Made by a program: the position numbers and the translations under genes. Under the pieces are notes generated by a model, which saw only the letters and a program-made list of their open reading frames with translations, did not search any database and was not told the origin of the DNA. This document shows, piece after piece, positions 1-64,000 of a stretch of 64,000 nt of DNA. Each line of letters begins with the position of its first letter. Positions within the stretch are counted from its first letter, which is position 1. The DNA is from Hormiphora californensis (Eukaryota > Animalia > Ctenophora): contig CM035352.1 of NCBI GenBank assembly GCA_020137815.1, forward strand, positions 6,882,001 through 6,946,000. The letters run 5' to 3'.

Positions 1-36
1 ACTCGGGATTCTGTCCAAAATTCTCAAATCTCAGCC

Positions 37-233
37 TCAAGACCGGGAAGTCTCAAGACCATGAAGATTTCTAACGTGAACTCGGAAATTATCCAGCCTG
101 TTCAGAATTTTTCCGCAAAGAGGACACTCGTATCGTTTTGGGGTCTGGTGGATGTTGGTGAGATGACGTTTCGCGGCTCCCGGGCAGCTGAACCGCTTGC
201 TGCAGATTTGGCACATCACTTTTTCTATGTAAC
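37..233 (-). CDS. Zinc-finger terminal exon 9 (two C2H2 fingers)
   Basis: TCTTTTACTAG|GT (phase 1). YIEKVMCQICSKRFSCPGAAKRHLTNIH...CPLCGKILNRLDNFRVHVRNLH, own stop. A further acceptor (TTTTGGACAG at 13-11) suggests the array runs off the window. Confidence 0.85.
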
Positions 234-348
234 CTAGTAAAAGATGTGTGCAAAAAATAAATAAAAACTAAATTAAGATGGGAATGTACACTCACTTTCT
301 AGCGAACAAATTAAATTGTTTATATTTTTTCAAGGAAAACTTTTTTCG

Positions 349-562
349 CTAAAGATCATAGTTTCTATGGTGGGCACGTCTGTAATGGTCTCTCAGAGTT
401 TCTTTACGAATGAATGTTTTCCGACAAATGGAACAGACAAAGTTTCTCTCTCTCAAATGAACCTCCTTGATATGTCGATTGATTTTCCATTTGCTGGCAT
501 TTTGGTAATCGCAGGAGGGGCATCCCTTCAACCGGACCTGGCACTGTGATCACCACCCAACA
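349..562 (-). CDS. Zinc-finger terminal exon 8 (two C2H2 fingers; needs one extra base near 531 to be in phase 1)
   Basis: CPSCDYQNASKWKINRHIKEVH...CSICRKTFIRKETLRDHYRRAH. Best acceptor is TTTGTGTGTGCAG at 565-563. As written the phase-1 frame hits TGA; one added T restores it. Confidence 0.7.
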
Positions 563-585
563 CTGCACACACAAACATACGGGTG

Positions 586-827
586 TTAGTCAACCATAAG
601 AACACCGGGAGGCAGTGGTTTGGCTGAACCGTTATGTACACTTCGCACGTGTCTCGCTAGGTTCTCATTTCTACTAAAAGTTTTCTCGCATATGTTACAC
701 TTGAATTGGCGTAGTTTTAGGTGGACTTCAGAGAGATGGCGACGAAGGGCTGCTTTGGGGACGGAAGAGCCCCCGGCTCCCCGGAACAGTGCCGTGCAAC
801 CCGGGTAGGGGCACCGCTGTACTGATT
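586..827 (-). CDS. Zinc-finger terminal exon 7 (two C2H2 fingers; absent from ORF track)
   Basis: TTTTTCTTCCAG|AA (phase 1). SVQRCPYPGCTALFRGAGGSSVPKAALRRHLSEVHLKLRQFKCNICEKTFSRNENLARHVRSVHNGSAKPLPPGVLMVD*. Confidence 0.85.
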
Positions 828-998
828 CTGGAAGAAAAATTAAAAACGATAAATGTATTGTGGGACGAATTTAAGAAGTGTATAGAATTACATTATAGAC
901 TAGTTACACACGTACAGACACTGTGCTATTCACTCTCTCTCTCTCGCTCATTAATTATATCTCGCAAGATTACATATGTCACCATTTAATTAAATTAA

Positions 999-1207
999 TC
1001 ACGGGAGGGGTGCTAGGCTGTGTGCAATAAATTGATGTCGTGTAAGAGTCTCTTTTCGTTTGAAAGAACAATGACAAAGATCACACGTAAAACGGCGCTG
1101 TTCAGTGTGCACTTCACGGATGTGTCTCTTCAAAATCCACCTTCGCCGGCTCACATTTCCCTTGGTATTCGCAAGGAAGGGGCAGTAGGGACATGGAATA
1201 CTATCAG
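999..1207 (-). CDS. Zinc-finger terminal exon 6 (two C2H2 fingers)
   Basis: CATATTTCAG|CT (phase 1). CPYCPF...LKRHIREVH...CDLCHCSFKRKETLTRHQFIAH, own stop. Confidence 0.85.
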
Positions 1208-1281
1208 CTGAAATATGGGACCAAGATATATATAACACTTTGTATGTGGACGCTCTAAATATTTAATATGTCACACTAAAT

Positions 1282-1448
1282 TTATTCGCTGTGGATATTT
1301 TGCATGTGTCTCTTTAGCACGTCTTTCCTAGCAAAAGCCTTTTGACAAAGTCTACAAATGTTCGATCGTTGATTAAGATGGCGGACCCGGATGTGACGGC
1401 GGAGGCCCGCTGAAGTACTGTAAACATTGTTACATATCTCACACACTA
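1282..1448 (-). CDS. Zinc-finger terminal exon 5 (two C2H2 fingers; absent from ORF track)
   Basis: ACATTTCAG|TA (phase 1). VCEICNNVYSTSAGLRRHIRVRHLNQRSNICRLCQKAFARKDVLKRHMQNIHSE*. The stop overlaps AATAAA. Confidence 0.85.
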
Positions 1449-1462
1449 CTGAAATGTTTATA

Positions 1463-1641
1463 TCATGAGGGGGTAGGAGGAGGGTGCTTCACACGCACGT
1501 GCCTATTCCGAACATCACTACGAGAAAATGATTTAGGACAATGCGGGCAGCAGTGGGACCGGACTTCGCTGTGTACAGTTTTTATATGCCGTCTCAGATC
1601 GCCAATTCGCTTCAGCACCTTGTTACACAGGGGGCACGGCC
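1463..1641 (-). CDS. Zinc-finger terminal exon 4 (two C2H2 fingers)
   Basis: TTATTCTCGCAG|GG (phase 1). PCPLCNKVLKRIGDLRRHIKTVH...CPHCPKSFSRSDVRNRHVRVKH, own stop. Confidence 0.85.
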
Positions 1642-1728
1642 CTGCGAGAATAATACGGGGGATCACTGAGTCTATGAGTTTTAGAAGTTGAGAGATCAGT
1701 TTAGAGGTGAAGTTGAGATCTACCCAGA

Positions 1729-1907
1729 TTAGAGTTGGACCTTGTGGACCACTTTAGCGTGTCTCGTTACACTGGATTTTCGTGTAAATTCCTTCTCGCA
1801 AATATGACATATAAATATATTCGATCGCTCGTGAACATCTTTTATGTGGTAGCTTAATCGGTGCTGGGACGGATATCGCTTGTGGCAGTGCGGGCATTCA
1901 AAGTCGC
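1729..1907 (-). CDS. Zinc-finger terminal exon 3 (two C2H2 fingers; absent from ORF track)
   Basis: CCTCCTTTTTCAG|GC (phase 1). DFECPHCHKRYPSQHRLSYHIKDVHERSNIFICHICEKEFTRKSSVTRHAKVVHKVQL*. Confidence 0.85.
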
Positions 1908-1988
1908 CTGAAAAAGGAGGAGGGGGAGAAATTTACCAAAAGTGTGCGGGGGACAATCTATGTTTGACAGGAGAAGTTGTGTGTGTTC

Positions 1989-2185
1989 CTACCTCCTGCG
2001 TCTTCCATCAATACTATGCATTACAGCCTGGTGCCTTGTCAGAGAGTTGAGGCGTGGGAAAGTTTTACAGCATATCTCACAAAGGTGGGTAATCTTCTGG
2101 TGTGCCTCCTTAATGTGGCGTCGGAGTGTGAAAGGAGAGGAGTATATCTTGTTACAGGTGTAACACTGTAATGTACCGTCCTGGC
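1989..2185 (-). CDS. Zinc-finger terminal exon 2 (two C2H2 fingers; absent from ORF track)
   Basis: CTCTCAACCAG|GC (phase 1). QDGTLQCYTCNKIYSSPFTLRRHIKEAHQKITHLCEICCKTFPRLNSLTRHQAVMHSIDGRRRR*. Confidence 0.85.
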
Positions 2186-2360
2186 CTGGTTGAGAGGTGA
2201 TCTAGCTCGCTCACAACACACAAAGGGAGAGGGAGAAAGAGGGTTGTGGAAAACAAAAAATACTGCTCTCTTTTGCGTAAAAACTAAACCAAATGTGTAC
2301 TACTTAAAAAACAGACCCATTCTCACACCCACAGTCATTCTTTCTCTCTCTCGTGTTTTT

Positions 2361-2506
2361 TCATCCCGTCCAAAAATGAGGATGTTGCTGCTTGAGGTGA
2401 CGCCTTAAGTTTTGAATTACATTCCGATTCCCCTTGAAGTACTTGCCACAGATGGTACAACACAGGCCCAATTTCTTGACCGACAAGGCAACTTTCTTGG
2501 CAGTCA
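2361..2506 (-). CDS. Zinc-finger terminal exon 1 (single BED-like finger)
   Basis: Acceptor CCCCATGCAG|TG (phase 1). CTICGKYFKGNRNVIQNLRRHLKQQHP followed by its own stop. Confidence 0.75.
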
Positions 2507-3540
2507 CTGCATGGGGGAGAGAGGGAGGGGAGAAAAGGAGCGAAATATATTCAGTTGTTCTAATTGTATCTTGTCTGTGTGTAACTACCACTCTTTCTCT
2601 CTCTCTCTGTTCTGTGCTCCCAAAAAAGGTCAAGGAGCAAGGCTGTGTGTGAGATGTGGCGGGCTGAGAGACTGCCACTTAGCCACACAAAGGGAAAGCC
2701 GCGCACAGGCCGCGCGCCCCTGGCTCACAACCCTCCACTTTATTTGTGTCCCGGCTACCAAATTTGCTAGTACCGAAGGGAGCCCGGGGGAGGTAATAAT
2801 GCCGCTCTGGAAACTTCTCCCCCCAAAGTAGTGGGAGAAAAAGGGGGGCAAGTTAGACACCACAGTCCACACAACACACAGATATATAATACACCACAAG
2901 AAAAATGTGAGGGGTATAAAGTGGTGATGTGATAAATAAAAGTATGGGAAATAAATATAACAATCACAAAAAACAGGAGTTATGAAAGGCGTCAAAACAC
3001 CCTGCATACACACACAAAGAACCCGGAATGTGTGTGTCGATTTGTGTTTTCTTCTCTTGTGTAAAGGGTGGGTCCCAAAAAAGATGTCTCTGGCACCACC
3101 CCAATCCGCATACGACCAGAGGAGAGGGAGATATAGAGATAGAGCTCATCATGTAGGGCACTAACTACGCACACACAAAAAAGATTCAAGATTAAAAGGA
3201 CCCTTCATCACATGTTCAGCATCGGGCACATCATGGAGAAAAAGAGAGATAACGAAAGAGAGAAAGGGAGAGAGAGAGAGAGATAATCATAACAAAAGGA
3301 CGAATTTTCCAAAATTAGGTCCCTATGCGTCCTACCTAACCTTAGGAGACCGGTGCAGCGGCAGAGGCAATGTGTGTGACACAATTGCAACTTTTGTCTA
3401 CCCTTACCTACGCAGGGGTGCTCAAGGGCAAAAGGCAGTCTATCAGTGGGTCTAGAGCACCAAATTTTATACAAGCTGTATCAGATAATTTAGCGTCGGG
3501 GGAGCACGACTTGGGGCCGACCTTGCAGACATGAGAGAGA

Positions 3541-3626
<86 letters not shown>

Positions 3627-4323
3627 TTGAGAGAGAAAGAGAGAAAGAGAGAGAGAGAAAGAGATAGTGGCATCAAAAAAGGGACCATATCATCACAAAA
3701 AAAAGAAATAAATGGCAGGTCGGCCCCTAAAATCAACCTGAATACACAAAAACACACTTTGTTCATTCAGGTTGTATATATTGGGGATGTGCGTGTACCG
3801 GCCTCAATCAATCAATAACGGACAGAAATACAACAACTTCACACACTGAAAATAGCACTCTTGCACCACTTACCTTCGTATTTCAGTAGAATAACGAACC
3901 CCCCACACACACATTCGGGGATAGTTGGTTGAGAGATAGAGATAGAGAGAGAGATGGTGTCTATTTGAAATCGGTAGAGAGAGAGGGATTCACACATTAC
4001 TCACTGTACATTTCGTCTCAACACTTTCCCAGCCCACACATTGCACTGTAGCACTTCCTTTTTTTACTCACATGCACATATTACACCGCACACACACAGC
4101 CCTTCCTTCTCTTTTTCTTTCAAATTTCTCCCTCACTTTACCGTTTCACTCACTTCTTCAAATAGTTCTCGTCTCTCTTCAAGTCTCTCACTCTCTACTC
4201 AAGGCATCCCATGTTTCTCACAGGCCAGTGTTACTCAGCTCACTCACACTTACAAGTCACACTTAGATCACTTACACAACACTCACACAGAGACACCGCA
4301 CCTGTCACAAACGAACACACGTT

Positions 4324-4413
<90 letters not shown>

Positions 4414-4715
4414 TTGGGCGCCAGTGTGAGAATCACCCATTGCCGCCGCGGTCTCTCACGAGTCACCTCAAAGACTTCCGCCGCCTGAGAGACCGCAACG
4501 GACAGAGGAAAAGAGAGAAAAATATTAGAAATGAAATGAGACAGAGAGAGAAGGTAAAATAAATAAAATGGTGGCAGGTACACGCACAGCCCCGGGGAGT
4601 ATTATAAAATACAGACAGAGAGGCCAGAGCCCCCAATTTAAAATTGGAGGCCCCGGCCCCACTCCCCATTATATAAACAAAGGGGTGAGGGGAACGACAA
4701 CGGGGCATGACTTAC

Positions 4716-4774
4716 TTGGATTGGTTTGTCCTTTCAAGTTCGATAAATTCAGTGCTGAGTCTCCGAGGTTTTTC
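4716..4774 (-). CDS. 59-nt adapter exon (phase 2 in, phase 1 out): (L)KNLGDSALNLSNLKGQTNP
   Basis: Flanked by CTTTCTCATATTCCAG| and |GTAAGT. Open in the frame set by the phase-2 donor at 7373 and exits in the phase needed by the zinc-finger cassettes. Confidence 0.7.
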
Positions 4775-5495
4775 CTGGAATATGAGAAAGGGATATGTTA
4801 GAGAGGGAGAAACAGAGAGAAAGAAAGGGGGGTGTCTTAGAGAGGGATAAAGGAGTGTGTTAGAGCGAGACGAGAGAGGGAGAAAGCTGTGAGATAAATA
4901 GGGAGAGCGAGACGAAAGGGAGAAAGGGAGAGTGAGAGACAGGGAGAGAAATGGGGGATGTGTTAGAGCGAGACGAGACACATGAGAGAGAAAAGTGTGT
5001 TAGAGGGAGCTGAGAGGGGTGTTGAGGAGGGAAGTGAAAAAGAAGAGCCACGTGGCGGTATGTAAGAGGGAGTCACAGGAGACCCTTCGCAGAGGTAAAC
5101 CAATTACCACTCACCCCCCAACCAGACCTTTTCTCCCCCTCCCTGTTTCAGACCCTCTTTCAACCCCTCCCTCCCTGTCTCGGACCCTCTGGCATCTACC
5201 CACCCCTACTGAATCACATCCTGTCCTCTAGGAGATGTGACATACATTGCAACTTTAGATCATAGAGCATGGACTATGCACCTGAGATGGATGGGGGTGT
5301 GACTGGAGATACGGAGTACCGTAATGTTTTCAGATATTGGAAAAGAAAGACATTCTCTCATAATATGGCGAATAAAGAACAGTTTACCCACAGTTTATGA
5401 AACTATCAGTGTAGTGTTCAAAAAATACTAATCGACACGAGATGTTTACTCTTGGTTTCATGCGGAATCATCATATCAATCTAAAACTATGTTGA

Positions 5496-5871
5496 TTAGT
5501 TTGATATTGGCATTCTATCACGGAAAGGTAACAGTTTCCCCTCACTAGCTAGTTTGGAAAGGACGCGTTTGTGTGACATGAGTTCCTCAGCACACATTTT
5601 TTGGAATTCAGCCGTGCTTTTGGAGATCTTGAAGAATCGTTTTGTAGTTTCACGGTCTACGATGTAAAGTTCTGCTACAGGACGATTCCTTGAGAAGTTT
5701 GAGTAGGACTTCCCTAACAGTTTGGTATGGCTAACATTATCCTTCTTGGACAACTCGAGGACGCTGCAATATTCTTCATAGCAGGATTCTGGAGTCCTAT
5801 TCCTTCTCTTGAAATGGAGACGATCCTCTGTGGAGGGCTCACGGGATACCTTGTTTCGTCGAGAATCGGGG
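5496..5871 (-). CDS. CCDC106-like terminal exon C
   Basis: Acceptor CTTCCCTCTCTTGCCGCAG|C (phase 2). Reads ...FKRRNRTPESCYEEYCSVLEL...RNRPVAELYIVDRE...EGKLLPF, resembling the CCDC106 C-terminal domain. Confidence 0.65.
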
Positions 5872-6070
5872 CTGCGGCAAGAGAGGGAAGTGGTAGATAG
5901 TGGTGTATAATTGTGGTCTTACATTATACCATTGCATAACACTCTATCTACCTGCTACCACTCCCTGACGTTTTTGATTTCGGTTTCTTTCTTACAAACT
6001 TTTGGAAAAAAATTAACCGATTTTTCAACCAACAACTAAATGATAACAAATGATTCAAACAAGTTCATTT

Positions 6071-6383
6071 CTAAGGATTGCGCCCAATTGCCTTCCCCTT
6101 CAAAACGAGAGTTCTCAACTTTGCAGCGATCTCCGCAGTCTTCAGTTCCTTAACGGCATATTTGGCCAGCTCCTGCTGCGTTTTACATGTCCGTGAGAGT
6201 TCTATATAAGTATCTGGAGCTGCTAGGGAAAGTTCAACTATCGCTTTCCTTCGGTAAAATCCAGCCTCATTAGTTTCAGTCCGAGTGATGACCTCTCTGA
6301 GACTTCTTCCTGATTGGATCTCTTTCAGGTAGTACTGGTATTCCTCGATTAGCTGTGCGTGAGTTAGACGTCTCCTCTTCACC
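6071..6383 (-). CDS. CCDC106-like terminal exon B
   Basis: 103-codon ORF with no Met. RRKAIVELSLAAPDTYIEL resembles the CCDC106 'PIAELLIVAPE' motif. Acceptor CCCCTAAG|G (phase 2). Confidence 0.65.
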
Positions 6384-6613
6384 CTTAGGGGGTAGGAGGG
6401 GGCTGTCAGGACTCAGGGAGTGGAGGCCATGAATGAAATTGTTAATTTACCAATCCAGTATATAATCCAATAATTACCACTGCATTTTTGATAATTGGAA
6501 AAGAAAGACACTTTCTATAATATTGTGAATAAAGAAACAATTTATGAATAAAACAAACAAAATTTTAGTGTTCATAAGGTGACAATGCAGAAAAGTTTTG
6601 AATGATTTCAAGT

Positions 6614-6942
6614 TCACTTCCGACGACGATTCCGTCCAATTGCCTTGCCCTCCGAAACGAGATCTCTCAACCGTGCAGCTATCTCTTCCGTCTTCAGTAT
6701 TTTAGCCGCCTTTCCTGGCCACCTCCAACTGAGTTGTACAGGTATTCAGCAGTTCCTTATAGAGACTTGGAGCCGCCAGGGAGAGCTCCACCATGGCTTT
6801 CCTTCTGTGAAACCCAGCCTCGTTAGTTTCTGTCCTTGTGATGATATTAATAAGGCTGCACCCAGACTTGACCTCCTTCAGGTAGTACTGGTATTCGGCC
6901 AACAGTTTCCCATAGTTTACGTTCAGGCGTCTCCTCTTCACC
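6614..6942 (-). CDS. CCDC106-like terminal exon A (one apparent +1 frameshift near 6711)
   Basis: KRRRLNVNYGKLLAEYQYYLKEVKSG...RRKAMVELSLAAPSLYKEL, continuing in another frame as AKILKTEEIAARLRDLVSEGKAIGRNRRRK*. Clear paralog of exon B. Acceptor CCTAAG|G (phase 2). CCDC106 similarity is from recalled motifs. Confidence 0.6.
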
Positions 6943-7372
6943 CTTAGGACAGGAGAGGGCTGTCAGGACTCAGGGAGTGGAGACGGAGACGGTTAGACCA
7001 TGGACGATAAGAAGATATTATTAGAGCGTGAAAAAGTGAGATGACATTGAATTCATATTACTTATTGGCTATTGCTCTATATATATTGAGAAATAGAAAT
7101 TGTGAATGCGGCTAGGACAATTAATAAAGCGAACATATAATGTGAACGTATCGTTTCGATATTTGATTATTAGTCGAATTCTGCAACTTTGCATAAATAT
7201 TGTGTAATCTGATTGTGTAATCTGATCAAAGCAAAGTGTTGATATGACCCCTACCCCCTCCAGGACGAATGCCAGGTTCCAATAAACTCTAACCCCTTTC
7301 CCTGTGACTTCCACCATAATCCCAAACATCCCCCTTACCCAAATTAAACCCTAAACAATCCCTAAAACTTAC

Positions 7373-8868
7373 AGAACATTGTCTGCCGACAGGTCGCTAG
7401 GTCCACCCGTATCATCAAGTGCCGCTCCGCTACTATTGAAGCTCCCCAACATCGACAACGGATTATTAGCACCGCGGTCCAGGAATGAGGGAGGAAGAGA
7501 GGATGGTGTGGCGGTGGGGATAAAGTTTTGTACTCCAACATTGTCATCGGTTCCGGAGATACTGCTCATGATTTGTTGGATTGTGTCGTGGGAAAGGAGG
7601 TCAGATGCACTTGTGTCAGCTTCATCCTCCTCCTTGATCTCAACAACCTGAGGGATGGATAATTGAGGGATAGGTAATTGAGGGAATAAGGATAGGTAAT
7701 TGAGGAATGAGGGATAGGTAATTGAGGGAATAGGGATAGGTAATTGAGGGATAGGTAATTGAGGGATAGGTAATTGAGGGTTAGGTAATTGAGGTAATTA
7801 GGTAATAGAGGGATAGGTAACAGAGGGAGTGTATCGTCAAACTAAATGAAAGACCACTTGTCGTGAAGCCTAATCTAGTTATATTTCATACCAAGTACCA
7901 CTGATAAAACAGAGGAACAAATTCACAAACCTCTGGTAGTGGGGCCTCGCTTTTAATTGATTCAGGAGCCTCTGCCACAGGCTGTACAACCATTGGTATA
8001 CTAGTCAGGGTGTTCTCGCTCGCTTGTCCGCCGGTACTATGCTGAGTTGATGGTAACTTTGCAGGCGGAGGGGGTGCAGTTCCTAACTCATCCTCTATGA
8101 TATGCGCTTTCTCGTTAATGATAGAGGGTGCAGAGGAGGAGGGAGTGATTTCCTCAGGTGGCTGATGGGCCGTGATATCATATTGGGGGGTTGAAGAGTA
8201 TCCGGGAGCTTGGTAGGAGGAGATTTGGGCGTTTGTTATCTCTCCAGTTATCTGCTCGAGTTCAGCGGAGAGAGCAGAGGGCTGAGGATCTAGCTCCATA
8301 TTAGTTGTTGCTGAAAGGGAGGGAGGGTTAAGGTTGTAATACTTCCCGCGAGATTAGAGATCCTATGAATACTTAATGAAGTTGTAGGAGTGATTGAAAA
8401 GTAAACCTGTGTCCCTGATGATGATGATGTGGTGGTCCGTGACTGTGAATATTTGCCAATGATCTGGTTTGAATGAGTGAAGAATTACCAGAAGCCGGAG
8501 AAGAGTTAGCTATTGCAGTCGCAGCAGCTACAACGGCTGCAGCGGGGGACATTTCTTCGTCAAGTTCCTCTGCACTCGCATCAGACACTGCCTCGATCAC
8601 CGGGGCCAGGTGTTGTACTGTAAAGGGATTGTTTTAGGGAGAGGCTAATATTTTAGAGAGAAAAGGGGGGTGGAGCTTAATAACACTTGTAGAACACCAC
8701 TCATGACTTACCAATAGAAATAACTCGGACAGCAGTATCAAGTAGAAACATAAGAAATTCATTGTCGGACTTCTGTTGGAAATGAAACTCCATCTTTTGT
8801 TTGAGATAGAAGTTGTGGACGTCATTGTTGTAGTAGATGGGAAGTGCAGAAGCTACTCCAGCGGCCAT
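7373..8868 (-). CDS. Common (constant) 5' coding exons of a putative multi-isoform DNA-binding protein gene: ex1 8868-8712, ex2 8617-~8407, ex3 8310-7931, ex4 7647-7373
   Basis: ATG at 8868 (MAAGVASALPIYYNNDVHNFYLKQKMEFHFQQKSDNEFLMFLLDTAVRVISI) ends at G|GTAAGT (phase 1). Acceptors are TTTACAG|, TTTCAG| and CCCTCAG|. Ex3 to ex4 is phase 0 and ex4 ends CT|GTAAGT (phase 2). The middle of the protein is an acidic/Pro/Ser/His-rich linker. The ex2/ex3 junction is off by one base (indel, or ex2 is itself an alternative exon). Confidence 0.75.
7658..7825. repeat. Intronic minisatellite (~17-nt GGGATAGGTAATTGA unit)
   Basis: About 8 degenerate tandem copies seen directly. Confidence 0.85.
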
Positions 8869-9244
8869 TTTATAGTCTACAGAAGTTCTAGAAAGGATGT
8901 TGGATTAGTGATGACAAATCAAACTCCAAACAAGTTTGAAGTTCAGGTGGGTGAAGGTCCAAACACTAAACAGTCGACAAGACAACGGTGGACGGCGATG
9001 AGAAACGTCTTCGCGAGCGAAACGAAAAAGTGAAAGGAGAGCGAGAAAATATTTTGAATTCAGTTTTTCGATTTTGAATTATTAATCGCGCGCGCGCGTG
9101 TAAGCCGCCGCGCCGCCTGGTTTTGCAGCGAAAGTATTAAGAATGAGCGCGTTACAACAAATTCAAACACTGAATCTAATTCTAAAACCGGTTAAGCAAT
9201 TAAAACACCTCACAAAACAATCTAAAAAGTACCCAACAATATTT

Positions 9245-12200
9245 TCACACTTCCTCTTCGTCTTGTCTCTCATTAAGGCGTGCCCGAAGCCCGGTAGAAT
9301 GCTGGAATGTAGCCCGACACAGGGGACATGTCGATTTACCACTGGTACTAAACCACTTGTAGAGGCAAGAACTGTGGAACTTCTTTTTGCACGTTCGGCA
9401 TGTTGGTTTTGGTAGCATTTTCTTGGGTCCTTGTACCTGTAAGGAGAGAAATTGAAAAAAGGTTTAACGATTGTTGTATACCAACGTTCACGGTCCGAGA
9501 TGGATTCAGATTGTATTGTCGGTTGTCGCGAGGCACAGTCCGACTTGTTACAGTACAGTTCTTACATTACGGGATTCTTTGAACAAGACAAGCTAGAGTC
9601 TATTCGCCGAGGGTTCGGTAGATCAAATTCAGGGTATCCTTGCTGCGTGCGACTGCGAGCTGACCCCTCCCTTCACTTACCACACTAAAACAGATCATAC
9701 AACTTTCAATTCCCTCAAACTGTTTATCCATATTTCCCTTCCAATGGGCCAGGGCATCATAGATCCTGCTGTTCTGGTTCTGGAATAGCGCTGTGATCTG
9801 GAGCATCCAGGATCTCCAGGTTCCAACTGGCACCCCTACCTGCCGTTCACAGCTCACAGAGGGGGCTACCAAGGGATGACTAAGGGGGGGGGGGTTGAGT
9901 GTCAGTGTGGATTAGTGGTAGCTTAAAAAGGAATTGATAACTTATCATATAAGTTATTAAAGTTGCTTACTTTGGTGCGATGACTACCAATAGATCTGCT
10001 GTTATGTCGTCCAACTCATAGCAAGCTAAAACCTCTCTCACTGCTGGACGGGGTTTCACCTGATAAAATGGAAAATATTTGTGAATGGTTTTCTTCAAAG
10101 GGTCCATCAAGATTTTGTTTTGGCATTGTTTCAAGTTGTTGAACTTTCAATGATGAAGTTGAATTGCGTGTGATCTGGGAGAGATCTCACTAGAAAACGC
10201 GCGTGCGCGCGAAGCCCCCTACTGAAATGTCACCGCCCCTACCTTCAACGTCCCGTCGTCTCCATCAGCAGCAGTGTCGAACTGAACATTGGTCTCCTGT
10301 TTGATCAGCCACGGCGAGAGGAACTTTGTCACAAACCGATCCACTGATTGGGATATTTCCTTGTTCTGTCTCTTCCACCAAGACCTGAGGAGCACGGGGA
10401 AAACCTCGGCAATCCCCATCAGACACTGTCCAGCTAACTGGGGCAAATCGGATGCTACGTCCTCCGAAAGAGCAGCCAAATTGGCAATGTTCTGGTTCCG
10501 ACCCTCAAAATCAATTAGGTAAACAAGGGAATCCAAGAAGTCACCTAAAATTCCCTTACTTCGTAGGTACTCCACATGTTCCCTAACTGTGTCCGGGCTA
10601 CAACACTTTAGTTCATGAAGCAGCATCAACAACCAGATTTGTATTTGACGAATCACCAATTCACTTTCCTCTAACTCGTCTAGGAAGACTCGTGGTGGTG
10701 ACTCGAAACCTTCCTCTTCCTCACCGTCTGGCACGATTTCAAAGAGTTGGAGACAGCGGGAGGTGTGACTGAATAAGACTTGGCCTGACTCAAAGGGTAG
10801 ATCATCATGATGCTGCTCCTTCATGAAGTATTGGAAGCATCGTTGGAATGTTGGCTTAGATCCAAGTTTCTTCTCCACAAACTCACTGACAGACTTGCCA
10901 GGTGCATCCAGGGCAATGGCCGAGATGTGTGGAGAAAGAGGGTGGAGGGAGTGAAGTTCAAGAACAAATTCCTGAATTCCTGGCTTGAAGAAATTCTCCC
11001 AATCCTCAACCAAATCGGCCAAATCATCTTCTTTGGAGCAGGTGATTTTATCCTGGAGACCAAAGTACAGAGACCGGAAAGCGGAAAATCCGACAAACAG
11101 GAAATAATCCTCGTTACACTCTTCCTCAGTTGAATAACTAAGGAAATACTCGGAGAGAGTTACAGCAGCACAAAGACAAGGGGTCAGGTCATCGAGTGTA
11201 GTCAGATTCGGTACAATGGCCGCAAGACCACGACTAACTTTAACCGCCAATTCTATCGTCAATGTTCCTTCCAGGAGATCACTTACAACTGCTGGTACCT
11301 CGCTTAGCTCGGAACAGCCGAGTGAGGCAAGTGGTGATGTATCAAGATCTGGTAGTAAAGATATTACAGATGATAGCTCCGATCCACTCGCCAGGAGGGC
11401 TGCAATAAGAACTGGAACATCTTGGTCTTTAGCCAACTTTAACAACTCCACCCTATCCCCTTCCTGCTCAATAGCCATGAGGCAGTGAGTGGTGCCAGAC
11501 ATTAGGAACTCTTGACATACAACACTGGGGAGAATTGACAATGCCTCCTGACAGTTTAATACCGCTGACACGCACTGACGGGTAAAGGTTTGCAGCAGTT
11601 CGTAGTGTGCTGTATCAGGTGAGATAGGAGGCCGAGGGTTGAGAGAGGGTGGTGGTGGGGAGAGAAGGATACCGTGTGCATCAAACAATTCAACAAGGAT
11701 TGAAACAGGAGCCTGCATGGTGGGCTGGAGTCCAGATAGGTAGGTCATGACAGGGCCCGGGGAATCCCCAAATACCTCACACAACACCTCCTTGTTGTCA
11801 AGGTGACAGATTTTAGTGATAACCAAGTTCCTGTAATCTGGTAGATCTGATACTACCTTCCTTAGCACCATACCCATACATCCAATGTTGTCAGTGGAGA
11901 GATGTTCTAGAAGAGAGGACACTGTTGTTTCACCTACAACAGACCAGTCAACGACCTCCATTAAATCAGCTACTTCCATCAGGTCCCCTTCTTCTACTGT
12001 GTCCCTAACAATGTTGATCAGATGTTCGGTTATATCTGGTCGGTTTATACGAGCTAAATCCCTCACTAACTCCCTTTCTTTAGTCAGCTCTAGAAGTAGG
12101 TCTGTAGGTAGTATCTCCTCTCCCCGTTCTATTTCTGCACGTATAAAAACACTGGCAGCGGCAACCCGGAACTGTTGCTCACTCACATCAACCAAAGTTG

Positions 12201-15200
12201 CTGATAGCATCGCGGACGTCCCCGATATTCGAGACACCAACTCAAATGTCTTACAAACCGACACAACGTCCGAGGTAGTGGTGGCACCCTTCATTTGAGG
12301 GATAAAGTGAGAGTTCATGAGGTTCACCATGGCAACCTCATCAGTGATGTCACCACGGAGTTTGTCCCACAATAAACCACCCAGCTCAGGGATAGCTGAT
12401 ATCAGAGAGGAAATGAGAGGGTAATTAGTCAGATTAGTAGAACAATGTCCAGCAACGAAGTCAAGATGTGAGGTAGGGAGAAGAAGGGCAAGGGTGATCG
12501 TGTTGGTAGTGTGGTGTTCGTTTTGCTGGACCCATGCCAGGGGCCGGTGAGGAGAGGAGGAGAGAAGGGTCGAGAGGGAGGGTTTGATGATGTCAGGGAT
12601 TGGTGTTGATGTTACCGCAACTACCAGGTTCTTTACCTGAGATGAATGTATTGGTTAGAAGTTATTGGTGAGATTGGCATATCAATTTATTTCTACTACT
12701 TCGTCAATCATCAACAGTAATATAAAATTTTATGTATGCACATATAATTTGTAACTAAACTGAATTGCTACCCTCCATGAACATCTCCCCTCAGTGCCCG
12801 GCCATCCCCCTCAGTATGTATACCTGGCTCTCTGTTAGAAGTGTAGGATTGGATGAGAGAACAGTGGAAAGGAAGGTTACAATCGTTATCCTGTCACTCT
12901 GTGTCTTGCACTGGTTTAAACTACAAAAACAGAGGCGTCAGTTTTTAGCCCCAGTGTTTGTTTGGCTTGGTCACGAAGTCACCCCTATTATTGCATATCT
13001 GTGAGCTTTCGCAGAGGGGTAATTTCATTACGAAGTGTTTGGCAATGATTGTATGGACGTTACAAAATAACAAGATGAGAAGTTTTGTAAAAGTTAATAT
13101 ACTATAATATACTAATATTTACCATTTGATAGCAGCGGTGCCGACTTCCCTTGTCCAGTCCACTGCGGTGGAACTCTCCATCTGTATGAATTAGCGAATT
13201 AATGACTGGATTATATAAATAGGCTAGGTGTAATAACCCCGCTTACAAATCCTGCGTAGTTAGTAATCACCTGTTCCTGAATTAATGGTGATATCTGAAT
13301 GAATTGGGTACAGAAGGGTTCCAATACGGAGGCAGCTAGGGCCTTGCTGCGGAGGGCGTCCAATAGCTGTCCTTTAATGTCTGGTAGTGATACAGCTCCC
13401 CAAAAGGCTTCCTAGGGAAATAATTGTATATGCCATATGGTCAAATAGTAGGCTTTAATTTTGAAAAGAATGAAATTTACAATACATGATGAACATGATT
13501 TCCTCTTCAACATCACTCGACTCTCTGAACTGCTAACAAATACTCACCGAATGAAGGGTGAGAAGGCAGTTTAGTGCCGCTAGATGTGGTGCCGTGGTGG
13601 TTCTTGAACAAGTATTTAGTTGCTGCCCAACACATTTCAGTGCTGCCACGGGCATAACACTGCTGCCCAATGATGCCAACTCTGTGATGAAACTATACAC
13701 GTGCTTTCGAACCTGGAGGGGAGGGAGTATGGCATCCGTTGTCACGTTCAATACGTGTGATTGATTCAAGCTCAACGGAATGCCCCATAGTTGTCTGTTG
13801 TTCCCGACCACTTAGATTCAATATAATTCCGAACAAAATAGAACGTTTTCAAACAAATACCTGGGGTGATTTAGAACGAGCTAGACCCCAAATTGGACCC
13901 TCCTCCAATAATCCATTCAAAGACTCCATATTTGGGGAGACAGTCTTCACAGTAATAATTGTTGAAAGGGTGGATCCAATAACTCTCTCCCATTTCTCCT
14001 CAGCATCCACTGGGTCCGTTGTTTTCAGGTCAGATAGGGAACCAGGGGAGGATAATAGTCGTTCTGAGATGTGCTAAGGGGGGATAATAGTCGTTCTGAG
14101 ATGTGCTAATAGGGGAGGAGGATGTAATTTATAAAATAACTCTCAAGTCGGATTTTTGAAGTTGTCAACTTCATAATTTCTTAGAAAATGGGGCTTAATT
14201 ACCTTGACGATACCTTTCTCACAAAAGGAAAGAGCACTGGATAGTTTTTCACCAGGGAAGGTGGAATGAAGGGAGGTGGTTGCAATTTGGGCTGCCCCAC
14301 TGTGCACATCACACGTTCCTTCCAGCCACGGTCCTGATTGGAAATGGTGTTAAATCTTGTATAGTAATCTTTATTTGTAGCTTCACGTGCAATTCAATTG
14401 GTCCTGGTAACACAGTCTACTGTCTAGTACGTCATAACATCTAATTAATTAATTAATTAACAACCTATTAAACTAGATATGTGGGGAGCAAGATTTCTGC
14501 CAGCTAGTGATGACACTTTACACTGAACCTGCTGAGATAACTCCCTAACTTTTCTGTCACTGTCCTGAGGAGAGATAAAACATCACTGTTTTGCCCAATA
14601 TCCACTGTCAATACCAACAGCTGTCAATTTGGTTTCACGAGAAATGAACTACAATCTGATGAAGTGATGATTGATAAAAACTTACAATACTAATTTTAGG
14701 GTAGTGCCTGATCCAAAGTGATATTGTTCCCTCGATGTTGTCCTCATTCAGAACTTCCAATATCTCAATCAGAGCCTGCAATTAAACATACTTCACATAG
14801 ACCATACAACAATCGATAGGATATATCATTATAATGAAGTATTGTTTCAATACAGTAGTACATTGCGTGCCATTGTTTCAGGCCAATCGGGGATGGGGTT
14901 GTTATGTTCTAACCTTCCTTTACATTTGTAACGGAGCTCGCGAAAAGGGAGTCGAGCTAGGCGAGCTGAGGTTGGGAGAGGTGGGGCAGTTACCTTTTGT
15001 TTCGTCACTGTCTCCTTCTTTCCCAATCTCCTAATGGCTGCCGTGATGGTTGAGTCCACATGGTCAACAGCTCCAGCAGGGTCTTTTTTGAACCCAAGGG
15101 GTGCGGAAATATGGGCGTTCTTGTTTTGGAGGAGCTGAGCCGCACGTGCACTGGAGGAGGCGTGGAGGTTTCCCTTGGAACGCTGGGCCTGGCCTTGTTT

Positions 15201-15215
15201 CTTGTTACCTCCCAT
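9245..15215 (-). CDS. LTN1: E3 ubiquitin ligase listerin (multi-exon)
   Basis: N-terminus [29 protein letters not shown]...[16 protein letters not shown]-region [30 protein letters not shown] exon [29 protein letters not shown]. Confidence 0.95.
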
Positions 15216-15554
15216 TATCTTATTGTCATGTTGGAGGGCTATACGATAATAGTTGATTGGATGCAAGGATTGATTTAACTATGAATGAGACACAACAATT
15301 TCGTATTAAAATAACGTTCAGAGTAAATAAATTATGGCTGATCTCAAAACTTCATTTCTATCTAAAAATAAATCCCACCTAAACTTCATGGACCCAAAAA
15401 AACACTTAGAACTTCCAGATAGAACATTGTATTAGACTAAACAGTTAGTCCCAAACCAGTTGTTGATAGATCACTAGTTCGTAGTAGTTACCATATAATG
15501 GTAACCAAGAGGTAACCAGTAGATAACTAGCAGGTAACCAGAAGGTTACCATGG

Positions 15555-18500
15555 TTACCCGAACCAGTGGTTATCTTGACAATCAATGTCCCAGGCAGTG
15601 CCACATATCCAGCACCAGGAGAATTTACACCGTGCAATAGGACACTCCATGTGCATACACCCTCCATTCTTCTCCACTGGTGTCCTGCAATTAATTAGAT
15701 AATTAACTAATTAACCAACCAATTAGTATCGCAGATAACAACAATATTTGCACTATGTATCCCGGATGAAAAATTGTGTTTAATTGCGATTTGTGGTCAC
15801 ACGTTCAGAATTCAGACAGGATAACTCACCCGCACATAGGACATGGTTTGGTGGTCTTCTGTAGGACTGAAGCTGTCTCTGAGTCGTATCGTGAGAGGGA
15901 AAGGTTGACAGCAAACCGACTAGCCAAACTGGTACCAGGAAGACTTTCAGCGGTGCTCATCATAGCGGCACACTGCTCGTCACCGTGGTAAGACTCCCGG
16001 CAAACGATACAAAAGTGAAACTAGGAAAGAAATACATAACTAGCAGGTAACCAGGAGGTTACCATGGTTACACATTGCTCGTCACCGTGTTAAGACTCCC
16101 GGCAAACGATACAAAAGTGAAACTGGGATAGGAACACATGTGTTATTCAGATTATCTCTCGTTCGAAGAACAGCTGAGCTGAATTTTGCAGCCCAGCGAT
16201 GGATCAAGACAAAATTTTTCTCAGATTTTGGAAATTCGGCTCACTAAACAAGGAACAGCTCAGTAAAACTACCTTGCATTCGGAGCACATTACATCTCTC
16301 TCCTCCATCCCATTATCATCCAGGAATATCCCAGACCCACACCCGGGTGCAGGACACAGCATCCCACCCATCTTCAACAAACACTCCTCTGCACCAAACT
16401 GTTTGTATCGCTCGTAGTTCTCTGGCCCCATTATGGCAAAGTGATGGAGATCTGTTATGGGAACTCTCCCACACTCCTCTAGATAACCTGACAGTGGAAT
16501 AATTGTAAGGGGCTCTCTAGAAAATATAATGGAGCTTTTTTCGGGGAGGGGGGGGGGGGCACTGTACCAAATATTTATTCGAAAAACCCCCATTATAAAG
16601 TATAAACTGCACTCTCCAGATCTGGTATGTTCTAACGACTAACCCTCCTACACGGGGCGAGGTGAAAGAGTCAAACCTGGGCAGTAGAGGGTATATCCTA
16701 TGGAGTCATGTTCCACAAACTGCCGGGAGTTGAGACGAGAGATGCAGTAGGTATAGAAGCAATCTAGACACATCACGTGACTGCTTGCACAGGGAAATAC
16801 CAACAGCGCCTCACTGCAAGAAAAGGGAGTACTTTTAGTTCAAATAATAAACATACAGTTATTGAAACAATTTTTGGAACTGTTTTCTTGAGGAGAGAGG
16901 GTCGAGAAAGACAAGTGGATCACAACTGAATAGCTGTGGAAGTTGGAACATTGTGTTTTTACAAAAGCACACATCGTGTCCTATGTGTTATACTTCTATC
17001 GTTGGTTGGAAAGTGTAGTGGAAAGGCGAGTTCCGAGGAAACGGGTGAGGACAGGGAAAAAGTTTAAACCGTGGAGAGATGAGGAACTAAGAGGAATACT
17101 ACGTAAGAGGAGGAGTGCGGAACGATACTGGAGGAAGCATGGAACTGAGGAAGCGAAACGGAGATTCAATGATTTGAAGAAGCTCTATGGAAACATGGAC
17201 AAGGAAAAGAGAGCAGCTTTTGTTAAAGAGGACTTGGATGCAGCAAAAGGGGACCCGAAGAAGCTACAAAGAAAGTTACAGAAACTCCTGGGAAAAGCGG
17301 AAACTATTCTTCCTGAGACTACCAACAACAAGAACCTGGCTGATGATTTTTCAAAGTTCTTTAGTTCAAAGGTGACCAAAATTCGGACCCAAGTCAATGA
17401 GGAGCAGCAGCAGGCTGGCGATTTTGTGGAATCTGGAAAATCCTGTCATACAACATGGAATGAATTCAAAGAGATATCTGAGGAGGAACTTGTTTCATTA
17501 GTGAAATCGATGTCCAGCAAGCACTGTGACCTGGACCCGTTGCCCACTTGGGTGGTAAAGGAGTGTATAAGTGATCTGGCTCCTGTATTAACATCAACTA
17601 GCAAAACTGGGGCGATCGTACCGATCGCAAATCGAGGGGTCTGTTTTTCTCTCTGCCTGTCTGCTATATGCTATGTGATGTGATCCCTCTCTTTTTCTCT
17701 CTTTCTCTCCCTTTTATACATGTGATGTGACCCCTCAAGTCGCAAGCAATTCTCAACACGTGTGATACGTGATACCTACGAATCACGTCGTCACACTGAC
17801 GGATCATGTCGTCACGCTGACGGATCACGTCGTCACATTGACGGATCACGTCGTCACATTGACGATAGGGTGTCACATTTCCGTGCAAATTTGCATTAGA
17901 TATAGTTAGATAGTCAATCAGTCTCTACATCAGTTTTCGGTCGCAGAATCTCTCCAGGAGGCACTTGTCTTTCCTACCATCAAGAATATGTATGGAGATC
18001 GTGAAGCTCTCAGCAACTATCGTCCTGTTTCAAACATCCCATTTCTGTCTAAGCTTCTTGAGAAGGTAGTTCTCACGCAACTCAATGACTACCTGGATCG
18101 CAACTCTCTTCTGGGCAAACATCAGTCTGGCTATCGTGTTGGTCACAGTTGCGAAACGCTATTGGCAAGCATGTTCGATGACATTCTAGGGGAAATGGAT
18201 AAAGGAAACGTAGTAGCTCTTATCTGCCTAGATATGAGCGCTGCTTTTGATACGGTTGACCATGGAAAGTTGTTGGAGGTGTTGCAGAAACGGTTTGGAG
18301 TGGATGGTGAACCTCTCCGATGGTTTAAAAGCTATTTGAGTTCCAGATCTTTTAGAGTTTCGGTCGGTGATTGCCTTTCGGAAACCCTTGCTTTACTTTG
18401 TGGAGTCCCTCAAGGGTCCCTCCTTGGTCCTATTTTGTTCCTACTCTACATCGAGGCTGTACAAGATATTGTGGAGCCATATGGACTCCGGATAAAGTTA

Positions 18501-19681
18501 TATGCAGATGATTCCCAGCTCTACGTGAGTCTGGTTCCTACGGATGCTGCTGGCTGGGTTGAGGCAAAGGTGGATATTGAGGATTTAAAAACTAAGGCAT
18601 ATATAGTCTGAGGCGAAACACCATAGTTCAGACTTGACCTCCCCTAGCAAGAAATAATTGTGGCGTATATAGCATACAAAATCTTGCCAAGTTAGACTGT
18701 TATTCGCGTGCCCCGTTTATAAAATAAAATAAAAGAGTTTGAACAAAACAAACAAAAACAGTGCACTCCCGAGTTTTGATACCCTCTCGCTCATTTAACA
18801 AACTCGGTAACACTTACTGCAGAGGTAGAGGTACACTCCGCCGTATGACAACGGCCTTCCCCACCACTTCTCAAATCATCCCATCCCTGTAATTTGGGTA
18901 GTTGTAGTAGTACATCATTGGTATTTCGAATCTCATGGCACAAAACGTTCAGAAAAACAAATAGTATTTGTGGGGGAGTGATATTAATTTATTCTAAACC
19001 TGCGGTTCGGTTGTTAGTAGGAAGTTATCCTCCTTGCACCGTGTGCACTTAACACGCAGTTTACCGGGCTGGACTGTCCCACACACCCTCCTACATAACA
19101 CATAGAACGTTGGTACACTCTTGTACTTGCCCCTGTAGGTAAACAGTGTTGTGCCAAAGAGAGAGATTGTTACAATAACTAAGGAAAGAAAGAGAGATTG
19201 TTACATTAACTAGGGAAAGAGAGCAATGGAGAGATTGTTACATTAACTAGAGAAAGAGAGCAATGGAGAGATTGTTACATTAACTAGGGAAAGAGAGGAT
19301 GTGATGTTGTTACCTGTTAGTCCGTATCGGGGCCCGTGGTTCAACATGTCTACCCTGTACCGCATGTACCACTGTGTGACTCTGTATCTCTAGATCCTGG
19401 AGAAAGAAGGTGATTGTTAAGGGATATGTATGGTATGGCATCGGGGAGGTTTACCTACGCTTAGTCGTTGATAATCGTGAAGTTCCTTCCCCGCAAATAT
19501 GATCCGTATGTCCGTACTGTTAACATTGTTTTCCTTTGAAACTTCAGACCTGATGAAAGATATATTTTCAAACTTTGGAAATGCTGTCTGCAAAGTTGAC
19601 TTACCATATATGTTGTACGGTGCTGTTCATATCGACCCGGACAGGGACCGTTTTAGCATTAAATCGCACAAAAACTTCCAT
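15555..19681 (-). CDS. PRKN: Parkin RBR E3 ligase (multi-exon)
   Basis: Ubl MEVFVRFN...IRIIFAGKEL; RING0 QPGKLRVKCTRC; YERYKQFGAEECLLKMGGMLCPAPGCGSG (IBR); RING2 PVEKNGGCMHMEC...WCWIC...CQDNHWFG*. Confidence 0.95.
17000..18580 (+). mobile_element. Truncated L2/CR1-group LINE reverse transcriptase in a parkin intron (antisense)
   Basis: LDPLPTWVVKEC, LSNYRPVSNIPFLSKLLEKVV, LDMSAAFDTVDH, GVPQGSLLGPILFLLYI, LYADDSQLY. Confidence 0.92.
17598..17910 (-). mobile_element. Non-autonomous Helitron (313 bp) nested in the LINE
   Basis: 5' TCTAACTATATC; 3' hairpin GCGATCG-gta-CGATCGC about 10 nt before terminal CTAG; inserted at A|T with no TSD. Removal restores RT sequence LAPVLTSIVNQSL. Contains ~4 x 21-nt internal tandem repeats. 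Confidence 0.9.
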
Positions 19682-19989
19682 CCTATTAAAATGTCATGGT
19701 TAGTTTTGGTCGCCGTGTTCGACCATCTCTTTCCGCAAGTTTTGGTTTAAGAAAGATCGTCGTGTCATTTCGAAACCATTTGATAGGCTATCAGAAGTTG
19801 TGGGAAATGTATTTCTGGCTACGAATTTATTTATTCAACTGAATAATTTCAAATTTCAAATTTCAATAGCGGAAGTAGTAGCGAATTTGGAGTGTTTGTA
19901 ACTTTGTAACTTTGTTATAGAATTCATATATCAACATATAATGGTGTCAGTCCAATCGAACATCCCCCGCACAAGCAGTCCCACGGGCC

Positions 19990-20260
19990 CACTCCAGAAT
20001 TGAATTATTGTTTTGACGGCTGTATCCGGAGACTGGTGGTCTATTCGGAAAACGTTTCATCCACTCCCCTAGAAGAACTATCTAGCCTTTTTGCTGAGTT
20101 CACCGTTTTCGGCAGGGTGTTCCATAGCCTTGTTGTACGCCCAGCGAACGAGTTTGATTGCTTTGTTGCTATCGAGGTTTGTGTACTCGTGGGTGAGGTA
20201 GGAATTTCAGCTCTGAATTTCAGCTCTGTTGGGATTTTGGATTTCCCTAGAACATGAAAC
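19990..20260 (-). mobile_element. Degraded 3' end of a LINE ORF2
   Basis: QSNSFAGRTTRLWNTLPKTVNSAK resembles the 'F..R....WN.LP' C-terminal motif of non-LTR ORF2. Confidence 0.55.
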
Positions 20261-20923
20261 TTGAAAGTAGGTACTGGTAATCTATAGTTTTTACACCCCT
20301 CATGTAAGTACCTAAACTCCATTATTAAAGACCGAAACGTCGCACGCTCGACACAAACGAAAAAGAAAAAAATGTGAAGGTGACAAAAATTTGTGAACGT
20401 GTCCAAAAATTTCGAATATTCGCGAATAAACCAGGCCACGCGCACGGCCACGCGCACGGCCGGGCCTCCATAAACCGCGATGCATTTAACGGCACGCGCG
20501 AAATAATTGACATCTTACGATGCATTTGTGCCGCGCGGGATTTTTCAGACCAGAAAATCAGAGATTTCAGAATTCGCAAATTTGACGAGATTTAAAAATT
20601 CAAAACTTGCCACGAAATTTGAATCTCTCCCTTCCGTTTGTTCATTTCCTGCCATTCCCTACTAAATTCTCACTGTAAACTATTCCCCTAGCTAAATCTG
20701 ATCCTTCCTTAGCATCCAAAAGTCGAGAGCGTGTCTTCGTTTTTCAGCTTTGGTTCCTAGCCTGGACAAAGGTACTTAGCGCATATTGATATGATAATGA
20801 GTCTGTGTCTTTTGCCTTTGTAAACACTATAATGGCGCTTCCCCGTGCACCCATTATCCCACTTTTAGCTCTCCCTCCTTTTCACAGCTACCCATTAACA
20901 TCCTGCTCTCCCTTTTTCAACAG

Positions 20924-23900
20924 ATGAACGAGCTAGACCGGCTGCGACAGGAGGCAGAGGCATTAAAACATCACATCCGTGAGGCCCGCAAGAATGTCAG
21001 AGACTGTAATATTGAAAGCCGAACAGATTCGTTAGATACCATCAGCAAGATCAATATGCGTGCTCGGAGGTTAGTTCTCGTGTTAATTGGGAGATGGAGA
21101 AATGGAATTAGAAATTCTAATATTAACATTTAGGAAATTCCAGTGTATACTATACAGTATAGTTTGTTCTTGTAAACAGTGACAAGATATAAGTAAATTC
21201 ATATGAAAGTATGTTTATGTGATCGTGCCATTAACAAGTTCTTTATCCTCAGAACGTTACGGGGACACTTAGCTAAAATTTACGCCATGCACTGGGCAGC
21301 AGATAGTCGAAATCTTGTCAGTGCTTCTCAGGTTAGTGACGTCATCCCTTGTATGAAATGTCACGTGACAGAGACGTCATCCTGTATGAAATGTCACGTG
21401 ACAGAGGGTGACATTCGATTCAGATTAAGTGATAAAACAGTGTTGGATAGCATAAACTGTAATCAGTTCTTTTTATTCTTTCTAACAAGTTTCTTCTTTC
21501 CAGGATGGAAAGCTGATCGTCTGGGATGCCTACACAACAAACAAAATCCACGCCATTCCCCTCCGATCCAGCTGGGTTATGACATGTGCATATGCCCCAT
21601 CTGGTTCATTTGTAGCATGCGGAGGTCTGGACAATTTGTGTTCCATTTACAGCCTGAAAACACGAGAAGGAAATGTTAAGGTATGTTGCCCCACCGTCTG
21701 AATATACACAGTCGGACCCCGATTTGCCAGGATGGTTGGGGGTAGGAGGTTCTGTCCGGTAAATCGGGGCCCGGTATATCGGGGTGAAGTATTGTTAATT
21801 CACTATTATATCAGAGGAAATTTATCCCCCTGGCGGGGTCCGACTGTATATAACACGCACCTTGCTTTGTCAAATATGGTCTAACTGATTTCTTGTTGCA
21901 AGTTGACCACCCACCGTGATTTTGACTAAACCATCTTCCCCAGTGGCTTTTTAGAAAAATCTCGCTGCGAATCGCATGTCACAGAACCTGATTAGATCCC
22001 ATTCCGCTGTCGCTGCTGCTGTGGCAGCAGTCGTTCTGCTCTCGTTCTTCTCCCATTCCGCTGTAATTCCGCTGGCGCGGCGGGAATAACTGCTAACAAT
22101 TGGGATCTCTAATCGAAATCCGCGCCCGTTTCTAGCAATTGTGGCTCTCTAAACATGTAACGATCACATAAGAGCACTAATGAGGTGTGAGAGCAGCATT
22201 AGCAAGCAAAACATGGATTTTTCTCTCTATTTTTCTGCTGTCAGTCAAATTTCTCGCTGCGAATGGGATTCGCCCATTCGCTATAAAAGCCACTGGGCCA
22301 CTTCCCTTATCGCCTCACTTCCTCTTCTCTCTTGTCTTCCTCCATCTTTCTTCGCTCTACTCTTCCCAATGCTCCCCCAAAAAAAAAGCCACCCCCCCCG
22401 CCCCCGGGGTTAATTCTATCCCCTTTGGGTCTTTTTACGGGGAGGCCCCAAATTTTTCCATTTTTCCCAAAAAAAAAAAAGGTTTTAAGGAGGCCCCCCA
22501 ATTTAAAAACCCCCCTTTTGCCCGGGTGGGGTTTTGGGTTCTTGAAAGGGGGGCCCCTTTATTCGGGGTGAATTTTTTAATTTTTAAACAAGAGAAAAGG
22601 GGGTCCACTGATAAACCGACCTTTTTTTTAAAAAAGGAGATTTTTTTGAATTTCCCCCACGGAGGGAAAAATTTTCCCCCGGGGTTTTTGAAAATTCCCC
22701 TAATCAAAAGTCCCCCAAACTGGCCCCCCCCCCCGGCTGGGGGGCCAATCTTTTTTTTTTCTCCCTTTTGGTTTTCCGCCCCCCGGGGGGAAATTGTAAA
22801 AGGGGAAAGAAAAGGGTTTTACAAGGGAAAAAATGTGTAAAAAAACAAAGGGGTTAAAGAAATTAAAAAAACAGGACCCCCGAGAAAGGGGGAAGGGAGC
22901 CTTTGAAAAAACCCCGGGGATTTCCCCCAAGGACCCTTTCCCCTTTTTCCCAAAAAAAATTTGCCCTTTTTTTTCCCCCCCCAAAAGACCCCAAAGAAGA
23001 AAGAGGGAAAAAAAAAACCCCCCCAGGAAAAAAAAGGGACCAAATTTTTTTAAAAAGGAAAAAAAGAAAAAAACCCCCCGGGGGCCCCCCCCCTTTTTCC
23101 CCCCCCCCCCCCCCCCCCCCCCCCCAAAACCCCCCCCGGGAGAGGGAGCTCCACAAAAGGGCTCCCTACCCGCTGTTTTCCCCAACGTTTTAAAAAAATC
23201 TCACCTCCAGTGGGGACATGACCTGCGCCAATGGGACATTGAAACCGGACAACAGAAAATAATTTTGTGGACACACAGCGAGCCATGAGTTGGCCCCCCT
23301 CTCCGACAAAAAACATTTTTATCGGTCGTAAAATTACAGTTGTTAAGGTACGGGAAATGTAATTTCAGTTGTTCGGTACGTAATAGTAAACAGGTATCAG
23401 GTTTTTAAAAGGGAATAAATAAAAAATACAGTTGTATCAGGTATAACAGCTGTAATAGTGTATCTGTCATAGTGCGGCACACATGTAATTCATCTTTCTG
23501 AGCCGTTACTTGTGTGTACGTGTGTGCGTCAGGAGAGAAGAGAGAGATGGAGAGATGGAGAGAGAGAATTGTCTTGTAAATATTCCTGCAACTCGTAGCA
23601 GCAGCTGCGTTGCAATAGGTTCAATTTCCGCTGGTTAGCAGGCAGCAACGACTCGCTAGGAAGAGAAGGTATTATTCGGTGGAGAGGGGGAGGAGGGAGT
23701 CTTTTCCTCCTGGTTTAATCGTACAAAAATCTTCTCTCTCTTTCTCTCTCTCTCTCTCTCCCTCTCCGTGTTGTCCTGCCTCACACCTATTTATCAGCGA
23801 CACCACACCAGCGAGAGAGGGAGAGAGATTCATGATACCTTTAGCATGGTATTACAGAGGAGGGTGGTTAGTAAGTGACAGGGCAGGGGTATTGACATTT

Positions 23901-25056
23901 GACAGCGGGGAAGGGAGGCCAGGGGGTAGGAAAAGAGGACCGGAGTTGGCAGGAGAAAATAGAGAGCCAGGGAGAGAAAGATGGTGAGTGATAGAGAGAG
24001 AGGTAGTCAGAGAGAGGGAGAGCCTGAACTGTTAGTAATGTAATATGGAACTTTCTTCCCCTCTCTCTCTCTCTCTTCCTCATCAATAAAAAGCTCTATG
24101 TTATAGATCCCACTGACACACACCATGCATGTAGCCATGAGGTCGTACACACGCTGTACATCCACACACACATTCCTACTCAATCAATTAGCAAGATATA
24201 ATACAATTAACTCTCTCTCTCTTTCTGTCTCGCTCTCTCTTTCTCTTTCTCTCTATTTTCTCTTTCTTTCTCTCCCACGTACATCCCACCTTCTGAACTG
24301 TCTTCCCCACTCAGTCCCCATCTCTTTTTTACTCTCTCATCTTACATAGCCATTTCATATTATCATTAAATATCGGTATTTTTATAATAGTCTCTTTATC
24401 CATGATAGAAGAAGACATGAAATATATAACCCTCCTTCTCTACAACAAATTATAACAGTTTATAGTAAGGTTTAACAGTTACAAATTGAGGAAGTCTTCC
24501 ACTGCTAGTGAACGCTTTTCGGTTAGTTCCTTTGGAAACAGTTTATTCTTTATTTAGCTGTGTTTCCATAGAAACACAAGTCTGAGAGAAAGAAAGTGAT
24601 CGGACAAAAGCAGATTGAGTTGAAAGGGGAGCCTTTCTGCACCTCCTGATTCTTGCAGTGATTGAGGGATTTATTAGGAACTGGAAGAAATCAAAGGTGT
24701 GGTCCGTGATCCGTTAAAGTTAGAGGGAAGTAACATCGTGAATGGCGCCTTTAGAAGGAATAAAAAGCATATAAACTGAAATCCACATCACACTTTTTCT
24801 ATGCGAATTCACAATCTCCCTCCTCCATCTCCCTCCCTCTTCATATCTATCGACCACTATCTCGCTTCTTTTTTCTCTCTACCACCCGCTCACTCTGTCT
24901 GTCGTAGAGAAGAGTGGCTTATGACAGGCTTGAAAATTATAATAACATAAGGCAACGACAGAATAAGGATGTACAGACATTATTTCTCCATCGCCACCTT
25001 GCAACCCTCGCTATTTTAGAGAGTAGAGAGAGAGATTCTCTTTCTCTATCTTCTCG

Positions 25057-25149
<93 letters not shown>

Positions 25150-25302
25150 CTTCTGCCATCTCCTTTTTATTACCCAAAAGACAGACACGCACATAACGAA
25201 AGAGTGTTGACAGTGTGCGATCAGCGATTGGTTATCAAGAGAGCTAAGAAGAAGAGTGTGTAGTTTGCGTGTGTACCAAGGATGACCTGCAAGTGTCACC
25301 GA

Positions 25303-25369
<67 letters not shown>

Positions 25370-26153
25370 CTCTGACAATCTCTATCTCCTTCGCCATCTC
25401 TCGCCTCATTTGCACGTAAATTGTACACACATGTCAAGGGCCTTTTTCATAGATCGTGCCGATAGAGAGGGAGGGATGAATAAAGATGAAGTCGGAAGAA
25501 TGGAATAGAGGGAATGAGAGATGATCGAAATTGTAGAAGAAATCGTTTATAGATTGAGAGAGAGTGTAGAACATGAAAACGTTAACGCAATAAAAGTACT
25601 CAAAGAGAAAGTTGCTGTGATGTGGCAGTGTTTGATTGTCTGTGTTTTTGTACGAATTTCCCCATTTTTCATCCCCATTTTGTTTCTTATTCGACAATCC
25701 CTCCCCTCATTTTTAACCCATCCCCTCATTTCAGGTGCATGTGATGCCAGTGCAAAACTCTGGGACATTCGGGATGGTATGTGCAAGCAGACGTTCACTG
25801 GCCACGACTCCGACATTAACGCAGTCTCCTTCTTCCCCAACGGCATGTCCTTTGCAACCGGTAGCGACGACGCATCCTGCCGTCTCTTTGACATCCGAGC
25901 CGACCAGGAGTTGATCAACTACTGCCATGAAAATATTATCTGTGGAATAACCTCAGTCGGATTCAGTAAGAGCGGCAGGCTCCTCTTCGCGGGGTACGAT
26001 GATTTCAATTGTAACGTCTGGGACTCTCTGATTAACACCAGGCTGGGAGTATTGGCGGCCCACGAGAACAGGGTCAGTTGCCTTGGCATTACTGATGATG
26101 GTATGGCTGTGTGCACCGGCAGCTGGGACAGTTATCTTAGGATTTGGAACTAA
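20924..26153 (+). CDS. GNB1: Heterotrimeric G-protein beta subunit (multi-exon; middle exons in corrupted sequence)
   Basis: [88 protein letters not shown]...[12 protein letters not shown]. Confidence 0.95.
21709..21846. mobile_element. Tc1/mariner-type MITE (CAGTCGGACCCC TIR)
   Basis: TIR CAGTCGGACCCCG...CGGGGTCCGACTG. A second copy lies at 39873-40012. Confidence 0.8.
22370..23330. other. Low-quality, homopolymer-smeared assembly sequence containing remnants of G-beta exons
   Basis: Runs of A/C/G/T are abnormally long. Frameshifted [17 protein letters not shown]... is recognisable at ~23205-23325. Confidence 0.85.
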
Positions 26154-28888
26154 ATTCCCTCCCTCTCTCACACACATGACTATAACTGCTCCCGCCCCGA
26201 ACTGTCTCACTCACACGTCATGATAATGTGTGTTGGGTGGGAGGGGTGAAGTTGAAGTGAAAGTGACCCCGGCTTTCCTGGGAATGTGTTCGCCCTAGGC
26301 CCAATGGACCTGCACATTGACAGGGTAGCTGGAGCACCGAACCTCTTAACTAACCCACCTCTCACCTACCGAGTCAGCGAGGGGCAGAGAGAATGAGAGG
26401 GAGAGAGAAAGAGGGTTTGGTTTGTGTGTGTAAGTGTGTGTGTACTATGTCTCTAGATTGACCCCCTAACCTTTCTAATTTCCTCTTTTCCGGCACATAC
26501 CACATAATATAGCAAGAGAGAGAGATAGAGAGAATGGATTATTTTGCTCTTATGATCAGGGAGAGAGAAAGAACACCTGTATGTATTTGTATTTACAGAT
26601 TTACCCCGCCTTTAGATGTCGTGTGCCCAGTTGAGTGAGTGAGAATAATAACACAGTGAGAAAAGTGAGACATGATAGAGAGAGAGAGCTATTTATTATG
26701 AGATGACTGAATACACTGAATACACACTACTTGAAGCGTTTTTTGTTGCACACATGTACACACACACACACACACATACATGTAAAGTATGGTTAGACAT
26801 TTCTAATTCCCAGGCTGGAATAGACCGCGCTGATCTCTCTCTCTCTCCCCCTTCCTCTTTCATCTCTCATTTTGTGTGTGGATAATATGTGTGTGTGGTA
26901 CTGGTGTGCCGCGTAGCAACATAAGACGTTTTTTTCATATTCTAATTTCCGTAAAACTGTTTTTAGGGCGTTTGATTTTGGTGATTTGGAGAGTAATAGA
27001 GACCGAGAGAGTGAGAGAGAAAGAGAGAGAGAGAGAGAGTGAGAGAGACTAGGTTTGTGTGTAAATCATAAAGGCAGGAACTACATCCAGTCTGTTATTA
27101 TATGGGGGATTGTGTTAAATTTGATTTAAAGAACAACAGAGTGAAAGAGAGAACCTATCCATATGTAATAAACATCATAATTTAGTAATATCTTAATGAC
27201 GAGAGAGAGAGAGAGAGAATTATATACCAGCTCGCTAGTGTACGGGCGTGTATAATACTTCTGTGTATACAAGAAAAGAGTGTGTTTCAGTGCACTCTTA
27301 TTATGATATGTTTTGTGCGAGAATATCATCAGGTATAATTATCTGACCCGCTTCGAGAGAGAGATCGGGTACTATTTGACCCGCTCCGAGAGAGAGAGAT
27401 CGGGTACTATCTGACCTGCTCCAAGAAGGAGAGATATAGAGCTGATTAACGGTGTAACAACTATTAGATATATATCTGATGAAAGAGAGAGATTAATATA
27501 AACTCTCTCCCAATATTGTAATGAGAGAGAACTCTCTCTCCTTACATTCTGTACGTTGCTGTCTGTGGGTCGTATAACATCGTGTCATTTTCATTAATAC
27601 TACATTATAAAATTATACCCATTTTAAATGGTCGTTATCTATCTGAGCAACCAAATACAAAATTAAATCTCTCGCAATGATCTCATAATAATGATTTCTC
27701 CATTATGTCATTGCTTGGGTTAAGGAGAGAGAGAATGGAACGGTCAAGTTGTGGATGAAATGTGAATCCAAATAAAATTGAAGGTAGAGATCAGGGATGT
27801 AGAGAGAGGGATCTGAGAGAGTAGCTCATCATTCTCCGAGGAAAATGAGTATCCTGTAATTGTTGTTGTTGGCTTTCTGAAAATTAGGCAACTAACGTTC
27901 TCTTCAGTAATATTAGCGGTGCATACTCGCTCAGACAAACATCAATACTGACAAGCAAAAGATATGCTAACCGCAATATATGCATTTATCTTTTTCTTTC
28001 TATCTCTCTGTCTCTATCTCTCTATATCACTATATCACTCTCCCCTCCCTCTTTCACGATCTTTCTCGCTCTATCTTACTGTAGAAAGTAGTAGCCGGGC
28101 CCTATCTTTCTCTCCCCTCAGCCCTCTCTCTCTAGCTCTTTCTCTCTCTCTCTCTCTCTTTCTCTCCCCCTCTCTCTACGCATGTACGACAAGTGTATCC
28201 CAGAGTGTAACATGAATATATGTACCACAATATTCCTGTGCGGTGAGGTTTGTCTGATCGTTTGTATGTTCGTTTGTATGTTCGTTTGTCTCTTCGTGCG
28301 TTTGTGTGTTCGTGTAAATTAACAACCGTTTCCTCCTTTAATTATGTAGCTTGGTGTGTGCGTGTGTGTTTACTGCGCTTCTGCAGCTACACCAATGTAA
28401 CACTGTAAGGAGATTACACTGCCCTCTCTCTCTATATTTAATCTTCTCTAGATTCTCTCTTTTTTATTAATGTTTATTATTTTATTGATCTAGTCTTCTC
28501 CCTTTTCTCTATTTACTCCTGCCCTTTTCTCGACCTGGCCTTGTTCTCCCTCGATATACGTACTCTTTTGATCTAGTTCTGTCTTCTCTATCTTTATCCC
28601 TGTCATAGTTCCTGTAATGTGTATCTATCTCAACTTCCGTATCCAACGAGTATGAATCTAAGTCTCTTGTTTCAACTACCGTATCTTTAGGATTCACATG
28701 GTGCATGCAGAGTGCAGACACTTCTTCCTTTATCACGTTTTATTTTCCATTTTATTTTCTATTTTATCGTCACAATTTTCCCATTTCTGCCTTTGTCGGG
28801 CAATCAATCCCTTTTCTTTTCACTCTCTTTGTAAACCTTTCTCTCTCTTTCTCTCTCTCTCTCTCACTCTCTCTCACTCTCTATCTCC

Positions 28889-28961
<73 letters not shown>

Positions 28962-29504
28962 TCGTTACCCTCTCCCTCAGTTCCTCTCCTTTCACTTTCG
29001 ATCGACAGTTCTACTACATCTCCATTACTCCATTTAGTTGTTCTATGGTAACCCATGTCAGCTTGCTCTCCCTCCCTTTATATTTACCCCTCCTTTCAGC
29101 CTCCGTGTGGCTCTCCCTATCTTTACCTCCCTGCTTTCCTGCGGCTCTCTATTTTCTTCAATGAATAGGAGGCTCTCTGTTCTACTTCAAAGAGCCCCCA
29201 TTTCCCCTTTCACGAAATAAGGGGATGATTTTGAAAATGTGCTGTGGGTGGGGTGAATTATATACTGAGTATCTGAAAGAGCGTGAGCGAGAGGGAGTGA
29301 GAGAGAGAGAGAGAGAGGAAAGAGAGGTAGGGAGGAGTCGAGTGAAAGATGGTAAATTTATTGAGCGGGCGCCCTCGCCATTTAGTTGAAGCCTATACTG
29401 AGGCAGTATCGCACAGCATTCCCCAATTGGATGGCTACTGTGCGCGCACAAAGGGAGAAAGTCAGGGGAGGGGAGATGTGTACAAATCGTACAATGTACA
29501 TATC

Positions 29505-29590
<86 letters not shown>

Positions 29591-30402
29591 TTGCACATAT
29601 GCTGACGCACAACATATTCTGCAAATCTCATCAAATCACCCTGATACATCCTGATCAAAACCAGAATAACGTCATCAGGATCTTTGGTTTGACAAGATTC
29701 ACTGAATGATTGTTGGGATGTTGAGGGTAAGAGATAGAGAGATGGGAGAAAGAGAGAGAGGAGAGAGAGAGAGATAAGAGCCACCACCTCTCCAGTGACG
29801 GATGATCTCACCCAACATTCCACTCCTATTTATCAGGTCTCTCTCATATGTCTAATTCTATATTGAAATGACCATCGGCTCCCGATTTGCGTGGGTGGAC
29901 GAGATTCGATAAACAAGGATGGATGTTGAAATGTAATTGAACTCGCACCACACTTGTGACTTGTTTATCGAGTGCTCTGTGACTTGATATACAGGGTGTT
30001 CATGTCGGATTCATATGAGAGAGACCGGTCTGATAAATATAGACAGGAATGCTATGTGACATCAAAAGTCGAAACAAAAACGATTCTTCAAAGTGTAAAA
30101 CTATAAAATGAGTGAAATATCTATAGAACAATATAAAAAACGGCGAGTAAAAGAAATTCTCTGCGGAGCTCCTTTTAACTAAACAAAGACTAAGAAGGCT
30201 GAGGGGGAAGTGGCAAAGATAGAGAGAGGGACGAACGAGACGGGAGAGAGAGAATTGAGGGGGTGTGCTCAAGAGAATAACTGGGAGAGAGATAGAAGTG
30301 AAGAACGAGAGAGGGAAGAGAGAGAGGGGAAGAGCGATGAACACGTGTAAAGCTAATGCCACACAATGTGCTAAGCTCTATCTCTCACTCTCTCTATCTC
30401 TA

Positions 30403-30463
<61 letters not shown>

Positions 30464-30515
30464 CTAGCTCTCACCTTCGCTCCATTCATATCTCTCTATC
30501 ATTCACGTTCCACCG

Positions 30516-30588
<73 letters not shown>

Positions 30589-30832
30589 CTCTCTCTCTCG
30601 TTTTAGTCCCCTCTGCACTTGTCACGTGGGCGGAAGACAATGGGAAATGCAGATCACTGTCACTTGAACACAGCCACACAGTCCCTACAAGGTTCACAGT
30701 CAGACACAACCCCGCGGCCACAGTCCCTTCAAGGTTCACATGTATAATAGCTGTCTCTTCGTGGCGTAACCCACAACTCTGCAGTGGCCATGATCCATTA
30801 TAATAGTATCACATTGATTCATGGCCCATTAT

Positions 30833-49999
<19,167 letters not shown>

Positions 50000-50267
50000 T
50001 CGGAGCTACTGGGGAAAAAGTGTTTGAATTATAAGAACGGCAAAGATAAATATATTGCTTGCTTCAGTCATCCTGTAAAAACACACAAATTTCAATCAGA
50101 CAAAAACTATTAACGTATAACGTAACAATTAACATAACACTTATAATTAAAAAATGATGAAAATTGTTAATCTCTTTCTCATCCGACCCATTTTCTGTAA
50201 CTATCAAGTAAAGCATCAACAATGACCTTCTCCAGCTCAATACCATCATCCCCCACTTTGTGAACTG

Positions 50268-51085
50268 TTATTTCTTCACTACTGAGTCTCCCGGATAAAA
50301 TACAACCTCCGACCTCCGAGTTGAGAGAGTATTACCAATGACCATCTTCTGGCCATATCGCTCAAGTGACCGCTGGGCTTTGGCCGCCAGAATCGCTGCG
50401 TCAGTTTCAAGTTTAAAAGAAACTGAGAATGACTCTGGAGCCCACTCCTTGCAGAGAGTACCGAGGAGTTTTGGAACGGGCTGCAGCTGAATGTTAAGGG
50501 CTGCGTCACTCGATTGGATTTTGTGCTCCGACATCTCAGATCTTGGGATGTAATAATCGGACACAGCGGCTGCCATGTAGAGAATGGCCTTGTTTCCCAA
50601 AGGTAACAACAGCTTCGATATTCCCCTCATGTACCAAAGGTAGTCGGTACATGTCTCAAATTCAAACTGGTATAGATTAGGCGAGTAAGAGTGGTAGTCC
50701 CGATAGACGCTGGTGAAATTACGCCCGGATTCCGTGTCTCCCTGACAGACAGCTCTCCGTTATCGGATTCCTTGAACGCATCATTCACCATGGAGGCATC
50801 AAAATGTCGGAAGAATGGTTTCAAAGAGTTTGTTCGCCTAAGGAGGATGACAATGCACCCTTTTTTGAGGAAGTACTCGGCACTTGCTGCTCCCCTTTTC
50901 CCCGTACTAAAGTTGTCAATGAACCGTACCGTGTTGCATTCAAGGGGCACTGTAGTCCCTCCTGAAGTGACTAAAACAACAGGGCATGTTAATGAGATGT
51001 GGCGTCCTTTAAGAAATTCTACAAGGCCTTCCACTTCAGAATCGTATTTTGTAGGCTTCTGAGTTTCGTCAAAAATGTTGTTCAT
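50268..51085 (-). CDS. PPCS: Phosphopantothenate-cysteine ligase (intronless; one apparent frameshift near 50720)
   Basis: VVLVTSGGTTVPLECNTVRFIDNFSTGKRGAASAEYFL, YMAAAVSDYYIP..MSEHKIQS, SFKLETD. Confidence 0.92.
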
Positions 51086-52333
51086 CTTTGCTCAATCAAC
51101 AATTCTAGGAGAAAACAGTTTAAAAGGTGCTTTGATGCAAAACTTTAATTCTTCAAACCAATGTTCTCTAAGGGTTGGCAACGAGGCATGAGCGGGAAAA
51201 AACTTGGCAAACGTTGCTGGCCCCTGGCTGTTCTGCGCCACGCGCAGCGCGGGATAAAGCAGCGCTTTTCAAGGAAAAAATCATAAAACTGACAGAAAAT
51301 AAAGAAGCAGAAAGAACAATAAATTATAATAAATTACCCACACACCGTCATACTCTCATACTCCCTCTCTCTGCTCACTTGTCTCGAAAGTCTAAATCTT
51401 CCACACTGACTGGGACAACCCTCTCTTGGTTCCCCGAAGCGCAACAAGAGTTGATCTTAACAAACTGAATCGTGTCTTTCTCGGATGGATGAAGGACATG
51501 GTTAGCGTAACTCTCCTTGTGCCTGTCACAGATCTTCCTGGCCGCTCGCTCCAAAACCTTCCCTACTTCTCGGCAAAACCTCCCGACGTGGAGAATAAGA
51601 GGGGCGTGAAGGAACCCTGCTCCACTTCTTGCACCTTCGCATATAGGCAAGTTTCTTCTGATTGTGTGCTGTTATACAGGTTCGTGATGGGCATTGTCAG
51701 GTAGGAGGGGCATTAGGATGGAAAACCGTACATCCATGAAACTGGTCTGCATGTCAGACCATAAGCCACGACAGACTATGTCCATTCGTGCTTCAGCTTT
51801 GATATTTGCACTGATTGGCAGGTTGAATCGTCACAGGGCAACATGGGGCTGTTCAGTGTTAACCGGGTTTAAATCCCGCATACCGAAGGATATCGGTAAG
51901 GTATCCCGAAGGTGGTCATGTCTCCACATATCAAAGCTCCAACCTTGCAGATCAAGGGCGTGGTCACTGGTGTTTTGTGCCCCACAGCGCATTTCCCATG
52001 GTGCCGGGAAGTGGAAGCCGTTTGAGCCGAATGGCATCGACAAACTCAACACTGGTTGAGCTCATGGCCCAGTTTCTGCAGCGGTCGAGCAGTTAGCAAC
52101 TAGAAGCACGGGTTCGGAGCACAGCTCATCGCACGCTGTGTCTTCATATCAAGTACTGCAAAGATATCTGCACGTTCGTTGCATGCCTCTCATCAGTGGC
52201 GTCGGCACACTTCTTCTTCAACTTTCCGCTTTTCATCTCGGCATCCATGAGTGTATTTGGACAGTCTCTTCCGCCAGGAAAGAGACACTAGTGGTCGGTA
52301 GCAAAACGGGAATTATTGTATTCTTGATTAGCC

Positions 52334-53991
52334 GGGGGGGGTTCAACCTATGTTTGTACGTTTGTACGGAAAAAACACGGGTTCTCCAACAAAAAATACA
52401 AAAAATACAAAAAAGTACAAAAAAATACAAAAAATACAAAAAAATAAAACGGGTATAACGATTAAACAAAGCTTTTCTGATCGTTGAAACTTTGTTTATG
52501 ATCATAATGTGTCATAAATTCCTATTAAACTGTGGTTCATACAAAATTAGCAACTTTTCTTATAATTGGAAGATAAAAACATGTTTTAATCATGTTTTAA
52601 TTGTTCTTTATCAAAACACAAGGAAATATTTATTCAAAATTTTCGAAATCTGAATCAATGATTGTACTTTTTCGAATTCGAATGGAAGATAATAATTACA
52701 CGACAAACGTTCCTAGGTGGTACATTAGGACAAAAGGAACCGTCCATGAACTTTTACAGGCACCCACCTCCTCATAATTTGTTGTGCTTTTTTTGTACTG
52801 TTGTACGAAAAATTGGAATTTCTAAGAGAGAAAATCTTTCCAATCGAACTTTCTATCCAAGAAAGTATTATCGAATCGCAATTTAAGCGAGAGAAATTTT
52901 CCCGAATCGCAATTTCTTACCGAGAAATTTTTTCGAATCGTATTTTCTAAGCGAGAAATTTCCCCAAATCGCAATTCTCTACGAGAAAATTTTCTTGAAT
53001 CGTATTATCTAAGCGAGAAAATTCCCGAATCGCAATTTCTACCGAGAAAATTTCTCGAAACGTATTTTCTAAGCGAGAAATTTCCTCGAATCGAAATTTG
53101 TTACCGAGAAATTTTTCTCGAATCGTATTTTCTAAGCGAGAAATTTCCCGAATCGCAATTCTTACCGAGAAAATTTTTTCTCGAATCGTATTTTCTAAGC
53201 GAGAAATTTCCCCGAATCGCAATTTCTTACCGAGAAAATTTTCTCGAATCGTATTATCTAAGCGAGAAATTTTCTCGCATCGCAATTTCTTACCGAGAAA
53301 ATTTTTCTCGAATCGTATTTTCTAAGCGAAATTTCCCCCGAATCGCAATTTCTTACCGAGAAAATTTTTCTCGAATCGTATTTTCTAAGCGAGAAATTTC
53401 CCCGAATCGCAATTTCTTACCGAGGAAATTTTCTCGAATCGTATTTTCTAACGAGAAATTTCCCCGAATCGCAATTTCTTACCGAGAAAAATTTCTCGAA
53501 TCGTATTTCTAAGCGAGAAATTTCCTAGCATCGCAATCTCTTACCGGAAAATTTTCTCGAATCGTATTTTCTAAGCGAGATATTTCCCCGAATCCCAATT
53601 TCTTACCGAAAAATTTCTCGAATCGTATTTTCTAACGAAAAAATTCCCCAAATCGCAATTTTACCGAGAAAATTATCCCGAATCGAAATTAGTACCGAGA
53701 AAGTGATTCAACTGAGAAAATTTTCTCGTAATCGTAACGGTAATCTGAATCAATGATTTCGTTTGGACGACAATGGAACTAAAAACGTTCATATTAATGA
53801 TAGATGGTACATGAACATAAACGGAACCCAGCTATGTATTATTTATACTTTTATCAGGCACCCACATCCTTCATTATTTTTTGTATTTTTGTATTGTTTG
53901 TATGAAAAAAAACAGGAATTTCGGATACTTTTATTTATGGTCCGTACAAAACCGTACAAAACCGTACAAAAAAATAGGTTGGAACCCCCCC
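52334..53991. mobile_element. Non-autonomous TIR DNA element carrying an internal satellite
   Basis: Ends GGGGGGGGTTCAACCTAT..TTTGTACG / CGTACAAA..ATAGGTTGGAACCCCCCC. TSD TTAGCC (52328-52333 and 53992-53997). Excision restores ENPVQTANQEYNNS. Confidence 0.88.
52868..53725. repeat. ~57-bp dimeric tandem repeat (CGAATCGTATTTTCTAAGCGAGAAATTTCCC + CGAATCGCAATTTCTTACCGAGAAAATTTTCT)
   Basis: About 15 higher-order units, each made of two related ~28-30-bp subunits. Confidence 0.95.
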
Positions 53992-54483
53992 TTAGCCGTT
54001 TGTACCGGATTTTCCAATGCCATACCTCCCATCTTGACGGGGAGTGCTAGGATCCTCCTCTCAATGTCCGAGATATGCTTTCCCACAAATAGGGGTATCA
54101 GCTTGTGCCTCAGGATGTCTTTTCAAGGAAAAAACAAACGTCTTGCATTTTTTTGACAAAAACGAGAAAAATATTTTTTCAACTTCCTTTTTCACGCGAC
54201 GCCGCGCGCTACTGTCGATTTGAAATGCAGCGTTGTTGAACAGAAAATTGCGCGTTACGTATTTATTTACAAATGCAGCGCCGCGTCACGGTTCTGAGCT
54301 GAGCCGAGATTTTGAGAAAAAAAACCGCATCAAATTTTGTCCGTTTGGCGTTTTCGCTTTCGAGTTTCGTAAACGGGGTTTAGGCTCTAAGCAGAATGTA
54401 GACTGTAGAAATATGTTATTTATAGTCTGGTTGGACCAGCTATTATATATAATATTATATTTCATTGACTTGTACATTTCAAG

Positions 54484-56249
54484 ATGACAAAATTTAGCGA
54501 TATGGATTTTACGAGCGGGTTGTGCAATGAAACAGGTGACGTAGACCTAAGAAAAGCGGTACAGCTGTCTACGATAGAGGCATCTTATTATTTAAGGATG
54601 ACCGATTAAAAACATTCGTCAATGCACTGGTTGAAGTAGAGAGTTCCAAGGGTTTGGGATCCAGAGCCATGCACACCGTTCTCAAAGTCTCCGTACCAAA
54701 GGATGAGTTCGAATTGTTAGTTGAAAACAATCCTTTTGCAAAGGATGTTCTCACCAACTCACTTGTCATTCCCGATTTCCAGACTTTTCCCGTGAAGTCG
54801 AGAGTGCCTTCCTTGCAGAAGCAGAGGAACGGTCCGGTGAAATAACGACTTACATCCCGGACTCTCAAAATACTCGCTGGATAATTGGGCCATTTCATTT
54901 TGCTCTGCGGACGGTCAAGTGATGGCACTGGGTGACTACAGGAGAGGTTCACTATTCAAAGTTGTACCAAGCCCCTTCTTTACGGCATTGCTTGTGACAT
55001 GGTTGGTATTGGTAAGGTACACAAACATGTTGGGAAGGAGCCAAGTGGGTTTGGTTTCAATAAGATAGCCCTGGGACACGGTGACAAACCCCACAACCCT
55101 CTATTACATCGGGGCAATCACGGTGGCCAGCCTTGTTAGACCAGAGGAGAATAGTTCGGAAAGATTCGAAACATGTTACAGTAAATACAACGCACTGGCA
55201 GCGGGTATCAGGACTCGTAGTCTTTCCTTCAATAATGCAGTCTACCTCTCAGAACGGGAGAGCGGTCACCGAACTACGCCATCGGTCACTACTTGGTGAA
55301 TAAAGGATGTATCGAGGGGACGACCAGCCGTCTGACTGAAATTCTCGAGTTGTATTTTCAGTTGTGCTCTATCGAGGCTGATGTAAGAGCCGTGAGTGTT
55401 ATGGGAGCCACCCTTGCAAACGGAGGGAAAAACGTCTTCACAGGTACATATATATATTGAACACATATGAACACATACATTGAACAACTAATTTATAGAA
55501 ATGATGTTACTTATTATGTGCGATTGTATCAATCTTTACCCCCAGACAATGAACATACCTGTTTAAATCTATACCCCCCCCCCCCCCCCCCCAGGCGAGA
55601 GAGTTCTATCGGAGGCGAGCACACGAAACATGTTATCCCTTATGTTTAGTTGTGGCATGTACGATTATAGTGGCCAATGGGCCTTTGAAGTGGGACTACC
55701 TGCTAAATCTGGCGTCTCAGGTACGTATCAACTGTTACTCCTTGCAGGTTGCAGGTTTTAGTAATGCCAGCACATCTCATCGTCACCTCTTTGCACCGCT
55801 GTTAGTGTAGGGGTGACTGCAGTAGGTTGCAGCAGTGAGTTGTAACTATGTATTGTATCTGAATAATGCGGCTAACATTACACAGCTAGTCGATAATTAT
55901 CTTGTACATCCAAAACTTTGAGTAAATAAAGTTGAGCAGTGAGCTAATTAATTAATTAATACTTTGTGTCAGGGGTAATAATGGCAGTTCTACCGAATGT
56001 GGGTAGTTTCGCCATGTGGTCCCCACCCTGGATACATACGGAAACAGTGTTCGAGGAGTTAACTTCACCCGACGAATCTTGGCTTCGGGAAGAGGGCACC
56101 TGAGGCACCCATTTAGCACGAATCTTACACGGAGGTCATATCACACTGGATCATATCACACCGGGTCATATCAAACTGGGTCACGTTTCAGTGGAAGGGA
56201 AGTTGCTGTACGAGCAGCCCTCTCCCTGGTCAGAATGATCAGGAAATAA
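54484..56249 (+). CDS. GLS: Glutaminase (3 coding exons; several single-base frameshifts, probably assembly errors)
   Basis: [98 protein letters not shown]. Confidence 0.9.
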
Positions 56250-56669
56250 TGTTATCATTCCAAGATTTTTTATCGGATTTTTTGTATACATCTAGACTTT
56301 ATCATCAAAAACTGTGTATTATAGCATTTAGTTTTAGAAGAATGAATTTATAAGGGTATTTATTTTGTTATATAATAGTTCTGTGAATTATACTGTATCA
56401 ATGAAACTGAAACTGATTGCTTTTCTAGTCACCCATACAGTCGTCCTTCTTTCGACATCGATCATACTCCCCTCCCCTGTGGCCTCCCGGCTCCCGAACC
56501 CCTAATTCCTAAAACCGATCACCCCTCCCTCCCCCTCCCTCCTAAAACCAACCAACCCTTCCTCTCAGATACCATGTCACCATAACAATGTGATCAGAAG
56601 AATTCGCAACGTTCATCCTATAATTCAACCCCGTGTTTTGTACTTCGTAATTCAACACAGCCACTAAAG

Positions 56670-57935
56670 ATGCTCGGTGGAGGCAATAAACGTCGTCATT
56701 TCCTATCCGACCTTCATTACCGCTGCCAAACCTCCCGTCCCTCCACCTCCCTAACCTCCTACCTCCTTCCCCGCCATTTCTACGTAGTGGAACACTACCC
56801 CAACCAGCTGTACTGCGGTGAATTTACCAGGGATGGGGAGTATTTCCTGGTGGGGTGCAAGAGTGGTGATATCATGACGTACCGGGTGGAGGGGAGCACT
56901 CTGCACCGGTACTGCTCCTACTCCTGCAACAATGTGAATGTGTCAATAATTGACACCAAGGTGTGTCCGAGGAGAGAGAAAATAGCCTACAGTAGCTGGA
57001 ATGGTTATGTGTATCTAGTTGATTTTGCTAATCCTAACTCCATGGAGTGCCCCCTGAGACTGTTAGATCGTGATGACAGGGGTGTTGTTGAGAGCTGGAT
57101 GTGTGCCTTTTCTCTCTCCTTCTCTGGGGATGGCAGGGAACTGATAGCAGGCCTCAGTGGGGGCATGTTTGTTGTGTATGATCTGGAAATGTGTACTGAT
57201 GCAGTTAGGAACCACGAGGCCCATTTAGCTGATGTTAATTGTGTTTCGTTCGCCCATGACAGCAACCATATTATCTACTCAAGTGGTGATGATGGGGTGT
57301 TGAAGATTTGGGATAGGAGGATAATGAACGAGAGGGCTCCCCAGCCTGTTTCAGTGTTTGTGGGGCACAGTCACGGCATCACCCGTCATGACGCGAGGGA
57401 GGATTTGAGGTATCTGATAACGAACAGTAAGGACCAATCAATCAAGATGTGGGATATCAGGAGACCTAGCCCTAAATCTGTTGTCCCACTCGCCCAGAAG
57501 ACCACCCAGATTAACTCTCAGTTCTGGGATTACCGGCAATGCCAAGCAGGTAGGAGATCCGTCGTGGTACGAGAACTAACACACAGGAGATCCCAGTTTG
57601 ATAAAGCTCAACATGATGATTGCGTCCTAACCTTCACCGGACATGCCGTAGCATCAACCCTGATTAGGGCACGGTTCAGCCCTTCGTTTACCACTGGGCA
57701 GAGGTACATCTACACCGGTAGTGCTGATGGTCATTTGTATATGTACGATGTACATAGTGGACAGTTGGTTCTGGATCAGGGAGGTCATATTGGGATTGTG
57801 AGGGATGTTAATTGGCATCCCACAGAACCGATGATACTGACATGCAGTTTTGATAAGACTCTGGGGTGTTATCATTATACGGAGACAGCTAGTTTGTGGG
57901 AAAGTTATATTGATCACGGCAGTTTCTATGTTTAG
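56670..57935 (+). CDS. DCAF11: DDB1- and CUL4-associated factor 11 (WDR23/LEC14B-like WD40), single exon; start uncertain
   Basis: IAYSSW, AHLADVNCVSF, SSGDDGVLKIWDRR, YLITNSKDQSIKMWDIR, WDYR, GHAVASTLIRARFSP.FTTGQRYIYTGS, VRDVNWHP. Confidence 0.92.
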   Translation: MLGGGNKRRHFLSDLHYRCQTSRPSTSLTSYLLPRHFYVVEHYPNQLYCGEFTRDGEYFLVGCKSGDIMTYRVEGSTLHRYCSYSCNNVNVSIIDTKVCPRREKIAYSSWNGYVYLVDFANPNSMECPLRLLDRDDRGVVESWMCAFSLSFSGDGRELIAGLSGGMFVVYDLEMCTDAVRNHEAHLADVNCVSFAHDSNHIIYSSGDDGVLKIWDRRIMNERAPQPVSVFVGHSHGITRHDAREDLRYLITNSKDQSIKMWDIRRPSPKSVVPLAQKTTQINSQFWDYRQCQAGRRSVVVRELTHRRSQFDKAQHDDCVLTFTGHAVASTLIRARFSPSFTTGQRYIYTGSADGHLYMYDVHSGQLVLDQGGHIGIVRDVNWHPTEPMILTCSFDKTLGCYHYTETASLWESYIDHGSFYV

Positions 57936-58464
57936 GAACACGCAACAGTTTCTATGTTTAGGGGCACGCAACACGCAACAGTTTATATGTTTAGGTTATA
58001 ACTGTGATATGTTATTTATCAATAGGTACTACATAATACTTATATTCATTATCATTCTGTTATCACTACGTTTAGTAGTGTCAGCTATATTTGAAACCTA
58101 GGATCCTTATACAATGTATGTCATATCTAACATCTAATATCTGGATCATTGATCCATAATAGATCAAGGCGTGTTATTCTTATCTTATCTTTTTATAATA
58201 TCTGCTCCGTTTCTCTATTATTTATGTCAGCTGACAGTTATTAGTTATGTTTATCATAACCGCTGCTTATATTTGTCTTTTAAAAAGCTTTTACGAAAAA
58301 GTAAATATTTTAAATTTTTATACTCCTTTATGGTAAAATACCTCTCCATATGTAAATTGAAATAAAATCCGAGACCCACCTGAAACCGTGTTTTTGTCTT
58401 CTTCCTAACCCATCTCTAATGCCCCTCTCTAATTTCACCCACATCAACTCTTTTAGCGCTGATC

Positions 58465-59604
58465 ATGACTTTTCGGAGTTACTTCCTTGCTTACTACCCA
58501 CCAGCCATAACAGCGGTGGGCTGCTCAACTCTGTTTGCCTTGTTTCTACTTGGTAATGCAGCCTTCTATTCTGTTAACTCAGCACCGGATCATTCTCCAG
58601 GAACGGACGACTACAACAGGTCAGTCTGGTGGGTGGTATCAAGTGGGGTTTAATACACTGTACAATTACATGCCAATTGCCAGTTTACCCCCCCCCCCCC
58701 CCCCCCCCAATGATTCACCGCTCATCATGCCCAAACCCAAAATTACAATACAGAGTTCTTTTGAACATGTTTAAAAAATCTTGGTCTCACTCTAGTGAAT
58801 GTTTCACTTTGGTGATTTCGTTATCCGAATATGGAGGGCGCGATACTTGCCTCGCTAAGGTGTTGGCGCGTGTTGTAGGGTTGCGCGGCACAATGTATCT
58901 CATCAAGATTATTATCGGCTCCCGTGTGGTTTTATTTCGGTCATATCTCAACCAATTTCACTGCCATTTCACCATATCTCAACCTAATCTCTATCTCCCC
59001 TTTCAGTTTGTTAGCTAACATAAGTAACACGAGCTACTGCAAGACCGACACCCTTCCACCCGTTGATCCCTCCAATTATCTCAGCGTCAACCTTCTCTCC
59101 ACAGCCAATGGGCCTGAGGAAATAATGGGTATCTGGAACATCCACCAAATAACATATCAGACTCCAGTGGGCGCTTATCTGATCACTACCGATGGACGGT
59201 ACAAACAGGTTGGGTGTGAGAAGGGACGGTGTAAGATCAAGAAATGTGTTAATATAAGAGCCCCAGTGGGCCTGTTCCCTAAATACATACTGCCCAATGA
59301 GTCACAATGTGAGATGGTAATGGAGGAGGGAGCGGTTTATGTTACGGTCAACATGACCGAGTGTGCAGATGGAGATAGAAAGGATCTGAAGTTCAAATCT
59401 AAAACTGTGAACAAGTATGCAGCTGCACTTACAAAGGAACGGAAACTTGTGCTAATTGGTAGATTGTGTGAAATTGCACTGTCCCTTCTTGCTTTTAATG
59501 GATGTATTTTCTTGGTTGCACTCTGGAACGGTGTTAAGAATCACCACTTTTCCCTCCGAGATCTATGTCTGGGGGATGGGGGAGAGCAAAGGACTATCAT
59601 CTGA
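58465..59604 (+). CDS. Uncharacterised two-exon membrane protein (N-terminal anchor, Cys-rich ectodomain, C-terminal TM)
   Basis: Exon ~58465-58619 ends at AG|GTCAGT. The second exon ~59010-59604 is a long open frame after CCCTTTCAG/TTAG. Hydrophobic segments at both ends. Confidence 0.5.
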
Positions 59605-59637
59605 CAATCAGAAAGTTGTTCTGGGGATGTTGTGCAG

Positions 59638-60103
59638 CAGGGGTGTAGGAATGATTTTCAAAGTGGAGGGGCGAAGTCACGTGACCAATTAAAGCGCTGG
59701 CCAGCGCCCGGAAATTTTTTTGGGTGCATGATTTAGTCACCTGTACCAGTAAATTGGGCGGAGCGAAAGCGGAGCCCAAGAAAAATTTTAGGTTTTTGAG
59801 CCAAAAAGTCAGTGTTTTCGTCATTTGGGAGTGTTGATTATGGATTTCAAGCTAGCTGTCTTCAATTTTTTCCATTGAGTCGGTGTACAAAGTCTAATTG
59901 AGTCGGATTGTGTGAATGTAAGGGAGGGTCTAATACCCGAAAAAGAGAGCGAAGCGATTGGGATCGGGTTGCCCTATCTGTAATCTGGATTTACTTCAAT
60001 ATCACATACAATGGGCAATTCTGAGAAAAAAGTGAGGGGGCGAACCTGGCGAAAAGTGGGGGGGGCGGCCGCCCCCCTCGCCCCCCCTATTCCTACACCC
60101 CTG
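59638..60103. mobile_element. hAT-type MITE
   Basis: TIR CAGGGGTGTAGGAAT / ATTCCTACACCCCTG, with perfect 8-bp TSD TTGTGCAG. Confidence 0.92.
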
Positions 60104-60751
60104 TTGTGCAGTGTGTAGGGTTTACTAACACTGAAATGTGATGGGGTTTTTTCTGTTTTATTTATCTGGTGACGAGTTTCAGTTTCGAGCTGTTTACTTT
60201 TTAGGAATTGCAGTTGCAAAGTGATAAGCCAAAGTCTAACACTTTCAATTTCGACATTGACATATGAACATCAGTAATCGCATCTCAAATCAAAAACTTT
60301 TCAGCTAATCTAAAGAGTAAACAAGCGGAAGCTGAATCCGTATTGTATGCTAACCTGTGTAAATTTATTATTATGGGGTAATTCTGTAAAACTCTTTGCG
60401 AAATTATAATTTCTCCTTGGCACCTGAATCGCCTTGGTATCAGATTTATATGGTGAGTCGTTAAATTCTACCTGTATACAAGCACCGGGTACATGGGTTG
60501 ACCCCCATCCCGCCCCAACCGAATACTAAGATCAAAACGCTAGGCGGGGTTTGAAATTTCGGCTGGGGCTTGATTTTGATATGGGAATTAGGAATACGGC
60601 AGATTCGAGCCCTAACAGTAACCGGGTATTGCCCTTACTCTCTCCTTCTCTCTCGTCATTTCTCTCTCGCTTTCCTTCTCAGCCTCTCTCCCTATCTATC
60701 TATATGTCAGCCTCTCGCTCGCTCCCTCTTTCTCTCCCGCTCCCTCTCTCG

Positions 60752-60823
<72 letters not shown>

Positions 60824-60874
60824 TTCCCTCTCTCTATCTCTCTATCTCTCTCTAACCCTCCCTCACTCTCAATC

Positions 60875-60921
<47 letters not shown>

Positions 60922-61363
60922 CGCATAAAATCAGATGTAGTAATGCACAGGCGTGACAGTGGTATAAGTTTCACTTGTCCAGCTCCATCACGTGACATGC
61001 TTTGAGAATTACCAACTATTGAAAGTAATACTATTCAAAATACGAGATTGAGAGAGAGAAGATGGGGTGAGAGAGATGGGGGAGAGAGGGAGATAGACAG
61101 AGAGAGATCCCACTTCTAACCTAAGTAGCATGTGTAGGATCAACTACAGCCTGACGATTCCACACATTTACTCAACCTAGTTGCACAACATTTTCCAGCA
61201 GTTTCACTTTCTACAGTTATTTGTGGGCACCTCGTGGGTTGTAGCTACTCCATATACTATCTAGCACCTCGTGATTTGTAGCTACTCAATCAGTTATCAA
61301 CCTAGTCTTTCGTGAGACACTGCCATCTTTCTGCACCTCGTTGAGTAACAACAAGAGAGCGAG

Positions 61364-64000
61364 ATGCCCGGAGGTCATGAGGGATTTGTCACCAAGGGAG
61401 TAGAGGGAGATGAGATTGTAATTACGGGCATGTCAGGACGTTTCCCTGAGTCAGAGAGTCTGCAGGAGCTATGGGAGAACCTCCTTAGTAAGACTGACAT
61501 GATCAAGGTCGATGGTGAGTTTTCCATTAGGGGTTGCTAAGTCGGAATGAATCGCTAGAAATTATTGTTCATTTTATTCATTGGATAATTGTCCACTGAT
61601 ATCTGGAGTTACAGCCCAAACGGTTGAACCACTGAAATTCGCAAGCCACTTTTTGTGACCCTTGTTTTTTAAATCACGGGAATCAGTCCCTAGAACACCC
61701 CAATACACGTGCAAGACTAACCCCTCCTAATCCCCCTTTCTATCTCAGATCGGCGCTGGCCGGTGGGTGTGTTCGATGTTGATACTTTTGGAAAGTTGAA
61801 AGATATTAGCCGGTTCGATAACGAATTCTTCGGGTGGTCCCCCGAGGATAGCAACCAGTGTGCCCCAGATGTAAGAAGTTTGTTTGTTTGTTTGTTTGTT
61901 TGTTTGTTTAGTTGTTTATTTAGTTGTTTATTTAGTTGTTTATTTAGTTGTTTGTTTGTTTAGTTGTTTGTTTGTTTGTTTTTCTCTCCGCGTGCCTATT
62001 CAGTATTCAGATGAACCTGCTCTCCTCTAGATACGAGTAATGCTGGAGGTTGCTTGGGAAGCGATAGCAGACTCAGGGTATGACCCAAATGAACTACGAG
62101 ATACCTCAACTGGGGTTTACATAGGTTAGTGCTTACTGTTGTATATCTCACCACCTTGCTGGGCCTGGGGTTTGCTGGACAATGTATCCTAAAACCGCTT
62201 CCGGTTTAACAATTTATCGCGTGTCCGTGGTATATAGAAGTTCCCATCTTAACCCCCCCCCCCCCTCATTTCCAGGTAACTGTATCATTGAGGCAGGAGA
62301 GGCGCTGACTAACAATGTCTCTAATATCACTGCAACCGGCTTTCTAAACGGACTTCACAGCTCCCTTCCTAACCGGGTTTCACAATTCTTCCGTTTCACT
62401 GGACCTAGTGAGACTCACGATACAGGCTGTTCGGCCTCCCTCTACTCGCTAGGTAGGTTATAAATAGCTGTAACAGTGTAACTGTTGATGAGTATACGGC
62501 ACTGCGGGGTAGCAACACCTCCCATCTAGGTACAGTACTACATACAAACACGGTCCCCCTTATTTCAGATACGGCAGTGATGGCGATGAAGAGGGGAGAT
62601 ATTAGTGCAGCCCTTATAGGAGGGTGCAATCTGAACCTGAAGCCCCAAGCCACCACCGCTCTTCACCGTATGAATATGGTCTCCAGTGGACGGGGGTGTA
62701 GAGTGTATGATAAATCTGCCGATGGGTATAGCAGAGCTGAGTGCATCTCCCTCGTCTTACTACAGGTAAATCATATCATGTTTGCTACTTTGAGTGTTGA
62801 CGTTGCCGTCCTTGCTGACAGTCCGTCCCACGCTAACCGATGACATAGCACCACGGTTTCGTTATTTATCGTCATATTTCAGTGGCGAAGTAAGGCCCGG
62901 AGGATATACGGAAGGATTGTTAACAGTGTAACAAATAATGATGGATTTAAAGAGGAGGGCATCATCTTCCCTGACTCCAACAGCCAGGTAACAACACCAA
63001 AATTCGCATAGAGAAACCTGCTTTCACCTGGTGAAACACATGCAATAGCGCAACTAATCGCCTGGTGGAAGAAGGTTCCTCCGCACGATCTCCCCATCAT
63101 GATATCCACACCAGATGATCCAACTAATCTCCTGCAGATATCCCTGTTAACGGAAGCGTACCAAGGAACATGTGTCAATGTAGGGGACGTGGCATATGTC
63201 GAGGCACATGGTACTGGTACACAGGCTGGTGATACCCAGGAATGTCTCGCTGTGGATTCTTTTTTCTGTTCATCACGTGATCAGGTAGGGAGAGAGCAAG
63301 AGAGAAAACAAAAGCTTGGTGACATTTACACTTCGCGCAACCGAGATTGAGCTCGCACATATTGAGCGAAGCAGAGAGGTAGCAATGGTACCAAAAGAAA
63401 CTTCATAATATCTTCTTTCGTGTATTGGAACAAGTTCTGACAAATATTCTTTCCAGAATGAACCCTTGCTAATTGGTTCAATCAAGTCGAATCTTGGCCA
63501 CGCTGAACCTGCTAGTGGAGTTGCTAGTCTGTGCAAGGTTCTGATGTCCTATACACACGGAGTTATACCGCCCAACATTCATCTTAACGAGATCAACCCT
63601 AAACTGACTGCTGTAGTGGAGGGTAGACTGAAGATAGTGGTATGTTAATTTACTGGGGTTAGGGAAAATTGTATCTTCACCAGAGATAGTTGGGTGATCA
63701 ATACAAATTACAAATTATATTGATTGTGATATATACAAATGAGTGATCCTAAAATATTCAGACGGATGCCACGCCTCTAACTGGAAACGCCCTTGTATCT
63801 TTGAATGCTTTTGGGTTTGGAGGTTCCAACGCCCACGTTATTTTACTGCCCAATGAGAGAGAAGGAGGGGAAGATGTGGGGATTACTGAGGTGTTTGTAG
63901 CTGGGAGGACTGAGCGTGCTGTAGATGGGATCCTGGATATCTGCCAGACTCACCCTACCCCAGGTAACCATGGTGATTAGCTAGACTCACCCAACCCCAG
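61364..64000 (+). CDS. FASN: Type I fatty acid synthase / FAS-like PKS, ketosynthase domain (continues beyond window)
   Basis: [31 protein letters not shown] (catalytic Cys), [51 protein letters not shown]. Confidence 0.88.

Follow-up and report, generated by a model that had tools for sequence, protein, structure and literature searches.

A lola-like locus with a constant front and, very probably, some forty alternative last exons in the ctenophore Hormiphora californensis

The locus described here raises the question whether a ctenophore possesses a gene in which one constant N-terminal part is spliced to many different DNA-binding ends. Alternative DNA-binding terminal exons are textbook knowledge in insects (lola, mod(mdg4), fruitless), where they are linked with a single BTB group of arthropods. 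The locus lies on the minus strand, is about 21.7 kb long (G000:C3:6869183-6890868) and extends about 12.8 kb past base 1 of the window, i.e., the whole stretch of 64,000 nucleotides that was analysed. It is very probably one transcription-factor gene, which makes many proteins through the choice among about 40 alternative last exons behind a constant front. This lola-like reading, one N-terminus with many C-termini, was that of the original prediction and is supported by orthologues in Bolinopsis and Mnemiopsis, where an identical N-terminal part is followed by differing zinc-finger tails. The minus-strand coordinates predicted for exons and cassettes all hold, with the donor of exon 2 corrected (Table 1). 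No published description of such a locus was found in the literature.

Table 1. Exons and cassettes of the locus inside the window, listed downstream from constant exon 1.
Feature	Window positions	Strand	Splice sites and phase	Content
Constant exon 1	8712..8868	-	donor G|GTAAGT; phase out 1	ATG 8868; open frame
Constant exon 2	8489..8617	-	donor CTG|GTAATT; phase 1 in, 1 out	joined in RNA contigs
Constant exon 3	7931..8310	-		low-complexity linker; joined in RNA; colinear with orthologues
Constant exon 4	7373..7647	-	donor CT|GTAAGT; phase out 2	joined in RNA on both sides
CCDC106-like cassette A	6702..6942	-	phase-2 acceptor 6942	79 aa
CCDC106-like cassette B	6071..6383	-	phase-2 acceptor 6383	103 aa; own stop
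CCDC106-like cassette C	5496..5871	-	phase-2 acceptor 5871	124 aa; own stop
Adaptor exon (59 nt)	4716..4774	-	phase 2 in, 1 out; donor A|GTAAGT	peptide KNLGDSALNLSNLKGQTNP
Zinc-finger cassette 1	2361..2506	-	phase-1 acceptor 2506	one finger (zf-BED/C2H2-like); own stop
Zinc-finger cassette 2	1989..2185	-	phase-1 acceptor 2185	two C2H2 fingers; own stop
Zinc-finger cassette 3	1729..1907	-	phase-1 acceptor 1907	two C2H2 fingers; own stop
Zinc-finger cassette 4	1463..1641	-	phase-1 acceptor 1641	two C2H2 fingers; own stop
Zinc-finger cassette 5	1282..1448	-	phase-1 acceptor 1448, just 18 nt past the cassette 4 stop	two C2H2 fingers
Zinc-finger cassette 6	999..1207	-	phase-1 acceptor 1207	two fingers; own stop
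Zinc-finger cassette 7	586..827	-	phase-1 acceptor 827	two fingers; own stop
Zinc-finger cassette 8	349..549	-	only phase-0 AGs (543, 537)	two fingers (zinc-finger frame 549-352)
Zinc-finger cassette 9	37..233	-	phase-1 acceptor 233	two fingers; own stop; array continues past base 1

The constant exons and the N-terminal domain

The constant part consists of five exons with 1000 nt in total, i.e., 333 codons and one base. An in-frame stop lies upstream of the ATG of exon 1, and in the phases implied by the RNA joins none of the five exons is interrupted by a stop. These joins (GT..AG; 8712>8617, 8489>8310, 7931>7647 and 7373>4774) were present in spliced RNA contigs with 95-99% identity, which came from one seawater metatranscriptome sample (run X1) and were aligned to positions 4450-8900. 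The predicted splicing of the 59-nt exon, which takes phase 2 to phase 1, was thereby borne out. Among the junctions predicted from 7373, the one to 4774 was the sole join seen in this sample, with no join to cassettes A-C and no RNA contigs on them. The contig with the adaptor exon terminates exactly at 4716, as expected where the assembly graph branches. A donor for exon 2 at 8407 was rejected, since it breaks the reading frame and the RNA contigs use 8489; a His-rich stretch consequently becomes part of the intron. The intronless paralogue L026:1852-2085 reads through the join between exons 1 and 2.

The constant exons would encode a short helical N-terminal domain, most of which (in its conserved part) falls in exon 1, and a long disordered linker. 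The predicted structure is a helix-loop-long-helix hairpin of about 60 aa; its model gave no specific match in PDB, and the hairpin presumably mediates protein-protein contact. With E values up to 10 allowed, no Pfam family was found in exons 1-4 or in the N-terminal exons of the eight paralogues, and the model is not a BTB fold, in agreement with the predicted absence of a BTB domain. A lead from the protein atlas to the hAT dimerisation domain (PF05699) was discarded, as its score of 0.88 and 111-117 shared features were in the range of chance and Pfam gave no match at E<=10. The N-terminal exon has eight paralogues in the genome. The paralogous locus C10:2231359-2246235 has the same design with three cassettes, which match three different isoform tails, one each, of Bolinopsis LOC134821797.

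Two classes of putative terminal cassettes

Downstream of the adaptor exon we counted 38 stop-terminated C2H2 open frames, nine inside the window and 29 beyond it, the latter reaching up to 11.8 kb beyond the window start (continuation in L002/L003). Five CCDC106-like helical cassettes are interspersed, three in the interval from exon 4 to the adaptor exon, two 3' of the adaptor. The predicted number of at least 12 cassettes was thus confirmed, but it is a partial count of a bigger locus. The donor of the adaptor exon (...CCA A|GT) would join one of about 38 downstream acceptors, and each acceptor would open a cassette of 47-100 codons, usually a C2H2 pair, that ends in its own stop. As one cassette with its own stop is taken per splice choice, each mRNA would carry one DNA-binding module.

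Pfam supported C2H2 fingers in all nine zinc-finger cassettes inside the window. Eight of the nine matched zf-C2H2 or zf-C2H2_4 above the Pfam cut-off (E 1e-6 to 1e-11), and the best Pfam match of the cassette at 2506 was zf-BED with 26.4 bits (cut-off 20.6). Nine such cassettes, eight of them with phase-1 acceptors, had been predicted, and these were what we found. The remaining one, cassette 8, may have decayed or may be used differently. Finger motifs with intact finger ligands occurred in all 38 frames of the array, all open from acceptor to stop. We took as best acceptor a YAG within 90 nt 5' of the first finger, and over the whole array it was in phase 1 in 32 frames, more often than by chance (binomial p=1.4e-10 against 1/3). 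Open frames with zinc fingers numbered 38 on the gene strand versus four on the opposite strand. The approximate recognition-helix residues were distinct in all 38 cassettes, with a median pairwise core identity of 37%, and the modules are expected to bind different DNA sites.

The cassettes could also be separate small genes, each capped by a spliced leader, in an operon-like array 3' of an unrelated gene. Leader trans-splicing is common in H. californensis, with the leader on at least 56% of Iso-Seq reads (PMC8527503), and none of the cassettes lacks an acceptor or a stop of its own. However, no in-frame Met precedes the finger in 28 of the 38 cassettes, and the leader sequence as published has no ATG (PMC8527503). 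In addition, an acceptor for a leader needs no phase, yet phase 1 prevails here, and the constant part is joined to cassettes in the orthologous proteins. We therefore give separate leader-capped genes hardly any weight against a single gene with alternative last exons.

The second class of cassettes would be a CCDC106-like domain of six helices with a predicted HTH-like fold. The three phase-2 acceptors predicted for this class hold; cassettes A-C follow exon 4, precede the adaptor and fit phase 2, so that exon 4 could be spliced straight to them. The two copies 3' of the adaptor have plausible phase-1 acceptors. Cassette B matched Pfam CCDC106 with E=0.011 and 16 bits, below the cut-off of 30.2; four of eight related cassette sequences matched the C-terminal part of the profile (PF15794), with a best E=7e-6. 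The model of cassette B has six helices (pLDDT 90), and in the fold search the LEAFY DNA-binding domain came out best (Z 7.7), followed by HTH domains of ParB/KorB, the Z values being modest. Relatives of cassette B, 86-91% identical, are present in ENA contigs. Cassette A is shortened by a 1-nt frameshift compared with B, and its tail goes on in another frame at 6709-6614. Cassette C matches the tail of Mnemiopsis KAL5264987.1 (E=3.5e-8). The CCDC106-like tail in Mnemiopsis comes after the adaptor exon, an order impossible for A-C in the Hormiphora locus because they lie upstream of the adaptor.

Orthologues and the joining of the cassettes

The original prediction suggested a search of other ctenophore genomes for the exon-1 peptide with a cassette array downstream, and orthologues were indeed recovered from Bolinopsis and Mnemiopsis. 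They are known only as database models named "uncharacterized protein" (LOC134813369; KAL5264987.1 / UPI0004EA9D47) and agree with the Hormiphora locus in exon order, adaptor peptide and phase-1 junction base. The identities of the constant exons to the orthologues are, in order, 83, 62, 36, 60-64 and 58%, the value for exon 1 being from the Bolinopsis comparison. In Bolinopsis microptera LOC134813369, isoform names run to X34 in RefSeq, all being automatic models. The 21 isoforms examined have an identical 373-aa prefix, with the adaptor peptide last, and tails that are all different; the orthologous adaptor peptide KNISDAGLNVSSIKGQANP forms the final residues common to all of them. All tails start with I, T, N, K, S or R, hence the first tail codon begins with A and the junction has the same phase 1 as in the Hormiphora locus. 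Three differing tails were found among Mnemiopsis proteins (P0052, P0055, P0087), joined likewise after the adaptor peptide. The pattern recurs in a metatranscriptome contig; independent transcript contigs place two different tails behind one constant region (P0012, L035). Single tails could be paired with cassettes of the Hormiphora array: Bolinopsis X16 with the cassette at window position -10879 (65% identity), Bolinopsis X17 with zinc-finger cassette 6 (1205; 56%), and Mnemiopsis P0052 with zinc-finger cassette 4 (1645; 49%). By these sequence matches, individual cassettes are orthologous across ctenophore species.

The comparison bears on a further explanation, namely that few cassettes are functional, that the array is mostly a graveyard of decaying duplicates, and that the Bolinopsis isoforms were over-predicted by the pipeline. 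Six of the 38 cassettes have no best acceptor in phase 1, and together with the frameshift in cassette A this means that part of the copies may be dead. A phase-1 acceptor is missing from the cassette at 549, and the frame at -9558 duplicates the one at -9778 in truncated form. Against general decay stand the 38 open frames with their ligands intact, the identity of 49-65% to lobate cassettes versus about 37% among the locus's own cassettes, and the different joined tails from three independent sources (Logan, JGI, MetaClust/NCBI). A graveyard is very unlikely on this evidence, and the Hormiphora cassettes are presumably each in use.

The variable exons might also be joined by trans-splicing of separate pre-mRNAs, and not by cis-splicing of one transcript. 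Most cassette stops have no canonical AATAAA/ATTAAA signal within 400 nt, and the cassettes are packed very tightly, some of them 18 nt apart. Moreover, ctenophores have an active trans-splicing machinery, and constant and variable exons of lola can be joined in trans (PMC1947980). On the other hand, the Hormiphora cassettes are all on the same strand, in order, 3' of the constant exons, so that cis-splicing suffices and trans-splicing is not required. We regard joining in trans as unlikely; it would alter the route of joining, with the same product.

Comparison with known systems and meaning

The genes mod(mdg4), fruitless, broad and tramtrack combine an N-terminal oligomerisation part with alternative FLYWCH or C2H2 terminal exons, and the Hormiphora locus would resemble these arthropod BTB genes in having one N-terminal part with alternative DNA-binding terminal exons. 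In mod(mdg4) the exons come from both strands and trans-splicing is obligatory, whereas all Hormiphora cassettes are on a single strand. Drosophila lola has constant 5' exons that are joined to a single member of a set of about 20 alternative 3' exons, mostly with one or two zinc fingers and their own stops, giving differing DNA-binding ends (PMC1947980). The Hormiphora locus would likewise have alternative 3' zinc-finger exons with own stops, about 38 and mostly pairs, behind one donor. The Hormiphora locus differs from lola in its BTB-free helical hairpin without Pfam family in place of the BTB/POZ domain of the constant part, in far tighter packing, in the 59-nt adaptor exon that sets the phase, and in a second class of DNA-binding-like modules mixed in. 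The latter class shares with vertebrate CCDC106 the profile match described above, but in Hormiphora the domain would stand alone as a terminal exon in a gene with many isoforms.

The unrelated N-terminus makes it reasonable to assume an origin independent of the arthropod BTB-ZF genes. More tentatively, the locus may belong to a modular transcription-factor gene family of the ctenophores' own, with a ctenophore-specific helical, perhaps dimerising, N-terminal domain and a choice of terminal exons from up to about 40 cassettes of the C2H2-pair, CCDC106-like HTH or (in a paralogue) bZIP-basic-like type. The array, conserved at the level of single cassettes since cydippids and lobates diverged, could serve as a combinatorial system of cell identity.

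The locus would have the insect design with an N-terminal domain that is unrelated and hitherto undescribed, about twice the cassettes and a dedicated phase-adaptor exon, and the layout is kept between distant ctenophores and repeated on a small scale at the paralogous locus. This would be a clear example of convergence in multiplying transcription-factor specificities from one gene, with bearing on cell-type specification in ctenophores. If one gene makes about 40 factors, counts of ctenophore transcription factors are underestimates.

Constant exons and their splicing

The constant part of the locus was re-read and translated piece by piece, and the coordinates of the original prediction on the minus strand were borne out, including the four coding exons closing in CT/GTAAGT at 7373 in phase 2. 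The reading starts with the ATG at 8868, and a stop codon lies upstream in the same frame. RNA contigs from X1, a seawater metatranscriptome, were aligned over positions 4450-8900 of the window, which they matched at 95-99% identity. On the minus strand they were spliced at four GT..AG joints, namely 8712>8617, 8489>8310, 7931>7647, and 7373>4774, and the constant part therefore consists of five exons (see table). All five were open in the phases implied by the joints and summed to 1000 nt, with an A as the final base and an exit phase of 1. A donor for exon 2 at 8407, obvious by eye, broke the frame and was replaced by the RNA-supported donor at 8489.

The 59-nt exon, referred to here as the adaptor exon, had been proposed to shift phase 2 to phase 1; its open frame was confirmed, as was its joint to exon 4 in the RNA contigs. 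The contig carrying it comprised 150 nt of exon 4 and exactly 59 nt, and ended at 4716, which is the behaviour of a graph assembler at a branch point. Of the junctions predicted from 7373, the one to 4774 was thus seen, while no X1 contig aligned to the CCDC106-like cassettes A, B, and C within 4450-8900. One X1 contig continued 18 nt past position 8741 (ACTTTTCAACACTACTTT, plus strand). The extension was identical to an internal segment of the spliced leader published for Hormiphora californensis (PMC8527503), from which it follows that X1 contains RNA of a Hormiphora-like ctenophore. It was antisense to the gene, its junction was not at an AG, and the contig is probably chimeric.

Intron 3 held a tandem repeat with a unit of approximately 16 nt (CCCTCAATTACCTAT..., 7660-7810), and the 2.2-kb intron that separates the adaptor exon from the first zinc-finger cassette contained two long (CT)n microsatellites (3540-3660 and 4330-4425). 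The upstream neighbour on the minus strand was a RING-finger gene ending at about 9245, with approximately 370 nt between its stop and the ATG at 8868; its terminal RING-type finger (9245-9418 and upstream) resembles the C-terminal end of a listerin-like E3 ligase.

Coordinates of constant exons, CCDC106-like cassettes D and E, orthologous cassettes, and paralogues of the exon-1 domain (negative values count from window base 1; C5, C10, and C13 are contigs of this genome)
Feature	Position	Strand	Support
Constant exon 1	8868-8712	minus	X1 joints, open frame
Constant exon 2	8617-8489	minus	X1 joints, open frame
Constant exon 3	8310-7931	minus	X1 joints, open frame
Constant exon 4	7647-7373	minus	X1 joints, open frame
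Adaptor exon, 59 nt	4774-4716	minus	X1 joint, open frame
CCDC106-like cassette D	about -2378 to -2806	minus	plausible phase-1 acceptor -2433; past adaptor exon
CCDC106-like cassette E	about -12120 to -12818	minus	plausible phase-1 acceptor -12379; past adaptor exon
Orthologous to Bolinopsis X16 tail	-10879		65% identity
Orthologous to Bolinopsis X17 tail	1205		56% identity
Orthologous to Mnemiopsis P0052 tail	1645		49% identity
Orthologous to Mnemiopsis P0087 tail	cassette C		E=3.5e-8
Exon-1 domain paralogues, C10	5279916-5280059; 1447047-1447169; 2128879-2128995; 7364888-7365016		sequence match
Exon-1 domain paralogues, C5 and C13	C5:5720439-5720567; C5:8335822-8335956; C13:3872167-3872292		sequence match

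The cassette array

Nine stop-terminated zinc-finger cassettes had been noted in the window, eight of them with phase-1 acceptors, and both counts stood. The eight acceptors were at 2506, 2185, 1907, 1641, 1448, 1207, 827, and 233, the ninth cassette (fingers in frame 549-352) had AGs in phase 0 only, and Pfam recognized C2H2 fingers in all nine. The window occupies C3:6882001-6946000 of the genome. When the search was extended 30 kb past window base 1, open frames with the finger motif numbered 38 on the same strand, versus 4 loose-regex matches on the opposite strand, and reached coordinate -11838. The whole locus measures approximately 21.7 kb, well beyond the part visible in the window. 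When YAG acceptors were scored over the 90 nt preceding the first finger, the best one was in phase 1 for 32 of the 38 (binomial test against an expectation of 1/3, p = 1.4e-10), and 28 frames had no in-frame Met before the fingers. Approximate recognition-helix residues were distinct across all 38 cassettes, with a median core-to-core identity of 37%. Spacing was tight, some acceptors lying 18 nt past the preceding stop, and across the array (2364 to -11838) most cassettes had no canonical AATAAA/ATTAAA in the 400 nt that follow their stop. A single long poly-zinc-finger gene was ruled out, since a stop closes every cassette and no donors precede the stops.

A duplicated cassette pair at -9558/-9778 had identical acceptor contexts, one copy (-9558) being truncated, and flanked an insertion whose open frames contain repeated 'FGSVRFGSV' (about -8215 to -10074). 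The region may reflect either a recent duplication event or a repeat element within the array. Next downstream on the strand was an open frame for a HAD-like hydrolase (-12841 to -13629), and past it a histone cluster with H2B-, H4-, H2A-, and H1-like open frames; these neighbours cover -12841 to about -30000, counting both strands.

The three CCDC106-like cassettes with phase-2 acceptors at 6942, 6383, and 5871 (A, B, and C) were found as predicted. A one-base frameshift relative to its sister B shortens cassette A (6614-6942, minus): the last 31 codons (AKILKTEEIAARLRDLVSEGKAIGRNRRRK) lie after a premature TAA, in another frame, at 6709-6614. Cassettes D and E are of the same class. A-C fit phase 2 and lie upstream of the adaptor exon, and D and E, with plausible phase-1 acceptors, lie downstream of it, so the phase that a cassette takes depends on which side of that exon it is on; the "phase adapter" role suggested for the 59-nt exon fits these positions and phases.

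The five copies and the tail of the Mnemiopsis protein P0087 aligned across approximately 95 residues. Four of eight related sequences matched Pfam CCDC106 (best E=7e-6), window cassette B remaining below the cut-off. The predicted structure of cassette B was confident and had six helices (pLDDT 90, pTM 0.80). Foldseek returned no match to it at E<=0.001. VIA ranked the DNA-binding domain of LEAFY first (4bhk_A; Z 7.7, rmsd 3.4, 101 of 103 residues aligned), 2.7 Z units above the next row, though by VIA's own warning this value may reflect no more than a common arrangement of helices. The DNA-binding helix-turn-helix domains of KorB, SopB, ParB, VirB, and CENP-B came next (Z 3.6-4.5). That the CCDC106-like cassettes may bind DNA is a reasonable but unproven reading of the model. 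A sequence search with cassette B gave two short ORFs only, both opening at the same GTG and uninformative on splicing, and a database search for proteins with a CCDC106-like tail like that of P0087 gave none.

Orthologous proteins with joined tails

A profile built on alignment A2, which combines the exon-1 peptide with its paralogues in the genome, matched 47 protein clusters. Among these proteins P0012 (472 aa, from a 1496-nt transcript contig) comprised the equivalents of exons 1-4, the adaptor peptide, a finger pair, and a stop. Used as a query, it matched LOC134813369 of Bolinopsis microptera (RefSeq) and proteins of Mnemiopsis leidyi. The five constant exons of the window were all colinear with the orthologues, at 83, 62, 36, 60-64, and 58% identity. 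Isoform names of LOC134813369 extended to X34 in the cluster listing. In the 21 isoforms examined a 373-aa prefix ending in ...KNISDAGLNVSSIKGQANP was identical and all tails differed, with two or three fingers per tail in all but one. The tails opened with I, T, N, K, S, or R, i.e., a codon starting in A, which gives the same junction phase and base as in the Hormiphora locus. The gene is publicly annotated with many isoforms, solely as "uncharacterized protein". In L035, a JGI metatranscriptome contig, the P0012 constant region was joined to a different tail; its 3' UTR held no additional cassette and was uninformative on read-through into downstream cassettes. In L036, a metatranscriptome contig from another ctenophore (JGI Ga0314705_10124112), the adaptor peptide led into a short tail that ended in a stop, and past this stop a 196-aa open frame in a different frame encoded seven fingers with TGEKP linkers. 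Retention or mis-splicing may account for this arrangement, or it may represent another cassette type.

Three Mnemiopsis tails were found, P0052, P0055, and the CCDC106-like P0087. The latter follows the adaptor exon, an order impossible for Hormiphora A-C, which lie upstream of it; either the order varies among species or the Mnemiopsis model is imperfect. Matches between tails and individual cassettes, together with the open frames, make it unlikely that the array consists mostly of dead copies, even if a few (A, the 549 cassette, and the truncated duplicate at -9558) look damaged. The possibility that the cassettes are separate RNAs capped by the spliced leader must be taken seriously, as Hormiphora Iso-Seq reads bear the leader in at least 56% of cases (PMC8527503), but it fails on three points: start codons are missing from the cassettes, the reading phase is kept, and the orthologous proteins are already joined. 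The best reading is a single gene with alternative last exons, in which a single donor would be spliced to one of about 40 downstream acceptors, giving one DNA-binding module per mRNA. Joining may proceed by cis-splicing or trans-splicing.

Comparison with lola and the gene family

The locus resembles lola, where about 20 terminal exons, most of them finger-bearing, serve as alternatives behind the constant exons (PMC1947980), in having constant exons and a predicted choice of terminal exons with fingers. It differs in lacking the BTB domain that defines the lola group: as predicted, the constant exons were without BTB, and they matched no Pfam family. The gene is therefore not a member of that group, and the resemblance would lie only in how it works. 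In the literature, in a search that reached few subscription journals, we found no account of such a locus in ctenophores, of LOC134813369, or of a lola-like or multi-cassette zinc-finger ctenophore gene.

The predicted helical domain encoded mostly by exon 1 (N-domain) had eight paralogues in the genome. An intronless one (L026:1852-2085) reads ...SIAHQLTPVIEAV, which supports the join of exons 1 and 2. In its model a short helix is connected to a long one by a loop, with pLDDT of approximately 90 for residues 11-60. Foldseek gave nothing at E<=0.001, and VIA gave generic dimerising helical hairpins (best Z 5.2) and no specific match. We only infer that the N-domain might self-associate. A hAT-dimerisation identity was considered and received no support from Pfam.

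The N-domain also heads other transcription-factor-like proteins, among them P0032 and P0038 with several fingers each, and the ENA protein P0017, where precomputed Pfam domains place it with a SIX-type homeodomain. For several of the seven paralogues on C10, C5, and C13, C2H2 fingers were encoded on the same strand at a distance of 1-18 kb downstream. Another Bolinopsis gene, LOC134821797, had a constant part of 461 aa and four tails, three with fingers and the fourth (X4) basic-rich with a bZIP-like pattern. Its Hormiphora counterpart on C10 (2231359-2246235, minus) had three downstream finger-pair cassettes, which paired one-to-one with tails X1, X2, and X3 at 62-78% identity. The design thus belongs to a gene family rather than to a single locus.
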